In this document: in pieces, positions 1 to 64,000 of the stretch
Layout: every line of letters starts with the position of its first letter
Numbering within the stretch: position 1 is the first letter of the stretch
Assembly: GCA_965249555.1 (NCBI GenBank)
Contig: OZ252243.1
Location: forward strand, 256,001-320,000
DNA length: 64,000 bases
Direction of reading: 5' to 3'
Origin: Nitrosopumilus sp.
Lineage (GTDB): Archaea > Thermoproteota > Nitrososphaeria > Nitrososphaerales > Nitrosopumilaceae
Translations under genes and position numbers: made by a program
Notes under the pieces: generated by a model
Databases searched by the model: none
What the model was told of the DNA's origin: nothing
Seen by the model: only the letters and a program-made list of their open reading frames with translations

Positions 1-650
1 TAATCACCGTGTTGAATTACGGATGCACCAGTCTTTGAGATCTCAATGTTGCTTGAATCAGATGCACGTGCAGCATCCAGAATTTGCGACGAAATAAACT
101 CCAGATAATCTTTAGAAAGTATATCATCATTAAGCGTAGTTAATGAAAAATTACCAGGCTTTCCTCTTTTTGCTAAAGGATGTTGATTTTCTTTTAGATG
201 AACACTCATTGTCTCAGCATCAAAAAATTTTAAAAATTCTAATGTTTCATTTTTAATAATAAATTTAAGAAATACTGTTTCAACATCTTCAGCTTGTGCA
301 ACTAGATGTTGAACATTATCTGATGTGTAAAGAACAGCATTATTTTGTTTAGCCATATCAGTGATGAGAGCATCAATTCTACCACTGTTTGCAAGTCTAA
401 TATCATCAGCAGAAGGATGAGATCCCTTCAAAACTATATTCAAACCATAACCTCCAGATAATTCTTTAAGTTTTTGAATTTTTTCTAATCCTGCAAAACC
501 TTGTTTCTTTTTACCAGATGCTTGAGATTGTAATTCATCAAAAACTGCTTGAGGAATTATAATTTCAGAATTTCTAATTGAACCTGCTTCTATCTGTGCA
601 ATTAGTTGGCCATTAATTATAACACTAGTATCAGCAACAATTTTTGACAA
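1..650 (-). CDS. PIN-domain ATPase (PINA/VirB11-like), N-terminal part; continues beyond the window start
   Basis: Manual translation from TTG at 650: LSKIVADTSVIINGQL...IIIPQAVFDELQSQA...IDALITDMAKQNNAVLYTSD (PIN motifs), then FFDAETMSVHLKE typical of archaeal PINA. Confidence 0.85.
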   Translation of the reverse strand, partial: MSKIVADTSVIINGQLIAQIEAGSIRNSEIIIPQAVFDELQSQASGKKKQGFAGLEKIQKLKELSGGYGLNIVLKGSHPSADDIRLANSGRIDALITDMAKQNNAVLYTSDNVQHLVAQAEDVETVFLKFIIKNETLEFLKFFDAETMSVHLKENQHPLAKRGKPGNFSLTTLNDDILSKDYLEFISSQILDAARASDSSNIEISKTGASVIQHGD

Positions 651-811
651 GTTTTCTATCTATTTTGTTATAAATTTATTCCCTAAATTACTTTGCTAAA
701 ATTTCAGTTATTGCTTTTAAGACACCATTAAAATCAAATGGTTTTGAAATATAAGATGAGGCACCACATTCCAAACACTGATTGGTAACTTTTTGATCAT
801 CACTTGCAGTA

Positions 812-1210
812 ATGAGAATAATTTTTGCTTTAGGATCAATTTGCATTACTTCTTTGACAACAGTCAGTCATGGAAATACAATGCGATATTCAACCCACCA
901 AGCTGATGTCAGAACAATTAATGAAGTGAGTGCTTTTGTTCTTCCAAATAATCAACATCCAGAATTATTTGATCCTAGACAACAAGGAGCATTAAGAGAT
1001 GAGGACTTGGCAGAACAGGATATAGAATGTGAAACACTACGTGAAAATTTTAGTGTTTATAAAATGGATAATAGTGATGTTGTTAGTTTGAAAACCGTTG
1101 TAGGTGAGATTTCTAAATTTAAAATATACACTCGTACTGGAGAACCTATTTACAATGTTCATCCAACACCCGTTTTAAAAATTAAGAAACAAGAACAACA
1201 AAAAAGATAA
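812..1210 (+). CDS. hypothetical protein; N-terminus possibly degenerate
   Basis: 132-aa ORF; C-terminal half (ENFSVYK...GEPIYNV) resembles a small archaeal conserved domain. Confidence 0.45.
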   Translation: MRIIFALGSICITSLTTVSHGNTMRYSTHQADVRTINEVSAFVLPNNQHPELFDPRQQGALRDEDLAEQDIECETLRENFSVYKMDNSDVVSLKTVVGEISKFKIYTRTGEPIYNVHPTPVLKIKKQEQQKR

Positions 1211-1417
1211 GCACAAACATACATTTCAATTCTCTTAATTATTATTACTTCATTAGTAACCACAAGTTATAATCATAATTCTTGAGAGGTTTATGTCATT
1301 CCTGTTGGTCAAGCAACGTACCTTTGATACTAGATAGCTTCCCTATCTGCAATGCCTGCAAGTGCAAGAAATTCTTACACTTGGATAATTAGCTTTATGT
1401 ACATACATTAATTCCAA

Positions 1418-1537
1418 ATGATAATGAAATTAATGATGAAAATAACCACAATGACTTCACTGGCCATTCTGATGTTAATACCAATGTCAGCTATGGCACA
1501 AACACCAGGACAAGAAGATCTTATCCAAGAACTGTAA
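1418..1537 (+). pseudogene. signal-peptide-only remnant of a secreted protein gene
   Basis: MIMKLMMKITTMTSLAILMLIPMSAMAQTPGQEDLIQEL*; signal peptide ending AMA-Q, then an early stop. Confidence 0.35.
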
Positions 1538-1660
1538 ATGAATGGTTACCAGAAAATCTAATTTTTGTAATACTTTAGATGTAAGTGGCGAAATATCCAT
1601 TGCCAATCTTTATTCATACAATAACATCTATTGATAAACTAATGTATAACAGCCAAGTTA

Positions 1661-1798
1661 TTATTTTTTGCAATGACTTTTATAAAAATCCAAATCTTTT
1701 TTATTTTCTTCTATTTCTTTAGCAGTAAGTCTTCTAGAGTCATATTCTAAAAATGCGTTAACTGCCTTTCCCTTAAGTTTTAATGTTTCTTCCATCAT
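1661..1798 (-). CDS. small hypothetical protein (45 aa)
   Basis: MMEETLKLKGKAVNAFLEYDSRRLTAKEIEENKKDLDFYKSHCKK*; AGGTGA SD-like motif upstream. Confidence 0.45.
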   Translation of the reverse strand: MMEETLKLKGKAVNAFLEYDSRRLTAKEIEENKKDLDFYKSHCKK

Positions 1799-1944
1799 TT
1801 TTTATCACCTATATTTGCCCATTGTCAAACTCATTTTGGTATAATATAAAACAATAGCGATTAACATTTCTCACATGTAATACATATTTTTGAATTTCCA
1901 TTAAGATTAGACGACTCACCTACTTTCTTCCCACATTTGGTGCA

Positions 1945-2287
1945 ATGTATGATCAAGATAGAATAATGCAAGTAATGACAAATCTAATCAAAAACAGTTT
2001 AGTTGCAGTTCAGCCAAATACAGGTAAAATTGAAATTGTAATGGAGAATCTTCCTACTGAGATAAAAATAAACATAAAAGACAAGAGTGGGAGTTTCTGC
2101 AGAAAAACAAAAAGAGTTATTTAAAAAATTCTACCAAGTTGACGCCACACTTACCAGAGAAAGAGGTGGAAGTGAATTAGGTCTTGCAATATGTAAAGGA
2201 ATTATTGAAAACCACAGAGGAGAAATATCCATGAGGAATGTGATAAATCAGAGAGCCAGTCTCATTTACACTTCCAAAAGCATCTGA
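1945..2287 (+). pseudogene. histidine kinase HATPase_c fragment, frameshifted
   Basis: DQDRIMQVMTNLIKNS (N box), frameshift near 2085 at the G1 box, then LFKKFYQVD...GGSELGLAICKGII (F and G2 boxes); no sensor or HisKA part. Confidence 0.8.
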
Positions 2288-2558
2288 GCATCCCATAAAT
2301 TCTGCTTAAAGAAAACATACTTTCAGAACTAAAATTACTCACTCTCTTGAAAAAATGTACATTTAGCCAAAGAAAGCATGATACAAGAAAGCAGTAAAAA
2401 TAGCGAATTTTACAAAAATTGTGCAGAGTATTTTGAATTTCTACGTAAAAAAGGCACAACAGACTATGATTTTGAAGATGAATACTACTTTACAATGCCT
2501 GCAATTTCAAATCAGTGAAATACAGAAGATTTAGGAATCCCCCTAAATGTCATAAATC

Positions 2559-3980
2559 ATGGATTCATGCCTACAAGATCTGGCCGATAAAGCAATTAGA
2601 TATGCAACAGATTCTGGGGCTCAATATTGTGACGCCAGGGCAGAACAGCAAGAAAGAAAATCAGCACTAATTGAGAATGGAGAGACAGAGCATGTTAGAA
2701 CCAACAAGGATGTTGGAATAGGAATTAGATTAGTAAGAGAAGGAGTTTGGAGTTTTTGTTCAATTACAAATCCAAATTCTGTTGAACAAATCAAAGAGAG
2801 GGTGGATGATGCTCTCAAAAATTCGTCACATTATGCAAAAAATAAAAAAAATAAAATTAATCTATATCCAAATTCTGTCAATAAAACTAGGATAAATTTT
2901 CCAGTATTAAAAAAACCAGAATTAGAAGAATTAATGAAGATTGGATTTGAATGCAATAAAATTATTTTAGATACACCAAGAATTATCAAATCAATTGTTA
3001 ATTCATGGTATACGACTAATTCAAAATATTTTGTAAACAGTGAAGGCTCAGAAATTATACAAAATTTTACAGATGTAGTAGTAGATATGGTAGCTACTGC
3101 TCATGAATCAGGACTCACACAATCAATAAACATAACAGAAGGAGGCAGAGGAGGAATGGAGCAAATCAGTAATAAAAATAAGATTCAACAGAGTGCACAA
3201 GAGATTGCACTAAAAGCATCACAGTTAATTGATGCAAAACCTGCAAAAGAAGAAAAAACAACAGTTGTAATGAATCCAGATTTTGTATCATTACTTACAC
3301 ATGAGATATTAGGTCATCCATCAGAAGCAGACAGGGTTTTAGGAAAAGAGATGGCGTGGGCCGGCGGTGCATGGTGGAAAGGAAAGATTGGGGAAAAAAT
3401 TGGATCAGAGAAACTAAATGTGTTTGATGATCCCACCATCAAAGAAAGTTTAGGATGGTATTATTTTGATGATGAAGGAGTAAAAACTAAGAAAACCACA
3501 CTTGTTGAAAATGGAATTTTAAAAAATCATATGCAAAATAGAGAAACTGCAAAAATTTTTGATACACCATCCACTGGAAATATGAGGGCAACAAACTACA
3601 GATTCATGCCTTTGATTCGTATGGCATGCACCTGTATTGGAAATGGGGATTGGAATGTTAATGAGATGATAAAAGAAGTCAAAAATGGCTACCTAATATC
3701 AAATATGAAGATTCCCTCAATTGACATGAAACGATACAATTGGAGTATTTCATGCCAATACGCACAAAAAATTGAGAACGGTGAGATTACAGATTTACTA
3801 AGAGACGTAATTGTGATGGGGACAGCCCCAGAATTTTTTGAATCAATTGACGCTTGTGGAAATGATTTCACCATAAGACCAATAACTAATTGCGGAAAAG
3901 GGGATCCTATGCAATCAATGATAATGGGTAATGGTGGACCATCAGTACGAGGAATTGCAACAGTAAAGAGTGTAAATTAG
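2559..3980 (+). CDS. tldD: TldD/PmbA family metalloprotease
   Basis: HEILGHPSEAD zinc motif, FDDEGV, CGKG...GGP C-terminus. Confidence 0.9.
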   Translation: MDSCLQDLADKAIRYATDSGAQYCDARAEQQERKSALIENGETEHVRTNKDVGIGIRLVREGVWSFCSITNPNSVEQIKERVDDALKNSSHYAKNKKNKINLYPNSVNKTRINFPVLKKPELEELMKIGFECNKIILDTPRIIKSIVNSWYTTNSKYFVNSEGSEIIQNFTDVVVDMVATAHESGLTQSINITEGGRGGMEQISNKNKIQQSAQEIALKASQLIDAKPAKEEKTTVVMNPDFVSLLTHEILGHPSEADRVLGKEMAWAGGAWWKGKIGEKIGSEKLNVFDDPTIKESLGWYYFDDEGVKTKKTTLVENGILKNHMQNRETAKIFDTPSTGNMRATNYRFMPLIRMACTCIGNGDWNVNEMIKEVKNGYLISNMKIPSIDMKRYNWSISCQYAQKIENGEITDLLRDVIVMGTAPEFFESIDACGNDFTIRPITNCGKGDPMQSMIMGNGGPSVRGIATVKSVN

Positions 3981-3983
3981 AAA

Positions 3984-4577
3984 ATGAATCAAGAATTAGA
4001 GACAATTAAACAAAATGTCATAAAATGCACAAAGTGTGATCTTTGTAAAACAAGAACCAACGCAGTGCCAGGTAAAGGAAATTTTCAATCAGATGTGATC
4101 TTTGTTGGTGAGGCACCAGGAAGAAACGAGGATAAAAATGGGGAACCATTTATCGGAGTTGCGGGAAAAAAACTATCCATTGCACTTGACGAAGCAGGAA
4201 TTTCAAGAGAGGATGTCTACATCACAAACATTGTAAAGTGCAGACCGCCAAACAATAGAGTTCCAAATACAAATGAACGAGACACATGTAAAGAATATCT
4301 AAAACAAGAGATATCCATAATCAAACCAAAAATTATTTGCATTTTAGGAAATACTGCATTTAATTCAATTTTAGGAGGATCTGAGATTATAAAATTCAGG
4401 GGCAAAGTAGTACGAAAAGACAATTTATTATATTTTCTAACGATTCATCCAGCTGCTACAATATACAATCAAAAATTAATTGATGTATTAAAAAATGATA
4501 TCATAAGACTGTTTGAACTGATTAAAGAATTGAAAAATAACAAAGGGGTCACAATAGATATTGAATATACTTCCTAG
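3984..4577 (+). CDS. udg: uracil-DNA glycosylase family 4 (Fe-S)
   Basis: CxxCxLC, VGEAPG, VKCRPPNNR, HPAA motifs. Confidence 0.95.
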   Translation: MNQELETIKQNVIKCTKCDLCKTRTNAVPGKGNFQSDVIFVGEAPGRNEDKNGEPFIGVAGKKLSIALDEAGISREDVYITNIVKCRPPNNRVPNTNERDTCKEYLKQEISIIKPKIICILGNTAFNSILGGSEIIKFRGKVVRKDNLLYFLTIHPAATIYNQKLIDVLKNDIIRLFELIKELKNNKGVTIDIEYTS

Positions 4578-5112
4578 AGAATTTTATTTGAAAAATACAG
4601 TTACTGTTGCAAAAAATCTTCTAGGGAAAAGAATTGTCAGAAAAATTGGCAGACAGGAGATATCAGGGATAATTATAGAAACTGAAGCATACAGACACAA
4701 GGATGATCCTGCAAGTCATGCATTTAGAAAAATTACTGAAAGAAACAAAGTAATGTTTGGAGATGTCGGAATGGCTTATGTTTATTTCACCTATGGAATG
4801 CATTATTGTTTTAATGTAGTAGCAAAAAATCCAAAAATTGCGGCAGGCGCAGTTCTTATTCGTGCAATTCAACCCGAAAAAGGAATCAAGATAATGCAAG
4901 AGAACAGAGGAGATGTAAATGTGAAAAGTCTCACAAATGGACCTGCAAAATTAACTCAAGCCTTGGAAATAACAAAGGAACATTATGGTGTAGATTTAAC
5001 AAAGCATCCAAAATTATTCATTACAGATGGAATAAAACCAGTAAAGATTTTGGCATCACCAAGAATAGGGATTAAAGAAGCAACTGACAAGTTATGGAAT
5101 TTTAAAATTTAA
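4561..5112 (+). CDS. mpg: 3-methyladenine DNA glycosylase (MPG/AAG type)
   Basis: IIETEAY, YVYFTYGMHYCFNVV, AVLIRA, NGPAKL, PRIGI. Confidence 0.95.
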   Translation: MNILPREFYLKNTVTVAKNLLGKRIVRKIGRQEISGIIIETEAYRHKDDPASHAFRKITERNKVMFGDVGMAYVYFTYGMHYCFNVVAKNPKIAAGAVLIRAIQPEKGIKIMQENRGDVNVKSLTNGPAKLTQALEITKEHYGVDLTKHPKLFITDGIKPVKILASPRIGIKEATDKLWNFKI

Positions 5113-5585
5113 TCTTCTTCTGGATTGTTTTCGTCTAGAGTCCATGGAGCCAATTTCCCCACAACTCGTACCCAATCCAACCCCAAAAGCAAAACTACAA
5201 TTGCAGTCATTATTGCTCCAGAAATAATAATTCCAATGTAAACAGGTGTTGCATCATCAATGGTTGCCACAAAAGGTTGCTGCAACAGATGCTGCTGCGC
5301 CATATTTCTTAACTAGTCTCTCAAATGGACGCATTCTCTTTCGGGTTTTTTCACTAATTTCTCCCACGAGAGCTAACAAAAAATATAGTTTGTTTTGCCG
5401 CAGTGGCAGTAATTGCAGACAGTATTGCTAAAACATGCAGATCATACGAGTCACCAACAGACATTGCAGCAAGCAACAAAAATCCAGATAAAGGAAAAGG
5501 GCACAAGTGAGCCAATGAAATTGACTAAAGCCAAACTGGGATAACCTACTTTTGGAGCAAACGGAGATAGGTCAGCAAAATCCAC
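5109..5585 (-). pseudogene. DedA/VTT-like membrane protein, frameshifted and internally deleted
   Basis: Fragments in different frames: (V)DF.DLSPFAPKVGY, VLAILSAITATAAKQ, KRMRPFERLVKKYGAAA, DDATPVYIGIIISGAIM. Confidence 0.6.
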
Positions 5586-5662
5586 AGATCAAACTATTTT
5601 CAGGCATTATTTATTGAAAACAAATATTTTCAAGGCTTTAAACAAATGAAAATGAAGCAATA

Positions 5663-6175
5663 GTGGTAATGAGTTATGAAATAATTATGGAATATTATCA
5701 ACAGATACAGGATATTCTAGCTAATAATGCATTTCAAGATTATGGAATAATTGGATTATTTCTCAATTCATTGTTGTCAGCTACTGCAATACCATTGCCG
5801 ACTGAAATTTTGACATCTGCTTTACTGATAGGTGGAGAAAATGTGTTCTTTGTTGGTTTTGTGTTAGGTTTAGGATCTATAATTGGTGGCGTACTGAATT
5901 ATTTTATTGGATTTGGCGGAAACAAACTAGTCAATAAATTCAGGAAAAAGAAAAACAATAATGATGTCAAACATGAAAAGAAAGGCAACAAATTACTTGA
6001 TAAATTTGGTTGGGGGGCAGTGTTTTTTTCATCATGGATTCCAGTGATTGGAGATTTTATTTTAATTTCTGCTGGTGCAAAAAAAATGAAATTTGCCAAG
6101 TTCATTGCATTTATGGTCACAGGTAAAATGGTAAAGACGATTGCTGTGGTATCAGGATTTGCGTTAGTCTTTTGA
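5663..6175 (+). CDS. DedA/YqaA (VTT domain) membrane protein
   Basis: LSATAIPLPTE, GSIIGGVLNYFIG, WIPVIGD motifs. Confidence 0.85.
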   Translation: MVMSYEIIMEYYQQIQDILANNAFQDYGIIGLFLNSLLSATAIPLPTEILTSALLIGGENVFFVGFVLGLGSIIGGVLNYFIGFGGNKLVNKFRKKKNNNDVKHEKKGNKLLDKFGWGAVFFSSWIPVIGDFILISAGAKKMKFAKFIAFMVTGKMVKTIAVVSGFALVF

Positions 6176-6288
6176 GATGTATTTCAATTGATGTACGATT
6201 AACGTCAATGTTAAACAGGATTTATGAAAAAAGTTCACGCTAACATTGAAACAATCATTAAAATATCATATTTTTACAACCAAATCAA

Positions 6289-6663
6289 ATGACTAATAAC
6301 GACTATGAAAAAATTTGTGGCAACATAGCAGCCATAAGTCCATTTATCAGATTTGTAGGCGTGGTTGGCGAGAGTGGAGAGTTAATGGCATATAGAAGAA
6401 GAAAAGACCTAGAACCGCTTTTGGATGCTAAAAATACAAAGTATCAATTTTCACATATTGCAATAAAGACTGATCTAGAAGGATTTTTTGATAAGAATTT
6501 AGGAGAAATTGAATTTGTTTGGGAAGAAAGGACAAAAGTACAGATCATTTCTTTTGCAATTAAAAAAGTTAGAGTATGGATATCAATTGATAAAAAAGTT
6601 TTAAGAACTGAAATGTTAAGAATCATAGATGCATGTTTACCAATTGTAAAAATACATTCTTAA
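6289..6663 (+). CDS. conserved thaumarchaeal protein (DUF6659/roadblock-like)
   Basis: IRFVGVVGESGELMAY...LGEIEFVWEERTKV pattern. Confidence 0.6.
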   Translation: MTNNDYEKICGNIAAISPFIRFVGVVGESGELMAYRRRKDLEPLLDAKNTKYQFSHIAIKTDLEGFFDKNLGEIEFVWEERTKVQIISFAIKKVRVWISIDKKVLRTEMLRIIDACLPIVKIHS

Positions 6664-6703
6664 GCATCAAACAAGTTATTGTGGTCAGTAATTCAATTTA
6701 GAA

Positions 6704-7642
6704 TTATTTTTTGTCCTCATAAAGCCAACATCTAACATAACCAGTTTTGGTTTTGAATTTTGGAGGAACCTGTTTACATTTGTCAACTACCAAAGGACAC
6801 CTGTCTATAAATCGACATTCTGTTGGCGCTTCAAGTAAGCTTGGAGGAATTCCTTTGATGTATTTTGGAGTACCTCCTTTTAGTGTAGGGATTGATTCTA
6901 AGAGTCCTTGAGTGTAAGGGTGTTTTGGATTTTTGTAAATTTCTTGTGAAGAACCAAATTCCACCATTTGTCCACCATACATTATTCCAATTTTATCTGA
7001 AATTTCAGATAATACTGCCAAGTCATGCGTGATTAGCATAAAAGACATACCACCTTTTTTGAGGTTTTTTAATAAATTCACAATCTGCGCTTGAATTAGT
7101 ACATCAAGTGCAGTAGTTGGTTCATCAGCAATTACAAATTTTGGCTTGAGAAGAAGGGCCATTGCAATAACTACCCTTTGTTTCATTCCGCCACTTAGCT
7201 CATGAGGATATTTTTTCAAAACAGATTCATCAAGACTGACTGAATGGATTGCATCTGAAATTACTTGTTTAATATCACCATCAAAGTTATGTTGTTTTAG
7301 AATTTCAAGGAATTGTTCTTTTATAGTATAAACAGGATCTAGCGAATTCATCGCACCTTGAAAAACCATCGAAATTTTTTTCCATCGATATTCTTCATCA
7401 AAATCAGATTCCTTCATCTCTAAAATGGATTTACCATCAAAAAAAATCTCACCTTCAGTCTTTCCACCAGAAAGCATTCGAATAAGAGATAATCCCAATG
7501 TACTTTTCCCACACGCACTCTCACCTGCAATTCCTATTGATTGTCCATCTTCTAATTCAAAATCTACATCATCAACTGCATAAACTGGATCTTTGGATGT
7601 TGTGTATCTTGCAGATAGTCCTTTAACAGATAGGAAGGTCAT
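6704..7642 (-). CDS. oligopeptide/dipeptide ABC transporter ATP-binding protein
   Basis: GESACGKST, LSGGMKQR, ADEPTTALD, HPYT, CRFIDRC. Confidence 0.95.
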   Translation of the reverse strand: MTFLSVKGLSARYTTSKDPVYAVDDVDFELEDGQSIGIAGESACGKSTLGLSLIRMLSGGKTEGEIFFDGKSILEMKESDFDEEYRWKKISMVFQGAMNSLDPVYTIKEQFLEILKQHNFDGDIKQVISDAIHSVSLDESVLKKYPHELSGGMKQRVVIAMALLLKPKFVIADEPTTALDVLIQAQIVNLLKNLKKGGMSFMLITHDLAVLSEISDKIGIMYGGQMVEFGSSQEIYKNPKHPYTQGLLESIPTLKGGTPKYIKGIPPSLLEAPTECRFIDRCPLVVDKCKQVPPKFKTKTGYVRCWLYEDKK

Positions 7643-7724
7643 GTATATTTTAGATCCAAACTAGAATTTCTGTTTTGCACTAAGGGATATAAACGACTTT
7701 ATCAGAATGAAAAAGTCGATTCAA

Positions 7725-8230
7725 ATGAAACTTCCAATTTGCGGTTTTGATGCTAAAAATGCTATTTTATGTACTTCGTGTGAAGAAAAAGTGGATTCAG
7801 GTGAACTTGCACAAACAGATGTTGATGCATCAATTATTCTTGCAAAAATGGGAAAAACAGACAAGTGGAGAGTTTTACATTATATTCTTGTAAAGAGTTT
7901 AAGGGAAATTTTGTTTTGTCATTAGCAAAAAATGACATTGTGGGAATCAGGCAAAGCCGGACCATATACAGGCAGATTCAAGATCAATTCAAAGGTAAGA
8001 TTTGGCTAGAAGCAGATGAGACAGACAGAAGATTCATCGAAGATTTGTTCTCTCCAACCAAAATTCTGTCATTTAACTCAGTTTGGGCGCCTGGAAATAC
8101 TCAAAAGACCAAAGCTGCAATATCAGGCAAGTGGGCTCCAAGATTTCCCATAGATGCAGAAAAGGTTGTACAAATTGTAAAAAATGCCCGAAACCTTGAC
8201 ATTGAGATAGAATTTGAGGATAAAAGGTAA
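7725..8230 (+). pseudogene. archaeal NusA-like Zn/KH protein, split by a frameshift near 7865
   Basis: MKLPICGFDAKNAILCTSCE in one frame continues as ESFTLYSCKEFKGN...FIEDLFSP in another. Confidence 0.7.
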
Positions 8231-8235
8231 AGAAT

Positions 8236-9522
8236 ATGGTTTTTGTTAAAACTCACGACATTTCAGAACTAACTACAGAGTTGATTGGAAAACAAGTAGT
8301 GTTAGGAGGATGGATTGAAGATCTTCGAAAATTAGGAAAGATGACATTTATCACACTACGTGATGTGTCAGGAATTTCTCAAATTATTGTCAAGGGGGAA
8401 TTAAATGACACACTAGATGAAATTAATCGTCAAAGTGTAGTACGAGTAAAGGGAATAGTGCAAGAAACTAAAGCTCGAGATTTTTCCTTTGAGGTGAAAG
8501 CAGAAGAGATTGAAGTTTTATCTAAAGCCATCCATCCGTTACCAGTTGATCCAATTGGGAGATTAGAGAGTAATATCGACACAAGACTGAATCATCGTGC
8601 ACTAGACATGAGAAACCAAAAGACAGCTTCAATTTTTAAATTACGTCATCACGTATTGCAATCATTACGTAAAACATTATCAGAAAGAAAATTCTTGGAA
8701 ATTACAACTCCCAAAATTATCGGCAGTGCAAGTGAAGGTGGTGCAGACTTGTTTTCACTAGACTATTTTGGAAAGACAGCATACCTTGCACAAAGTCCTC
8801 AACTATACAAAGAACAGATGACGATTGGTTTGGAGCGAGTCTTTGAGATTTCAAACTTTTATCGTGCTGAGAATTCCCATACAGGACGCCACTTGACAGA
8901 ATTTACCAGCATCGACATTGAAGCTGCATTTATGGACTATGATGACGTAATGGATGTTTTAGAATATTTAGTACTAGAAGTTTACAAATTTGTATCAGAG
9001 AAATGTAAGAAGGAGCAGGAAGTGATTGGTCATGCCATTAAAGTTCCTTCATCACCATTTGAGAGAATCACCTACAAAGATTGTATTGAGGAATTGAAAA
9101 AAGAGGGAGAGAAAGTAGAATTTGGAGATGACTTGCTTGATTCACATCTCAGAATTATAGGAAAGAATCATCCAGGATTTTACTTTTTGATTGACTGGCC
9201 AATGAAACTAAAACCATTTTACATACGAGAAAAAGATGATGATGTAACATTGTCTCGTTCATTTGATTTGCAATACGGATTTCTTGAATTATCCTCTGGC
9301 GGAACAAGACTTCACAATCCAGAGATACTAAAAGCAAGACTAGCAGAGCAAGGCTTGGATCCTGCACAATTTATAGACCATCTAAAAACATTTGATTGGG
9401 GAATGCCACCACACTCTGGTTGGGGAATGGGATTAGACAGATTAATGACTACACTGATTGGAGTTGATAATGTACGTGAAGTTGTATTGTATCCTAGAGA
9501 TCCCGATAGGTTGAGTCCATGA
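8236..9522 (+). CDS. aspS: aspartyl-tRNA synthetase (archaeal type)
   Basis: OB-fold N-terminus, LAQSPQLYK, RAENSHTGRHLTEF, GMPPHSGWGMGLDR. Confidence 0.97.
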   Translation: MVFVKTHDISELTTELIGKQVVLGGWIEDLRKLGKMTFITLRDVSGISQIIVKGELNDTLDEINRQSVVRVKGIVQETKARDFSFEVKAEEIEVLSKAIHPLPVDPIGRLESNIDTRLNHRALDMRNQKTASIFKLRHHVLQSLRKTLSERKFLEITTPKIIGSASEGGADLFSLDYFGKTAYLAQSPQLYKEQMTIGLERVFEISNFYRAENSHTGRHLTEFTSIDIEAAFMDYDDVMDVLEYLVLEVYKFVSEKCKKEQEVIGHAIKVPSSPFERITYKDCIEELKKEGEKVEFGDDLLDSHLRIIGKNHPGFYFLIDWPMKLKPFYIREKDDDVTLSRSFDLQYGFLELSSGGTRLHNPEILKARLAEQGLDPAQFIDHLKTFDWGMPPHSGWGMGLDRLMTTLIGVDNVREVVLYPRDPDRLSP

Positions 9523-9764
9523 TAGAAGCTAGTGATGCAAAAAAAGTAGTCGAGGTGATTGGAAATAATCTGATTGGGGTATCTCATGATTCAAATAATT
9601 ATCAGAAACTACCAGACTCTTTTTGGGGATACTTTGCAAGAGGGCATGACACAAAAGGAAAATTCGGAGTCATAGTGACTTATTCTGAGGACGGAAAAGA
9701 CGTCGATGAACTAATCAAGATGTATGAAGATTGGGCAAAGAAAAATAAAACAAAATCAGAATAG
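9519..9764 (+). CDS. hypothetical protein
   Basis: 81-aa ORF translationally coupled to aspS (ATGA overlap). Confidence 0.7.
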   Translation: MIEASDAKKVVEVIGNNLIGVSHDSNNYQKLPDSFWGYFARGHDTKGKFGVIVTYSEDGKDVDELIKMYEDWAKKNKTKSE

Positions 9765-9765
9765 T

Positions 9766-9897
9766 CTATCTGGTATCTTTCAGTAATTTGCGATAATCTT
9801 CACATTCTTCACAAATTGGTTTTCCTTTGTATTTCGGATTGCCATCTTTAATTTTAAGTGTACCTGGGACAATCTTGCAAATACAGCATACTACCAT
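9766..9897 (-). CDS. small zinc-finger protein (43 aa)
   Basis: MVVCCICKIVPGTLKIKDGNPKYKGKPICEECEDYRKLLKDTR*; two CxxC pairs. Confidence 0.6.
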   Translation of the reverse strand: MVVCCICKIVPGTLKIKDGNPKYKGKPICEECEDYRKLLKDTR

Positions 9898-10011
9898 GAA
9901 TGAAGATAAAAAATGGTATTAATAAAAATTCCCAAATTTGGTAAGAAAAATATTTCCCATTTTTGAGAAATTCCATATATGATTAAATTAGAAATTCACA
10001 ACATATTACTA

Positions 10012-10122
10012 ATGCCTATTTGGATTTGTACAAATTGTGACATGACGATGACTTTGGCTGAAAACATTACAAATGCATCATGTCCAAATTGTGGTAAGAA
10101 AATGACTCAGATATCAGAGTGA
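10012..10122 (+). CDS. small zinc-ribbon protein (36 aa)
   Basis: MPIWICTNCDMTMTLAENITNASCPNCGKKMTQISE*; CxxC...CPxCG. Confidence 0.6.
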   Translation: MPIWICTNCDMTMTLAENITNASCPNCGKKMTQISE

Positions 10123-10208
10123 ATTATTTTATCCGATTATCTCAAATATTGAAAAATTTGAAGTTTTTTGCCAGTTTGTGAAAAAATAATAATCTTTTTC
10201 AATTTACA

Positions 10209-10424
10209 TTGAGGGAATTTAGTGCAAATATGGGTTTCACTTATTCAGTAAAGCCAAAAAATCCTAATTTTTCACAAAAAGAGTTTTTCAAAATTGCACA
10301 AATAAAACCCAGCGAGGCACACTGGTATATCATAGAAGAATACGGCAGAGCTGCAGTGAGTTATTTTGAATTCTTTATGCCTGAGCATACGTTACTGTAT
10401 AGATGGTCAGATGAGAATCCATAG
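10209..10424 (+). CDS. hypothetical protein
   Basis: ORF only; start may be the internal ATG (MGFTYSVK). Confidence 0.45.
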   Translation: MREFSANMGFTYSVKPKNPNFSQKEFFKIAQIKPSEAHWYIIEEYGRAAVSYFEFFMPEHTLLYRWSDENP

Positions 10425-10484
10425 ATTCCAGAAGATTATCGATAATCAATTAATTTTAATTCTTGTGAAATTTCAGCATCTATT

Positions 10485-11144
10485 GTGAAGCAGATTATAA
10501 TTATTTCAATTATTGCTGTGATTGTAGCTGTTACTGCAGGATTAGCAATTTCACAAGAAACAGTTGATGCCAGACCTTGGACAGGTCTTGATTGTAATGA
10601 GATGCTTGACTTTAGTGCATCAGAAGAGCACACTGCAATGGATATCGATATGCACATAGAATTTCATACACATTTCATAGAGAACTGCTCTGATATGAAA
10701 ATGGATATGAAAATGGATATGACAACGCCGGAGACAAAAATGGACATGTCAAATACAGAGATAAAATTAAGCTCAGGAAAATGCTCAGGTATTGCCAGAT
10801 GTGTGGAAGGTTCGGTAACCAAAATTGTTGATGGAGATACAATTCATGTTGATGGTGAATCAGTTAGATTTGCATTATCTTCTGCCCCTGAACTAAAAGG
10901 ATTTGGAGGAGTAGATTCTAAGAATTTTATAGATACCATATGTCCTGTTGGCTCGGAGGTCATAGTTGATGAAGACGACAGCCAGACTGAAGGGAGTTAT
11001 GGTAGAATTATCGGAGTGGTTTATTGTAATGGCTTGAATCTAAATCAAGAATTACTTGATGCAGATTTGGGATATTTGGAAAATCAATTTTGTGATTCTA
11101 GTGAGTTTGCAGAAGAGTCTTGGGCCATTAAACACGGATGCTAG
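10485..11144 (+). CDS. secreted thermonuclease (SNase-like) with His/Met-rich N-terminal region
   Basis: Signal peptide; VTKIVDGDT, VRFALSSAPE, SYGRIIGVVY, NLNQELL. Confidence 0.85.
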   Translation: MKQIIIISIIAVIVAVTAGLAISQETVDARPWTGLDCNEMLDFSASEEHTAMDIDMHIEFHTHFIENCSDMKMDMKMDMTTPETKMDMSNTEIKLSSGKCSGIARCVEGSVTKIVDGDTIHVDGESVRFALSSAPELKGFGGVDSKNFIDTICPVGSEVIVDEDDSQTEGSYGRIIGVVYCNGLNLNQELLDADLGYLENQFCDSSEFAEESWAIKHGC

Positions 11145-11168
11145 AGGCAGAGTCATTTTTTATTATAA

Positions 11169-11402
11169 TTATTCCTGGTTTGATTCTGTTTTCTTGTTAT
11201 CTTTTTCATTAAAGATTAGATCAGAATCGCCTTCTCTTTGTTTCATTTTATCATAATCTTCTTTTTGTTTAATCATAGTTTTTTTGTATTCATCAAAAAA
11301 TCCTTTCTCTTCAAGATTATCTATTCCATGTTGATTGTAATGGTTATTTAGCAGTCGTAGATTTTCAAATGTTTTACCACAATGAGTGCATTGATGATTC
11401 AT
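11169..11402 (-). CDS. C2H2 zinc-finger protein
   Basis: CTHCGKTF..LNNHYNQH. Confidence 0.7.
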   Translation of the reverse strand: MNHQCTHCGKTFENLRLLNNHYNQHGIDNLEEKGFFDEYKKTMIKQKEDYDKMKQREGDSDLIFNEKDNKKTESNQE

Positions 11403-11731
11403 TATTTGTATTCTCCAAGGTTATTCTTTATTTTTGCTAAAAAATCCATAAAAAACTCGCCTGCATACTCTACATAATCATCTATTTGGATAGTCTCCAT
11501 GTCTGTTAGATAATTATCATATATGGTTTCTCGTTCATGTTTTAACGGAGTTGGACAAAAACACATCTCAGACCATTGAATTACGTTTGGTTCAGTGATT
11601 TTAGCACGTTTCATGGAGCTAATTATTTCCTCACCATCAGGTTTTTGATTTTTAATTGTCCCATCAGTTAGTTTTTGATAAAATTCTCCCATCTTGTTTT
11701 CAATGAATTTGGCTTTTACTGAATAAAACAT
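11402..11731 (-). CDS. conserved hypothetical protein
   Basis: LTDGTIKNQKPDGEEI...WSEMCFCPTPLKHER pattern; ORF coupled to the next gene. Confidence 0.7.
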   Translation of the reverse strand: MFYSVKAKFIENKMGEFYQKLTDGTIKNQKPDGEEIISSMKRAKITEPNVIQWSEMCFCPTPLKHERETIYDNYLTDMETIQIDDYVEYAGEFFMDFLAKIKNNLGEYK

Positions 11732-11817
11732 TAATAATTTTTTTTTTGCAGGTTAATATCATTTTATTTTCTGAACATCATGTAGTGATTTTTAAGAAAT
11801 GATGCGGTATAGAATGT

Positions 11818-11997
11818 ATGGTACTAGCACTAGTAGGAATTGTAACAGGAATTCTAATAGTAATTGCACTAATCATCAAATTATCTAAAACTCACCCCCA
11901 TGAGATAGCAGGAATTATTATGCATTGTAAAAAGTGTGGGCAAGAAATAAGAGTACCAAAGTGCCCAAAATGCGAATCTCAGAGATTTGGCGTATAA
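11818..11997 (+). CDS. small membrane-anchored zinc-ribbon protein (59 aa)
   Basis: MVLALVGIVTGILIVIALII...CKKCG...CPKCE. Confidence 0.6.
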   Translation: MVLALVGIVTGILIVIALIIKLSKTHPHEIAGIIMHCKKCGQEIRVPKCPKCESQRFGV

Positions 11998-12199
11998 CAT
12001 CTGATTTCAAATTAAGAAAAAATATTAGCAATAATTGGATTATTCTTGATGACTATTGGATTGTTTTTGTTTTACTAATTCCAAAATAACGATTACACAA
12101 ACTTTTCTTCCTATAACTAGACAGAAAGTGTCCAATAGGGTGTCTAATGAGAAAATTTTCTAATTTAGGTAGGCTCTAAAAGATCACTTAGGCACGACA

Positions 12200-12400
12200 T
12201 CTGAGCTGAATCTGAGCTATACAGTCGTGACGTTTGAGCTATACTTTAGCTTGTGAGGAAGTGTCAACTTGAGACAACTTTGTTTTTGAGCTTTTTTATG
12301 ACTAGCTTTTTGTATCTTTTTTGTTACAAATCGTGTCTATGTTCGTGAGCTTTTTGCAGTTGGAGCTAGTTGTAACAAAATAATGTTCTAAAAAGCTCAG
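12200..12400. repeat. AGCT-dense intergenic element with nested inverted repeats
   Basis: AGCT at 12204, 12215, 12237, 12248, 12289, 12304, 12348, 12364 and 12394; GAGCTTTTT/AAAAAGCTC and TTTTGTTACAA/TTGTAACAAAA arms. Confidence 0.6.
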
Positions 12401-12470
12401 TAAATGTTCAGAATTGATTTTGTTTTTTAGATTATTTTCTAAAATACTAGATTATTTGAAGAGAAATTAA

Positions 12471-13118
12471 TTGATAACACCATATCTAATTGAAATTAGA
12501 ATAAGAGGAGACATTAAAGATGTCTGCAAGAAATTAATTTTTGATATCTATCGTAAATTCCGTGTTCGTGGAGTAGTAAAAAAAAGACCAGTGCCACACT
12601 TTACATTGTTTGGTCCCTTTGGTTGTCGTTCTATCAAAAGTGTGATTGATGTCATCAAAGATACTGGTTCAGACTATTCAAAGTTAGAATATCAGGTTAA
12701 GGGTTTTGACTATTTTGAATTAAAGAAAAAGTTTCTCTTTATCACTACATCAACTAAGAAAAATGTCATTTATCTGAAAATCAATCCAAGTGAAGAACTA
12801 AAGGATTTCCGGCATACATTAGCCAAAAAGCTGTTAAAAATCACAAACACAGTAAACGTAGATCATGACTCTAAAGAGGAGTTCAAATTTCATGCAACTC
12901 TTGCCATGAGAGATATTGATAGGAAATTTGATGACATTTGGGAATATCTCAAAAAATATGATATCATCAAGTATGGTACTTCATATCGGATTACTTTGTT
13001 GAAAATGGGAAAAATTGTTTGTGAGTATGACTTGTATGAAAAGAGAGTTTTGCGAAGAAACCAGGTATTAAGAAGAGGTGGACGAAGAGCACTGGAAAGA
13101 AAAAGAGATGGCAATTAG
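12471..13118 (+). CDS. 2H phosphoesterase (2'-5' RNA ligase superfamily)
   Basis: Two HxT motifs: PHFTL and FHATL. Confidence 0.85.
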   Translation: MITPYLIEIRIRGDIKDVCKKLIFDIYRKFRVRGVVKKRPVPHFTLFGPFGCRSIKSVIDVIKDTGSDYSKLEYQVKGFDYFELKKKFLFITTSTKKNVIYLKINPSEELKDFRHTLAKKLLKITNTVNVDHDSKEEFKFHATLAMRDIDRKFDDIWEYLKKYDIIKYGTSYRITLLKMGKIVCEYDLYEKRVLRRNQVLRRGGRRALERKRDGN

Positions 13119-13236
13119 AAAAAATTGAAACATTAGAGTTTAAAGGAATAGGAAACAAAGAAAGATGCATTGAATTAAAGCAGAAACTAAAAAATAATGA
13201 AAATCTTGTAGATAGTTTGATTGTTTTTTTCACAGA

Positions 13237-13557
13237 CTATTCCTTGAATTCTAGCTTCTTTTTGGACTCTACTTTTTTTATCATATACCAACGAAAGCCT
13301 ACAAAAAGAGAAACACTTAGAATAATTCCTGCATAAAGCAAGTATTGGCTTGAATGATCAGCAAATAGACATTGCTGAATTTGATTGTATAGTTCATAGT
13401 ATTCTAAAAGAATAGGATCATTGAAACTGTTCATATTTTCTTCGTTAAGAAAATAGATTCGCTCTTGGATTTGTTTTTGTAATAATTCAAGATTTTTAGT
13501 ATCTTTACTGCTACAATCATACACTAGTTGAAGGAGGATTTTTCCTAGATTAATCAA
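13237..13557 (-). CDS. hypothetical membrane protein
   Basis: ORF with C-terminal TM helix followed by a basic tail. Confidence 0.55.
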   Translation of the reverse strand: MINLGKILLQLVYDCSSKDTKNLELLQKQIQERIYFLNEENMNSFNDPILLEYYELYNQIQQCLFADHSSQYLLYAGIILSVSLFVGFRWYMIKKVESKKKLEFKE

Positions 13558-13820
13558 GCCATCTGAGCAGGAGCTTGTCCATCATATCCTTGTTTTTTGT
13601 GAACAGAGTCAATTACTGACCTTGTAAATTTATCAAACTTTTCATCTTTCATAGAATCAATTACTTCATCTACGGTTTTCTCCATATCGATTTCTTTGCA
13701 TCGACGGTCAGCTTCTGAACAGTAGAATTCTATGTAACTTTGAATGTAATTGTATTCTGGTCCTTCAATTCCTATTTCTAATCTTCTTCTGCTTAGTTTT
13801 TCTCTCCAAGTTTCACTCAT
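13554..13820 (-). CDS. hypothetical protein
   Basis: 88-aa ORF. Confidence 0.65.
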   Translation of the reverse strand: MSETWREKLSRRRLEIGIEGPEYNYIQSYIEFYCSEADRRCKEIDMEKTVDEVIDSMKDEKFDKFTRSVIDSVHKKQGYDGQAPAQMA

Positions 13821-13879
13821 TATATCACTATAGATTACGTCTTTATTGAATTTAAAGAAGAACTTAAGTTGACAACTAT

Positions 13880-14086
13880 TTGAGAACAGTTATGGAAGGT
13901 GCAGAAATAGCCAAACGAGACCATCAGAGAAATAAATCTGAAATTGTAAAATTAGTCAAAGAAATGTTTTCTTTAGAGAAATGGGGTGATGAAGAATATA
14001 AGAAAAAACTGCAAGAATTAGTTACAAAGGACGAGGATTTAGTTAAAGAAGTTATTAGAAAAATAAAGCTAGAAAAAGGCTTGTAA
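13880..14086 (+). CDS. hypothetical protein
   Basis: 68-aa ORF. Confidence 0.55.
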   Translation: MRTVMEGAEIAKRDHQRNKSEIVKLVKEMFSLEKWGDEEYKKKLQELVTKDEDLVKEVIRKIKLEKGL

Positions 14087-14107
14087 TCCCAGATGTGATT
14101 AATTGGT

Positions 14108-15121
14108 TTAAAGATTATCAGTAATTGCTTTAGTAAACTCTACAGTACTCATTGTACCGCCAATATCCTTAGTTTTAGAGCCTGATTTTACCAAATCAAA
14201 GATGGTAGATTCTAATTTTGCACCAACCTTAATGCATTTTGAGTCATTATGTTTGGTACCAAGCCAATCAAACATCATTTTTATAGATAACAAAAACGAC
14301 GATGGGTTTGCAATGTTTTTCCCTGCAATATCAAATGCTGCACCATGTACTGGCTCAAAAAGTGCAAAGTTATCTCCAATGTTAGCAGCTGGTGCCATCC
14401 CTAAACCACCTACTACTTGTGATGATTCATCAGATAAGATATCTCCAAACAAGTTTGTAGTTACAATAACATCAAATTGTTCTGGCTGACGGATTAAATT
14501 CATTGCACATGCATCAACATACATTTGCTCAAATGTGATATCAGGATAATCTTTTGATACATCAGTACAAGCTTGGGCAAACAAACCATCAGTAACTCGC
14601 ATTACATTTGATTTGTGAACACAAGTTACTTTTCTCATAGAGTCACGTTGCATTGCAGTCTCAAATGCATACTTTGCAATTCTTTTAGAAGCTGCCTCTG
14701 AAATTACCCTTAATGCAACTGCAGAATCCCCCACACGAAACTCTTGGCCTCGATAAAGATCCTCTGTATTTTCTCGAACTATCACCATATCAATATCATC
14801 ACGCAATGCTGGCATGTGTGGATACGATTTTGCAGGTCGAATGTTCGCATAAAGATCAAGCATTCTCCTTAACACCACAACAACATCAGCTGCTGATTCT
14901 CCAACAGGAGCTTTCAAGCATGCATCAGAGTCCTTTATGATATTAACTGTCTCATCAGGAAGGGGATTTCCAGTAATTTCAAGTGCTTTATCACCGGCTA
15001 ACAATTTAGTTATTTCAAATTTCAAATCATATTTCTCATTTATTTTATTAAGTACAGAAACCGCAGAATCTGATATTTCAGGGCCAATCCCATCACCAGT
15101 AATTAATGATATTTTATACAT
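14108..15121 (-). CDS. leuB: 3-isopropylmalate / isocitrate-family dehydrogenase
   Basis: GDGIGPE, VRENTED, NLFGDILSD, EPVHGAAFDIAG; adjacent to leuA and ilvBN. Confidence 0.85.
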   Translation of the reverse strand: MYKISLITGDGIGPEISDSAVSVLNKINEKYDLKFEITKLLAGDKALEITGNPLPDETVNIIKDSDACLKAPVGESAADVVVVLRRMLDLYANIRPAKSYPHMPALRDDIDMVIVRENTEDLYRGQEFRVGDSAVALRVISEAASKRIAKYAFETAMQRDSMRKVTCVHKSNVMRVTDGLFAQACTDVSKDYPDITFEQMYVDACAMNLIRQPEQFDVIVTTNLFGDILSDESSQVVGGLGMAPAANIGDNFALFEPVHGAAFDIAGKNIANPSSFLLSIKMMFDWLGTKHNDSKCIKVGAKLESTIFDLVKSGSKTKDIGGTMSTVEFTKAITDNL

Positions 15122-15456
15122 GGTGTCTCATCACAATAAGAGAATATAATGTCACCTTCATTTTCAATCAAGGGAGTGGGTGAAAAGAGTGTTCTGCCAA
15201 TCAGATACTGTCTACAAATAACGTGAGCGATTAGTAAAGTCAGCACTTCTTTGTGCTGTAATTTGTAGCCAAATTTGTTCAAATAGTTTTTGAGATATAC
15301 TATACTTGATGACTGAAGCAAGACAGGCAACCAGACAGATTTTACATCCTACTTTAACCTATGTTGCAGTTGCCTCTTTTTTTGTTGTAGTTTCAGCAGT
15401 CCTAATTCGTTGAGTTTTTCAGATTCTAAACTCTGCAAATTATCTTTATTTTTTTA

Positions 15457-16971
15457 CTAGCTTACCTGTTTTTCTTTTAACATCTTTTTGAGCATAATTC
15501 TATTTATTCCATCAATGACTGCTTGAACACTTGTAGTTACAATATCCTCACCAACTGATTTTGCAGAAACTTTATTTCCTTGTGCATCCTCTACACTAAT
15601 GGTTACTTCACATAATGCATTAGCACCACCAGAAATTGATGCCAATGCATAGTCTTTAATTCTAATTTCCGAAATTTTTCCAGTAATCTTTTGAATTGCA
15701 TTAAGTGATGCATCAACAGGACCAACACCGTGATCAGTTCCTGAATACTCTTTTCCATCAATAGTTAATTTTACAAATGCATAAGGCATTGTTCCAATTC
15801 CAGTGGATACTGAGAATCCAGTTAACTGTACAATTCGTTTAGTTCCTTCATCACCTAAAACATCACTTGCAATGGATAACAACTCTACATCTGAAATTTG
15901 CTTTCCTTGATCACCTAACACCTTAACTTTGTCTAGGATTTGTTGTGATTGTTCTTCATTTGGTTTTACTCCAAATTCTGCAAGCATTGCATTCATTCCA
16001 TGAATTCCTGCATGTTTTCCAACACGAAGTAGTCTCTTTCGTCCTACTAATTCCGGACTGATTGGCTCGTATGTTAATGGATTATTCAACACTCCATGAG
16101 TGTGAATTCCGGATTCATGTCCAAATGCATTATCTCCAACTATAGCCTTGTTTGGCTGTACTTTGATGCCTGCAATCTTCGAGACATATCGTGATGTATC
16201 ATAGATTAATTTAGATTTGATGTTTGTTTCATATTTTTGCTCAAATGGCAAACATTGCAATGCCATGGAGAACTCTTCTAATGATGCATTTCCTGCACGC
16301 TCTCCAATTCCATTAATGGTAACATGTGCACATGCAGCTCCTGCATGAATTCCAGATAATGCGTTTGCAACTGCTAATCCAAAGTCATTATGACAATGAA
16401 CACTGACTGGAAGTTTTGTTACATCAACTGTATCACGAGTTAATTCTGCCATATACTCAGGGGTACAATATCCCACAGTATCAGGAATGTTAACCCTATC
16501 AGCTCCGGCTTTTGCTACTTCGCCAAATACTTTTTTTAAGAATTCTCTATCAGTTCTAGTTGCATCCTCAGCTGAGAACTCAACTTGGAGGCCACGAGAT
16601 TTTCCATATTCTACTGCTTCAATTGCTTTTTCAAGTGCTTGATCACGAGTCATCTTGAGTTTATGTTCCAAATGAATGTCGGATGTTGCAATGAATGTGT
16701 GAATATAGTTTAGTCCTGCATCAACTGCAGAATCAATATCTTTTTTGATAGTTCTAGTTAGTCCTGCAATCTCACATGATAATCCTTCGCTAGTAATCAT
16801 CTTAACTCCTTTGAATTCACCTTCTGAAATTACAGGAAATCCTGCCTCTATTGCATCAACTCCAAGTTCGTCAAGTTTTTTTGCAATAGATAATTTTTGA
16901 TCAGGTGATAATGAAACACCAAGTGTTTGTTCTCCATCTCTTAATGTTGTATCAAATATTCTAACTTTCAT
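15457..16971 (-). CDS. leuA: 2-isopropylmalate synthase (LeuA/CimA family)
   Basis: DTTLRDGEQ, HCHND, GERAGN, HESGIH, regulatory domain GVGPVDA. Confidence 0.9.
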   Translation of the reverse strand: MKVRIFDTTLRDGEQTLGVSLSPDQKLSIAKKLDELGVDAIEAGFPVISEGEFKGVKMITSEGLSCEIAGLTRTIKKDIDSAVDAGLNYIHTFIATSDIHLEHKLKMTRDQALEKAIEAVEYGKSRGLQVEFSAEDATRTDREFLKKVFGEVAKAGADRVNIPDTVGYCTPEYMAELTRDTVDVTKLPVSVHCHNDFGLAVANALSGIHAGAACAHVTINGIGERAGNASLEEFSMALQCLPFEQKYETNIKSKLIYDTSRYVSKIAGIKVQPNKAIVGDNAFGHESGIHTHGVLNNPLTYEPISPELVGRKRLLRVGKHAGIHGMNAMLAEFGVKPNEEQSQQILDKVKVLGDQGKQISDVELLSIASDVLGDEGTKRIVQLTGFSVSTGIGTMPYAFVKLTIDGKEYSGTDHGVGPVDASLNAIQKITGKISEIRIKDYALASISGGANALCEVTISVEDAQGNKVSAKSVGEDIVTTSVQAVIDGINRIMLKKMLKEKQVS

Positions 16972-17450
16972 GATCCACTCCTTTGCAATGCCGCAACTCC
17001 AGTTCTGGCTATATCAATAATGCCAAATGGTTTTATCAATTCCTCAAATGCTTGGATTTGATGAGGAGTTGCAGTCAATTCTACCATAAGTGACTCTTTT
17101 TTCACATCATGTACTTTTCCACCGTATGCATTAACTATCTTGTTAATCTCCATGCTATCATTAGCATTGCTAAGCTTTATCATAAAAAGACATAGTTCGC
17201 GGTATACTGTTTTGTGCTCATCTAATTGCCTGACTTCTACTGTATCAATCATTTTTTCGAGTTGTTTTACAATCTGTGCAACTCGCTTTTCATCACTATT
17301 AGTAGTAATAGTAATCCTGGAATAATCTGGATTCTCAGTTACCCCTACTGAAATACTATCAATGTTAAAGTTCCTAGATCTGAAAAGATGAGTTATCTTA
17401 AACAAGATTCCAGTTTTGTTTTCAACTAAAAGAGAAATAATCGCCCACAT
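16968..17450 (-). CDS. ilvN: acetolactate synthase small subunit
   Basis: ACT domain VENKTGIL..FRSRNFNIDSISV; ARTGVAAL. Confidence 0.95.
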   Translation of the reverse strand: MWAIISLLVENKTGILFKITHLFRSRNFNIDSISVGVTENPDYSRITITTNSDEKRVAQIVKQLEKMIDTVEVRQLDEHKTVYRELCLFMIKLSNANDSMEINKIVNAYGGKVHDVKKESLMVELTATPHQIQAFEELIKPFGIIDIARTGVAALQRSGS

Positions 17451-17459
17451 AATTAATCA

Positions 17460-19172
17460 CTATGATGGTAATATCATATCCTCAAGCGAAGTTCCAGGAG
17501 CTACAAATGGTAATACATCTTCTTCAGGGTCAATTGGAATATCAATTACAGTTGCAACATCACTTGATAATGCAGCTTTGATTGCTTTGTCAAGCTCATC
17601 CATTGACTGCGCTCTAATTCCTTGAGCTCCATATGATTCAGCTAGTTTAACATAATCAGGAATATGACCTTGGTCTACTCCAATCATTCTTCTTTTATAG
17701 AATGTTCTTTGCCATTGTGCCACCATCCCTAATGTGTAGTTATTTAAGATAAACACGATTACTGGAATGTCTTCTTGAATAGCAGTTGCAAGGGAGTTTT
17801 CAGTCATTGCAAAGCTTCCATCCCCTGCAATATCCACTACAGGGACATCAGGACGTGCTACTTTGGCACCAATTGATGCTGGAAATCCCCAACCCATAGT
17901 GCCAAGTCCAGTCGAACTAAAGAAAGTGCCAGGTTGAATTACATCATAAAATAATGATGCCCACATTTGGTGTTGTCCTACTTCAGTAGTTACGATAGCT
18001 TCTGGAGGTAATAATTCACGGAGTTTACGTAAAATTTTTGCAGCGCCCATTTCACCTGGATGAATTTTCAAGTTTTCTTTCCAGTATGCTTTTGTCTCTT
18101 TGACATGTTTAATCCAAGTAGACTCTTCAGTTTTTTTGATGACTCTCTGTAAAAGTAATTTTATCATTATTCGAAGTGATGCTTTGACATCTCCAACTAC
18201 TGCAACCTGAGCTGTTTGATTTTTACCAATCTCTGCAGGATCTACATCCATGTGAATGATTTTAAGCCTCTTTTCAAATGCTTCAAAGGTTCCAACTGAT
18301 CTATCAGAGAATCTAGTGCCTATTGCCAACACACAATCAGCTTCTGTCATCATTTTGTTTGCCTCTGCATGTCCATGCATTCCAATTGGCCCTAATGATA
18401 AAGGATGGTTTTCAGGAAATGCGCCCTTTCCTTTGAAAGTAGTAACTACTGGAAGCATAAGCGTTTCAGCAATAGATTGTAATTCAGCAAATGCAGACGA
18501 GATAATAGTTCCGCCACCAGCTAAGATGATTGGTTTTTCTGAATTAAGTAACATATCAATTGCTTTTTCACATGCTGCAATATCAGGATCAGCCCAAGGA
18601 TGATAACCCTGAATTTTAAATTCATCAGGAAATTCCATCTCTGCTGTTCCTGTTTGAACATCTTTTGGAATATCAATAAGTACAGGTCCGGGTCTGCCAG
18701 TCTCTGCAATGTAGAATCCTTTTCTTACAGCTTCTGGAACTTCACCAGGTGTTCTTGGCTGAAATGCATATTTTACAACAGGATTTGACATTCCAATAAT
18801 ATCACTTTCTTGAAATGCATCTCGGCCAATCATATTTACTGGTACTTGGCCAGTTACTGCAATCATTGGTGCAGAATCAGCTTGAGCTGTTGCAATTCCA
18901 GTTAGTATGTTAGTGGCACCAGGTCCTGATGTTGCAAAACAAACACCTGGTTTTCGGCTTACTCTACCAAACCCATCAGCCATATGAGATGCTGACTGTT
19001 CATGTCTTGCCAAAATATGTCTAATATCACATCTAGCAAATTCATCATACATTGGAAGATTGGCACCTCCCGGTAAGCCAAACACTTGTTTGACGCCTTC
19101 TTTTTCCATAGCCGTCATCAAGGCCTTTGCACCTGTCATAGTTTCCATTTTATTTATCAAATCAATCGCCAT
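17460..19172 (-). CDS. ilvB: acetolactate synthase large subunit (start may be 19148)
   Basis: FGLPGGA, RHEQ, TSGPGATN, GDGSF TPP motif. Confidence 0.97.
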   Translation of the reverse strand: MAIDLINKMETMTGAKALMTAMEKEGVKQVFGLPGGANLPMYDEFARCDIRHILARHEQSASHMADGFGRVSRKPGVCFATSGPGATNILTGIATAQADSAPMIAVTGQVPVNMIGRDAFQESDIIGMSNPVVKYAFQPRTPGEVPEAVRKGFYIAETGRPGPVLIDIPKDVQTGTAEMEFPDEFKIQGYHPWADPDIAACEKAIDMLLNSEKPIILAGGGTIISSAFAELQSIAETLMLPVVTTFKGKGAFPENHPLSLGPIGMHGHAEANKMMTEADCVLAIGTRFSDRSVGTFEAFEKRLKIIHMDVDPAEIGKNQTAQVAVVGDVKASLRIMIKLLLQRVIKKTEESTWIKHVKETKAYWKENLKIHPGEMGAAKILRKLRELLPPEAIVTTEVGQHQMWASLFYDVIQPGTFFSSTGLGTMGWGFPASIGAKVARPDVPVVDIAGDGSFAMTENSLATAIQEDIPVIVFILNNYTLGMVAQWQRTFYKRRMIGVDQGHIPDYVKLAESYGAQGIRAQSMDELDKAIKAALSSDVATVIDIPIDPEEDVLPFVAPGTSLEDMILPS

Positions 19173-19204
19173 AATTTTAATGAAGTTAAAATTTTAAGCA
19201 CACT

Positions 19205-19264
19205 TTACAGTAGAACAACAACTTGCAAATTCTTGCTAACTGATCCGATTATTTCTGTGCTCAT
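19205..19264 (-). CDS. putative branched-chain amino acid leader peptide (19 aa)
   Basis: MSTEIIGSVSKNLQVVVLL*; 9 of 19 codons are Ile/Val/Leu; lies between a TATA-like box and ilvB. Confidence 0.55.
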   Translation of the reverse strand: MSTEIIGSVSKNLQVVVLL

Positions 19265-19292
19265 TGAAATCAAAAACAAAACCAATTGATAA

Positions 19293-19300
19293 TTAATAAA
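19293..19300 (-). promoter_or_regulatory. TATA-like box for the uORF-ilvBN-leuA transcript
   Basis: TTTATTAA on the minus strand, about 29 nt before the uORF ATG (leaderless-type spacing). Confidence 0.45.
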
Positions 19301-19383
19301 GATTCCCAGAAAAATAATCGTTATTTTGCCTAAATTGTACAGAAGACTTAAACTGATTATTTTCATATTTCAAACTGACTGTT

Positions 19384-19788
19384 TTGATAGATAGTGAAGA
19401 AATCATAAAAATTATCGAGACATTATTTCAAGCTGGAGTAACAAAAGATCTAGCTAAACTAAAAGAGATACATCTTGATGATTCTAGATTTTCAAGCTTT
19501 AGTGATTTGCCACCATATGATCTTAAAGACTATCAAACTACAATAGAATTAGAAGAGTTACGATTCATTAGCATTTCAGATTATAGTTATGAAATCAAAA
19601 ATCCCAAAATCAGTATTTTTGGGAATACTGCAATTGTGGCATTAGAGTTAATTCAGCAAGGAATGCTAGTAGATAACAAAGCATTCACAGGAGAGCACAT
19701 GAAAATTAAGGGACGTGCAACATTTGTTTTAGTTAAAGAACCAACATGGAAAATTGCACACATTCATCTCTCAAAGATTGAAGGGTAG
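19384..19788 (+). CDS. SnoaL/NTF2-like (DUF4440) protein
   Basis: PKISIFGNTAIV...GRATFVLVK..WKIAHIHLS. Confidence 0.8.
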   Translation: MIDSEEIIKIIETLFQAGVTKDLAKLKEIHLDDSRFSSFSDLPPYDLKDYQTTIELEELRFISISDYSYEIKNPKISIFGNTAIVALELIQQGMLVDNKAFTGEHMKIKGRATFVLVKEPTWKIAHIHLSKIEG

Positions 19789-19789
19789 A

Positions 19790-20797
19790 CTATTTCTTTG
19801 ATGTATTAGGTTTGTTTTGATCAGGTTTGTTTTGATCAGGTTTGTTTTGATCAGGTTTGTTTTGATCAGGTTTGTTTTGATCAGGTTTGTTTTGATCAGG
19901 TTTGTTTTGATCAGGTTTGTTTTGATCAGGTTTGTTTTGAGGTTTGTTTTGAGGTTTGTTTTGATCAGGTTTGTTTTGATCAGGTTTGTTTTGATTGTTT
20001 TTCTTTTTTGGATCTTCACTGACTATTTTGTTGTACAAGTTGTATGCTTGGTCAACATTTGCATTTCCATGAACTATAGATCGTACTGCTTTAATCATTG
20101 CAACAGGATGTTCTGATTGCCAGATGTTTCGTCCCATGTCAACACCAACTGCACCACCTTTGATTGAGTTGTATGTTAATTGTAATGCATCACGTTCTGG
20201 AATTTTCTTTCCTCCTGCAACAATAATTGGAACAGGACATGATTGAACAACTTTCTCAAAATTTTCACAATAGTATGTTTTGACAATATGTGCTCCTTGC
20301 TCAGCTGCAATTCTGCATGCCAATGAAAGATATCTTGAATCTTTACCTAGGTCTTTTCCAACTGCAGTAACAGCCAATACAGGAATTCCATATTTTTCTG
20401 CTTTACTGACTAATTTCCCAAGATTTACAATAGTTTGATGCTCATATTTAGAGCCAACAAAGATAGACATTGCAAGTGCGCTAGCGTTAAGTCTAATTGC
20501 GTCTTGAATCGAAACTGTAATTTCTTCTTGAGATAAATCCTCACCAATAATACTTGAGCCGCCAGAAACTCTCAACACCATTGGAGTGTCAGTGGTTGCA
20601 GGAACACATGTTCTCTGAACACCCCTTGTAACCATTAAAGAGTCACAATATTTCAAAAGAGGCGCAATTACCTTTTTTGGATTCTCTAATTTTTCAGTTG
20701 GACCAAGAAAGTATCCATGATCAACTGCTAACATTAATGCGCGATTATTATGTGGTTTAATGATTTGTGATATTCTATTTTTTAATCCCCAGTCCAT
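19790..20797 (-). CDS. lsrF: LsrF/DhnA-type class I aldolase/thiolase with NKPDQ repeat tail
   Basis: MDWGLKNR, LAVDHGYFLGP, IVKTYY, IVAGGKK, GVDMGRNIWQ. Confidence 0.85.
   Translation of the reverse strand: MDWGLKNRISQIIKPHNNRALMLAVDHGYFLGPTEKLENPKKVIAPLLKYCDSLMVTRGVQRTCVPATTDTPMVLRVSGGSSIIGEDLSQEEITVSIQDAIRLNASALAMSIFVGSKYEHQTIVNLGKLVSKAEKYGIPVLAVTAVGKDLGKDSRYLSLACRIAAEQGAHIVKTYYCENFEKVVQSCPVPIIVAGGKKIPERDALQLTYNSIKGGAVGVDMGRNIWQSEHPVAMIKAVRSIVHGNANVDQAYNLYNKIVSEDPKKKNNQNKPDQNKPDQNKPQNKPQNKPDQNKPDQNKPDQNKPDQNKPDQNKPDQNKPDQNKPDQNKPNTSKK
19809..19994 (-). repeat. 15-bp coding tandem repeat (NKPDQ x10, NKPQ x2)
   Basis: Near-perfect tttgttttgatcagg units on the + strand. Confidence 0.95.
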
Positions 20798-20843
20798 TTC
20801 TCTTCGATTTTGAAAGAATCGAAATACCTTTCTTAAGCCTTTC

Positions 20844-21872
20844 TTATTTTGTAATGATTATTTTCATGGCATTATCGCCACTACGTGCATGATCAAATGC
20901 TTTTTGAGAATCAATGATTGGGTATGTATGTGTGATTAGTTGTTTAACATCGACTTTAGAAGATTCAATGAGATCAAGTGCATCAGCAGTATCTTTGTCA
21001 GATGCAGCATAACTAGCAACAAGAGTAATCTCTTTGGAATAGATTTCACTCATATCCAAATCTAATTTTACACCTTTTGAAGGAACACCAAACATCATAA
21101 CTACACCGCCTTTACGTACCATATCAATTGCATCCTCAAGTGCATCAAGACTACTAGTTGCAACAATTGCCACATCTACTCCTCTATTCTCAGTATGATC
21201 CAAAATCCTTTGTTTTCTGTCCTCATCTAGTGAATTAATTGATTCAGTAATATTGAATTTTTTGGCAAAATCCAATCTAAAATCATTAACATCAAGACAG
21301 AATATTTTTGAGAGTTTCTTTGTCTGAGCTAACATCACATGCATCATTCCTGTAGGACCTACACCAAAAATTGCTGTAGAATCACCTTCGTAATAACGAA
21401 ATTTAGTCCATGCCCTTATACAACATGCTAGGGGTTCAATCATTGCTGCTTCCTCAAAACTTAGAGAGTCAGAAATTTTTAAAACACCACCATGTGAAAC
21501 ATTCCAGGCAGGTACAACATATTCTTCAGACAAACCACAAGGAGAAAGATTAGTTTCAGAATATTTTTGGCACATTGTTTCATTACCATGAATACACAAA
21601 TGACAATTATAGCAAGGAACATGATGATGAGTAAATACTCTGTCACCTTTTTTGAAATTTGTTACATCAGAGCCAATATCTAAAACTACACCTGCGGGTT
21701 CATGTCCTAAACGCATAGAGGGTTGTCCATATTGTCCAAAAACTTTTTCCACATCAGAGCCACAAATTCCACAAGCATGCATCTGTACTAAAATATCACC
21801 AGACTCTAACGTTGGTTTTTCTATATCATCAACAGAGATTACGGATGGTTCTTTTACAGATGCTGTTTTCAT
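20844..21872 (-). CDS. zinc-dependent medium-chain (sorbitol/threonine-like) dehydrogenase
   Basis: CGICGSD, GHEPAG, CxxCxxC, GVGPTG. Confidence 0.9.
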   Translation of the reverse strand: MKTASVKEPSVISVDDIEKPTLESGDILVQMHACGICGSDVEKVFGQYGQPSMRLGHEPAGVVLDIGSDVTNFKKGDRVFTHHHVPCYNCHLCIHGNETMCQKYSETNLSPCGLSEEYVVPAWNVSHGGVLKISDSLSFEEAAMIEPLACCIRAWTKFRYYEGDSTAIFGVGPTGMMHVMLAQTKKLSKIFCLDVNDFRLDFAKKFNITESINSLDEDRKQRILDHTENRGVDVAIVATSSLDALEDAIDMVRKGGVVMMFGVPSKGVKLDLDMSEIYSKEITLVASYAASDKDTADALDLIESSKVDVKQLITHTYPIIDSQKAFDHARSGDNAMKIIITK

Positions 21873-21913
21873 GGTAAGATATTGAAATATTGATTATAAG
21901 TAGATTAAAAAAA

Positions 21914-22207
21914 TCACACGCCAAGAATCTTCTTGAGCATTACTCTGTAATTAACTTCAGTTTTTTCACTTCCAATTGAAGGTAATGAAAAGACAAGAGT
22001 GTCTTTTTCAGCTCGAAGTGCTGTTAATTCATCATTAATTGATGCTGTAATATCATCACTGACGAGAACCAATCCAACATCAGAATCATCTGTCAATCTT
22101 TTAATTTCATCCAATGCCTTTTCTGGTGATTCAGAGATGATACCTGGAACTCCAGCCAATTGAAAACTAGTTACAAATGATTTGCTGCCAACAGTGAAGA
22201 TTTTCAT
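21914..22207 (-). CDS. atpF: A/V-type ATP synthase subunit F
   Basis: MKIFTVG...FQLAGV...KKILGV. Confidence 0.85.
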   Translation of the reverse strand: MKIFTVGSKSFVTSFQLAGVPGIISESPEKALDEIKRLTDDSDVGLVLVSDDITASINDELTALRAEKDTLVFSLPSIGSEKTEVNYRVMLKKILGV

Positions 22208-22296
22208 AGTTAAAATTTTTGTCCATTCTAATTTAACCCTTTTTGGGAGGAATTGCTTTAAGAAAGATTGATTTAGCTTGAAAAATCAATGAATTC

Positions 22297-22602
22297 ATGG
22301 TAGAAATTGACACTCAAAAAGAAATCTATCTATTCCTTCATGGAAGAATGGATCTGAAAGAAAAAGCAATGAAAGCACTCACTGCAAAAGGATTTGCAGA
22401 TGACAAAGTCATTATGGCCTTGCCAAGTAAAGTTGGAAATGTAGGAGACTATATGGCAATGTTATGGATGCCACCAAATCCAGATCATATTAAGATTCAG
22501 CAAATCACAAAAGTTGAAGAAGTAGAACCAGAAGGAATGATTGGTCTTTGGAAAGGTGTTTCAAAAGACGATATAGACACTACACCATTAGAGCAAGGTT
22601 AA
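22297..22602 (+). CDS. conserved hypothetical protein
   Basis: 101-aa ORF with typical codon usage. Confidence 0.7.
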   Translation: MVEIDTQKEIYLFLHGRMDLKEKAMKALTAKGFADDKVIMALPSKVGNVGDYMAMLWMPPNPDHIKIQQITKVEEVEPEGMIGLWKGVSKDDIDTTPLEQG

Positions 22603-22859
22603 CTAAAACCAGCACCAAAATCATTACCTTTTTCTAATATATCTCCAGTATCGGAATTTTTTAATTTTCTATAAAGAAGTGTTTCATAAACGAGCTTCAT
22701 TGCATTTTCATCATCAAGGTTGCAATCTTCTTTAATTTGGTTTTTGTATTTTTCTAATTTTGTAATGTCTTGTTCATCAAGTGAGACATCATCATGAATC
22801 ATTAGATTTGCAATTTTCTCAATTTCAGAATTCTGTTGGGCTTCATCCACAAGTTTCAA
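22599..22859 (-). CDS. conserved hypothetical protein
   Basis: 86-aa ORF ending FGAGFS. Confidence 0.65.
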   Translation of the reverse strand: MKLVDEAQQNSEIEKIANLMIHDDVSLDEQDITKLEKYKNQIKEDCNLDDENAMKLVYETLLYRKLKNSDTGDILEKGNDFGAGFS

Positions 22860-22894
22860 TAAAATTTCTAGTTATTAACACATTCGAAGAACAT

Positions 22895-23197
22895 CTACAA
22901 ATCAGAAAGCAGTCCTGAAAGAAAATCAGCATATTCTTCATCAGAGAAAATAATTTTTTCAATTTTATTTTCTCGTTGAGCAAGCTCAGCAGATTCCAAA
23001 TGGTAACAGGTAGTCTTTCCATTTAATTGACCAAAATAAAATCCAGGGCAAGCACAATAACTACCATCAGGATCAATCCAGTGCTCCTCACCTTTCCCTA
23101 CAACTGTCCAAATTTTTCTTTGACTAGGCTCAAAAATGTGCAGTTTTACACGTCTTTCAGAAACTAATGTTTCAACTCGGTCAAAGTCTTTGTTCAC
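22895..23197 (-). CDS. SWIM zinc-finger protein
   Basis: YCACPGF...CYH motif. Confidence 0.75.
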   Translation of the reverse strand: MNKDFDRVETLVSERRVKLHIFEPSQRKIWTVVGKGEEHWIDPDGSYCACPGFYFGQLNGKTTCYHLESAELAQRENKIEKIIFSDEEYADFLSGLLSDL

Positions 23198-23228
23198 AAG
23201 GATTTAATCACATATCTGTAGTATAACT

Positions 23229-23981
23229 TTGATGCTACAAACTAGAATAATACCATCAAAACCTGCATTAATTCTAGAAGGTAAAAAAAAGAGCCTCATA
23301 GTTACTGACATTCACATAGGATTTGAAAATAGTCTAGCATCAAATGAGATTTTCATAGGCAAAAACTCTACAATAAATGAAACAATTCAAGAACTATCAG
23401 AAATCATAGATACGGAAAATCCGGATTCAATAATCTTGCTAGGAGATATCAAATCAAGCATTAAAAGTATTTCAAGAAATGAATGGGATGAAGTTCCAAT
23501 GTTTTTTAAAAAAATTAGAGAAAAATGTGATGTGACACTAGTTCCCGGAAACCATGATGCAAATATTCAGAAATTAGTTCCAGACAATATTTCTATGATT
23601 AGTTCAACAGGGATTGTAGAAGAAAATATTTTACTTACACATGGCCACACAATGCCATCAGAAAACTTTTCTCATGTTGATAAAATTATCATGGGCCACA
23701 TACATCCAGTATTTTTTCAAGAAGATTCTGTGATAAATGGACAAAGAGTGTGGTTGTCAATTAGGACAGAAAAAGAAAATATTTTCCCAAATAAATCAGG
23801 AGAACTAGAAATAATCGTAATTCCGTCATTTAACAAGTATTTTTATGCAACACATAGAAAAAAATACAAAAAATCAATTTCACCAATCATTGATAAAATT
23901 AAAACAGTATCCAGTGCAAGAATAGTTACACTTGATGGGACAATTATTGGAGATGAATCAATAATTGATCAAGTGATCTAA
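23229..23981 (+). CDS. calcineurin-like metallophosphoesterase
   Basis: DIHIG, LGD, PGNHD, HGH, GHIHP. Confidence 0.9.
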   Translation: MMLQTRIIPSKPALILEGKKKSLIVTDIHIGFENSLASNEIFIGKNSTINETIQELSEIIDTENPDSIILLGDIKSSIKSISRNEWDEVPMFFKKIREKCDVTLVPGNHDANIQKLVPDNISMISSTGIVEENILLTHGHTMPSENFSHVDKIIMGHIHPVFFQEDSVINGQRVWLSIRTEKENIFPNKSGELEIIVIPSFNKYFYATHRKKYKKSISPIIDKIKTVSSARIVTLDGTIIGDESIIDQVI

Positions 23982-24260
23982 TCAATCAAATTTTGTTACA
24001 AAAGTTCCTTTATGAGCACAATTAGGGCATCGTTGTGATTTTGCCCAGGTTTCTACAGTTTCAGAATATGCAATTCGTATTTTATAGGAATAACCATAAT
24101 TTTGACATGAAATGTTTGCGGAATAACTATTCTTATTCCAACTCTCGCACCAGGAACTGAAGTACTTGCAGAAACACCAGGACCTACAGTACCTACAGAA
24201 ACACCAAAAACTAAGGACTTGCTCCACTCTCCATTTGTTTGGAGTCCTAAGAAGGGGTGT

Positions 24261-24282
24261 TTGAGGGGACTTGTCCCCTCAA
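24261..24282. other. GC-rich hairpin upstream of surface protein gene 1
   Basis: TTGAGGGGAC-TT-GTCCCCTCAA perfect inverted repeat. Confidence 0.5.
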
Positions 24283-24341
24283 TTAATGGAACTTGGCTTT
24301 TGATAGTATGCCTTAAGAATGGATATAATTTAGATATTTTA

Positions 24342-26006
24342 TTGAAATATCTGTTAATTGCACTTTTGATTATTGGTTCTGTTACAGTTACAACGGTATA
24401 TGCAGAAAGTGATAAGATACCAGCATGGGTTAAAGCAGTCGCTGGGTGGTGGGCAGAAGATAAAATTACTGATGAAGAATTTATCGAGGCTTTAGAATTT
24501 TTGATTGAATCTAATGTAATAAGCCCAGATAGTTTTAGTATTTTAAAATTAGATGAGCCTATTGCAGAACCAGTTGCAGAACCAGTTGCAGAACCAGTTG
24601 CAGAACCAGTTGCAGAACCAGTTGCAGAACCAGTTGCAGAACCAGTTGCAGAACCAGTTGCAGAACCAGAAATAATTGTTACAACAGATAAACCTAGTTA
24701 TGTTAGAGGAGAAATAATCCTAATTACAGGAGAAGTAAGTCAACTTATAGAAGAATATGTTATTCTTATCCAAGTGATATCATCAAATGGTGATTATGCT
24801 GCCATTAGTCAACATACAGTTGGTGAAGATAAAAAATTCAGCACTAGAGCATATACAGAAGGAGCATTGATGAAAGATTATGGAACATACATAGTTCGTG
24901 TTAATTATGGAGATGATATTTTAACAACAACAACATTTGAATTAAACAAACACCAAAAAACTGAAATTCGTTATGATGAGAGTGGAACTATAGGAGTGGC
25001 ATATGATGAGTTTGGAAATAAAATTCTCTATTATGGAAATGGAAACCCAAAATATGATTATGATGAGAATGAAATTAGAATAGAATATTATGAAAATGGA
25101 AATCCAAAATATGGTTATGGTGATAATGGAAGTTTCACAGAATATTATGAATATTATGAAAATGGAAATGTACTTTCTGAATATGATGAGAATGGAAATA
25201 CAATTACATATTATGAAAATGGAAATGTACTTTCTGAATTTGATGAGAATGGAAATCTAATTTCATATTATGAGAATGGAAATATAAGAAAAAAGATTGA
25301 TGAGTTTGGAAGAGTGTTTAGTTATTATGAAAATGGAAATCCAGAACGAGGAATTGATGAGAATGGAAATAAAATTACATATTATGAGAATGGAAATGTA
25401 GATACTGAATATGATGAGAATGGAAAAAGAGTTAGATATTATGAGAATGGAAATATAGAATCTGAATATGGTAAGAATGGAAATGCAATTACATATTATA
25501 AAAATGGGAATATAGAAGCTGAATATCATGCGAATGGATATGAAAAATTTTTGTATGATAAGAATGGAAATCTACGATTTGAATATTATGAGAATAGAAT
25601 TACAAAATTCGAATTTTATCCAAATGGATATGTAATGCATGAGTATGATGAGAATGGAAATCTAATTTCATATTATGAGAATCCAGAACCAGGAATAATT
25701 GTTACAACAGATAAACCTAGTTATGTTAGAGGAGAAATAATCCTAATTACAGGAGAAGTAAGTCAACTTATAGAAGAAGCACATGCTCTAACTTTCGTAT
25801 TGGTAACACCAAATGAAAATGTTGTTTCCATTGATCAGCTCACAGTTGGTGAAGATAAAAAATTCAGCACTAGTGTATATGTAGGTGTATTGATGGAAGA
25901 TTATGGAACATACATAGTTACTGTTACTTATGGTGTTGGAACAGATGATGCTTATTGGTTTTCAACAACAACGACATTTGAAATTAAACAAACACCAAAA
26001 AACTGA
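24342..26006 (+). CDS. secreted/surface repeat protein 1: thaumarchaeal IPxW..WW domain, PVAE linker, duplicated Ig-like module, YYENGN (MORN-variant-like) repeats
   Basis: TTG start at 24342 by alignment to the paralog at 29587; signal peptide; EIIVTTDKPSYVRGEIILITGEV module occurs twice (second copy GIIVTT). Confidence 0.8.
   Translation: MKYLLIALLIIGSVTVTTVYAESDKIPAWVKAVAGWWAEDKITDEEFIEALEFLIESNVISPDSFSILKLDEPIAEPVAEPVAEPVAEPVAEPVAEPVAEPVAEPVAEPEIIVTTDKPSYVRGEIILITGEVSQLIEEYVILIQVISSNGDYAAISQHTVGEDKKFSTRAYTEGALMKDYGTYIVRVNYGDDILTTTTFELNKHQKTEIRYDESGTIGVAYDEFGNKILYYGNGNPKYDYDENEIRIEYYENGNPKYGYGDNGSFTEYYEYYENGNVLSEYDENGNTITYYENGNVLSEFDENGNLISYYENGNIRKKIDEFGRVFSYYENGNPERGIDENGNKITYYENGNVDTEYDENGKRVRYYENGNIESEYGKNGNAITYYKNGNIEAEYHANGYEKFLYDKNGNLRFEYYENRITKFEFYPNGYVMHEYDENGNLISYYENPEPGIIVTTDKPSYVRGEIILITGEVSQLIEEAHALTFVLVTPNENVVSIDQLTVGEDKKFSTSVYVGVLMEDYGTYIVTVTYGVGTDDAYWFSTTTTFEIKQTPKN
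24558..24665 (+). repeat. 12-bp tandem repeat (PIAE + PVAE x8)
   Basis: ccagttgcagaa units. Confidence 0.95.
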
Positions 26007-26054
26007 AATTAGTTATGATGAGAATGGAACTAAAAGAAATTAATTTAAAATTAT

Positions 26055-26103
26055 AATTTTAGAAAAAAGGTAGGGTGTTTTGATTGAGATTGTTATGATT
26101 GTA
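26055..26103 (+). repeat. ~70-bp post-gene repeat, copy 1, left part (right part 27433-27450); split by IS110
   Basis: aattttagaaaaaaggtagggt..ttgat.gagattgttatgattgTA aligns with the copies at 29286 and 31179. Confidence 0.85.
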
Positions 26104-26179
26104 TCCATGTGAATTGTTTTTATACATTTCCTACTTTTTCGTATCCCAAGGCATAGCTTTCGCTAGAGAAGGTTTTCAA

Positions 26180-26307
26180 TCAAAAGATGACGGACATGTA
26201 TCCATACGAGGCTTTAACCTCAATGCTATCTTCATCCCTTTATTAGGACCTATCCGCAGTTAAAAAACGAGGCTTGTCCCTCAACAATCATAACGCGACT
26301 TGCAGTC
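26180..26307 (-). ncRNA. predicted bridge RNA/seekRNA of the IS110 element
   Basis: Two internal loops, each capped by GAGG-N6-CCUC; guides GUUAUGAUUGU and UUUUUA match the target, AUGGAUA matches the donor end. Confidence 0.8.
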
Positions 26308-27423
26308 CTAACTGTAATTCTGTACAAATTCTCTCCTCTCTTTTAGCATCCAGTAAATCACTCGCAGGATCTTTGATGATGCGGCAATTGCGGCCTTTGA
26401 TGAGCCTCTCTTCTTTTTAATGCGATTGTAAAATTTTGTAATGTCACTGTTCTTGGCATGTATTGTATGGGTATGGACGCATTGGATAAGGACCCATCGT
26501 AGTGTCACGCTTCCTCTTTTGGTTATACAGCCATGGTGTATCGTGTCTGCAGAGTTTCTGACTGATGGCACGACTCCTGCATATGCACATAACTTGTGAG
26601 AGTCATTGAATCTGTCAATATCTGCAATTTCTGATGCAATAACTAGTGATGCGTAATCACCAATTCCTGGCATTGATTTTATTATCATGGCATCAGGACT
26701 GGTCTTTACAGCAGCATACACTCTTGAATTAATCTCTGCAATTTGCAGATTAAGATAGTCTATCTGTCGTACAAATCCATCTATGCGATAGTCACCTAGG
26801 GAGGTGAGTCTTCTGTTGTATGTTACAGTGAACGTGACTCTTGGTATCTTGATTCCCTCCTGTAACAAAATTCCATGAACAGAATTTTTGAGAGAAGTTC
26901 TCCACTGAATGAGTTTTTTTCTGTATCTTACCAGTTGACGATGTTTTACTATCTTTTTGTTTGGAATATGGCATGTTGCAATGTATCCTCCACGCAAAAG
27001 ATCTGCCAGTATCTTGGAATCAATCTTGTCTGTCTTCTTTTTTGATGCAGCTATTGCCTTTGTAAGATACGGGTTTGAAAGTGTAACATTTTTGTATCCT
27101 AATTCATCTGTAAGAAATCTATACGTGCCATACCAGACTGATGATGACTCCATGACAATGTTTGCATGAATCGGTATGTCTGTAAAATGTTTCCTGATTG
27201 ATTCATGAGTGTTCTCAACTTTTATGTTTTGTAATATCTTTCCGTCATCATCCATTGTTGCCACTTGAAGAAATTTCTTGTGTAAGTCAATGCCAACATA
27301 CATGCCCTTGTCTTTTTTTGCCCTAATCTGTTTCTTTGGACTTTTCTTGGAATATGATGGATTACGAATCTTGGAATTAGATTCATTTCCTATGCTATCT
27401 GAATTCCTTCTTTTTGTATTCAC
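26308..27423 (-). CDS. IS110-family DEDD recombinase/transposase (probable start ATG 27303)
   Basis: YVGIDLHK, VMESS, KKTDKIDS, PGIG, AYAGVVPSVRNSA (catalytic Ser region), TKRGS..LR. Confidence 0.95.
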   Translation of the reverse strand: MNTKRRNSDSIGNESNSKIRNPSYSKKSPKKQIRAKKDKGMYVGIDLHKKFLQVATMDDDGKILQNIKVENTHESIRKHFTDIPIHANIVMESSSVWYGTYRFLTDELGYKNVTLSNPYLTKAIAASKKKTDKIDSKILADLLRGGYIATCHIPNKKIVKHRQLVRYRKKLIQWRTSLKNSVHGILLQEGIKIPRVTFTVTYNRRLTSLGDYRIDGFVRQIDYLNLQIAEINSRVYAAVKTSPDAMIIKSMPGIGDYASLVIASEIADIDRFNDSHKLCAYAGVVPSVRNSADTIHHGCITKRGSVTLRWVLIQCVHTHTIHAKNSDITKFYNRIKKKRGSSKAAIAASSKILRVIYWMLKERREFVQNYS

Positions 27424-27646
27424 ATATAGTTAAAAATCATCAATGCCTAGATTCAATTTGTAACATAATTATAGTATGATTTTGAATAGAATTTATTGAG
27501 TTTTCCAGAAGAATCTAAAAAAGAAAAAAACAAAGAGCCTGTAGACAGATTGATAGTTTGTATCTTATCACCAACTATTTTTGGATTTATCTATTCAGAA
27601 AAATTTAACAAAAATCTAAAATTTCTAATGCTATTATCAATTCCTT

Positions 27647-29067
27647 GTATGTATCAACCTTCACGCACAAATCAACACTATTACACAAAAAGATCTAAGA
27701 TCAACTAAATCATCATACAAAACATGTCAGGTTGTGGTCATGAGAAAATCATCATACAGCTGCAAGCAGAGATAAAACAACTAAAACTAATCATAGAAAA
27801 TCTCATAGAATCAAACAAGGAACTGCAAAAAAAGCTGTCATATTATGAGAATGCGCACTCTCCGCCATCAAAGAATTCCCTTGAATGGAGAAAGCAAAAA
27901 AGACAACACAGACAGCCAGGCAAATCAAGACGTGGTGGAATAGCAGGACACGTTGGCAAGACACAGAAATTCAGACCAACTAGCACCAAACACCACAGAT
28001 CAGATGCATGTCCCAAATGCGGTAGTGAAAATATTCATCAAACCAAAACCTGCAAAAGGATAATGGTTGAGATTCCTCCACCAACACCCTACGGTATAAC
28101 TGAGCATGTTTTGAATCAATACATCTGCATGGACTGTTCTGATAATTTTCAAACCACGGGAAACCTTCCACTACATGGATGTTTTGATGGTTCAGTGATA
28201 CGTGAGGTCGTCTCACTGTTCTCAAAGAGATTGACATACGATGCTATCAGAACCACACTCTATGAAAGATATGGATTAGAAATCAGCAATACAACCGTAC
28301 AATCCATTCTTCGCAACGGTAGTGTGATGTTAGAGTCATTTTACAATACAATCCACAGCGAAATCGTGACTGAAAATATTCTCGGAATCGATGAGACAGG
28401 ATTTTCAATTGATGGAAATACTGGATGGATGTGGGTTGCAAGAAGCAAGACTAGTGCACAGTATGCCTTGGAGTACAGCAGAGGTGCCAATGTTCTAAAA
28501 AAGTACTGGAAGAAATTCAAAGGAACCCTAGTGTCTGACGGATATGCTCCGTACAGGACAGTATTTTGTGATAACACAAAGCAGAGATGCACCGCACACC
28601 TGCAGCGCGATGCCAAATATCTGGCAATAAAATCACAGGACAAAAAGGCCAGGATTCTATATGAGAAACTCTCAGGGATGCTAGGTCATGCCAGGGTTTG
28701 GAGTGTAGGTAATCGTCATACAAAACGGCGGGAAACGTACAGGAATGATTTACTAAAACAGCTGGACCGTATCATTGCACGATATTTGAAAGGTGATACG
28801 GAGATGGTTCAGTTTGGCAAGAAGCTAAAGACTGCAAGGAACAGCATGTTTACGTTTGTCATGGATGGCGATGTCCCGTCAACTAACAATGATGCAGAGA
28901 ATTCCATTCGAAAGTGCGTGATGCAGAGGAATGTTCGCGGGCAGATGAAGAGTGATCAGGGCATGAGGATGATCTCAGTCTTTCTCACATGCTTTGAGAC
29001 ATGGAGAATAAGGGAATTGAACATGTTTTCTGAGATGGCAAAATACATCTAAGTGCTTGATTCATAC
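27647..29067 (+). mobile_element. IS66-family insertion sequence (single-ORF type), 1421 bp
   Basis: Imperfect TIRs GTATGTATCAAC / CTTGATTCATAC; 8-bp TSD AATTCCTT at 27639-27646 and 29068-29075. Confidence 0.93.
27724..29052 (+). CDS. IS66-family transposase
   Basis: Coiled coil, HSPPS, CPKCG Zn finger, IDETG, SDGY, QRCTAHLQR, TNNDAENSIR. Confidence 0.95.
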   Translation: MSGCGHEKIIIQLQAEIKQLKLIIENLIESNKELQKKLSYYENAHSPPSKNSLEWRKQKRQHRQPGKSRRGGIAGHVGKTQKFRPTSTKHHRSDACPKCGSENIHQTKTCKRIMVEIPPPTPYGITEHVLNQYICMDCSDNFQTTGNLPLHGCFDGSVIREVVSLFSKRLTYDAIRTTLYERYGLEISNTTVQSILRNGSVMLESFYNTIHSEIVTENILGIDETGFSIDGNTGWMWVARSKTSAQYALEYSRGANVLKKYWKKFKGTLVSDGYAPYRTVFCDNTKQRCTAHLQRDAKYLAIKSQDKKARILYEKLSGMLGHARVWSVGNRHTKRRETYRNDLLKQLDRIIARYLKGDTEMVQFGKKLKTARNSMFTFVMDGDVPSTNNDAENSIRKCVMQRNVRGQMKSDQGMRMISVFLTCFETWRIRELNMFSEMAKYI

Positions 29068-29285
29068 AATTCCTTTTGTTTTTATGTTCTTACTAGTACT
29101 TACATACACTATTGGTGATTTTGAAATACAGGAACCAAGCAAAATATTAGGATTTGACAATAGGATTGTTATTGCATTACTGTTTGTTTTTCCAATTATA
29201 TTCATGTATCGTTGGGCTTCTCAATACAATCTAAAGAATTTTGGATTTAAATCAAAGAGAGAATGGAAGAAAAATAGAGAACTAT

Positions 29286-29356
29286 AATTTTAGAAAAAAG
29301 GTAGGGTTATTTGATAGAGATTGTTATGATCATAAAAATAATCTATGAGTAAATTG
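29286..29356 (+). repeat. ~70-bp post-gene repeat, copy 2
   Basis: aattttagaaaaaaggtagggttatttgatagagattgttatgatcaTAaaaataatctatga. Confidence 0.85.
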
Positions 29357-29493
29357 ATTTAGAATTGTAATTTTGGAATTGTAATTTTAGAAAAGAAGAG
29401 GACCTATTGCAGTAACACCAGGAACCAACACCAGGACTTTAGTTATAATTCTCTAATTGTGTTTTTTTAGTCTTTGATGGATTTTTCGCAGAC

Positions 29494-29515
29494 CCAAATT
29501 TCTAAGGAAATTTGG
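29494..29515. other. hairpin upstream of surface protein gene 2
   Basis: CCAAATTTC-TAAG-GAAATTTGG. Confidence 0.45.
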
Positions 29516-29586
29516 CAGTTAGTGAGAAATTGAATCTTGTCTTTTGATAGTATACCTTAAGAGTGGTAAATTATTGAAATATTTTA

Positions 29587-31167
29587 TTGAAATATCTGTT
29601 AATTGCTCTTTTGATTATTTGTTCTGTAACAGTTACAACGGTATATGCAGAAAGTGATAAGATACCAGCATGGGTTAAAGGGGTCGCTGGGTGGTGGGCA
29701 GAAGATAAAATTACTGATGAAGAATTTATCGAGGCTTTGGAATTTCTGATTGAAACTAATGTGATAAACCCAGATAGTTTTAGTATTTTAAAATTAAATG
29801 AACCAGTTGCAGAACCAGTTGCAGAACCAGTTGCAGAACCAGTTGCAGAACCAGTTGCAGAACCAGTTGCAGAACCAGTTGCAGAACCAGTTGCAGAACC
29901 AGTTGCAGAACCAGTTGCAGAACCAGTTGCAGAACCAGTTGCAGAACCAGTTGCAGAACCTATTGCAGGAACAAACAATCAATCAATAAGAGAATATAAT
30001 GAGAATGGAAATATTGTTTGTAGTTATTATTATGATTATGGAAAGAAATTTGAAATTGAATCTAATGTGAATTTTTCTAAAGAATATGATGAGTATGGAG
30101 ATGTAAAATATGAAGGTGATAGTAATATTACTGATAAAATACTTTCTGGTTATAATGATGAAATCAAAAAATTTGAATATGTTATTTGTACTATGTATGA
30201 GAAGAATGGAGATCCTGCAATAAGATATTATTCTAACGGAGATCCATTCTTAGAACCTTGGGAAGGTAGAACTGAATTTTATGATAATGGTAATATACAA
30301 TATGAGTTATTTACAGCTAGTGGTTATTTTTCTAAAGAATATCATGAGAATGGAAATGTAGAATTTGATTATACTTCACGAGGATATCCAATCAATGAAT
30401 ATCATGAGAATGGAAATGTAAAAACTGAATATTATAGGAATGGAAATATAGAATTTGAATATGATGAGAATGGATATGCAATATTTTCATATTTTAGTAA
30501 TGGAAATGTGTGGCAAGAATTTGATGAGAATGGAAATGTAAGAACTTACTATGAGAATGGAAATGTAGAACGTGAATTTTATGAGAATGGAAATGTAAAA
30601 ACTGAACATTATGAGAATGGAAATGTAGAATTTGAATATGATGAGAATGGAGATGCATATACTTATGTTCATTATTCTTTGAATGGATCTATTATTTCTG
30701 AAATTGATGAGAATGGAAATAGAATTTATTATCATGCAAATGGAAATGTGAGGGAAGAATTTGATGAGAATAGAGATCTACGGCTTTACTATTATGAGAA
30801 TGGAAATCCTGAATCTACTTATGATGAGAATGGAAATAATAGAATTAAATATTATTCAAATGGAAATGTAAAAACTGAACATGATGAGTATGGAGGAACA
30901 AGAGTTGATTATTATGAGAATGGAGATGTAGAATATGTTTTTTATGGTAATGGATATTACATTCATTACTATTCAGGGGGATATGTAGAAATGCAGAATT
31001 TAAATGGGCATAATCTAAACCTAGGAATTGATGAAAATGGAAATCCAATTTATCATGAGAATGGAAATCTAAAATTTGAATTTGATGAGAATAGAAATAT
31101 AACTTTTTATGATGAAAATGGAAATATAGAGTTAGAATTTGATGAGACTGGAAATAAAATAAATTAA
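29587..31167 (+). CDS. secreted/surface repeat protein 2 (paralog of 24342-26006)
   Basis: Near-identical N-terminal ~70 aa, PVAE x13, YYENGN/YDENGN repeats. Confidence 0.85.
   Translation: MKYLLIALLIICSVTVTTVYAESDKIPAWVKGVAGWWAEDKITDEEFIEALEFLIETNVINPDSFSILKLNEPVAEPVAEPVAEPVAEPVAEPVAEPVAEPVAEPVAEPVAEPVAEPVAEPVAEPIAGTNNQSIREYNENGNIVCSYYYDYGKKFEIESNVNFSKEYDEYGDVKYEGDSNITDKILSGYNDEIKKFEYVICTMYEKNGDPAIRYYSNGDPFLEPWEGRTEFYDNGNIQYELFTASGYFSKEYHENGNVEFDYTSRGYPINEYHENGNVKTEYYRNGNIEFEYDENGYAIFSYFSNGNVWQEFDENGNVRTYYENGNVEREFYENGNVKTEHYENGNVEFEYDENGDAYTYVHYSLNGSIISEIDENGNRIYYHANGNVREEFDENRDLRLYYYENGNPESTYDENGNNRIKYYSNGNVKTEHDEYGGTRVDYYENGDVEYVFYGNGYYIHYYSGGYVEMQNLNGHNLNLGIDENGNPIYHENGNLKFEFDENRNITFYDENGNIELEFDETGNKIN
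29803..29958 (+). repeat. 12-bp tandem repeat (PVAE x13)
   Basis: Perfect ccagttgcagaa units. Confidence 0.95.
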
Positions 31168-31178
31168 TTTAGAATTGA

Positions 31179-31249
31179 AATTTTAGAAAAAAGGTATGGT
31201 TATTTGATAGAGATTGTTATGATTGTAAAAATCATCTATGACTAAAATT
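31179..31249 (+). repeat. ~70-bp post-gene repeat, copy 3 (empty IS110 target)
   Basis: AATTTTAG...CTAAAATT terminal IR; inner ATGATT-gtaaa-AATCAT; TA core at 31226-31227. Confidence 0.85.
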
Positions 31250-31418
31250 ACAATTAGATCTAAAATTATTTTGTAGAATTTGAATTGTCTATTTGAAATT
31301 CATCTAAGTAATCATCAATATGATTAATGCACTTGTGGTTAGATAGTGCATAATCAGAATATAGAATCAATCCACATCTTACGCATTTTTGGGCGTCTTC
31401 AAAATGAATCATTAAGTC

Positions 31419-31970
31419 TTACCAATTACTCCAATTTCGAAAATCTAGATTTGGAAATTTCCTTCCAAGAATTATCCCATAATCGAAAAATTGTTTTTGC
31501 ATTGCTTTGAGATTAACTATTTCAGCTTGTTTTTTTTCTCTAAATTGTTTTGCTTGTTGTCCTAATTCATCTATCTCATGTTGGAGATTTTTAATCTTGC
31601 ATACTCTTTCTTCAAATACTTCATTAACTATTCTAGGCAAATTTTCTTTGAGATAATTTGAATCATAACCTGTAGATGATTCTTTTTTTTCAGTTGAATC
31701 ATTTGGTCGATTAAGCCATGCTCTTAAGTAATTTTCTGACTTTTTAGTTGGTTTGTTTGGTTGATTCCACCATTTTTCTAGTGGGGTTCTAGTATCATTT
31801 GGATCATCCTCAGTAAGTGTTGCAGCAGTTTTAAGAATTTCAGGCATATTATTTGCTGCATATTTGATAACTTTGCTCATTGTAGTGTCATTTTCTTTAC
31901 AATTTTTCTCAAATTGGTTTTTTTCATCATTACTGACATTAGCTGAAATTGTAGGCATAATATTTGGCAT
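31419..31970 (-). CDS. hypothetical protein with N-terminal ribbon-helix-helix-like segment
   Basis: TISANVSNDEKNQFEKNCKENDTTMSKVIK; C-terminal coiled coil. Confidence 0.55.
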   Translation of the reverse strand: MPNIMPTISANVSNDEKNQFEKNCKENDTTMSKVIKYAANNMPEILKTAATLTEDDPNDTRTPLEKWWNQPNKPTKKSENYLRAWLNRPNDSTEKKESSTGYDSNYLKENLPRIVNEVFEERVCKIKNLQHEIDELGQQAKQFREKKQAEIVNLKAMQKQFFDYGIILGRKFPNLDFRNWSNW

Positions 31971-31996
31971 AATGCTTGTGTTTATGTTTTCTAGAA

Positions 31997-34900
31997 TTAT
32001 TCAAATTTGTCATAAGGCTCAATTGGTTCTCTAGTAGTTTCATTATCTTTGAGCCACTCCAGAGTCTTTACAAAAGAATCAGCTAATTCAATAGTTGTCA
32101 AAACAGGAATTCCTAGTTCTAAAGATTTTCGCCTAATTTGAAATTCATCATCAAGCATTCCAACATATTTTTCTAATGTAGTAGTACTTGGAATGTTTAT
32201 GATGAAATCAATCTTTCGCTCATATAGAAGATCAGAAATATTTGGTTTTCGTTCAGGTTCTGAAATTTTATGAACTATTTCTATTTGACCTATTTTTTCT
32301 TCAAAGAATTCTGCAGTATGTTCAGTTGCCAAAATTTTGAATCCAAGATGTTTGAGTTTTGCAATAGCTGCAACAAGTTTTTGTTTATTTTGTTCACCGC
32401 CAACAGTTACAAGGGCAGTTCCTTTATCAGGCAGATGATAACCAACTGAAATCAAACCTTTTGATAGTGCATCATGGAAACTATTTCCAAAACAGGCAGC
32501 CTCGCCAGTGGATTGCATCTCAACTCCCAATGTGATATCTGCACCTTGTAGTTGCATAAAGGAGAATTGCGGAACTTTGATTCCATAGTTGTGAATCTTT
32601 TGCCACTTATTTTCAGGTATTTTAGGTAGAGGTTTATCCAAAATAGCCTTTGATGCAAGAGAAATCAGGTTCATTTTAACAAGTTTTGAGACAAAGGGCA
32701 TGGAACGTGATGCTCTAATGTTTAGTTCAATTACATAGACATGATCATCATGAACCAAATATTGGAGGTTAAACGGACCTTTGACATTAAAGGTTAGGGC
32801 AATCTTTTTTGTATATTCATTAATGGTCTCAATGATTTTGTTACTTAATCTCCATGGTGGGATACACATCATAGCATCGCCTGAATGAACCCCGGCACTA
32901 TCAATGTGCTCAACAATTGCACCAATGATTACTTGTTTTCCATTACTGATTCCATCAACATCTACTTCAAGGGAGTTTAACATGAATTTTGAAATTACAA
33001 CCGGATGATCAGGTGAAATATCAGCTGCTGCCTTGACATATGTCTTTAGTTCTGTTTGAGACCAAACAACTTTCATGGCGGCACCAGAAAGAACGTAAGA
33101 CGGCCTTACAATTACTGGAAATTCAACTTCTTGTGCAAAGGTTTTAGCTTCACTAAGATTTGAGAATGCTTGCCAACGTGGTTGTTGTATGTGAAGTTTA
33201 TCAAGCTCTGCACTGAACTTTGAACGATTTTCTGCCCTATCAACATCATATGCACTAGTTCCCAAAATATTTACACCGTGTTTAGCAAGGCCAGGAGTTA
33301 AGTTATTTGCAGTCTGTCCTCCAACACAAGTAACTATTCCTTTAGGATTTTCAAATTCAGTGATATCTAAAATTCTTTCTTGAGTTAATTCTTCAAAGTA
33401 TAATCTTGTGCAAATATCATAATCAGTAGATACTGTTTCTGGATTACAGTTCACTACAGAGATATTTTTTTCACCATTTTCTTGTAAACCCCAAACCATA
33501 TTGACAGTGCCCCAATCAAATTCTACGCTACTTCCAATTCTATACGGTCCAGCTCCCAATACAACAATTCCTTTTTCATCAGATGGAATTTCAATGTCAT
33601 GAGAATGGCCACCATATGTGAGATACAGATAGTTTGTGACTGCAGGCCATTCTGCTGCAAGCGTGTCAATCTGCTTTACAGAGGGCAAAACACCCAATTT
33701 CTTGCGTAAATCACGTACTTCATCAGGTGTTTTGCCTTTAACACGAGCGATTTGCTTATCTGAAAAACCCATTTTTTTGGCTTCCCAAAGGAGGGGTTCT
33801 CCTAGTTCAGAATCTTTTAATTTTGATTCAATATTTACAATATTTTTTATCTTTTCAATAAACCAAGGATCAATTGTAGAGAGTTTGTAAATTCGCTCAA
33901 CTGAAATTCCCATCTTTAATGCAATTGCTACATTGTACAAAATATGATCATCATGATAAGTGAGTTTGTTCTCAATTTCTTCTTCGGTGTAGGCTTTCCC
34001 ATCAACACGATTAAGAACTAAACCATCGTTTCCAATGTCTAACATTCGAATTGATTTTTGAAGTGACTCCTCAAAAGTTCTACCTACTGCCATTACTTCT
34101 CCTACTGATTTCATTGCGGGTCCAAGTTCTCGATTTACAAGTTCAAACTTTTCAAAGTCCCACCGAGGATGTTTACATACAATATAATCAAGTGATGGTT
34201 CAAAACAAGCAGTGGTACTTTTTGTAATTCTATTTACTAGTTCGGATAAATTATAACCCAATCCAATTTTTGCAGACATATATGCTAGTGGATATCCTGT
34301 TGCTTTGCTTGCAAGAGCAGAAGAACGTGAAAGTCTTGGATTTATTTCAATTGCAGCATACCTGTCAGAGTTTGGTTCAAGTGCATATTGAATATTGCAT
34401 TCACCAACAATTCCCACATGTTTGGTTGCACGCAATGCTGCAGAACGTAACATGTGGTATTCATGATTATCAATTGTTTGTGATGGAGCAACTACGATAT
34501 TATCACCAGTGTGAGCTTTCATGGAAAGAACATTTTCCATGTTACAAACAATGATATTATTTCCACCATAATCCTGCATTACTTCATACTCGATTTGTTT
34601 CCAGTGTCCAATGTATTCTTCAATTAGGACTTGGCCAACAATACTTGCTCTGATACCTCGCTCAACAATCTCATGAAGTTCAATTTCATTATAGGCAACA
34701 CCGCCACCTCGTCCGCCCAGAGTATATGCAACACGAACTATTACAGGGTAGGATAATTCTTCAGCCGCTTTTTTAGCATCCTCAAAGTTAGTCACAGTTT
34801 TGCTTCTCAAAACAGGGACGCCTGATTCATTCATTGAATCCTTGAAGAGTTGCCTATCCTCAGTTTTTTGAATTCCTTGAACTGAGGTTCCAAGTACGCT

Positions 34901-35239
34901 AACACCATATTTTTGAAGGATGCCAGATTCATCTAGCTTAACCCCACAATTAAGAGCAGTTTGACCACCATATGCCAGCATAATTCCATCTGGTCTTTCT
35001 TTTTCGATAATTGATTCTACATACTCTGGGTTTACTGGAAGGAGATACACTTGGTCTGCAAATCTAGTATCTGTTTGGATTGTTGCAATATTTGGGTTGA
35101 TTAGAACACTTTTCAATCCATCCTCATGTATTGCTTTGAGGCATTGACTTCCAGAGTAATCAAATTCACCAGCTTCTCCAATTTTAATAGCTCCACTCCC
35201 CAATACAAGAATTTTCTTTAAGGATTCATTCTTTGGCAT
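31997..35239 (-). CDS. carB: carbamoyl-phosphate synthase large subunit
   Basis: LGSGAIKIGEAGEFDYSG, duplicated ATP-grasp, MGS domain. Confidence 0.98.
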   Translation of the reverse strand: MPKNESLKKILVLGSGAIKIGEAGEFDYSGSQCLKAIHEDGLKSVLINPNIATIQTDTRFADQVYLLPVNPEYVESIIEKERPDGIMLAYGGQTALNCGVKLDESGILQKYGVSVLGTSVQGIQKTEDRQLFKDSMNESGVPVLRSKTVTNFEDAKKAAEELSYPVIVRVAYTLGGRGGGVAYNEIELHEIVERGIRASIVGQVLIEEYIGHWKQIEYEVMQDYGGNNIIVCNMENVLSMKAHTGDNIVVAPSQTIDNHEYHMLRSAALRATKHVGIVGECNIQYALEPNSDRYAAIEINPRLSRSSALASKATGYPLAYMSAKIGLGYNLSELVNRITKSTTACFEPSLDYIVCKHPRWDFEKFELVNRELGPAMKSVGEVMAVGRTFEESLQKSIRMLDIGNDGLVLNRVDGKAYTEEEIENKLTYHDDHILYNVAIALKMGISVERIYKLSTIDPWFIEKIKNIVNIESKLKDSELGEPLLWEAKKMGFSDKQIARVKGKTPDEVRDLRKKLGVLPSVKQIDTLAAEWPAVTNYLYLTYGGHSHDIEIPSDEKGIVVLGAGPYRIGSSVEFDWGTVNMVWGLQENGEKNISVVNCNPETVSTDYDICTRLYFEELTQERILDITEFENPKGIVTCVGGQTANNLTPGLAKHGVNILGTSAYDVDRAENRSKFSAELDKLHIQQPRWQAFSNLSEAKTFAQEVEFPVIVRPSYVLSGAAMKVVWSQTELKTYVKAAADISPDHPVVISKFMLNSLEVDVDGISNGKQVIIGAIVEHIDSAGVHSGDAMMCIPPWRLSNKIIETINEYTKKIALTFNVKGPFNLQYLVHDDHVYVIELNIRASRSMPFVSKLVKMNLISLASKAILDKPLPKIPENKWQKIHNYGIKVPQFSFMQLQGADITLGVEMQSTGEAACFGNSFHDALSKGLISVGYHLPDKGTALVTVGGEQNKQKLVAAIAKLKHLGFKILATEHTAEFFEEKIGQIEIVHKISEPERKPNISDLLYERKIDFIINIPSTTTLEKYVGMLDDEFQIRRKSLELGIPVLTTIELADSFVKTLEWLKDNETTREPIEPYDKFE

Positions 35240-35243
35240 TTGT

Positions 35244-36383
35244 TCATTTCTCCATAAGATGTTTTAGCTCTTCAAAGACGAACTTGCAATCAAAAGGGCC
35301 CGGTGCAGCTTCTGGATGAAACTGTACTGCAATGCAATTTTGTTTTTTGTGTTTTATTCCTTCAACTGTTTTGTCGTCTGCATTTGTAAACCATAAATTA
35401 AAGTCAGATTTTTCTAAAGACTCGGGAGTAATTCCGTATCCATGGTTCTGACTAGTGACATAGACTTGATTATTTTCCAAATTGACACAGGGTTTGTTTT
35501 GTCCTCTATGTCCATACTTTAGTTTGTAAGTTTCTGTATTTCCTGCAATTCCAATAATTTGAGCACCCAAACAAATTCCCAATGTAGGAATATTGTTTTC
35601 AATTAATTTTTTAGCAGTATCAATCGTATCAGGACATTTTTGTGGATCACCAGGACCACTACTAAGCACAACCCCTTTAGGATTGTAAGACATTATTTTC
35701 TCATAGGTAGTATCCCAAGGAACTAAAATTGCTTTGTAACCAAGTTCAAGAACATTTCTTAAAATTGCATTTTTTGCACCAGTATCAATTACAACGACGG
35801 ATTTATCACCATCACCATAAACTTGTTCTTGTTTTGTAGATACCACATTCATGAATTGCTCAGAGTCATAATGGACCGCTGATGCAAGTTCTTTTTTGAC
35901 TTGCTCAACATCAATTTCAGAATCAGATACCACAAGAGCTGCCATCATAACACCTCCTGTCCTGAGTTTCTTTGTTAATTCACGAGTATCAATTCCAGAT
36001 ATTCCAGGTACCTTTTCGTTGTACATCCACTCATCAAGAGTCATTGAGAGATTCCAATGACTGGCAGTTAGAGACAACTCATGTACCACCAAACCGCGAA
36101 TTTGTATTTTATCGGATTCAAAGAATTTTGGGATGCCATCATCATCTTTGATCGAAGGATCAGGGACCCCATAATTCCCAACTAGCGGATACGTTAGTGT
36201 AAGAATTTGACCATTATATGATGGATCAGTTAGAGCTTCTGGGTATCCAACCATCCCGGTGTTAAAGACAATTTCACCAAAAACAGTTGTAGAATAACCA
36301 AAGCCTTGACCATCAAGAACAGTACCATCATCAAAAACCAGCTTTCCAAACTTGTTTGCGTGTTTTGATTTTTTGGTAGTTAT
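35244..36383 (-). CDS. carA: carbamoyl-phosphate synthase small subunit; start inferred at non-canonical ATA 36383
   Basis: Frame open upstream of the track ATG through FGKLVFDDGTVLDGQGFG..GEIVFNTGM; GICLG and QFHPEA motifs. Confidence 0.92.
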   Translation of the reverse strand: MTTKKSKHANKFGKLVFDDGTVLDGQGFGYSTTVFGEIVFNTGMVGYPEALTDPSYNGQILTLTYPLVGNYGVPDPSIKDDDGIPKFFESDKIQIRGLVVHELSLTASHWNLSMTLDEWMYNEKVPGISGIDTRELTKKLRTGGVMMAALVVSDSEIDVEQVKKELASAVHYDSEQFMNVVSTKQEQVYGDGDKSVVVIDTGAKNAILRNVLELGYKAILVPWDTTYEKIMSYNPKGVVLSSGPGDPQKCPDTIDTAKKLIENNIPTLGICLGAQIIGIAGNTETYKLKYGHRGQNKPCVNLENNQVYVTSQNHGYGITPESLEKSDFNLWFTNADDKTVEGIKHKKQNCIAVQFHPEAAPGPFDCKFVFEELKHLMEK

Positions 36384-36474
36384 TGTTACCCTCGTAGAGT
36401 CCGAATGAATATTAATTTAAGTTTTTGTTCGGAAAAGAAATGAAAAAGTATTGATCGCAATAAAATTTGTCTGA

Positions 36475-37668
36475 TCAGAGTGCTTTGAACTCTTCGCTCC
36501 ATTTGTGATAAGCACGAATCATTTCAGTAGAAACACTTGGTTTTCTTCTTGCCATAATGTCCTTGAAATCAGAAGGGGTAAGTTCTCTTGGTTGGACAGG
36601 TGTTTCACCCTCTATTGGTTCATGATAATCTGGAGAGTTGAATATTTCATGCACTGTTTTAATTTGTGCTGCTTGACAGATATCTTTGATATCACTTGCA
36701 CTATATCCATCAAACAGTTTTGCCAAGTCAGCGGGGTTTACTTTGAAATCTTTTCTTAATGGAGCAGTATATTCCTCAAACAGGTGTTGGCGGGCTTCTT
36801 GTGATGGTAGTGAAACATAAATTCTCTTTTGAAATCGTCGTAAGAAGGGCCAATCAAGACTCCATGGTTTGTTTGTTGCTCCAATTACATAGAGCATCAA
36901 GTCTTTTCCCTTACCATTAACACCGTCCATCTCAGTTAGAAATTGATTTTTGGTTCTTACTTCTCCACCTACTTCACTAGTTCTTGAACCCAATAAAGAA
37001 TCAACTTCATCTACAAACAAAATAACTGGTTTGCCTTCTTTTTCAGCATATTGTCTTGCCATAGCAAACAATTTTGAAACATTCTTTTCTGCTTCACCTA
37101 ACCATTTGCTCATCATAGACGATGCATCAACATTGATAAAGTAACCATCCATCTCATTTGCAGTAGCTGCTGCAAGCATTGTTTTTCCAGTACCAGGTGG
37201 TCCGTATAGTAACATTCCTTTTGGCCATCCAAGAGGAAACAAGTCAGGTCTTTTAGCAGGATATATGATTGATTCACGTAATGCACTTTTGGCATCTTCC
37301 AACCCAATTACTTGGGCCCATGTAACATCTGGCTTTTCTTTCATTACAAGTTCTTCAAAGTCATTTTCTGCTTCCTGTCTTTGTACAGATGCCTTTTGAT
37401 CTTTAGATGATGCTTTTGGATCAACTGCAGGCTCTACACCATGAGCCTGTTGTAATGCATTAATTCGATTATGATAAGAGTTACATCTTTCTTTGTAAAT
37501 TTGGTTTAGTTTGCTGTTGGGATACAGTTGTAATAGTTTTACAAGTGCGTCAATTGCATGCTGATAGTGTGAAATTGCCATACCACGAGCACCTTGAGAA
37601 TCATACTTGATTGCCTCTGAGGCATATTTACTAGCAGTATTTTCTAATTCTTGCGGGGCTAAACTCAT
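36475..37668 (-). CDS. cdvC: Vps4-like AAA ATPase CdvC (MIT + AAA)
   Basis: MIT N-terminus, GPPGTGKT, SKWLGEAEK, FVDEVD, RRFQKRIY. Confidence 0.9.
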   Translation of the reverse strand: MSLAPQELENTASKYASEAIKYDSQGARGMAISHYQHAIDALVKLLQLYPNSKLNQIYKERCNSYHNRINALQQAHGVEPAVDPKASSKDQKASVQRQEAENDFEELVMKEKPDVTWAQVIGLEDAKSALRESIIYPAKRPDLFPLGWPKGMLLYGPPGTGKTMLAAATANEMDGYFINVDASSMMSKWLGEAEKNVSKLFAMARQYAEKEGKPVILFVDEVDSLLGSRTSEVGGEVRTKNQFLTEMDGVNGKGKDLMLYVIGATNKPWSLDWPFLRRFQKRIYVSLPSQEARQHLFEEYTAPLRKDFKVNPADLAKLFDGYSASDIKDICQAAQIKTVHEIFNSPDYHEPIEGETPVQPRELTPSDFKDIMARRKPSVSTEMIRAYHKWSEEFKAL

Positions 37669-37673
37669 CGTAA

Positions 37674-38171
37674 TTACCTACGCATATGTCCTTGAGAATT
37701 TTGTTGGTATTCAGCGGTGTTAACCTCTGTGGCAAAATTGGTTAAATTAATTGCACTTGTCTCAGCCTCAGAATAATCAGGTCCATCATGATATCGCTTT
37801 TTAAAATCAGATTTTTCAGAGATATGCATATGCATGTCTTTTACTTTGTTTATAGAGTCTTCAGCGGAAATTATCAATTCAGAGATTTCATCATCTAAAT
37901 TATCTAGTGAATGAGCAGTATCAGAGATAATTGATACAAAGTGCTTTAGAATTGAGCGCATCTCTTTTTTGTCATCATACTTGCATAGCATAAAATCAGC
38001 AATTCCAACAATTTTATCTAAATCTTGCAGTTCCTCTAGTGTGAGTTTATCTATTTTATCAGAGGATTTAGTTTCTGATAGTTTTTTGTCGATTTTTGAA
38101 GAAAGTGAACGTATACGTTCAATATCTTTTGAAAAGTTTCGTTTAGAATTTAGTGCTATCAAGTGTTGCAT
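37674..38171 (-). CDS. helical hypothetical protein in the cdv cluster
   Basis: 165-aa ORF between the CdvB-like gene and cdvC. Confidence 0.7.
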   Translation of the reverse strand: MQHLIALNSKRNFSKDIERIRSLSSKIDKKLSETKSSDKIDKLTLEELQDLDKIVGIADFMLCKYDDKKEMRSILKHFVSIISDTAHSLDNLDDEISELIISAEDSINKVKDMHMHISEKSDFKKRYHDGPDYSEAETSAINLTNFATEVNTAEYQQNSQGHMRR

Positions 38172-38767
38172 ACTTTGAAAAAATCAAGATTAGGGTACTG
38201 CTTACTTAATTTAGAGTCTACCATCAATTTTACTTCATTAAGCAAAGTTGAGGATTCTTCATTTGAGCGACTAAAGTCAAATCTTGCCTTTGTGAGGGTG
38301 GCAGAATCCAACACAATACTACCCAAGTGTACAGACAATTCAGATAGTTTTTGACTGCAATGAGGAATGATATCAAATAATTGTGCACTAATAGTTCTAA
38401 TCATGGGGATAGTTGCAGGGAGAACCTCTGGAATACTGTTTACATTTGATATTCTTCCAGTTCTTTTTTTTATTTGGGAGAGAACTTCCAAAGAAAAGGT
38501 CATAATTTGTTCTAGTTTAATTGCCTTAAGATGAATATCATTAGTTTCATCAAAATCAATGACTAAAGATTTGTTTGATTTTCTCAAGTCATGTCTTTTT
38601 TTTGCAAGAATCTCAACAATCTCATCTAATAGAGTTAGAGAATATTCCAATCTAGGAACAAGAGCAACTGAATGAGAAGCGATTGAAGATTCTAACGTAC
38701 AAACATTGCATTTAACCAACATACCATTTAGTGGATCTAGATTTTGTATTTGAGGGCATTGTAACAA
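38159..38767 (-). CDS. divergent ESCRT-III/Snf7-like protein (CdvB3-like)
   Basis: Helical pattern LPATIPMIRTISAQL..IP...NEESSTLLNE...KQYPNL resembles CdvB C-terminal helices; two genes from cdvC. Confidence 0.6.
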   Translation of the reverse strand: MLQCPQIQNLDPLNGMLVKCNVCTLESSIASHSVALVPRLEYSLTLLDEIVEILAKKRHDLRKSNKSLVIDFDETNDIHLKAIKLEQIMTFSLEVLSQIKKRTGRISNVNSIPEVLPATIPMIRTISAQLFDIIPHCSQKLSELSVHLGSIVLDSATLTKARFDFSRSNEESSTLLNEVKLMVDSKLSKQYPNLDFFKVCNT

Positions 38768-38881
38768 TTAATCCAGTAACCACAGTTACACCTGTCTGCA
38801 GATACAATTTTGATTTTTTTTGAGCAGTTGTTTAAAGGAATTTAGCTCTCAATTTTACCTAATAACAAATCAAGTAAAAAC

Positions 38882-40042
38882 ATGGTAAATGAGCATGCAT
38901 TAACAGTCAGTTTAGAAGAATTTGGATTAAGCAAATACGAGGCACAGGCATATGTATCCCTAATTGCCAAGGGAACAATTTCTGCAGGTGAATTGGCATA
39001 TTATTCGGAGATTCCACGAACCAAAATTTATCCAACTTTATTAAAACTAGAAAAAAAGAAGCTGACAATAATTTCAAAGAGTAAGCCAATAATGTGTACA
39101 GCAATAGCACCTGAAGATGCATTTGATGGAATCATTCATGAACAAATCAACAAGGTAAATGCAATGAACACGTTAATTTCAAATTTGAAGAAGGCAAGTG
39201 AAGAAAGTAGAAAGTCAAGAGGATCTGAAGAAAAAAGATATTTTCAACTTGGTGCAAACAATGTTTTAGCTCAACTCCAAATTATGATTGAAGGTTCCAA
39301 ATCATCAATTAAGATAATGGTAGACCCATGGGGTTTTGGATTACTAGCTGAATGCAAAGAACAGCTACTATCAGTTTTACGTCGAAATCTAGATGTCAAA
39401 GTACTTGTTTTGCCAACACAGATTTGCTCTGAATCATATAGAGCAATTCCTGAAGGAGTAGAAATTAGAGCATCAGAGATTACCCAAAATTGCTTCATCT
39501 TTGATGAAACTGAATTATTAATGGTAAACAACACCAATGGTGAAGGGGCAGTTTTTTCATCAACTGAAATTCTAGGAGTTAATCAAGAAAGAGTGTTTTC
39601 TAATATTTGGAAAAATGCAACAAGAACTAAAGCTCTTGCAGACATGACAAAAACAGAAGCACAGGAGATTTACAAAATCATCAAGACTGTTAATGAAACT
39701 GGTTTGATGCATGTCCTAAATTCTTTAATGGTATCAAAAAAGCAGGAATCAGACATACTAAAACTGTTGGAGAAAAATGGAATTTCTTTCAAATCAAAAT
39801 CACTTGATGAAGTCATAGAGATAATGGATGCCATAATGCAGATTACATGCTCAGGACACGTAAACTTTGAAGCAAGCACAAAAAACATTACAATCGAATC
39901 AAAACTAAACAGTGGACATTCTCTACCTTGGGTCTCTATTTTGGACGGATGTCTTCAAAGACAAGGCTACAAAACCAGAACAGTTTATCAAAATAATTCT
40001 AACAAAGGCGAAAAAGTCCACATTAAGATAACTAGAAAATAA
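38882..40042 (+). CDS. TrmB-family transcriptional regulator
   Basis: LEEFGLSKYEAQAY..L...IPRTKIYPTLLKLEKK. Confidence 0.9.
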   Translation: MVNEHALTVSLEEFGLSKYEAQAYVSLIAKGTISAGELAYYSEIPRTKIYPTLLKLEKKKLTIISKSKPIMCTAIAPEDAFDGIIHEQINKVNAMNTLISNLKKASEESRKSRGSEEKRYFQLGANNVLAQLQIMIEGSKSSIKIMVDPWGFGLLAECKEQLLSVLRRNLDVKVLVLPTQICSESYRAIPEGVEIRASEITQNCFIFDETELLMVNNTNGEGAVFSSTEILGVNQERVFSNIWKNATRTKALADMTKTEAQEIYKIIKTVNETGLMHVLNSLMVSKKQESDILKLLEKNGISFKSKSLDEVIEIMDAIMQITCSGHVNFEASTKNITIESKLNSGHSLPWVSILDGCLQRQGYKTRTVYQNNSNKGEKVHIKITRK

Positions 40043-40067
40043 AGAGTCAAAAGTCAGAAATTACATT

Positions 40068-40264
40068 CTCAGGGAAAAATATCAATTGAAGCACTCTTTG
40101 AGATAATCAAGGATACGTTTAGCATTAGGACAGTTCTGGTGAAAGGATTTGAGAACGTACAATCATTCGTGCTGATTTGCGTGTTGGTGTATCAGTTGGC
40201 AGTGTATTGTAACTGTAATTAAAAGTGAGAATCCAAGGACTGTGAAAAGAATGCTTTGCTGTTA
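40068..40264 (+). pseudogene. transposase C-terminal remnant (IS4/IS5-like DDE)
   Basis: KISIEALFEIIKDTFSIRTVLVKGFENVQSFVLICVLVYQL resembles the IExxFxxxK DDE signature. Confidence 0.55.
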
Positions 40265-40497
40265 GAGAAAAGTTTTGGTTTTTTTGTAAATCATTATGCC
40301 CAAGTCTCAAATAACTATAATGTATTAGTGTTTTTCCAAGATATCTTAAGATCAACAATATATGTGGAGATCCATGTTTTATCAAATATTTTGATTTTTA
40401 AAATAAAATAGGCTCACAAAGGGTAATTCGAATTGATCAACAGATACTGATCTTAAACTACCTAACTCCTAAATATAAGATGATCATAATTACTGTA

Positions 40498-40552
40498 CGG
40501 TCTTGTACTTCGTATGGGGTACTGTGAGGCAACTCACAGAGACCGCCTTTTT
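40498..40552 (+). ncRNA. candidate three-way-junction ncRNA associated with DUF3800
   Basis: P1 40498-40504/40539-40545, P2 40505-40511/40516-40522, P3 40523-40528/40533-40538 with GCAA loop; U5 tail; AAATATAA at 40471. Confidence 0.65.
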
Positions 40553-40554
40553 AA

Positions 40555-41298
40555 TTAAAATGAACAGTTCCCTCTAAGGTATGTGTTAGGATGATTAAGG
40601 TTGAAATATTTATGATGGATAGATAGCCACCGATCTTGTTTCGCACCTTTACTTTTTGCTCTAATCAGTACAGAATATGCAAAAAAATCACTGAATTGTA
40701 AGATAGGTTCTTTTGCAACTTTTGCAAAAATAATTCTATCTGCAACATTATCAAATTCCACTTTTTTTGGCAGATTATGTGTCAGATGTAGTTTTCCATA
40801 GTTTGTCTGCATCGCTTTGTTTAGTTCAGATGTAACATATTCATGAATAATCTGTCCAGTATCATTATTTTTACGTAAAAAATATTCAAATCTCTCAGTT
40901 ATGAAATTTAAGGCTATTATTCTCTGATGGATTTCTTTAACATATCTATTATAGATATAATTCAAATCAATATGACATGAAATTAAAGTACACTCACAAT
41001 CATTAATCCCATCAAACATTCTATCGGCAATATTGATTTTCTGCTTACCTGTCAACTTGTCATAGGGAAATTTTACACCTTGTCTCAGTTTGTGATAATG
41101 TAGTTTAAAATTATCTTGTAACTCTAAATGCCCAAAATTATCTTGTATGATTTCACTGACGATTTTTTCTAACTGTTGCTTCTTTGTGTTTTCAACAATG
41201 ATACCCCCTAAAACAAAGTATTTGTTATCTGGTAAATGATGTGTATTTTTACGATAATTTTGGACATAACCACTTTCATCAATGAATAACTCAAACAT
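40555..41298 (-). CDS. DUF3800 family protein (RNase H-like fold)
   Basis: N-terminal LFIDESG, YFVLGGII, KLHY, C-terminal LQFSDFFAY. Confidence 0.85.
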   Translation of the reverse strand: MFELFIDESGYVQNYRKNTHHLPDNKYFVLGGIIVENTKKQQLEKIVSEIIQDNFGHLELQDNFKLHYHKLRQGVKFPYDKLTGKQKINIADRMFDGINDCECTLISCHIDLNYIYNRYVKEIHQRIIALNFITERFEYFLRKNNDTGQIIHEYVTSELNKAMQTNYGKLHLTHNLPKKVEFDNVADRIIFAKVAKEPILQFSDFFAYSVLIRAKSKGAKQDRWLSIHHKYFNLNHPNTYLRGNCSF

Positions 41299-41934
41299 AG
41301 ATAGTGTATAGAAAATGACTTTGACATATATTCATGATTCCAATACATTATATCGCATTATGATGGAAAATCATATAATACTTTTACATGTAGTGGAATG
41401 TGTTTTATTACTGAATAATTTCAAAACCAACTTTTACATTATAGTTGTGGGAGACATTACTAGAAGATGGAAACTTGTGGTGGGTGCGAAGAGTAATTTG
41501 AGAATAATGCAAAGTTATCGGTCCATCAAATGCTAAGAAATGACGGTACAACATCCAACTGCCCAAAACATCCTGATACTATACAAAATACACAGGTAAC
41601 TGAGAGGTATGAGATAAATGAAAATATATGATATTTGGTTAATTATTTATAAAAATTGTATCTATTTTTGCATAATTTAGTCCATTTAGACAAAATTTAA
41701 AGTTATTAACAATATGGAAGTGTCAAGATTGAGTTCATAATATTCTAATACAACAGGTGCTGCATTTACGAAAATATGTATTTTGAATTTGTATGCCGTT
41801 TATCTTGGTTCATCCACTACGGTTACTTTTTAATCCTTTTGTAGGATAATTTAATTCACATGTGTTTTCACATGATCGTATAGGCATCATATTGTGTTGA
41901 TTGTAGCGTTATAAAAATTAGATTATTATTTAAT

Positions 41935-42508
41935 TCAAGCATATGTAAACAATTTATTATACAATTCTTCGATTGCATATGGAGTTTTACTGTTTAATAT
42001 TACATCTGCTTTTGATTTTACAGATTTATTAGAATTTGCTACAGCATAACTAATATCACAAAATTCAAACATAGGAATATCTAAATCACTATCTCCCATG
42101 GCTATTGTTTCGTGATCCTTGCCTAAACCCAATCATCTTGACTTGTTACATATTCAATAGCAGTTCCTTTATTGATTCCTTTTTTGCTAATATGATATGT
42201 ATTTTTACTTGCATGAACTTCTACAGATAATTTTGAGTTTTTAATATATTTTAATAATTTTGATTTTGTAATAGATTTTTTTTATGAGTACATTTTCAGT
42301 TTTTCTACTTTGTTGATTTATATCATTTTGATAATTTATTCATGATCTGATAGATATTTTATTAATTTATCAGGCTCTGTTCTATCTCCAAATTTGTCAT
42401 TTATTAAATTAGAGTTTATTATAATTCCTCCATTTTCTGCTATTCCATAAGGAGATGTCTTGTATTGTTTGATTAATTTTTTAACATCTTGTGATGATCT
42501 GCCAGTAC
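41935..42508 (-). pseudogene. HAD-superfamily (Cof/phosphoglycolate phosphatase-like) hydrolase remnant
   Basis: CTGRS, IAENGG, GINKGTA, AMGDSDLDIPMF motifs spread over different frames; N-terminus missing. Confidence 0.8.
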
Positions 42509-42743
42509 AAAAATACAAAGAGAAAAAAGCAGATCTTGTAACTATGGACATAGATATGCCAGAAATGAATGGACTTGATGCTTCAAGACAAATCAAATTA
42601 TTGGATTCCAAAGCAAAGATAGTGATGGTAACATCTTCAGATAGACCAGAATAGAAGCAGAGAAAATTGGCGTAATGGGATGGATCGGAAAACCATTTAA
42701 CCGTGACGAGATAAAAAAAGCAATTGCAGATCTTTCAAAATAA
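42503..42743 (+). pseudogene. response-regulator receiver domain remnant
   Basis: KYKEKKADLVTMDIDMPEMNGLDA...KIVMVTS, then frameshifted GWIGKPF. Confidence 0.8.
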
Positions 42744-42778
42744 TAAACAGTTTTAACTATAATTTTTTTTCTTTGACA

Positions 42779-42886
42779 TTAGTTATTTTCATACTCTTGT
42801 CTGATTAATTCAAGAGTGTTAGGATCTAATTTCTCAAAATACTTTTTTAATTCTTCTTCATTTAATTCTTCATCATGAAATAACAT
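42779..42886 (-). CDS. small acidic hypothetical protein (35 aa)
   Basis: MLFHDEELNEEELKKYFEKLDPNTLELIRQEYENN*. Confidence 0.35.
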   Translation of the reverse strand: MLFHDEELNEEELKKYFEKLDPNTLELIRQEYENN

Positions 42887-42916
42887 TCTATTTTAAAATT
42901 ATAACTTCAATATTCA

Positions 42917-43477
42917 TTGTTAGCAGATAACAAACATGTACTAAATGCTCAAAATCTAACGATTTTAGTAAAGAAAAGTTTCATGAAAAAACTAAAATCA
43001 GACAAATTAGGCACAATAGTCCTGATTGAAGAAAAACTAGAGTCATTAGGAATAAAACTTCCAAATCCCCCAACGCCAGCAGGATCATATGTTCCTGTAG
43101 TAAGGACTGGAAATTTACTCTACATTTCAGGACAAATCCCCATGGAAGATGGCAAAGTGATCTTTACTGGAAAAGTTTCAGATAATAACTTGGAAATTGC
43201 CCAAAAATCTGCAAGAATGTGTGCAATTAACATTCTAGCACAAATCAAAAGACAAGTTGGAGATTTGGATAAAGTTTCCAAAATAGTTAGATTGTCAGGA
43301 TTTGTAAATTCTGTTTCAGAGTTTTCACAACAACCCAAAGTCATCAATCCAGCTTCAGATTTATTTTTTGAAATATTTGGTGAGAAAGGAAAGCACTCCA
43401 GAATTGCAGTTGGAGTGTCTAGTTTACCATTAGACTCTATGACAGAAATTGATGCAATCGTTGAAATTTCAGAATAA
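42917..43477 (+). CDS. RidA/YjgF family protein (true start probably near 43020)
   Basis: IEEKLESLGIKLP..PAGSY..LYISGQIP...GKHSRIAVGV. Confidence 0.9.
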   Translation: MLADNKHVLNAQNLTILVKKSFMKKLKSDKLGTIVLIEEKLESLGIKLPNPPTPAGSYVPVVRTGNLLYISGQIPMEDGKVIFTGKVSDNNLEIAQKSARMCAINILAQIKRQVGDLDKVSKIVRLSGFVNSVSEFSQQPKVINPASDLFFEIFGEKGKHSRIAVGVSSLPLDSMTEIDAIVEISE

Positions 43478-43520
43478 GATTTGGAAATTGTCTTAAATAG
43501 ATTTTTTGACTACAGTGTTC

Positions 43521-43718
43521 ATGGTTCAGATGTGCCGTGGATTGTGTGAGCGTCTAAAATCAACTTCATTTACAAACAATCTACGTTACAAAATTGGTCA
43601 AAAATGGTGTTCATTGTGTGCATTGTTTTTCTTTACTGAAGAAAACTCATGTCCGTGCTGTAAAACCAGATTAAGAACAAGGGCAAGGAGTAAAAAAGAT
43701 GACTTGCCAAGAATGTAA
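43521..43718 (+). CDS. small Cys-rich zinc-binding protein
   Basis: CRGLC...WCSLC...CPCCKTRLRT. Confidence 0.7.
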   Translation: MVQMCRGLCERLKSTSFTNNLRYKIGQKWCSLCALFFFTEENSCPCCKTRLRTRARSKKDDLPRM

Positions 43719-43880
43719 TCATGAAAAAGGAAAATGTCAGTGTTTTTGTTGTTGTTCAATATCACAGATAGGATGTATTTACTGTGTTCTTCCAGTTTTA
43801 GGATATAGGCAGGTTAAGAAAATTAGTAGAAAAATGAGAGATAGAAATAAACCTAAATGATTTAAAAAGTACAACAGCAC

Positions 43881-44249
43881 ATGTACAATTTAGAAGAGAT
43901 AGAATCAGAAAAATGTATTTCACTTGAAACATATAGAAAAAATAATCAACCAGTGAGAACCCCTGTTTGGTTTGTAGTTAAAGATGATTTGGTTTATGTT
44001 GTCACTCGAGATCAAACGGGTAAAGTGAAACGTCTTAGAAATAATCAACAAGTAAAATTTGCAACATGTAATTTCAAAGGAAAAGTTAAAGGTCAATGGA
44101 TATCAGGAACTGCTAAAATTTTAACAGAAGACGAAACCATAGAGATGGTAAAATTGAGAGACAGAAAGTATGGATTTATGGCTAAAATTGCCAAATTTCT
44201 AAGCAAAGGCAAAGGCGAGCTTTTAGCATTCTCAATTAAAACAGACTAA
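43881..44249 (+). CDS. PPOX-class F420-dependent oxidoreductase
   Basis: LETYRKN..VRTPVWF...GKVKRLRNN. Confidence 0.9.
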   Translation: MYNLEEIESEKCISLETYRKNNQPVRTPVWFVVKDDLVYVVTRDQTGKVKRLRNNQQVKFATCNFKGKVKGQWISGTAKILTEDETIEMVKLRDRKYGFMAKIAKFLSKGKGELLAFSIKTD

Positions 44250-44592
44250 CAGTTGATATTCTTAGAGATCCATAACAATTAACTCTGTCTAAACTTTCAT
44301 AATCCTATACAAAAATAAATCATAATTCATAATCTGTAGTTGGATTACGCAAAAAGTAACTGACATATTTTATTGATATGTAATTAAAAGAAAAATTACA
44401 GAGTACGAATTACCTTGGTTGACTGTATCAAACTAGCAAATAACACACAACATACATTTCATCCAGCAATTCATGACTTGATTAAATGTTATAGTTTCAA
44501 GCATGGGACTAGAGAACATTATGATGATCTATTAAATCTGACTCGTAAACTTGATGATTTCATCAAAGTACCATAATCTAGGTTAAAACAGA

Positions 44593-45071
44593 TTAAACAA
44601 TTTTTTGTAACTTTATCTCTCGCTTTAGTTTGAAAGCAGTCAATCCTGCAAATCCAAAAATTATTCCTAATCCCACATAAGCCAAAACTTGACTATACTC
44701 AATTAGTACTGCAGACACACCAGTTCCAACAACACTTGGAAGTAAAGATAATGCATACAACCACCAGCCACAACAACCAAGAGGCACCAGAGAGAAAAAT
44801 GAGAAAAAGGATGTAGTAACAACACTCCCTGAACTTCCTCCTAATGCTTTTTTCTTTACTTCAAGTTTGCATCCTAACAATTTACTTTTCTCAGATAAGA
44901 AACTTGCAAACCAATTCCTGTTCCCATTCCAATTATCACTATAGAGTTTAGTTGGAATGCAGCACTAATTGCAGCTAGTGGTTCTAATGCAGGGGTTGTA
45001 ATTACAACTACTGAAAGATACACAACTATTGTAATAATTCCAACAAGGATTGCTTTTTGAATTGGTTTCAT
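44593..45071 (-). pseudogene. membrane protein with CCG motif, split by a frameshift near 44880
   Basis: Two consecutive hydrophobic ORFs (44874-45071 and 44593-44880) overlapping by a few nt. Confidence 0.6.
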
Positions 45072-46179
45072 CTATTCATCACCATAAACTAGAGTTTGGG
45101 GATGAAATGCAATCCATTCAAACCAAAATCCGGGCTCAATTGACATCCTGTCTAATTGTTCTCCTTCATACTCGCCAGATATTGATAATCCATCATAGTT
45201 CCATTCAGAGTTTGTCTGAGAATCAAAAATTTTTCCATCCACATATTCAAAATCCAATACCACACCATTAACGGTTCTCTCAAAAGCACGAGAGTTTTCA
45301 GAATACAATGAAATCAACATTACAGAAGTGCCTCCAATAGAGTCATTGATAATAACATTTGATTCAATGTCATTTTGTTTGTATGCTTTGTAGATGTTAT
45401 TTTGATTAAATCCGATGATTATTTCTTTGGTATGCATTCTGTCATCACTATGCTCTACTGGGAACATTATTCTGGGTTCTGTGTAATAATTACCATAAGG
45501 ATCAGTGGCATACGAACGAATGTAACCAGTATCAGTTGTTAATACCAGTGTCAGGATGAAGTTTCTTCCAATCGCCCCAAGTAATAACATCAAAAGGAAT
45601 CAAATTCAGTTGATATCCAGTTAGTGTACCTTTAACTGCCATTCCAAGTGCTTGACTCCAATAAGATTCAGTAAATCTATCATACATCAATAAATTACTG
45701 TTGTATAATTTACCCGAAGTTCCAAATTCTACTTCTTGTCCATCAATAACTCGCTCAAAAACTTGATTTGTGTAACATAGCGGGCAGTAAGTAACAGATA
45801 CAGGAGTTCCACCAACTTTATCATTAACTATTTCATGCCAAACCAAAATAAAGATAGGATAAGCTTTTGCCTCCCCATTAATCTCCAGTCCAACAACAGT
45901 ATCAGAATCAGACATAAATTGAGAACCTGAAATATCAGCAAATACAGGATTATCAATTGATGGGATTCCATCTTTTGGAGGACCGCCACCTCTTATCTTA
46001 TCAAGTGGAATACTATGTTTTACACCATTTGTCTCCATTATACTAAAAACAGAAGATTTTGAATCATCTCCAGTTGAAACAGGAGTAACAACAGTAATTT
46101 CAGTAGATGCAACCTGAAATGAAACAGCCAAGACTACAAGTGCAATACCAATTACAGACGCAAGAATCTTTAGATTCAA
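45072..46179 (-). pseudogene. DUF3179 family secreted protein, frameshifted near 45545
   Basis: GGPPKDGIPSID, WHEIVND, TYCPLC, GTSGKLYNSNLLMYD; HPDT continues as LVLTTDTG in another frame; FWFEWIAFHPQT end. Confidence 0.85.
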
Positions 46180-46274
46180 TTTTAAATAATTTTGGGTTGT
46201 AAAATATTAAAAAATTACTCCAACTATTTTGGATTTGGGTGAATCCTTTTAATAAGTTTCAAAAATGTCTATCC

Positions 46275-46683
46275 ATGAATACAGAAGCAACTCTAAAGGG
46301 AGATGTATTACATGATATTACTCACTGGGGAATCAGAGCATCAATTGGAGCAATATTCATAGTTTGAAGAAATTTGATCCTAGTTGGCAAGAATGGTGGG
46401 TCACTATTGGGATTCCACCTGAAATGCAATTGCATTAGCAGAATTCATTGGAGGAGTATGTCTAGTTGTAGGAGTATTGAGAAGAGTAACAGGTTCTATA
46501 TTTGCAGTGATTTTACTTGGTGCAATATTTCACATTAGATGGGAAAATGGATTTTTTGTTTCTCAAGGAGGATGGGAATGGGATTTGGTAATGTTAACCG
46601 CAGTTCTTGCAATTATTGCTGCAGGTCCAGGAAGAATATCAATTTCACATATAGCAAAAAAAATCCCTAGATTTTTACAGTGA
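46275..46683 (+). pseudogene. DoxX family membrane protein, frameshifted
   Basis: MNTEATL..IRASIGAIFIV* followed by fragments ALAEFIGG..GGWEWDLV...GPGRIS. Confidence 0.75.
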
Positions 46684-47769
46684 TTATTTAATTTTTTTAT
46701 TTAATTCTGTAATGAATTTTTTTATTTTTGGTTTTGGAATAACACATCCACATGCCTTATCATGTCCACCACCAGAACCTCCAAGGTCAGTTGCCAAAAT
46801 ATTAACAATCTTACCCAAGTGAACTTTGCAATTTTTTGAACCTCGAACTGAAACAGCATAGATACCATGATCAACTCTTTCTTTGTATGCAACACCTACA
46901 TCTTTGCCAGATAATCCCATCACAAAATTAACAGCACCACTTGCGCCAGCATCTAGAATTTCCATATATCCAAGATTTTTCATAGTTTTCATTCCTTGTT
47001 TTACTTTGGCAATCATACGAGAGAGTTTTTCGACTTGGATTTGGGCAAACTCAAAAGTATTTGGAATATCATGTGGAAATTTAGAGTCTGCCAATTCCTC
47101 AACTAAATACAACAAATAATCTGGTTCTTTTTGATGCCCAACAATATTGTAGGTAAGTACTGTAGCACTAATTAGTGCAAATTGTCTATCATAAATTTGA
47201 AGTAATTTTGAACCAATTGGTCTATCTTCCATATAATCAGTAATGGCTGCACATGTTGCAACAAAAGAAGCATGATCATTGAGCTTGGATTTGAATGCAG
47301 TATAAACCTGAACAGCAGTGCATTCATGGATATCATGAATAACTTTGACTTTGATTTTCTTTAATGATTTTAGAACAACAGGATCAATGTCATGATGATC
47401 AATGTAAGTAACTGCAATTTTATTTTTTCTAAGAGTAGTCATAATGTCTACAAATTCATCTTGTGTTTTTTTGCTTAATCCCAGATCACAGATGTACAAA
47501 GATTTTAGTTTTTTATCTAAAACCACTTGCTGCAGCGCTTCCATTTGGCCAGGATAATCAACAAGAATTGCATCCCCGCCAAAGGCTTGTCTAATTAATG
47601 CAGCAGAACTAATTCCATCAGCATCCTCCTTGTGAGAAATACAAATAACTTTTGTTCGTTGTTTCTTTACAGTTTTTTTAGCTGTAGGTTTTTTGGTGCT
47701 AGATTTTTTAGTTGTAGACTCTTTCACAGTTTTTTTACTTTTAGATTTCTCAGTTTTAGAAACTGCCAT
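46684..47769 (-). CDS. DHH/DHHA1 phosphoesterase (RecJ-like)
   Basis: HKEDADG, ICDLG, IDHH, GGGHDKACG. Confidence 0.9.
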   Translation of the reverse strand: MAVSKTEKSKSKKTVKESTTKKSSTKKPTAKKTVKKQRTKVICISHKEDADGISSAALIRQAFGGDAILVDYPGQMEALQQVVLDKKLKSLYICDLGLSKKTQDEFVDIMTTLRKNKIAVTYIDHHDIDPVVLKSLKKIKVKVIHDIHECTAVQVYTAFKSKLNDHASFVATCAAITDYMEDRPIGSKLLQIYDRQFALISATVLTYNIVGHQKEPDYLLYLVEELADSKFPHDIPNTFEFAQIQVEKLSRMIAKVKQGMKTMKNLGYMEILDAGASGAVNFVMGLSGKDVGVAYKERVDHGIYAVSVRGSKNCKVHLGKIVNILATDLGGSGGGHDKACGCVIPKPKIKKFITELNKKIK

Positions 47770-47813
47770 TACGATTGGAAAATTACGCCCTCATTTAAAT
47801 GAAGAATGAAAAA

Positions 47814-48029
47814 TTAAGATTTTCTAAAAGACTTTTTGATGCTTTGGTTAATCAAAGAACTAGAATCAAGATAAACATCATAAAATGATAACCCTTCCAT
47901 CTGAGTTTGATGATCAATTTCTTGAATTTTTTTTAGTTCTTCTGTGGATGCATCAAGTACCAAATCATCTAATTTTTGCAAGTGTTTACGCTCGGCTGGA
48001 GACATTAATTTTTGATTAAAAATTTTCAT
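47814..48029 (-). CDS. hypothetical protein
   Basis: 71-aa ORF. Confidence 0.6.
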   Translation of the reverse strand: MKIFNQKLMSPAERKHLQKLDDLVLDASTEELKKIQEIDHQTQMEGLSFYDVYLDSSSLINQSIKKSFRKS

Positions 48030-48306
48030 TTATGACCAAAAGTTGGCAATTTAGACTAATTGAGTAGCAAAATGTCAGTAGTTATAGTTACAACATTGTC
48101 TGCTTGAAACGATCAAACAGCTATAAAATAATGAACAGTGGTTAAATAACTCAATGATTGGTGGGTATCATTGTTTTTCATATGCACTTCTCCATTATAT
48201 CACCCACCAGATCAAATTTGAATATTAGTAAAATCAAGTCATAACTTACTACAAATGGTGTTTGTGTACACTATTTTGGCGAAAATATAATAGAAGATTT
48301 TTTGAT

Positions 48307-49479
48307 ATGCTAAATATGGAAACTAAAAACATTGGCTTGCGTGGAATTGAGATTGCAGATACCAAAATCTCAAATATAGACGGAGAGCAAGGCAAGCTCA
48401 TTTATCGAGGATATGACATTTTAGATCTTGCAAAAAATTCAACCTTTGAGGAGACAGCATATTTGCTGCTTTATGATAGTCTACCAAACAAACATCAACT
48501 AAATGAATTCAATGCAAAACTGATTGATGCTAGAACCATTCCAAAACAAATGCAAAAGAACATGGGGAATTGGAGAAAAGATGCAGATCCTATGGATATG
48601 CTTCAAGCATTTGTTGCTGCACTTGCAGGATATTTTGATGAGGAATTTTCAAATAAAGATGCTAGCTATGATAGAGCCATCAATCTAGTTGCAAAAGTTC
48701 CCACAATCATTGCAAGTTGGCAGAGAATTAGAAATGGGTTAGAGATTATAGAACCTGATCCTTCTCTAAGTCATGCTGCAAATTTTCTATACATGATGTC
48801 TGGTAAAAAACCAGATCCTAAAGTTAAGAAAATCTTTGATGTATGTTTAATTCTTCATGCTGACCATACTTTCAATGCATCTACATTTACAGCAAGACAA
48901 GTTGCATCAACAAGAGCACACATGTATTCAGCAACTAGTGCTGCAATTGGTGCATTAAGTGGTGAATTACATGGAGGGGCAAATACAGAAGTTATGAAAA
49001 TGTTAGTAGAGATTGGAGAAATAGAAAAGGTTCAACCATGGATTAAAGAAAAAATGGGCGATGGAGATAGAATTATGGGAATGGGTCATGCAGTTTATAG
49101 AACATACGATCCACGAGCACAGGTTCTAAAAGAATTATCAAGAAAACTTGCAGAAGAAACCAAAGAGATATGGTTTGCTTTAACAGAAAAAGTGGAAACA
49201 GTAACTATTTCTGAGATGAGATTACAGAAAGATAGAGACATTTATCCAAATGTAGATTTGTACAGCGCATCAATTTACTATATGTTAAAAATTCCAGTAG
49301 ACCTCAATACACCAATTTTTGCAATTTCAAGAGTTGTTGGATGGGCAGCCCACATCATTGAAGAAAAATTTGCAGAAGCAGCACCAAAACCAGCACTGTA
49401 TAGACCAAAAGCAGCCTATGTTGGGAAATATTGTGGCCCAGAAGGGTGTGAATATAAAACTCTAGATTTGAGAAAATAA
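48307..49479 (+). CDS. gltA: citrate synthase
   Basis: GLRG, LIYRGY, LHADH, LHGGAN, GMGHAVY, PNVD; start moved to the ATG near 48307/48316. Confidence 0.95.
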   Translation: MLNMETKNIGLRGIEIADTKISNIDGEQGKLIYRGYDILDLAKNSTFEETAYLLLYDSLPNKHQLNEFNAKLIDARTIPKQMQKNMGNWRKDADPMDMLQAFVAALAGYFDEEFSNKDASYDRAINLVAKVPTIIASWQRIRNGLEIIEPDPSLSHAANFLYMMSGKKPDPKVKKIFDVCLILHADHTFNASTFTARQVASTRAHMYSATSAAIGALSGELHGGANTEVMKMLVEIGEIEKVQPWIKEKMGDGDRIMGMGHAVYRTYDPRAQVLKELSRKLAEETKEIWFALTEKVETVTISEMRLQKDRDIYPNVDLYSASIYYMLKIPVDLNTPIFAISRVVGWAAHIIEEKFAEAAPKPALYRPKAAYVGKYCGPEGCEYKTLDLRK

Positions 49480-49482
49480 TTT

Positions 49483-49743
49483 TTAATTTCTTGTACTAAG
49501 CCACTCTTTTGCTTTAGAGTTCACATCGTGTTTGTACAGCACTTCAAAAACCATATCATAAAATGTAATGCCTTTTTTCTGTGCCTGATCATCGAGCCAC
49601 TTTATTCCATCTGCTAATTCAGGATCATACTCAGAAAATTCAACTAGCTCATCTACCATCTTTGAGAAGAATGTGTGAGATTCAAGCATGAATACACCTT
49701 TCAATCTATGATCATAAATAGCGTATTCACAATATATTGACAA
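49483..49743 (-). CDS. conserved hypothetical protein (likely start MLESH, 49689)
   Basis: DPELADGIKWLD...TFYDMVFEVL; similar in pattern to 47814-48029. Confidence 0.65.
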   Translation of the reverse strand: MSIYCEYAIYDHRLKGVFMLESHTFFSKMVDELVEFSEYDPELADGIKWLDDQAQKKGITFYDMVFEVLYKHDVNSKAKEWLSTRN

Positions 49744-49814
49744 AAAAGGTAAATTTTTCGGGACTGTAGACTAGTTTTGATCTAATAGATCACAACTATA
49801 GAAAAGTTTGCAGA

Positions 49815-50232
49815 AATAATCGTTCAAAATTCATATCTTTATCAGTAGAAACTAAAAGAATATCGTCGTCTATTGGAAAACTTGTAACTAAGACATTCTC
49901 TTGCAGTGGATTAATGCGTGATGATAAAGATATTCATGAATATTGAAAAACTTGTAACTAAGACATTCTCTTGCAGTGACATTGAAAATTTAACCTTATC
50001 CAGTTCTTCATCAAATTCACGTCGCATTTGTACGCGGAGTGCAAGATCCATAAATAACATCTCTTCTTTTTTCACTACCTTCAAGAGATGCTTTACTTAA
50101 TTTCATCCCCCTAGCAATTAGTCGTCCTCTGTCATTTATGATACCTGTAAATCTTACCTCTTTTTCCTCTAGTATCTGTTCACAAATGGATTCATAATGA
50201 TTTTGATCTTGTGAAACTTGAAATGTTGACAT
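49815..50232 (-). pseudogene. DUF6659-like gene, frameshifted, with an internal duplication
   Basis: EVRFTGIINDRGRLIARG N-terminus; 32-bp direct repeat at 49877-49908 and 49947-49978. Confidence 0.6.
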
Positions 50233-50761
50233 GTAATAAAATTAGAATTTATCTCGATAACATTATGTTTTCAGTATTTGAACAAGCTGGAAAACAATAT
50301 TCTTTAAAAAATTAGTTTCATATTTTGAATATTTCAATCCATTTGTCCTATCACCACAATTTTTGCAATGAGTATCTATTTTGATATAATCATATTTGTA
50401 AGTTTTAATATATTGTACTATCAATGCAAAAGAGCTTAAGACCAAAAACTGGTAGTTACTTGGTGACAGCTCATTTGTGATGCCAATAGTAGTACGCACC
50501 AGATTCATAAAAGAAGGAACTGTTCAACATCATTGACAACACTTTATGTTCGATTAGAGCGATCATGTGAAATTTTCAATGGATTTCTGAAATTTTTGCA
50601 AATATTTGAAAAATATTGAAAAACAGAGGTTTTAGAAATTAAATCGACACCAAAAAAACAAGGAACCAGTTAATAAAATTCTAAATGTTTGTAAAATCGA
50701 AATTATCAACGTAATTGTAACGATTAGATTTATTTAGCATGTAGAAAGTCATGGATCAATT

Positions 50762-52162
50762 ATGGCAGGTATAGACAAAGCTGCAATTGGATTTACAATG
50801 GCAATTGTAGCTATAGCGTTAGGATTTACAGCCTCAGGAGGCGCAATCCAAGATGCCGGTCCTACTGTCTCCGCTCCAATGGTTTCACCTGAAACTTTAG
50901 AGTCAGAAGCATCATCAGGTTTTGGTGCAGATTTGGCTGCAGAAATTAGGGAGAAAGCAGGAAACCCATTAAAATCAGGTTGGGATAGAGCCACATCTAT
51001 GGTAGACCCAGGTGTTGGACATGAATCACACCAACTTGCAATACTTTTGGCACCAAGTGACAAAGTATATTCAGGTACACTCAATTATGATGCATCTGAA
51101 AATATTCAACTAGTTACATTACATGGTCCATTAGCAGATGGTGAAGACAAAGGACAAGCAATTTGGACTCCAGACGGTGAAACAAAGTTTGCATTAACAT
51201 TTGTTGATCCAAATAACGCAAAAGGCGAATGGCAATTTGCCGGAAATGCTTTAGCAGTACATACAATGAATACTGAACCATTCACAGTTGATTACAAAAT
51301 AGACTATATGAAAAAACCAATGTCTGATACTGTAATGACTGGTACAACCATGTCAATGTTAGATCCAGGTATGGGTCATGAATCACATCAACTTGCAATA
51401 CTACTTGCACCATCAAGTGATGTATATTCAGGAATTCTCTCATACTCTGCTTCTGAAAATATTCAACTAGTTACACTTCGAGGACCAGTAGGTGCTGATG
51501 AAAAACCAGCAAAGACTTGGACTCCAGACGGTGAAACTATCTTTGAATTGACATTTGTTGATCCAGATAATGCAATGGGTTCATGGGAATTCTCAGGTAA
51601 TGCTTTAGCTGTTCACACAATACACACAAACCAATTTACTGTCAGTTATTCTGTAAGTGCAACTGCAGAAGAAACTGTAGAACTTGAAGAGGAAGTCATG
51701 ATGGAAGAAACCATGATGGAAGAAACCATGATGGAAGAAACTATGATGGAAGAAACTATGATGGAAGAAACCATGATGGAAGAAACTATGATGGAAGAAA
51801 CTATGATGGAAGAAACTATGATGGAAGAAACTATGATGGAAGAAACTATGATGGAAGAACCAACAACAATCCATGTTGAAATTCCAATAGGAACTTCAGT
51901 TCCAGGATGTGAGGAAACTAATTCATGCTTCACACCAGCAGATATCTCAATTAATGCTGGAGATACAGTACATTGGATGAATGTAGACACAGCCGCACAT
52001 ACAGTAACTGGCGGAAGCCCAGCTGATGGTCCATCAGGCGTATTTGATAGCAGTCTAGTCATGGCTGATGCAACTTACGAATTCACCTTTGATGAGGCAG
52101 GAAGTTACGATTACTTCTGCATGGTTCATCCATGGATGCTTGGCAGTGTTACAGTGAACTAA
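50762..52162 (+). CDS. blue copper (plastocyanin/cupredoxin) protein with duplicated His-motif domain and MMEET linker
   Basis: N-terminal TM; DPGxGHESHQLA twice; C-terminal HTVT...YFCMVHPWM type-1 Cu site. Confidence 0.9.
   Translation: MAGIDKAAIGFTMAIVAIALGFTASGGAIQDAGPTVSAPMVSPETLESEASSGFGADLAAEIREKAGNPLKSGWDRATSMVDPGVGHESHQLAILLAPSDKVYSGTLNYDASENIQLVTLHGPLADGEDKGQAIWTPDGETKFALTFVDPNNAKGEWQFAGNALAVHTMNTEPFTVDYKIDYMKKPMSDTVMTGTTMSMLDPGMGHESHQLAILLAPSSDVYSGILSYSASENIQLVTLRGPVGADEKPAKTWTPDGETIFELTFVDPDNAMGSWEFSGNALAVHTIHTNQFTVSYSVSATAEETVELEEEVMMEETMMEETMMEETMMEETMMEETMMEETMMEETMMEETMMEETMMEETMMEEPTTIHVEIPIGTSVPGCEETNSCFTPADISINAGDTVHWMNVDTAAHTVTGGSPADGPSGVFDSSLVMADATYEFTFDEAGSYDYFCMVHPWMLGSVTVN
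51698..51859 (+). repeat. 15-bp coding tandem repeat (MMEET x10 + MMEE)
   Basis: atgatggaagaaacy units. Confidence 0.95.
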
Positions 52163-52183
52163 CCAAAACTTTTTCCTTTTTTC

Positions 52184-53770
52184 TTATTTTATCTGATTTT
52201 TTTGGATGGTTCTATTATATGCCACTCCGAATCTATGGGTTTCATCTCGTGCATGCTGCAAAATTTTCAAAGATGCGTGATTTTTTGGAATTACTATTGA
52301 ATTTTTATTTCTTGGAACATAGACTTCTTCATTTTCTTTGGCCAAAGAAATACACGGAAGCTTTAATCCCAAAGATTCTAAAGATTTCATAGCTGCATTT
52401 AGTTGTCCTTTACCGCCATCAATTAGTATCAGATCAGGAAGTTCAGAATTTTCTTCAAGCAGCCTATAGTATCTTCTTTTTATGATTTCTCCAATCATTG
52501 CAAAATCATCCCTTCCAGATACTGTTTTAATTCTGAATTTTCTATATCCTGATTTGTTTGGTTTTCCATCTACAAATCTAGACATTGAACCTACAGCAAA
52601 GTCAGTACCATGATTTGAAATATCAAAACATTCAATGACATTAGGAATTACAGGTAGATTTAGAATTTCTTTTAATTCAACTAATCCGGGTTCTCCACCT
52701 TTTGAATGAATTAATTTGATATTTTTTAAGATCAAATTTATGATATCTCGTTTCTTTCCTTTATTTGGAGATAAGATTTTTACAACAAATCCAGCTTGCT
52801 CTGAAAGTAATGACTCTAATAATTTTGGATTATCAGGAAGTATACTAACAAGAATGAATTTGGGGATTTTATGTGTAGAATAATACTGATAAAGAAAGTT
52901 TGAAAAAGAATTATCTCCAACTAGATCAAAAAAGAATTTGTCACTATCTCGGATCACACCATTAATCATTCTAAAATTCATAACTGTGGCAGTCTGGTCT
53001 TGGATGCCAATTCCAAAATACTCCTCATCAGAATTTTTGACATATTCCATTTTTTGCTTGGTTTGAAGACTTCCAAGTCGGATCAAAGTATCACGTATGT
53101 CTTTTGCACGCTCAAATTGTTGGATTTTAGCGGCTTGATGCATTTCTTCTTCTAATTTTTTTGCAAAAATTTTAGCCTGGTTTTTGCCTTTGAGGACGTC
53201 TTCTAATGCAGAAACATGTTTCGGATATCTGTCTTGTGCATCTTTGAATTCACATGGACCCTCACAATTTCCCAAATGATATTCCAGGCATACTTTTTTT
53301 GGAAGGGTTTTACAGATTCTAATTTGAAATGCTTTTCTTAATGTACCAATTGTAAGTAATTTTGAGCTGCCTTGAGTAAACGGACCAAAAGTTTTTCCTT
53401 TACCTAAAAATTTTCCATCCCTAGTTCTTCTTGCCACTAAAAGTCTCGGATATTTTTCATCAGAGATTCGAAGATAGGTGTATCTTTGTTGATCTTTTAA
53501 TTCAATATTGAATCTTGGGCGATGTTTTTTGATCATATTTGATTCTAAAAGAAAAGCTTCACTCTCATTATCAGTCAAAATGAATTCAATATCCGAAATA
53601 TTTTCTACCAGTTTTTGGGTCTTGTAATTCTGATTTTTTAGAAAATATGACTTTACTCGATTTTTTAGATTCTTTGCTTTTCCAATATAGATGATTTTTC
53701 CTCCAGAATCTTTCATCAAATAGATTCCAGGATTAGTAGGAATTGTAATTTTTGAGATATGAAAAGTCAT
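52184..53770 (-). CDS. uvrC: excinuclease ABC subunit C
   Basis: GIY-YIG (PGIYLM..IYIGKAKNL), ECFDISN, IDGGKGQ, RDETHRF. Confidence 0.97.
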   Translation of the reverse strand: MTFHISKITIPTNPGIYLMKDSGGKIIYIGKAKNLKNRVKSYFLKNQNYKTQKLVENISDIEFILTDNESEAFLLESNMIKKHRPRFNIELKDQQRYTYLRISDEKYPRLLVARRTRDGKFLGKGKTFGPFTQGSSKLLTIGTLRKAFQIRICKTLPKKVCLEYHLGNCEGPCEFKDAQDRYPKHVSALEDVLKGKNQAKIFAKKLEEEMHQAAKIQQFERAKDIRDTLIRLGSLQTKQKMEYVKNSDEEYFGIGIQDQTATVMNFRMINGVIRDSDKFFFDLVGDNSFSNFLYQYYSTHKIPKFILVSILPDNPKLLESLLSEQAGFVVKILSPNKGKKRDIINLILKNIKLIHSKGGEPGLVELKEILNLPVIPNVIECFDISNHGTDFAVGSMSRFVDGKPNKSGYRKFRIKTVSGRDDFAMIGEIIKRRYYRLLEENSELPDLILIDGGKGQLNAAMKSLESLGLKLPCISLAKENEEVYVPRNKNSIVIPKNHASLKILQHARDETHRFGVAYNRTIQKNQIK

Positions 53771-56586
53771 TTTTTTAATAATTTTTTCAAATATTTTCCA
53801 GTATAGCTTCCTTGCGCCTTTGCAACATCTTGTGGAGTTCCAGTAGATACAATTTCACCTCCTTCATCACCTCCTTCTGGTCCAAGATCAATTAGCCAAT
53901 CTGAATTCTTGATTACATCCATGTTGTGCTCAATTACTACTACGGTATTTCCCAAGTTTACCAATCGATTAAGTACGTCTAGTAATTTTTTGACATCTGC
54001 AAAATGCAAGCCAGTAGTAGGCTCATCTAGAATATAGAGTGTCTTTCCAGTACCTCGTTTTGATAGCTCAGAGGCAAGTTTTACTCTTTGAGCTTCACCA
54101 CCGGACAGTGTAGTAGATGATTGCCCTAGTTTGATATAGCCCAACCCAACATCATAAACTGTCTGTAATTTTCGTTTTATAGCAGGAATGTTCTCAAAGA
54201 AATTCAATGCCTCATAAACTGTCATATCTAAAATATCTGAGATGTTTTTACCTTTGAATAGCACAGATAATGTTTCAGAGTTGTATCTTTTTCCTTTACA
54301 TTCATCACATTTTACATACACGTCAGACAGGAATTGCATTTCAATTTGTTTCACCCCATCACCATCACATGCAAAACATCTTCCATCAGCTACATTAAAT
54401 GAAAATTGTCCTGGAGCATATCCACGCTCTTTTGATAATTCAGTATGGGCATAAAGTTCTCGAATAGGAGTAAAGGCACCAATATAAGTTGCAGGATTTG
54501 AACGTGGGGTTCTGCCAATTGGAGACTGATCTATTGCAATTACTTTATCAATATTTTCTAAACCAATAATCTCTTTGTGACTTCCAGGTCTTACATTTGA
54601 TTTGTAGAAATGGTTTTCCAAGGTCTTAAGTAAAACATCATTAATCAATGTAGACTTGCCAGAACCAGAAACACCAGTTACAGCTACAAAAAGACCTAGG
54701 GGAATTTCAACATCAATTTCTTTTAGATTATTTTCTGATGCTTTTGTAATAACTAATGAACCAGAACGATTACGAACTTTGTTTTGTAGATGTATCAAGG
54801 ATTTATTTTTTAGATAGTCACCAGTAACTGATTTGTGCCCATTAAGGATTTTGTTTACTGTCCCCTCAAAAACTACATTTCCACCATGCACACCAGCACC
54901 AGGACCTAAATCTATTAGCCAATCTGAATTTCGTATAATTTCTTCGTCATGCTCTACAACAATTACAGTATTTCCAAGATTTCGTAGCTTTGTTAACGTT
55001 TTAATGAGTCGTTCATTATCACGTTGGTGCAATCCAATTGTGGGTTCATCAAGAACATACAAAACACCAGTGAGATTAGAACCAATTTGAGTTGCTAGTC
55101 TAATTCGTTGAGATTCGCCACCAGACAGTGTGGAACTTGACCTGTTTAATGTAAGATAATTCAACCCAACATTCATTAAAAATTCTAGTCGTTCTTTGAT
55201 TTCTTTGAGAATATCTCTTGCAATGTATTGTTCATTTTCAGTCAATTCTAATGTAGAGAAAAAATCATAACAGTGATCAATTGATAGATCACAAACATCT
55301 ATGATTCCTTTATCATTGATTTTAACTGCAAGTGATTCTGGTTTTAGTTTTTTACCGTTGCATGTATTACAAGGAGTATCTCGCATGAATTGCTTTAGCC
55401 ACTCACGTTTAGATTCAGAATCAGTTTCCATAAAGACACGTTGTAGGTTTGCAAGAACACCTTCAAATGCATTAGTAGATTGCCAAGATGAATCTCCTGA
55501 TTTTGAACGATATTGAAAATCAATCAAATCATCTGTTCCATTTAATATAATCTTTAGATGTTTTGACTTTATTTTTTCAATTGGAGTCATTAAATCAAAA
55601 CCAAATTTTTTTCCAACAGCTCTTAATGCTTGTCTTCTAAATGATGAAAACCGTCCACTCCATGGAACAATAGCGCCATCTAAAATGGACTTTGTTTTAT
55701 CTGGAATTACCAAATCAGCATCAAACTCCATTTTTACACCTAGACCATTACATGTTTTACACATTCCAAATGGAGAATTAAAAGAAAAGGTTCGGGGCTC
55801 TAGATCACCCACAGTTAATCCACAATAAGGGCATGCATTGTTTTGTGAGAAAATTTTTTCTGTTTTATCAAATGCTATCATCACATCTCCCTTTGATGCT
55901 TTAATTGCAGTTTGAATTGCTTCAAAAAGTCTAGATCTTTCAGATTTTTCAGTTGTGATCCTATCAACTACTATCTCAATATTATGCCATTTTTGCCTGT
56001 CTAATGATGGAATTTCATCATCTAGGCTCAAAATATCCCCATTTAGACGTATTCTAGAGTAACCATCTTTTTTGATTTGTTCAAATAGTTTCTCATATGT
56101 TCCTTTTTTTCTCTGAATTATAGGAGATAGAATCAAAATCTTTTTTCCTTTAAAATCTTTGAGAACAGAATCACAAATTGTTTCAATAGACTGAGTAGAA
56201 ATTTTTCTTTTACAATTAGTACAATATGGAATTCCAATCCTTGCAAAGAGCAATCTCATGTAATCAAAAATCTCAGTAGTTGTACCTACAGTAGAGCGAG
56301 GATTTTTGTTAGTGGTTTTTTGCTGAATGGAAATTGCAGGAGACAAACCTTCAATAGAATCAACATCGGGCTTGTCCATCATTTCTAGAAATTGGCGTGC
56401 ATATGCGGAAAGCGATTCAACATACCTTCTCTGACCTTCTGCATAAATAGTATCAAAAGCCAAAGTAGATTTTCCAGAACCAGATAAGCCACTAATAACA
56501 ACTAGTTTATTTTTTGGAATATCAATATCTAGATTTTTTAGATTGTGATGTCGTGCTCCACGAATCTTTAGCTTATTTTCTGGCAT
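53767..56586 (-). CDS. uvrA: excinuclease ABC subunit A
   Basis: [33 protein letters not shown]. Confidence 0.98.
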
Positions 56587-58525
56587 TTTTTAGTTGAATC
56601 TCCTTTTCTATTCTTTTTATTCGATCTCTGCATTCTATTGCTCGCTCAAAGTCTAAATCCTCAGAGTATTTTTTCATTTGTGCTTCTAAATCAATAATAT
56701 CAGTGGTGAGATCATAAGTAGACTTTAGTTTTGATTCATCTAATGTTGTTGTTTGTTCTGGAACTGATTTTATTATAGTTCTAGGAATAATGTTATGTTT
56801 TTGATTATATTGCATTTGTTTTTCTCGACGACGTTTAGTTTCATCTATAGCATTGGTCATTGATTGTGTAATATTATCAGCATACATTATCACAGTTCCA
56901 TGTTCGTTTCTTGAAGCACGGCCAAATGTTTGAATTAAGCTAGTAAAGTTTCTTAAAAATCCTTCTTTATCAGCATCCAAAATTGCTACTAAAGAAACTT
57001 CAGGTATATCCAATCCCTCTCGCAGAAGATTAATTCCAACAAGAACATCAAATTCCCCTAAACGTAATTGTCTAATTATCTCAGTTCGTTGCAACCCCTC
57101 AATTTCTGAATGCATATAGCGTACTCTAACTTGTTTTTTTGATAGATATTCAGCCAAGTCTTCGGCCATTCTTTTGGTTAGAGTAGTAACTAAAACACGC
57201 TCAGAATTCTCTACTCTTTTGTTGATTTCTTTGATTAAATCATCCAGTTGACCATTAGTGGGCCTAATCTCAACAGGGGGATCAAGTAGGCCAGTGGGCC
57301 TTACTAGTTGTTCAGCAATTTTTGAGGAGACTTTTCGCTCATATTCAGAAGGAGTGGCAGATACAAATATTGTATTTTTAATGTACTCCTCAAACTCTTC
57401 GAATTTTAATGGACGATTGTCATATGCGCTTGGAAGTCTAAATCCATAAGTTACTAGTTCTTTTTTTCTAGAATAATCACCCTTGTACATTCCATGGAGT
57501 TGTGGTAGAGATACATGGGATTCATCAATTACCAAAAGATAATCATCTCCAAAAAAATCCATCAAACAAAATGCTTTTTCTCCAGCTTTTCTTCCATCAA
57601 AATGCCTGGAGTAATTTTCAATTCCAGAGCAGTAACCTAATTCCTCAATCATTTCTAAATCATATTTTGTTCGCATCTCAAGTCTTTGATTTTCCAATTC
57701 ATTTAATTCAGGTAAACGTTTTTTTAATTCTTCTTTTATAGATTTAACAGCTTTTTCTCTAATATCTTTTGCAATAAGATAATGTTTGGCAGGAAAAATT
57801 TTAATTTGCGAGATTTTCTTCTTTTCTTTTAGTGACACATGATCAAGTATAGTAATTTTTTCTACTTCATCACCAAACAGAGAAATTCTAATTAGATCTT
57901 CAGAATATGCAGGAGTGACATCAATGGTGTCACCTTTAACCCGAAAGTTTCCTGGTGCAACCTCAGTATCATTTCGTTCATATCTAGCATCAATAAATTT
58001 TCGAATAATTTCATTTCGTTTAATTGTATCACTAGTGTTAATTGTTATTGCCAGGTCTTCCCAATCTTGAGGATTCCCAAGAGAGTAAATACAAGAAACT
58101 GTTGATATAATTATTGTAGGCTCTCCTGAAAGTAGCATTGCAGTTGCCTCTAGTCGCAATTTTTCAATTTTCTCATTGATTTGAGTATCTTTTTCGATAT
58201 AGGTATCTGTTTGGGGAAGATAACTTTCGGGTTGATAATAGTCATAGTATGATACAAAATATCCAACATTGTTTTTTGGAAAAAATTGTTTCAATTCGGA
58301 ATAAAGCTGTGCTGCAAGAGTTTTGTTATGAGATATTACCAAAGTATTTTTGCCAGTCCTAGCAATAACATTTGCAACCGAAAAGGTCTTGCCACTTCCT
58401 GTGACTCCAAGTAATGTTTGAACTGTTCCTTTTTTAACGCCTTCAACTAGTGTATCAATTGCTTGCGGTTGATCTCCAGTAGGATCAAAATCAGATGCTA
58501 GTTCAAATTGGGATATTTGTTCCAA
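56573..58525 (-). CDS. uvrB: excinuclease ABC subunit B
   Basis: PTGDQPQA, GVTGSGKT, YYDYYQPE, DADKEGFLR. Confidence 0.98.
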   Translation of the reverse strand: MEQISQFELASDFDPTGDQPQAIDTLVEGVKKGTVQTLLGVTGSGKTFSVANVIARTGKNTLVISHNKTLAAQLYSELKQFFPKNNVGYFVSYYDYYQPESYLPQTDTYIEKDTQINEKIEKLRLEATAMLLSGEPTIIISTVSCIYSLGNPQDWEDLAITINTSDTIKRNEIIRKFIDARYERNDTEVAPGNFRVKGDTIDVTPAYSEDLIRISLFGDEVEKITILDHVSLKEKKKISQIKIFPAKHYLIAKDIREKAVKSIKEELKKRLPELNELENQRLEMRTKYDLEMIEELGYCSGIENYSRHFDGRKAGEKAFCLMDFFGDDYLLVIDESHVSLPQLHGMYKGDYSRKKELVTYGFRLPSAYDNRPLKFEEFEEYIKNTIFVSATPSEYERKVSSKIAEQLVRPTGLLDPPVEIRPTNGQLDDLIKEINKRVENSERVLVTTLTKRMAEDLAEYLSKKQVRVRYMHSEIEGLQRTEIIRQLRLGEFDVLVGINLLREGLDIPEVSLVAILDADKEGFLRNFTSLIQTFGRASRNEHGTVIMYADNITQSMTNAIDETKRRREKQMQYNQKHNIIPRTIIKSVPEQTTTLDESKLKSTYDLTTDIIDLEAQMKKYSEDLDFERAIECRDRIKRIEKEIQLKNARK

Positions 58526-58778
58526 TACATAAGATTCTCAAAAACTGAACTTATAGCTAACGTTTGTCAAGTAAAAACCAGAGATCAAATCTAATTTTAA
58601 TCACAATTACATTTTGAACCATATTTTGGATTACAAATTTCACAATCTAAAAGACATTTGTCGACTGGACAATATCTACAAACCTGTTTTTTGGGTTTTG
58701 ATTCATCCAACTACTATTTACAACTAAATTGAACTTTTAGCTAACGAATATCGAGTAACCCGTGATATCAAACTGAGA

Positions 58779-59414
58779 TTACCATACAGGTTCATCAACC
58801 ATTTTCAGCCCATTATCAGTTACTTCAAAACCCATGATTTTCAGAGTTTGTTTAGAGGATGAAGAATTTTTTTTCAAAATCTTTTTTGCTAAATCCATTC
58901 TATCTGCAGAATTCAGGTCTTGACCAATTTTGTATTTACCATGTATCGTTTCTGGAATTATTTTAATCACAATAACAGCATCTAAAACTCGCATATCAGA
59001 TTTAATTGGATCATATTGTCCCTCTGGTTGATATTTCTCCATTAACCCATTAAGCGCAAGTGTTTTTTCTTCTCTATCAGTAACAAAAGAGGCAGTTCCT
59101 TTGATTACAACACTAATGTACAAAGTATCTGCCAAAGATGCATCAAGAGGATCCTCAAAATAAGAGGGAAGAAATTCCAGTTCTCTATCTACCTCAAAAC
59201 CAACTTTGTTGTTGCGAGAAATATTATCTAATTTTTCACCTTTAACATGAGAGTGTATGTAAATAGCATCATTTAGAAAAACAAAATTCATCGGAATTAT
59301 TTGTGGAAACCCATTTCCATCAATGCTGGAAATTCTACCAACATGTTCTTCTCTAAGAAATTCTTTAATTTTTTCAAATGAATTAATTTTCAAGATTCCA
59401 ATTAGTTTCAACAA
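58779..59414 (-). CDS. pyridoxamine 5'-phosphate oxidase-like flavin-binding protein
   Basis: GRISS..GFPQIIPMNF..YIHS..GEKLDNI..NKVGFEVD. Confidence 0.85.
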   Translation of the reverse strand: MLKLIGILKINSFEKIKEFLREEHVGRISSIDGNGFPQIIPMNFVFLNDAIYIHSHVKGEKLDNISRNNKVGFEVDRELEFLPSYFEDPLDASLADTLYISVVIKGTASFVTDREEKTLALNGLMEKYQPEGQYDPIKSDMRVLDAVIVIKIIPETIHGKYKIGQDLNSADRMDLAKKILKKNSSSSKQTLKIMGFEVTDNGLKMVDEPVW

Positions 59415-59529
59415 CTAAATTACAAAAAATCATTTTATAAATCCAGAGTACAAATACTCAAAATACGACAGCAGGTAAATGAAAAAACATACTCAAACTA
59501 GAAGAAAAGGGTCTAAATCAAAAAAAAGT

Positions 59530-59622
59530 CTAATCTATTTCGTCTAGTTCTTTTGCCAATGCTTTGATTTCTAAAATTTTGCATTCTAATTCTGTGCATT
59601 CACTTTTTAATTCTGTGCTCAT
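59530..59622 (-). CDS. small hypothetical peptide (30 aa)
   Basis: MSTELKSECTELECKILEIKALAKELDEID*. Confidence 0.3.
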   Translation of the reverse strand: MSTELKSECTELECKILEIKALAKELDEID

Positions 59623-59737
59623 AGCAAATTATGACAAAAATAATCAAAAAGGAGGAACATTCTAAAACTTGACTTGGTTCATCCAAACTTTTCATTAATG
59701 AAAACTGATAAAATATAGGAATATCTCAAGACAACCA

Positions 59738-60157
59738 ATGTATGAAAGAGACCAAGAACGAGAAGGCATCACACAACAAGTTTTAGATGTTTTAGAAAAA
59801 TGGGGTTCTGAATCAAGATTTATCTGGTTTAGAGAATTACATAGAATTACAGATATTGACAAAGGCTTACTTCGAAATATTATCAGTGATCTAAAAAAAT
59901 CAAAAGAAGTTAAAGATATGCATGGAACAAATAATAGAATATTTTTTTGTCTTAAAAAATATTACATCAAATGCAGAGATGTAGAATTTAGATACAAAGG
60001 AAAAGCAATTATGTTAAGGGACGGAAGTAAAACAAAAATTATTCAAGGTGAAACAAAATCCACAAAACGTACAAGAAAAAGATTAGTAAAGCAACAAAAT
60101 AAACGCAGAGCTAAATCATTTACAAAAGCAAAAAACAAAAGACCACACAAGTCATAA
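59738..60157 (+). CDS. hypothetical protein, possible winged HTH with basic tail
   Basis: IWFRELHRITDIDKGLLRNIISDLKK. Confidence 0.55.
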   Translation: MYERDQEREGITQQVLDVLEKWGSESRFIWFRELHRITDIDKGLLRNIISDLKKSKEVKDMHGTNNRIFFCLKKYYIKCRDVEFRYKGKAIMLRDGSKTKIIQGETKSTKRTRKRLVKQQNKRRAKSFTKAKNKRPHKS

Positions 60158-60158
60158 A

Positions 60159-60407
60159 TTAGAAAGAATCTTCAGCTTGTCTTCTAACAAGATTAGATTC
60201 GGCACGTTTGAGTTTTGCAGATTCAGTAACATCTTCAGTCAGATCATATAGTTGATAAAGTTCCATATTTGGAGTCAATTCATCTTCCTTTTCAGATTCT
60301 AAATCAAGTTCAATATTTGCCAAGATTTCAACATTTTCTTCTAAAATATCAAGACATTTTTTTACGGATTCTGGAAGTTCGTCATCCATCATATTTACCA
60401 ATAACAA
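60159..60407 (-). CDS. acidic hypothetical protein
   Basis: 82-aa ORF. Confidence 0.55.
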   Translation of the reverse strand: MLLVNMMDDELPESVKKCLDILEENVEILANIELDLESEKEDELTPNMELYQLYDLTEDVTESAKLKRAESNLVRRQAEDSF

Positions 60408-60448
60408 GTAAAGTAAATGATTTGCTGTATGTAATAGAACAGAACGTC

Positions 60449-61555
60449 TTATTGTTTGGCTATTTCTCTGAGTTTTGGCATTACATGAGTTGCAAATTTG
60501 TCAATAGAGCCAAAGTAATTCTTACCCCAGAATCGAATTACAAAGTGATTGACACCAGCTTTCATAAATCTCTCAAATACTGGAATTATATCTTCAGGAG
60601 TGCCAACTGCAGTTGAAGAGCGAGCAATTGGATCTGGAATCTTTGTTGCTGCTTCTCTCATCTTTATAATCCAAGATTGATCAGACATTGAATATTCTGT
60701 AAAGTATTTGACAAAATCAAATCCTTCAATTTCTTTTAATCCATGAACTCTAAGTACTTCAGGCTTGAACAAGCTTACTTTGACTGCCTCTTTCATTTTT
60801 GCCCAAGATTCTTCTGCATCTTCAGAAAAGTATACATCAATATCAAGTGCAAATTGGAAGTTGTCTTTTGCTTCTTGTGTTCGGTTATTTTCATCCATTG
60901 ATTTTGTAATTTGTGCTTTATGATCTACAAAGAGTTCTGGAGTATAGCCAATTGGCAACCAACCGTCACCAAGTTTTCCAGTTAATGCAAGTGTACGTTT
61001 ACCACCAGATGCCATGTAAGTTGGTGGGCGTGGTTTTCTAATCGGGGGTGCTTGCAAGCATGCACCTTCAAGTTTGTAATATTTTCCTTCGTAACTTACT
61101 ACGTTATCAGGAGTTGATTCATACAATTTATGAATGAGTTCAATTTGTTCTGCCCATTTTGAAACTGGTTTTTCAAATGGAATGCAAAATTCTTTTAGAT
61201 TTTGAGCCTCACCAGCGCCAATACCAAGAATAGCCCTACCTTTTGAAACTCTATCAAGAGAAATAGCAGCTAGTGCAATGTTGGATGGATGTCTTCGGAT
61301 TGCATCAGTTACACATGTTCCTAGCTCTACATTGTTTGTAACTGCAGCAATTGCAGACAACATAACCCAAGGATCCAAAACAATTGCGTTTTTCCATTGG
61401 GGTACATTGGTGTGATCCATATAGAAAATAGAATCATAACCGGTTTTATCGGCAAGTATACAAGCTGTTAGAATTTGATCTTCAGTATATCCGGCTCTAG
61501 CTACATTTAGTCCGTTTTGAATACCAAATTTTAGCTTTTTTTCAGTCACGTACAC
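60449..61555 (-). CDS. LLM-class (luciferase-like, probably F420-dependent) oxidoreductase
   Basis: DPWVMLSAIA, LGTCVT, LDRVSKGRAILGIGAG, GDGWLP. Confidence 0.9.
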   Translation of the reverse strand: MYVTEKKLKFGIQNGLNVARAGYTEDQILTACILADKTGYDSIFYMDHTNVPQWKNAIVLDPWVMLSAIAAVTNNVELGTCVTDAIRRHPSNIALAAISLDRVSKGRAILGIGAGEAQNLKEFCIPFEKPVSKWAEQIELIHKLYESTPDNVVSYEGKYYKLEGACLQAPPIRKPRPPTYMASGGKRTLALTGKLGDGWLPIGYTPELFVDHKAQITKSMDENNRTQEAKDNFQFALDIDVYFSEDAEESWAKMKEAVKVSLFKPEVLRVHGLKEIEGFDFVKYFTEYSMSDQSWIIKMREAATKIPDPIARSSTAVGTPEDIIPVFERFMKAGVNHFVIRFWGKNYFGSIDKFATHVMPKLREIAKQ

Positions 61556-61648
61556 TTACGACAGAATGTTAGAATAAATAAGTTTAATCAGCTGCCAATT
61601 TCGCAGTTTATCAAGAAAATAGAAGAAAGGTAAAAAAAATTGAATTTT

Positions 61649-62593
61649 TTACAAATTACCTGCTTTGATACCTTCAAGACATTGAATGACATCATCTTTT
61701 GATATTGGAATTGGGTTTGGATCCAAATGTCCTCTATCAGTCATAACAACATCTGCAGCTTCTGAAACATCAGCTTTGAGTTCTAATTTATCAAAACCAA
61801 GTTTTTCCATAGCTTCTTTGAATTTATCATAAAAGATTGACTTGTTATGCTTGTGCGCAATTGTAGTACAAGAAGACAGTGAATAGCCATGCGGTACACC
61901 TTCATTTGAGAATACATAGGACAAAGCATGTCCAAGTGTTGTAGAGCAATTTCCAAATCCCATTCCAGACAACATTGAACCATATGGATAATTTTCTGGT
62001 TTGTCATTCATAATTGCATCATAAAGAATCTCAAATGCTTGTTTACATAGAGTTCTAGTCAAGTCATTACCAAGTTTGCTATCATATCCCTCAGTAGCCT
62101 GAGCACATGCATCACAAACAGAATTTTTGAGGACTTGATCTGGAGTTCCATTCATAAAATATGAATCAACTACAGCCATGTCAGCCAAGAATCTGTCTTC
62201 GTGTAACAATTTCTTTTTTCCATCAAATTTCAGAACGCAATAAGTTGTCATTTCAGCTCCAGTTCCAAAGGTTGTTGGAATTAAGATCTTTTCTACTCCA
62301 AAATCTTGGGCAGCATATTTTACTACATCCATTGAACTTCCACCACCTAATCCAATTAGGACAGATGGCTTTTTGTCTTTGAATTCTGAAATCAAATTAT
62401 TGACATCATCAATTGATGGTTCAGGCTTTACTTTATCATACAGCATGTAATCCTTAATTCCCATTTTTGCTAACCATTTGTCAGAAAGTTCCGGAGGAAC
62501 TGTTGTGACAACAAGGGCATTTTTAGGATACTCTGTTTGACCAAGTGCATCTTCTCCAAAGTTGATAACTTTTGGAATGCGTACTGTGTGCAT
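61649..62593 (-). CDS. iron-containing alcohol dehydrogenase; probable malonic semialdehyde reductase of the thaumarchaeal 3HP/4HB cycle
   Basis: GGGSSMD, PTTFGTGAE, GHALSY, PHG; the specific function is inferred from recalled Nitrosopumilus gene order. Confidence 0.8.
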   Translation of the reverse strand: MHTVRIPKVINFGEDALGQTEYPKNALVVTTVPPELSDKWLAKMGIKDYMLYDKVKPEPSIDDVNNLISEFKDKKPSVLIGLGGGSSMDVVKYAAQDFGVEKILIPTTFGTGAEMTTYCVLKFDGKKKLLHEDRFLADMAVVDSYFMNGTPDQVLKNSVCDACAQATEGYDSKLGNDLTRTLCKQAFEILYDAIMNDKPENYPYGSMLSGMGFGNCSTTLGHALSYVFSNEGVPHGYSLSSCTTIAHKHNKSIFYDKFKEAMEKLGFDKLELKADVSEAADVVMTDRGHLDPNPIPISKDDVIQCLEGIKAGNL

Positions 62594-62646
62594 AAGTCAA
62601 AGACATTATTGATTATTATTATATCTTGCATTATTGAGTAAGTGGT

Positions 62647-63924
62647 ATGATCATCCAGAATTTCAATGATTTAGCAACTACTGATAAGAAAAAGGATTGT
62701 CTAGAAATTTTGGAAGCAGGTCTTCAAGCAGCAAACCCAGAAAACATCATTTCAAAATATGTGACACCTAATGAAATCAAGATTGGGAATAAACCAATCA
62801 ACATTGAAAAATATTCTAATATCTATTCTGTTGCATTTGGAAAAGCTGGCGATTCCATGACAAGCGCACTTAACGCAATAATTCCCATAAAAAGTGGAAT
62901 TGTGGTAATTCCCAAAGGTTCTAAATCGATAATCAAAGGTAAAAAGTTTCAAATTTTTAATTCCAGGCATCCTAAACCAGACCAAACAAGCGTAAAGGCA
63001 GCAAAAGAAGTCATGAAGTTTGTCCAAAATAAGCGAAGTGATGAATTAATAATTTTTCTTGTTTCAGGAGGAGGATCATCGCTTCTTGCAATGCCAAATG
63101 AAATAACACTTGATGATAAAATTCACGTTACAACTGTACTGTTAAAATCAGGTGCAACAATTCAAGAATTTAATTGTATTAGAAAGCATCTATCAAAAAT
63201 CAAAGGTGGTAAATTAGTTGAGAATATGAAATGCCAAGGAATAGGTCTGATAATGTCAGATGTGGAAGGAGATGATCTCTCATCTATTGCATCAGGAACA
63301 ACATACATGGATGATACTACATACACAGATGCATTAAAAATTATAGAAAAATATAAAATAAAATGGAAAATGCCCATAGAAGTTTTACAAATTCTAGAGA
63401 AGGGTAAAATAAAAGAAAGTTCAGAAACACCAAAGAAAGCAAAAATTAAAAATCAAATTATTGCAAACAATAATGATTGTCTAGAAGCAATGCAAAGAAA
63501 AGCTAAAGAAATAGGATATGAAGTTTGCACAATGCAGGTTTTTGGTGACATTAAAGATGTAGTGACAAAAATTCTTGAGAATATTTCAGAGAACCAAAAA
63601 AGATGTCTTATTTTTGGTGGTGAGCCAACAGTAAGAGTTCTTGGAAAAGGAATGGGAGGAAGAAATCAAGAACTGGTTTTACGAATATTAAAAAATACTC
63701 AAAAACTAAAAAAAATAGTCATTGCATCCATGGGTACAGATGGAATAGATGGAAATTCTATTTTTGCAGGAGCCATCACAGAGAACACCAGAATAGATTC
63801 ATCAGTAATGAAAGAATTTCTTAAAAATAGTGATTCAGGTAGATTCTTTCAAAAACAAAAAGGAAGTATCATAACTGGTTTTACTCACACAAATCTTATG
63901 GATATAGGCGTGATTTTGAGCTAA
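62647..63924 (+). CDS. glycerate 2-kinase (MOFRL family)
   Basis: FGKA, HPKPD, SGGGSSL, RKHLSKIKGG, GGRNQE, GTDGIDG, TNLMD. Confidence 0.92.
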   Translation: MIIQNFNDLATTDKKKDCLEILEAGLQAANPENIISKYVTPNEIKIGNKPINIEKYSNIYSVAFGKAGDSMTSALNAIIPIKSGIVVIPKGSKSIIKGKKFQIFNSRHPKPDQTSVKAAKEVMKFVQNKRSDELIIFLVSGGGSSLLAMPNEITLDDKIHVTTVLLKSGATIQEFNCIRKHLSKIKGGKLVENMKCQGIGLIMSDVEGDDLSSIASGTTYMDDTTYTDALKIIEKYKIKWKMPIEVLQILEKGKIKESSETPKKAKIKNQIIANNNDCLEAMQRKAKEIGYEVCTMQVFGDIKDVVTKILENISENQKRCLIFGGEPTVRVLGKGMGGRNQELVLRILKNTQKLKKIVIASMGTDGIDGNSIFAGAITENTRIDSSVMKEFLKNSDSGRFFQKQKGSIITGFTHTNLMDIGVILS

Positions 63925-64000
63925 AAATCATCATGGAAGAAAATTTTAAAAATATAGGAGAATCCCAATCGGGACATTTTTAATTTCAACAATCACAATG

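Follow-up and report, generated by a model that had tools for sequence, protein, structure and literature searches.

In Nitrosopumilus sp., a short upstream open reading frame (uORF) of 19 codons in front of the ilvB-ilvN-leuA operon is a strong candidate, on its sequence and that of its relatives, for a leader peptide switch sensed by the ribosome, a kind of element so far described only in bacteria. The reading that we favour is that the uORF acts as the Leu/Val-sensing leader peptide of a cis-acting, ribosome-dependent attenuator of ilvB-ilvN-leuA, and we would give this a probability of roughly 0.55. It is favoured by the conservation and specificity of the uORF, its coding signature, a promoter tied to it, a covarying RNA helix, the T-runs behind its stop codon, its uniqueness within the genome and the precedent of actinobacterial leaders. 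The uORF lies in a window of 64,000 nucleotides (contig OZ252243.1, positions 256,001 to 320,000), and the initial annotation of the window had already read it as a leader peptide, which is supported by the conserved uORF, its L/V/I tail and its TATA box. Leader-peptide attenuation is a textbook bacterial mechanism that relies on coupled transcription and translation. To our knowledge no archaeal case has been described, and full-text literature searches found nothing comparable for archaea.

The genes and the leader are arranged as follows, coordinates being those of the window:

19384-19788, plus strand: SnoaL-like gene, divergent (Pfam)
19205..19264, minus strand: leader ORF (uORF), 19 codons and TAA, encoding MSTEIIGSVSKNLQVVVLL (sequence and ORF list)
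19208..19222, minus strand: putative sensing codons GTT GTT GTT CTA CTG (Val-Val-Val-Leu-Leu), the last five sense codons
17460..19148, minus strand: ilvB, acetolactate synthase large subunit, probable start ATG 19148 (M9), alternatives 19139 and 19172
16968..17450, minus strand: ilvN, AHAS small subunit, 9 nt past ilvB (ORF list and Pfam)
15457..16971, minus strand: leuA, 2-isopropylmalate synthase, overlapping ilvN by 4 nt (ORF list and Pfam)
14108..15121, minus strand: leuB, 3-isopropylmalate dehydrogenase, 335 nt downstream of leuA (ORF list and Pfam)

Read along the minus strand, a TATA-like box is followed by the uORF, an A/T-only inverted repeat and ilvB-ilvN-leuA, and every element that had been listed initially (the box, ATG 19264, the uORF, its stop and the inverted repeat) is present in the sequence. 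The uORF reads ATG AGC ACA GAA ATA ATC GGA TCA GTT AGC AAG AAT TTG CAA GTT GTT GTT CTA CTG TAA, with its ATG at 19264-19262 and its stop at 19207-19205, and L, I or V occupies six of the final eight codons (LQVVVLL). ATG 19172 follows 32 nt after the stop, and ATG 19148 follows 56 nt after it. Taken alone, such an ORF is unremarkable for a genome of 34% G+C. Its frame is open back to ATG 19366, giving a 53-aa form in the ORF list, which we rejected as long forms are found in only few relatives and would cross the conserved TATA box.

The start of ilvB itself probably needs correction. Pfam finds three TPP-enzyme domains in the reading frame 17460-19172, with TPP_enzyme_N beginning at residue 12 of the 570-aa form. 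In-frame equivalents of ATG 19148 (M9) occur in 94 of 110 related loci and those of 19139 (M12) in 96, compared with only 34 for 19172, and several relatives have a stop codon after the equivalent of ATG 19172. The translation of ilvB therefore probably starts at ATG 19148 rather than at 19172, and 19172, initially listed as the first possible ilvB ATG, is probably not the start.

The strongest evidence for the uORF comes from its relatives. A fixed rule was applied, in which an ORF had to begin with ATG, have 9-45 codons, end no more than 140 nt from ilvB and carry L, I or V in at least six of its last eight codons. The sample consisted of 110 ilvB upstream regions of the same order, out of several hundred, with the genera g27, g29 and g31 left out. 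Under this rule 64 of the 110 loci have a uORF, against 1.0 predicted by dinucleotide shuffles (200 per locus) and 0 on the antisense strand, and with a threshold of at least five of eight the number is 80 of 110 (5.4 expected). At genus level, 31 of 42 groups reach at least six of eight; the uORF persists in 20 of the 24 sampled genera of the family and in 11 of 18 groups from the order's other families, and it is missing from several relatives. None of the 62 ilvB loci from outside the order, mostly distant bacterial loci that serve as an outgroup control only, scored five or more, and among 33 scored loci from 20 other families of the phylum none reached six and one reached five.

What is kept is the position of the uORF, its in-frame ATG, its stop and the L/V/I-rich tail, while the remaining peptide varies, and the ATG and stop are retained in frame even across lineages whose nucleotide sequences no longer align. 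Codon statistics were taken from one representative of each of 35 groups, the representatives having been picked by the feature itself. In their last eight codons T stands at codon position 2 in 80%, as compared with 18% at position 1 and 24% at position 3, and 79% of the codons are for L, V or I (L 49%, V 22%, I 8%), whereas L, I and V together make up 23% in the called ORFs of this genome. The uORF is not a chance frame, and the conservation of its frame and branched-chain codons, on which the initial annotation had made its reading depend, is clear. That annotation had named Ile together with Val and Leu as the sensed amino acids; the Leu/Val tail stands, and Ile has a minor share.

Specificity was also seen within the genome. 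Called genes of this genome are preceded by 1642 short ORFs, among which this uORF alone unites an L/I/V tail, a TATA box and a downstream amino acid biosynthesis gene. No L/I/V-rich leader was found before ilvC, ilvD or the three aconitase-family (leuC-like) genes. Upstream short ORFs rich in any single amino acid (His, Trp, Thr, Cys and others) turned up only here and there in a genome-wide scan, none tied to biosynthesis genes, the his, trp and thr operons not having been explicitly located in it.

The promoter evidence rests on two elements directly in front of the uORF:

19289..19305, minus strand: promoter P1, block GAATC-TTTATTAA-TTAT, with a TATA-like box at 19293-19300 that begins 36 nt upstream of the uORF ATG
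19265..19271, minus strand: GATTTCA, putative very short 5' UTR and transcription start site (TSS) region, its columns invariant or nearly so in 18 Nitrosopumilus loci

The TATA-like box that had been pointed out initially is kept at a fixed distance from the uORF, as a TATA-like heptamer begins at -40 to -28 of the ATG in 62 of the 80 uORF-bearing loci, with the mode at -36/-37. The P1 block is found at equal distance in most genera, and in other families as TTTATAAT. Since TTTA[AT]A starts in this genome peak at -29 to -31 from the ATGs of presumably leaderless genes, a box at -36 would leave a 5' UTR of roughly 5-7 nt. The fixed spacing of the TATA box makes it likely that transcription starts just upstream of the uORF, where the initial annotation needed it. 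A promoter matrix built from the presumably leaderless genes held information only in the TTTA[AT]A hexamer that had been used to choose the training set; it scores P1 and the two downstream boxes described below (box 1 and box 2) alike and was useless for judging box 2 as a promoter. The sigma-70 and terminator scan was disregarded as not applicable to an archaeon. None of the RNA sequencing runs searched contained more than 0.14 of the sampled words, and the metatranscriptome contigs from four runs derive from relatives about 90% alike, cover several genes on both strands and carry no start, end or strand information, so that they speak neither for nor against the leader.

Several features in and behind the uORF suggest a constraint on RNA structure that joins its two ends:

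19256..19263, minus strand: helix 1, 5' arm UGAGCACA, made up of the UG of the start codon and codons 2-3
19195..19202, minus strand: helix 1, 3' arm UGUGCUUA, beginning 3 nt past the stop codon
19225..19236, minus strand: helix 2, small hairpin within the uORF (GCAA-GAAU-UUGC), GGCAA/UUGCC in most relatives
19188..19195, minus strand: box 1, AAAATTTT, directly after helix 1, with the T-run 19188-19191 as candidate termination site

RNAalifold on 18 Nitrosopumilus loci predicts helix 1, which joins the start of the uORF to the bases after its stop. Six of its eight pairs have changes on both sides, and 84% of the cells pair, compared with 24-46% for slid partners. In an alignment-free test of the helix the window gave p = 0.017, and 19 of 80 loci had p <= 0.05. 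Other genera have a helix in the same place with different arms (GACCACA/TGTGGTC, GACTGAT/GTCAGTC, GGGCGC/GCGCCC and GAGTGTA/TGCACTC). Of the five pairs of helix 2, two have changed on both sides, and 85.5% of the cells pair; the window forms only four of these pairs.

Helix 1 is followed by AAAAUUUU, the T-run of the window being four T separated from the helix by AAAA. T-runs of at least four within 32 nt past the uORF stop are found in 41 of 80 loci, where shuffles give 17.5, and in 17 of 35 groups. It seems that transcription could terminate at the T-run 19188-19191. For archaeal RNA polymerases, oligo-T is generally held to be enough for termination, with no hairpin required, so the role of helix 1 is uncertain. 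The initial annotation saw no terminator-like pair, which holds locally but overlooks the long-range helix 19263-19256/19202-19195, with its covariation, and the box that follows it. No mutually exclusive antiterminator appeared by eye or with RNAalifold on two alignments, one of which gave only helix 1 and the other helices A and B; such an antiterminator defines the classical enterobacterial type of attenuator, not the pyrBI-like or the actinobacterial overlapping type. The leader of the window folds no better than shuffles (z = -0.40), and none of our claims therefore rests on single-sequence folding. Local hairpins after the stop have a mean z of 0.02 in Nitrosopumilus and are strong in other families (z about -2 to -4). 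With Rfam 15, window positions 19050-19450 gave four sub-threshold chance matches to unrelated families (E 2.2-6.2), and nine related loci gave a single sub-threshold match (E 0.25).

Between the T-run and ilvB lies an element that complicates the picture:

19173..19193, minus strand: A/T-only inverted repeat AATTTTAA-N5-TTAAAATT, arms 19193-19186 and 19180-19173, abutting ATG 19172
19169..19180, minus strand: box 2, TTAAAATT and ATGG (ATG 19172), columns invariant in the 18-locus alignment, possible second TATA box (P2)

The repeat is a hairpin in the predicted MFE structure of the window, and 88.9% of cells pair in the 18 loci. It shows no covariation because all pairs are A-U, and its pairing cannot tell an RNA hairpin from a DNA site. 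Of the 59 loci with box 2, 41 have its start 32 nt before the M9 ATG, and in the remaining 18 the distance is 33-36 nt. The constant spacing of 32 nt, together with the retention of box 2 in relatives without a uORF, including G+C-rich ones, suggests that the 3' half of the repeat may serve as a second promoter, or as a site bound by a protein, instead of forming part of an RNA hairpin. It is possible that box 2 is a second TATA box for ilvB, or else a start context on read-through transcripts. As its distance is promoter-like and it survives where the uORF has been lost, transcription of ilvB may not depend on the uORF in this genus, which puts the co-transcription of leader and ilvB in doubt there.

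The layout is more compact in Nitrosotalea/Nitrosotenuis-type genera. In 13 loci from five genera, RNAalifold gives a hairpin that includes the stop and the codon before it, and behind this hairpin come a T-run, GGAG/GGTGA and the ilvB ATG. There is no room for another promoter between uORF and ilvB, and co-transcription is implied where nothing but the hairpin, the T-run and a Shine-Dalgarno-like sequence separates the two. These relatives appear to show the same logic in compact form without the second promoter.

The observations on box 2 could also mean that in this genus the uORF unit stands by itself as a small gene or a small RNA, ilvB being transcribed from box 2 with a DNA-binding regulator (for example of the Lrp family) at the inverted repeat, and the uORF a relic of an ancestral leader or serving another role. 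The distance from box 2 to the conserved ilvB ATG is kept regardless of the frame in between, and in the uORF-less members of the genus it reads TTTTAAAT, nearer to the genome's usual TTTAAA box. The uORF has a TATA box of its own and would, with helix 1 and the T-run, give a self-contained transcript of about 85 nt, and the window, inspected for a read-through transcript, has no Shine-Dalgarno-like sequence before ilvB. However, a relic would not retain its ATG, frame, stop, Leu/Val tail, promoter and covarying helix across at least 16 box-2 genera, and for a protein with a conserved function the peptide would be too short and vary too much. In this genome the unit is found only before ilvB and never elsewhere. 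The proposed regulator site shows no covariation and in some relatives does not have the form of a repeat, and the simple promoter matrix could not separate P1, box 1 and box 2. We consider such an independent unit unlikely.

The Leu/Val-sensing uORF might instead act after transcription, on ilvB translation (by re-initiation at 19172 or 19148, or by opening of the start region) or on the stability or processing of the leader RNA, and helix 1, containing the uORF start codon, could limit repeated initiation. Outside Nitrosopumilaceae the hairpin after the stop is strong, yet just 3 of the 15 groups concerned have T-runs of at least four, which speaks against intrinsic termination in those families. 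An ATG past box 2 is present in 54 of 59 loci. It either shares the ilvB frame or begins an ORF of 7 codons whose end lies 0-4 nt ahead of the ilvB ATG, an arrangement that would suit termination-reinitiation. Against this, a stop abutting the ilvB ATG can in our reading be a by-product of the conserved AATAAAATGG context after 1-nt indels, and the uORF stop is 32 and 56 nt away from the two ATGs in the window. In a thermodynamic model with a ribosome-sized block on the uORF tail, the accessibility of the ilvB ribosome-binding region went up in 7, down in 4 and was unchanged in 24 of 35 groups, and for want of a consistent effect translational sequestration was rejected. A purely post-transcriptional switch seems rather improbable to us. 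Much further down stands a non-coding structured RNA (a riboswitch or protein-binding element) with an incidental ORF, or a chance frame in an A/T-rich spacer. The conserved helices and the unremarkable ORF of the window would agree with it, but the three-base periodicity of the tail, the kept ATG and stop, the excess over shuffles and antisense strand and the lack of any matching Rfam family do not; this explanation is disfavoured and we regard it as very improbable.

The attenuator that we prefer could work in the following way. The conserved TATA box at 19293-19300 would direct transcription to begin a few bases ahead of ATG 19264, and a ribosome would load on the nearly leaderless AUG before synthesis of the RNA is complete. 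With plentiful charged Leu and Val (and Ile) tRNAs, the ribosome would complete the ORF and depart, allowing 19263-19256 to pair with 19202-19195 behind the stop, in the helix indicated by covariation, and a short transcript would end at box 1. With scarce charged tRNAs it would stall on GTT GTT GTT CTA CTG, covering the stop region and the 3' arm so that the helix could not form, and RNA polymerase would continue into ilvB; this kinetic logic goes beyond what can be derived from sequence alone. The second TATA-like box probably adds a basal, uORF-independent ilvB mRNA in this genus, so that the attenuator would modulate expression rather than gate it. The proposal is weakened by the unexceptional folding of the window leader, the T-run of only four, the absence of an antiterminator in the alignments folded, box 2 and the lack of a Shine-Dalgarno-like sequence before ilvB in the window, and also by the relatives that evidently manage without the uORF and by the ilvC, ilvD and leuC-like genes that have no leader.

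Enterobacterial attenuators (the ilvBN, ilvGMEDA, leu, his and trp leaders) have a terminator/antiterminator pair (regions 1-4) and a leader ORF led by a Shine-Dalgarno sequence. The likeness is that a leader ORF rich in codons of the end product precedes the operon and that the position of the ribosome is held to decide the downstream structure. In contrast, no alternative antiterminator was found here, and a stalled ribosome would itself have to prevent the helix. In pyrBI of E. coli, too, there is no antiterminator: the leader ORF extends into the terminator, and the ribosome translating it is a physical obstacle to the hairpin; that system is bacterial, and its signal is UTP-dependent pausing of the polymerase, not tRNA charging. 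Termination rules of archaeal RNA polymerase also differ from the bacterial ones.

Among the nearest parallels are actinobacterial ilvB leaders (the Corynebacterium ilvB-II motif, Mycobacterium, Streptomyces). There, terminator hairpins with poly-U behind them are overlapped by short ORFs that contain Ile/Val/Leu runs (PMC1262725, PMC10272879). They share with the present locus an Ile/Val/Leu-rich short ORF directly before ilvB that overlaps or abuts a hairpin and a U-run. The leader peptide of C. glutamicum has been reported to be made without a ribosome-binding site (Morbach et al. 2000, as cited in PMC13158618), which parallels the near-leaderless uORF proposed here. The archaeal locus differs in its host and TATA/TFB-type promoter, has no sequence similarity and no Rfam match, shows in Nitrosopumilus no local terminator stem but a long-range helix between the 5' end and the bases behind the stop, and has a second promoter-like box between leader and ilvB. 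In Streptomyces coelicolor, altering the candidate regulatory codons in a similar ilvB leader was without effect (PMC1262725), which weakens the attenuator reading. Leaderless polycysteine short ORFs in mycobacteria, first cistrons of a biosynthetic operon, have been proposed as amino acid-responsive attenuators (bioRxiv 10.1101/834739); like the uORF they are leaderless, short and enriched in one codon class, but they are bacterial and cysteine-sensing.

A broader claim can be put forward tentatively, and we hold it with somewhat more doubt than confidence: this would be the first ribosome-dependent leader-peptide attenuator known in Archaea, ancient, going back to the common ancestor of the order and retained by most of its lineages. 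A pioneer ribosome on a near-leaderless mini-ORF would gate the pairing of the 5' end with post-stop bases, and hence the stopping of the polymerase at a short U-tract, unlike in bacteria, and in Nitrosopumilus-type genera the attenuator would be an inducible path over a basal promoter.

In practical terms, the analysis draws attention to a small ORF missing from the annotation, moves the likely ilvB start from 19172 to 19148 and supplies a sequence rule with which the element can be found in metagenomes. In case the attenuator reading is correct, the locus would offer a natural test bed for the interplay of termination by archaeal RNA polymerase with RNA structure and with a ribosome following behind. 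It would also mean that archaea, too, use the ribosome as an amino acid sensor, and it would explain how Leu and Val synthesis is tuned in these abundant, streamlined nitrifiers.

The spacer between ilvB and the divergent SnoaL-like gene is 211 bp long, and on its minus strand we find a 19-codon upstream ORF (uORF) which the initial annotation had proposed as a branched-chain amino acid-sensing leader peptide. This observation was confirmed when checked against the minus-strand sequence, and every coordinate given for it was correct. Pfam assigns ilvB, ilvN and leuA, and leuB follows across a 335-nt gap.

Features of the ilvB upstream spacer in the window
19305-19289, minus strand: block GAATC-TTTATTAA-TTAT, with a TATA-like box inside it (19300-19293)
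19271-19265, minus strand: GATTTCA, 3' of the TATA block and before the uORF ATG
19264 (ATG) to 19207-19205 (TAA), minus strand: uORF MSTEIIGSVSKNLQVVVLL
19202-19195, minus strand: TGTGCTTA, following an AG after the uORF stop
19195-19188, minus strand: AAAATTTT
19193-19186 and 19180-19173, minus strand: inverted repeat AATTTTAA / N5 / TTAAAATT
19172, 19148 and 19139, minus strand: in-frame ATGs of ilvB
19384-19788, plus strand: divergent SnoaL-like gene

The comparison with related loci suggests that the ilvB start placed at 19172 needs correction, as in-frame equivalents of the ATGs at 19148 and 19139 occur in 94 and 96 of 110 loci, while that at 19172 has one in 34 only and in several relatives a stop closes its frame. 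The SnoaL/DUF4440-like gene (19384-19788, plus strand) has a TTG start as listed and an A/T-rich box about 26-30 nt upstream, and its promoter and that of the leader share the one 211-bp spacer. Inside the leuA-leuB gap, antisense to the leu genes, lies an ORF of about 34 codons (15306-15413, plus strand, ATG at 15309), for which translation by eye suggests a hydrophobic C-terminal half.

The counts rest on 110 loci in 42 genus-level groups: 30 from the window's genus (L081-L110, L081 being the window), 60 from 23 other genera of the family (L111-L170) and 20 from 17 other families of the order (L171-L190). A further 13 named loci (L001-L013; Nitrosopumilus, Nitrosarchaeum, Nitrosotalea, Nitrosotenuis and other Nitrosopumilaceae) were inspected by reading and kept outside the counts, and genera g27, g29 and g31 of the family and three unpublished genomes lie outside the sample. 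We counted as a uORF any ATG ORF of 9-45 codons that ends no more than 140 nt ahead of the ilvB start region, its score being how many of the last eight codons are for Leu, Ile or Val, and the chance level was taken from 200 dinucleotide shuffles per locus and from the antisense strand. Scores of at least 5, 6 and 7 were reached in 80, 64 and 29 of the 110 loci, against 5.4, 1.0 and 0.1 expected from shuffles and 8, 0 and 0 on the antisense strand. The initial interpretation passes the comparison proposed with it, conservation of the uORF and its codons in relatives. Loci of shared descent are no independent samples and counting by group is more reliable; here 31 of 42 groups had a member scoring at least 6 (20 of the family's 24 genera, and in other families 11 of 18 groups). 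Under the identical rule none of 62 distant ilvB loci from bacteria and Methanosarcinales-type archaea reached 5 (of 65, three were dropped for too little upstream sequence or no N-terminal match), and a second outgroup, 34 loci drawn from 20 additional families in the phylum with 33 of them scored, had no locus at 6 or above and one at 5.

The peptides are highly divergent (for example MSTKLTTKFGKELPVVILL, MTKVDSTSISSILLQVELVL, MTIYSSTAPTVLLLVELVL, MNEHGNTTSLVELLLLVVLLD and ...SLILVIILLL) and have in common the end rich in Leu, Val and Ile, which is the only conserved coding property of the uORF. In 35 group representatives the last eight codons encode Leu (49%), Val (22%) and Ile (8%), compared to 23% for the three together in called ORFs of the window's genome (G000); as the representatives were picked for a score of at least 5, this composition describes the feature and is no test of it. 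T stands at codon position 2 in 80% of these codons versus 18% at position 1 and 24% at position 3, and this three-base periodicity is the signature of coding rather than of RNA structure. The element has been lost in several lineages of the family, as expected for a dispensable regulator, and these losses equally show that ilvB can be expressed without it.

Outside the order, two loci of one family (L200, L201) have an open frame ending ...LVIVVILK* or ...VNVVILK* with no in-frame ATG. A strong hairpin (GCGCCTTAAG...CTTAAGGCGC) comes directly after this frame, then GGTGAG, which resembles a Shine-Dalgarno sequence, and then ilvB, so the element may reach beyond the order with a non-ATG start. 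Loci of three other families of the phylum (L211, L215, L217, L218) have another conserved mini-ORF, placed 51-84 nt ahead of the ilvB start region (MSGGTLQVH*, ...DQTLQVH*, MGGYTLQVE* and MIGGYTLQV*, with nucleotides ACCCTCCAAGT common to them); it may represent an ilvB leader of a different type, or else an RNA motif.

The promoter of the uORF is conserved as well. Most genera have (A/G)NAATCTTTAT(T/A)AAT upstream of its ATG, and a TATA-like heptamer starts at -40 to -28 from the ATG in 62 of 80 uORF-bearing loci (26 of 35 groups), sharply concentrated at -36/-37 (34 loci, versus 0-3 at other positions). Where the upstream region of a G000 gene is free, TTTA[AT]A most often starts at -29 to -31 from the ATG, the pattern expected of leaderless mRNAs, so that a box at -36 implies a putative 5' UTR of about 5-7 nt, which would match the nearly invariant GATTTCA.

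For RNA structure, 18 loci of the window's genus were aligned, and RNAalifold found one helix only, between GAGCAC at the ORF start and GUGCUC just past the stop. Extended to eight pairs, it has double-sided changes in six, and 84% of cells are paired compared to 24-46% of all cells with slid partners. A small hairpin inside the ORF (GGCAA/UUGCC) is kept, with double changes in two of five pairs, and 88.9% of cells are paired in the A/T inverted repeat, with zero covariation. The leader of the window alone folds no better than its shuffles (z = -0.40) and local post-stop hairpins in this genus have a mean z of 0.02; it is the covariation that makes the structural case here. In an alignment-free search, the 22 nt surrounding the start were matched with the 16 nt that follow the stop; the best helix without gaps, tested against shuffled 3' segments, was significant (p ≤ 0.05) at 19 of 80 loci. 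Its arms are TGAGCACA/TGTGCTCA in genera g1, g25 and g38, GACCACA/TGTGGTC in g24 (within the 5' UTR), GACTGAT/GTCAGTC in g48, GGGCGC/GCGCCC in g37 and GAGTGTA/TGCACTC in L117. Such differing arms, together with the covariation, indicate that structural constraint acts on the RNA as one molecule, from immediately upstream of the start codon up to about 12 nt beyond the stop. TTTT(T) follows 2-4 nt after the 3' arm, and a T-run of at least four lies within 32 nt of the uORF stop in 41 of 80 loci against 17.5 expected, though in 17 of 35 groups only and mostly within the family.

A compact form of the leader emerged from 13 aligned loci of five other genera, where RNAalifold gave a helix inside the ORF (UCGAC/GUCGA) and a second hairpin that takes in the last Leu codon, the stop codon and the bases next to it downstream. 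A T-run of 3-6 stands 3' of this hairpin, then GGAG or GGTGA, with the ilvB ATG 7-10 nt on; L004-L006, L011 and L013 (Nitrosotalea, Nitrosotenuis and relatives) have the same arrangement. In other families of the order a strong hairpin begins at the stop or immediately 3' of it, and in 10 of 15 groups its z relative to shuffles is about -2 to -4.

The promoter, the near-leaderless ORF, a helix that needs the bases beside its stop codon, a U-run and genes of Val and Leu biosynthesis together fit a leader-peptide attenuator, to which we give a probability of about 0.55. Conservation, codon periodicity, the conserved promoter, the helices and the excess of T-runs are seen in the sequences themselves, and from them the TSS, translation of the uORF, stalling, termination and the direction of the response are inferred. 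A ribosome stalled on the tail codons would mask one arm of the helix, the 3' arm in the window's genus and the 5' one in the compact leader, and with the helix blocked the polymerase would run on, whereas a ribosome that finishes and departs would let the helix form and the transcript end. Against the attenuator count the absence of an antiterminator in both RNAalifold alignments, the short T-run in the window and the fact that archaeal termination is generally held to need no hairpin. A folding model, too, failed to back simple unmasking of the ribosome-binding site of ilvB, and purely translational control is therefore not favoured either; that the same Leu/Val sensor acts post-transcriptionally is rather improbable. 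A non-coding or chance origin of the uORF, set beside the shuffle expectations and the codon periodicity, is very improbable.

A second A/T box (box 2, 19169-19180) complicates the picture. That the uORF is an independent or relic unit and that ilvB is driven from this box is possible, but still unlikely. Box 2, TTAAAATT or a near variant, is present in 59 of 110 loci, and its start lies 32 nt upstream of the ATG equivalent to 19148 in 41 of these and 33-36 nt upstream in the other 18, irrespective of the intervening reading frame. It is retained in relatives that have no uORF, including G+C-rich genomes where it is conspicuous (L111, L113, L133, L134, L149, L150), and in uORF-less members of the window's genus it is TTTTAAAT, nearer to the usual TTTAAA. 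The simplest reading of these sequences is a second TATA box that would yield a near-leaderless ilvB mRNA, and in view of it transcripts from the uORF promoter may or may not run on into ilvB in the window's genus. Against a pure promoter role counts the ATG that follows box 2 at 54 of 59 loci: it either shares the ilvB frame or starts an ORF of 7 codons, whose end is 0-4 nt short of the ilvB ATG. This pattern could alternatively be a by-product of a conserved AATAAAATGG context. The genera with the compact leader have a Shine-Dalgarno-like sequence in place of box 2.

Five loci of the window's genus from genomes of 0.7-1.4 Mb (L086, L087, L089, L091, L092) have neither the uORF nor its promoter; their box 2 is TTTTAAAT(T) or TTTTAAAA(T), not TTAAAATT, and in three the first-ATG frame is closed by a stop. 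This suggests that loss of the leader was coupled with strengthening of the proximal promoter, possibly in one event.

G000 consists of one contig of 2.23 Mb, in which 1642 short ORFs of 8-40 codons end at most 160 nt upstream of called genes. Nine have at least six Leu, Ile or Val in the last eight codons, two of them also with a TATA-like box, and the ilvB uORF is the only one of those preceding an amino acid biosynthesis gene. No such leader was found at ilvC, ilvD or the aconitase-family genes of G000. About 45-90 nt upstream of ilvD (C1, match 1993281-1994234, minus strand) a G+C-rich hairpin (GGGGGAAGCGTTTGTCTTCCCCC) stands in an A/T-rich spacer and may serve the preceding gene as its terminator or have a regulatory function. 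About 22 called genes of G000 have a near-identical upstream element (hexamers such as CACGCA at -67 to -60). At about C1:2,136,000-2,153,600 small genes stand in tandem, each behind the same short ORF MRHMTGIMWD..., an arrangement that resembles a repeated gene family or cassette.

The closest systems on record come from bacteria, with the enterobacterial ilv and leu attenuators and the pyrBI mechanism as further systems for comparison. Actinobacterial ilvB leaders (PMC1262725) are short ORFs with Ile, Val and Leu runs, overlapping terminator hairpins and then poly-U, and as a caution the same paper reports codon substitutions without effect in the ilvB leader of S. coelicolor. PMC10272879 reinterprets as uORFs the motifs Corynebacterium ilvB-II, ilvB-OMG and Leptospira ilvB, all of them bacterial. 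In full-text literature, covering few subscription journals and no supplements, neither an archaeal leader-peptide attenuator nor an ORF of this sort from ammonia oxidisers among the archaea was described, and no Rfam family matches the leader region. On the attenuator reading, the leader would be a regulatory logic of bacterial type in an archaeal setting, with a different structural solution.

Follow-up and report, generated by a model that had tools for sequence, protein, structure and literature searches.

RNA-guided recombination is already known from bacteria, and recombinases that use bridge or seek RNAs are under development as programmable genome-rearrangement tools, the systems characterised in the literature consulted being bacterial. 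For the IS1111 elements with seekRNAs (ISEc11, ISKpn4, ISPa11 and ISPst6), Siddiquee et al. 2024 (PMC11187229) place the non-coding RNA downstream of the DEDD transposase gene. Within that RNA, the segment complementary to the top strand is located 5' of its bottom-strand counterpart, with an overlap at the insertion point. The same paper gives subterminal inverted repeats (IRs) of usually 11–13 bp with asymmetric extensions, 7 (or 6) nt long at the left end and 3 nt long at the right, and describes natural retargeting through changes in the RNA; for the IR length, Durrant's range is 7–17 bp (PMC11208160). In IS621 (PMC11208160; PMC11208158; PDB 8wt6), two pseudo-symmetric internal loops serve the target and the donor; in each loop, one of the two strands pairs with the top strand and the other with the bottom, around a core of 2 nt. 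The IS621 RNA is located in the left end, ahead of the gene, with the reversed strand order and a CT core (PMC11208160; PMC11208158).

The window analysed here is a 64,000-nt stretch of a Nitrosopumilus genome. The element at positions 26102–27432 of the window (minus strand; 1329 nt plus a second TA) is very probably an intact IS110-family insertion sequence of the IS1111 type, with a two-loop, 137-nt bridge (seek) RNA following the stop codon. The preliminary description had already read it as IS1111-like with a readable bridge RNA, and the IS110 domains of the protein, the position of the RNA 3' of the gene and the order of its strands all fit that reading. The host genome encodes archaeal AmoA and belongs to an ammonia-oxidising archaeon, in line with the thaumarchaeal origin proposed there. 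The element is a clear new example of a known mechanism and brings no new principle. The novelty claimed for it earlier was overstated, since the enzyme is of ordinary size and 662 archaeal IS110 recombinases are already catalogued, according to a preprint (10.1101/2024.06.21.599552).

Both boundaries of the element are fixed because an empty paralogous site exists at 31216–31235. When the occupied and empty sites are compared, nothing but TA is repeated and no longer target duplication is formed; TA is the sole dinucleotide common to both junctions and the empty site. The left core copy is located at 27431–27432 (minus strand), adjoined by the left end (27418–27430, minus), which contains the 5-nt extension ACTAT (27430–27426) followed by the subterminal IR ATGTGAAT (27425–27418). 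The right end (26102–26114, minus) is composed of the IR ATTCACAT (26114–26107), the 3-nt extension GGA and the right TA core (26103–26102). The TA core and the 8-bp IRs, at distances of 5 nt (left) and 3 nt (right) from the cores, agree with the preliminary description, and every string and coordinate quoted there is present in the sequence. The extensions TAACTAT (left, 7 nt with the core included) and GGA (right, 3 nt) share the asymmetry of the IS1111 elements in PMC11187229. The archaeal host, the 8-bp IR, the TA core and the AT-rich target differ from what that paper describes. These ends are common to nine full-length copies in the genome.

The right and left ends are adjoined by the target halves GTTATGATTG (26092–26101, plus strand) and AAAATCAT (27433–27440, plus), respectively. 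The 20-nt target rebuilt from both flanks, for which 0.04 matches are expected by chance, occurs without mismatch at 31216–31235 (plus), the repeat copy recognised earlier as a perfect unoccupied target. It also occurs in degenerate form at 29323–29342 (plus), where two of three mismatches lie next to the core, as had been noted. Genome-wide, three perfect copies and five copies with three mismatches are found; the two perfect copies other than that at 31216–31235 lie near genome positions 582138 and 1459762. The target forms a weak hairpin (−3.8 kcal/mol), and 15 of 200 shuffles fold equally well.

The recombinase matches PF01548 (DEDD_Tnp_IS110, RuvC-like; E 1.3e-23), PF02371 (Transposase_20; E 6.2e-20) and the NCBIfam model NF033542, "IS110 family RNA-guided transposase" (219.4 bits, cut-off 140). 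Its similarity to IS621 (8wt6_A) is distant (phmmer E 1.9e-11), and the catalytic D, E, D, D and S are aligned in the two proteins. Specifically, D6, the E of "vmEss", the two D of "kktDkiDs" and S251 (331-aa numbering) correspond to D11, E60, D102, D105 and S241 of IS621, with Ala in the place of G242. These matches support the assignment of the predicted protein as an IS110-family RNA-guided transposase, a DEDD/Ser recombinase. The conserved core starts at ATG 27303 (minus strand) and comprises 331 aa. An in-frame GTG at 27423–27421 (element nt 10–12, minus) lies inside the left IR and opens a longer reading frame of 371 aa (26308–27423, minus; stop TAG at 26310–26308). The recombinase probably has this length, rather than the roughly 330 aa assumed earlier, because in 26 of 27 distinct left ends of relatives the frame from the GTG runs uninterrupted into the conserved YVGID core. 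In addition, the translations of at least five relatives, read by eye, have no Met ahead of that core. Nor would an enzyme of about 330 aa be unusually compact, as had been suggested, since the IS621 chain in the PDB has 328 residues. The resulting N-terminal extension of about 40 aa is conserved and basic; this extension, starting inside the IR, distinguishes the element from the IS1111 elements in PMC11187229.

The predicted RNA gene (26179–26315, minus strand; covariance model R1, 112.6 bits, E 8e-21) is located 3' of the recombinase gene. The stop codon and the right core are 206 nt apart, and the left-end region carries coding sequence. An outer stem surrounds stem-loop 1, which holds the target loop, and is followed by stem-loop 2, which holds the donor loop. 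The two symmetric loops with GAGG...CCUC hairpins proposed earlier are both present, and the fold covaries: among 23 relatives, 14 of 24 pairs show compensatory changes, a level reached by none of 500 shuffles, and 95.8% of cells are paired, a share that falls to 35–45% after sliding of the partners. Taken alone, the sequence has an unremarkable fold energy (z −0.89). Model R1 detects 23 RNA copies in this genome; of 151 genomes sampled from the class, 25 contain matches to it. A scan of 25000–33000 against Rfam, with E values up to 1, gave a chance snoRNA-like match at 30150–30222 (E 0.66) as its sole match.

The two strands of stem-loop 1 match both halves of the target around the TA core, a relationship strongly supported by the comparisons below. 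The 5' strand GUUAUGAUUGU (26294–26284, minus) is hypervariable from copy to copy, and 10 consecutive nucleotides of it occur in the reverse-complemented right flank. The 3' strand UUUUU-UA-AC (26259–26267, minus; UUUUUA at 26266–26261) has the same sense as the left flank and core, matching four of five flank positions, and the AC after its core equals the first two nucleotides of the left end. The strands are therefore arranged in the IS1111 order, with a 5' strand that is the reverse complement of the right flank and a 3' strand in the sense of the left flank. This is the order of the top- and bottom-strand segments, overlapping at the insertion point, that PMC11187229 gives for seekRNAs. 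The loop architecture itself, with one top-strand-pairing and one bottom-strand-pairing strand per loop, is shared with IS621.

The guide and the flanks vary together across the relatives. Among 31 distinct 5' strands, the longest run in common with the own right flank has a mean length of 5.90 nt, compared with 3.65 nt for other flanks; 25 distinct 3' strands match their own left flank at 3.40 of 5 positions and other left flanks at 1.28. The earlier proposal that loop 1 matches the target flanks thus holds above chance, and guide–flank covariation across homologs, named earlier as a check, was matched by none of 10,000 shuffles on either side. Between close relatives (for example L060 and L061, or L032 and L068), guide and flank change together. 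Of the 50 loci L021–L070, 12 fall outside these counts and those of the donor strand: the parser left unscored L033, L040, L044, L047, L049, L050 and L070 (no anchor) and L030, L035, L039, L042 and L043 (no hairpin), several of which have the same architecture by eye. Among 20 copies in this genome, the target-loop columns differ by 0.308 per pair, whereas the rest of the non-coding region differs by 0.054 and the donor loop by 0.0. It is strongly supported that the target loop is the reprogrammable part of the RNA, having diversified both within this genome and across genomes, and that copies tend to lie in sequences spelled by their own target loops. Ten distinct natural guide variants of one scaffold are present among 22 RNA copies of the genome, resembling a small natural reprogramming experiment and the natural retargeting of IS1111 elements described in PMC11187229.

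Several features fit the RNA-guided explanation less well. Left-flank matches are weak in several copies of this genome, and at 9 of 21 right flanks the guide of another copy fits better than the own guide. A fixed core register within the 5' strand does not hold, since lineages differ by up to about 3 nt in where the core lies, for which flexible linkers are the sole explanation offered. In each 3' strand, the two nucleotides that follow the core occupy positions like those of the IS621 handshake guides and are mostly invariant here. Those of stem-loop 1 are the same as the first 2 nt of the left end for 23 of 28 relatives, both being nearly invariant, whereas those of stem-loop 2 agree with the first 2 nt of the right flank in only 7 of 29. 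A function of these nucleotides as handshake guides is a hint only.

The strands of stem-loop 2 match the right and left ends of the element itself, which is also strongly supported. In the 5' strand AAGAUAGCAU (26223–26232, minus), AUAGC is the reverse complement of nt 3–7 of the left end in its TAGCTAT variant. This strand shows no variation in the 20 copies, and across relatives its forms AUAGC, AUAGU and AUGGU track GCTAT, ACTAT and ACCAT. The 3' strand UAUGGA-UA-CA (26197–26206, minus) has the same sense as the right end and core. Its segment AUGGAUA, pointed out in the preliminary description, is found at 26205–26199 (minus), and its variants AUGGAUA, AUAGAUA, AUGGGUA and AUGGAUU in relatives each fit the right end of their own element. 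Moreover, the left end carries AGATAGCAT (27392–27400, minus), a same-sense copy of the donor-loop 5' strand that encodes S-D-S of the N-terminal extension. The copy covaries with the donor strand (longest shared run 6.8 for cognate and 4.95 for non-cognate pairs; none of 5000 shuffles), and each of the two is partly complementary to element nt 1–9.

By analogy with IS621, ISEc11 and ISKpn4, the element would be excised as a circle joining the right end, TA and the left end. A tetramer of RNA-bound recombinase would then pair the circle junction with a matching target and exchange strands at TA. Circularisation may also provide the promoter. A TATA-like box, TATAAAAA (26117–26124, minus), faces outward and begins 21 nt ahead of the right core. 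Of 21 distinct right ends, 18 have a TATA-like octamer, and in 16 of these it begins at exactly this distance from the core. In the circle, BRE and TATA would come wholly from the right end and lie 30 nt upstream of the GTG inside the left IR, giving an archaeal promoter for a leaderless mRNA that encodes the 371-aa recombinase and carries the guide RNA in its 3' part. We infer such a circle-built promoter from the conserved spacing between TATA box and core, combined with archaeal promoter geometry. In ISEc11, promoter motifs are reportedly created when the two ends are joined (PMC11187229), whereas the TATA-type box here lies in the right end. From integrated copies, transcription driven by this box would run out into host DNA. 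The donor-guide copy at 27400–27392, being complementary to the first nine nucleotides, could fold back on read-through transcripts and so keep these copies silent. The full scheme is an archaeal junction-promoter switch, with a circle-only TATA at −30 to −23 of a leaderless mRNA, a start GTG in the IR, outward firing when integrated and silencing by fold-back. We advance it tentatively, giving it slightly less than an even chance.

The similarity of loops and flanks might instead be a matter of chance or a by-product of an AT-rich palindrome, with the protein alone picking the target and the 3' hairpins acting as a terminator or 3' UTR. The weak palindrome of the target and the non-significant fold energy of the single sequence would suit such protein-only targeting. 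It is nevertheless effectively refuted by the guide–flank shuffles and by the confinement of hypervariability to the two loop strands, and the joint change of guide and flank in close relatives also speaks against it; we regard it as extremely improbable. The placement within IS110 leaves more room for another view, in which the element represents a distinct archaeal branch of the family rather than a genuine IS1111 member, its 3' RNA position being convergent or ancestral. The nearest named relatives found are indeed haloarchaeal IS110 elements, such as those of the ISHvo9 family (Haloferax volcanii pHV4, NC_013966.1), with only 31–37% identity over 84–100% of the protein; by eye, no similar two-loop RNA was seen in the non-coding region downstream of ISHvo9. 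The IR of 8 bp is also shorter than the usual length in PMC11187229, although it lies within the range of PMC11208160. The location of the RNA downstream of the gene, the lengths of the two extensions and the order of top- and bottom-strand matches all follow the IS1111 description in PMC11187229, and we consider a separate branch unlikely.

A third view concerns activity rather than identity and is for this reason compatible with the assignment to IS1111: the family may be a fossil in this genome, the product of past RNA-guided insertion of which no copy moves now. Judged by their sequences, the copies of the element in this genome are old. The highest pairwise identity among the nine full-length copies is 96.6%, the frame is broken in six of them and kept open in three, and all three perfect targets are unoccupied, which also counts against the preferred explanation. 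Many copies are truncated. Against a fossil state, the window copy and two others retain the full open frame (373 codons, stop to stop), both ends and an intact RNA, and the window guide fits its own flanks almost perfectly. We rate the fossil view as a serious contender that falls a little short of an even chance.

For the RNA-guided, IS1111-type element preferred here, assembled contigs of four sequencing runs contained neither an empty site nor a joint between right and left ends, although contigs cannot show absence. Contigs of runs X1, X3 and X4 span one or other junction in the occupied state. The one joint listed for these contigs, linking 27430 to 27652, together with loose ends at 26099 and 27432, was assigned to other genomic copies or to the second repeat copy. 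As a natural archaeal system with a TA core and AT-rich targets, the clade lets guide, target, empty target and donor ends be read directly from the sequence; it also offers a likely archaeal solution to circle-specific expression.

The guides of most copies in this genome spell GGTTGA-TA-CATAC, which is the terminal-repeat tip of an IS66-family element resident in the genome. IS4321 and IS5075, both of the IS1111 group, reportedly have the terminal repeats of Tn21-family transposons as their targets (Partridge and Hall, 2003). The copies here resemble them in that their guides spell the repeat tip of another transposon and at least one copy lies exactly there, and differ in that the targeted element belongs to the IS66 family. 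The copy at genome positions 709347–710679 is inserted in an IS66 terminal-repeat tip; its 3' strand matches the flank at five of five tested positions, and its 5' strand shares a 7-nt run. Among 47 IS66 repeat-like ends found, one is interrupted at the tip site, and about eight more, by a reading by eye, carry element sequence at the inner TA. Homing of one element into the tips of another explains part of the insertion-sequence landscape in ammonia-oxidising archaea. The left flanks that follow 29 bp of IS66 repeat, which belong to the TAGCTAT left-end variant, could not be accounted for by simple insertion. One 36-bp "empty" form is located at genome position 2069999.

The IS1111-type element of the IS110 family lies on the minus strand at window 27432-26102. 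Its left end, read from 27432, consists of TA, ACTAT and ATGTGAAT, and is followed by an open frame of 371 codons and a non-coding region of 206 nt; the right end, composed of ATTCACAT, GGA and TA, closes the element at 26102. In a paralogous intergenic repeat of the window (31216-31235), the two flanks are joined through a single TA with 0 mismatches, and this empty repeat fixes the element ends to the nucleotide. Comparison of the occupied and empty repeats defines a 2-nt TA core, with nothing else duplicated. Matches to the rebuilt target are expected by chance at 0.04. A third repeat copy, at 29323-29342, carries three mismatches to the rebuilt target, two of which adjoin the core. These observations agree with the preliminary description, which had reported one perfect unoccupied target and one copy with two mismatches beside the core; all strings and coordinates quoted there are correct on re-reading of the sequence; the finding is real, and its interpretation is supported. 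Contigs from four sequencing runs contain only the occupied state at the element site.

The target is a weakly palindromic repeat of ~25 nt. The occupied and empty copies are located just downstream of two paralogous genes (24219-26006 and 29587-31167), whose products contain (PVAE)n and YYENGN-type repeats; the degenerate copy at 29323-29342 lies upstream of the second gene. Two further perfect target copies are found elsewhere in the genome. Inside a coding repeat, a weak Rfam match to a Plasmodium C/D snoRNA (30150-30222, 27 bits, E 0.66) is most likely due to chance.

For the predicted RNA, a covariance model was built here (R1), with 137 positions and 24 pairs; it spans 26179-26315 at 112.6 bits. 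R1 matches 23 copies in the window's genome and, among 151 genomes sampled from the class, has matches in 25. The fold was derived from an alignment of 23 relatives with 45-100% protein identity to the window recombinase. Its consensus is composed of five helices, namely an outer stem, which takes in the recombinase stop codon, and the basal and apical stems of stem-loops 1 and 2. Paired cells amount to 95.8% in this fold versus 35-45% with the 3' partners shifted by 1-3 columns, and compensatory changes occur in 14 of the 24 pairs, matched by 0/500 shuffles. Folded on its own, the single sequence has an unremarkable energy (z -0.89), and the Rfam scan returned no matching family for the RNA region. 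In the RNA, the segment matching the top strand comes first, 5' of the segment matching the bottom strand; this is the order reported for IS1111 and the reverse of IS110 (PMC11187229, PMC11208160).

Variation among the copies is concentrated in the target loop. Across 20 copies of the window's genome, mean pairwise difference is 0.308 in the two strands of stem-loop 1 (17 columns), 0.054 in the remaining 195 non-coding columns, and 0.0 in both strands of stem-loop 2, the donor loop. Guides were scored against flanks in 57 records from the window's genome and about 20 others; 12 of 50 loci were dropped by the parser ahead of the counts and are unscored. The stem-loop 1 5' strand was compared with the reverse complement of right flank plus core; the mean length of the longest common run is 5.90 nt at the own flank versus 3.65 nt at flanks of other elements (first record per distinct strand, n=31). 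The 3' strand, scored at a fixed register adjoining the core, matches 3.40 of 5 positions in its own left flank versus 1.28 in other flanks (n=25 distinct strands). Each result in this comparison of guide and flank across homologues, proposed earlier as a check, was reached by 0/10,000 shuffles. Guide and flank also shift together between close relatives, e.g. loci L060 versus L061 and L032 versus L068. Where the core falls within the 5' strand differs between lineages.

The donor loop follows the element itself. Its 3' strand tracks the own right end across relatives (ATGGATA, ATAGATA, ATGGGTA, ATGGATT), and the centre of its 5' strand tracks left-end nt 3-7 (AUAGC/AUAGU/AUGGU with GCTAT/ACTAT/ACCAT). 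At five loci of one related genome (L023, L055-L058), the right junction is TT or a single T, and the donor loop predicts TA. In a related genome (L029, L067), a second partial copy directly follows the right end, ~110-250 nt downstream of the RNA, beginning at a TA within DNA encoding the 3' strand of the target or donor loop; guide-coding DNA itself may serve as a pseudo-site.

A blastn search of the genome with the element gives 41 matches, nine of them full length, with a top pairwise identity of 96.6% among these nine; three of them retain the entire open frame, the window copy among these. Copy ends are mostly ...CACATGGA-TA-CATAC, and the guides mostly spell GGTTGA-TA-CATAC(n), the terminal-repeat tip of an IS66-family element resident in the genome, where 47 of its repeat-like ends exist. 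The copy at genome 709347-710679 sits exactly within such a tip, its flanks matching its own guide strands, and by our reading of the flanks IS66 sequence borders several other copies on the left. IS4321/IS5075 reportedly home into Tn21 terminal repeats, a behavior that the copies here resemble. The own guide is the best match for 12 of 21 right flanks; the other nine fit the guide of another copy better, and in two cases the gain is strong (3 to 8 nt and 5 to 10 nt). Such better foreign matches fit action in trans, later drift or half-site recombination, the last of which is reported for IS621 (preprint 10.64898/2026.08.31.748434).

One IS66-family element resides in the window at 27647-29052, starting at a distance of 215 nt from the IS1111-type element's left end; its transposase is encoded at 27724-29052 (DDE_Tnp_IS66, 3.5e-41), and its repeat tip, GTATG-TA-TCAACC, is the one spelled by most guides. 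A sub-family whose left end starts with TAGCTAT (genome 2210592, 2071120, 93836, 1239168, 2194036, 1854081 and 1247675; L006, L007, L014, L015) always follows the first 29 bp of an IS66 terminal repeat, partly degenerate at 2071120, and is followed by CATAC wherever a right end exists; a 36-bp 'empty' form of this arrangement is present at genome 2069999. Six copies (L018:1424-2014 and genome 2219668, 2075035, 1839073, 56609 and 1558345) join a common unrelated 77-nt segment, always at the same internal joint, to the element's final 514 nt, comprising the recombinase C-terminus, guide RNA and right end. In a seventh copy the truncation falls at this position too, and the segment is missing. 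These copies may be non-autonomous units carrying just the RNA and one end.

The recombinase matches DEDD_Tnp_IS110 (1.3e-23) and Transposase_20 (6.2e-20) in Pfam, and NCBIfam NF033542, 'IS110 family RNA-guided transposase', at 219.4 bits (cut-off 140). Its only relatives of solved structure are the IS621 (E 1.9e-11) and ISCro4 (E 1.1e-10) transposases. The IS621 catalytic residues D11, E60, D102, D105 and S241 align with D, E, D, D and S, whereas G242 is replaced by Ala. Among named relatives, haloarchaeal IS110-like elements, ISHvo9 for one, come nearest (31-37% identity). Of 401 genomes sampled from the class, 78 have homologous recombinases, a tally that counts the window's own genome and an unpublished one (G282). 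Archaeal AmoA (E 1.5e-117; 0/14 control genomes match) and archaeal SSU rRNA are both encoded in the window's genome, identifying the host as an ammonia-oxidising archaeon. Archaeal IS110 recombinases have already been catalogued (662 in 10.1101/2024.06.21.599552). A literature search, outside supplementary tables, found no description of such a guide RNA or junction promoter in these archaea. The element is an unusually legible archaeal example of already known RNA-guided insertion sequences.

The enzyme is most likely 371 aa, longer than the ~330 aa initially proposed, as judged from the reading frame. Read from a GTG at element nt 10-12, within the inverted repeat, the frame is open in 26 of 27 distinct left ends, and in the same 26 a whole number of codons separates the left core from the conserved YVGID motif; the sole exception is a copy already flagged with a stop. 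In addition, at least five relatives lack a Met ahead of the conserved core by our reading of the translations, and the N-terminal extension contains the conserved motifs S-D-(S/G) and N-K-Q-I. Within this extension, AAGAAACAGATTAGG at 27322-27336 is kept as AAACAAACAGATTA (peptide N-K-Q-I) in most relatives, as far down as ~50% protein identity.

Of 21 distinct right ends, 18 contain a TATA-like octamer, which in 16 begins precisely 21 nt ahead of the core. Once right and left ends are joined via TA, this box spans -30 to -23 relative to the G in GTG, the usual place of an archaeal TATA box relative to the start site, and leaderless mRNAs are common among archaea. From this spacing alone we infer a circle-specific, leaderless transcript: circle formation would join the TATA-like box to the GTG and yield a leaderless recombinase mRNA. 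At 27400-27392, the left end repeats the donor-loop 5' strand in the same sense. This copy covaries with that strand (cognate 6.8 versus non-cognate 4.95; 0/5000 shuffles), and the two show partial complementarity to element nt 1-9. Fold-back on read-through transcripts is one possible reason for this copy.
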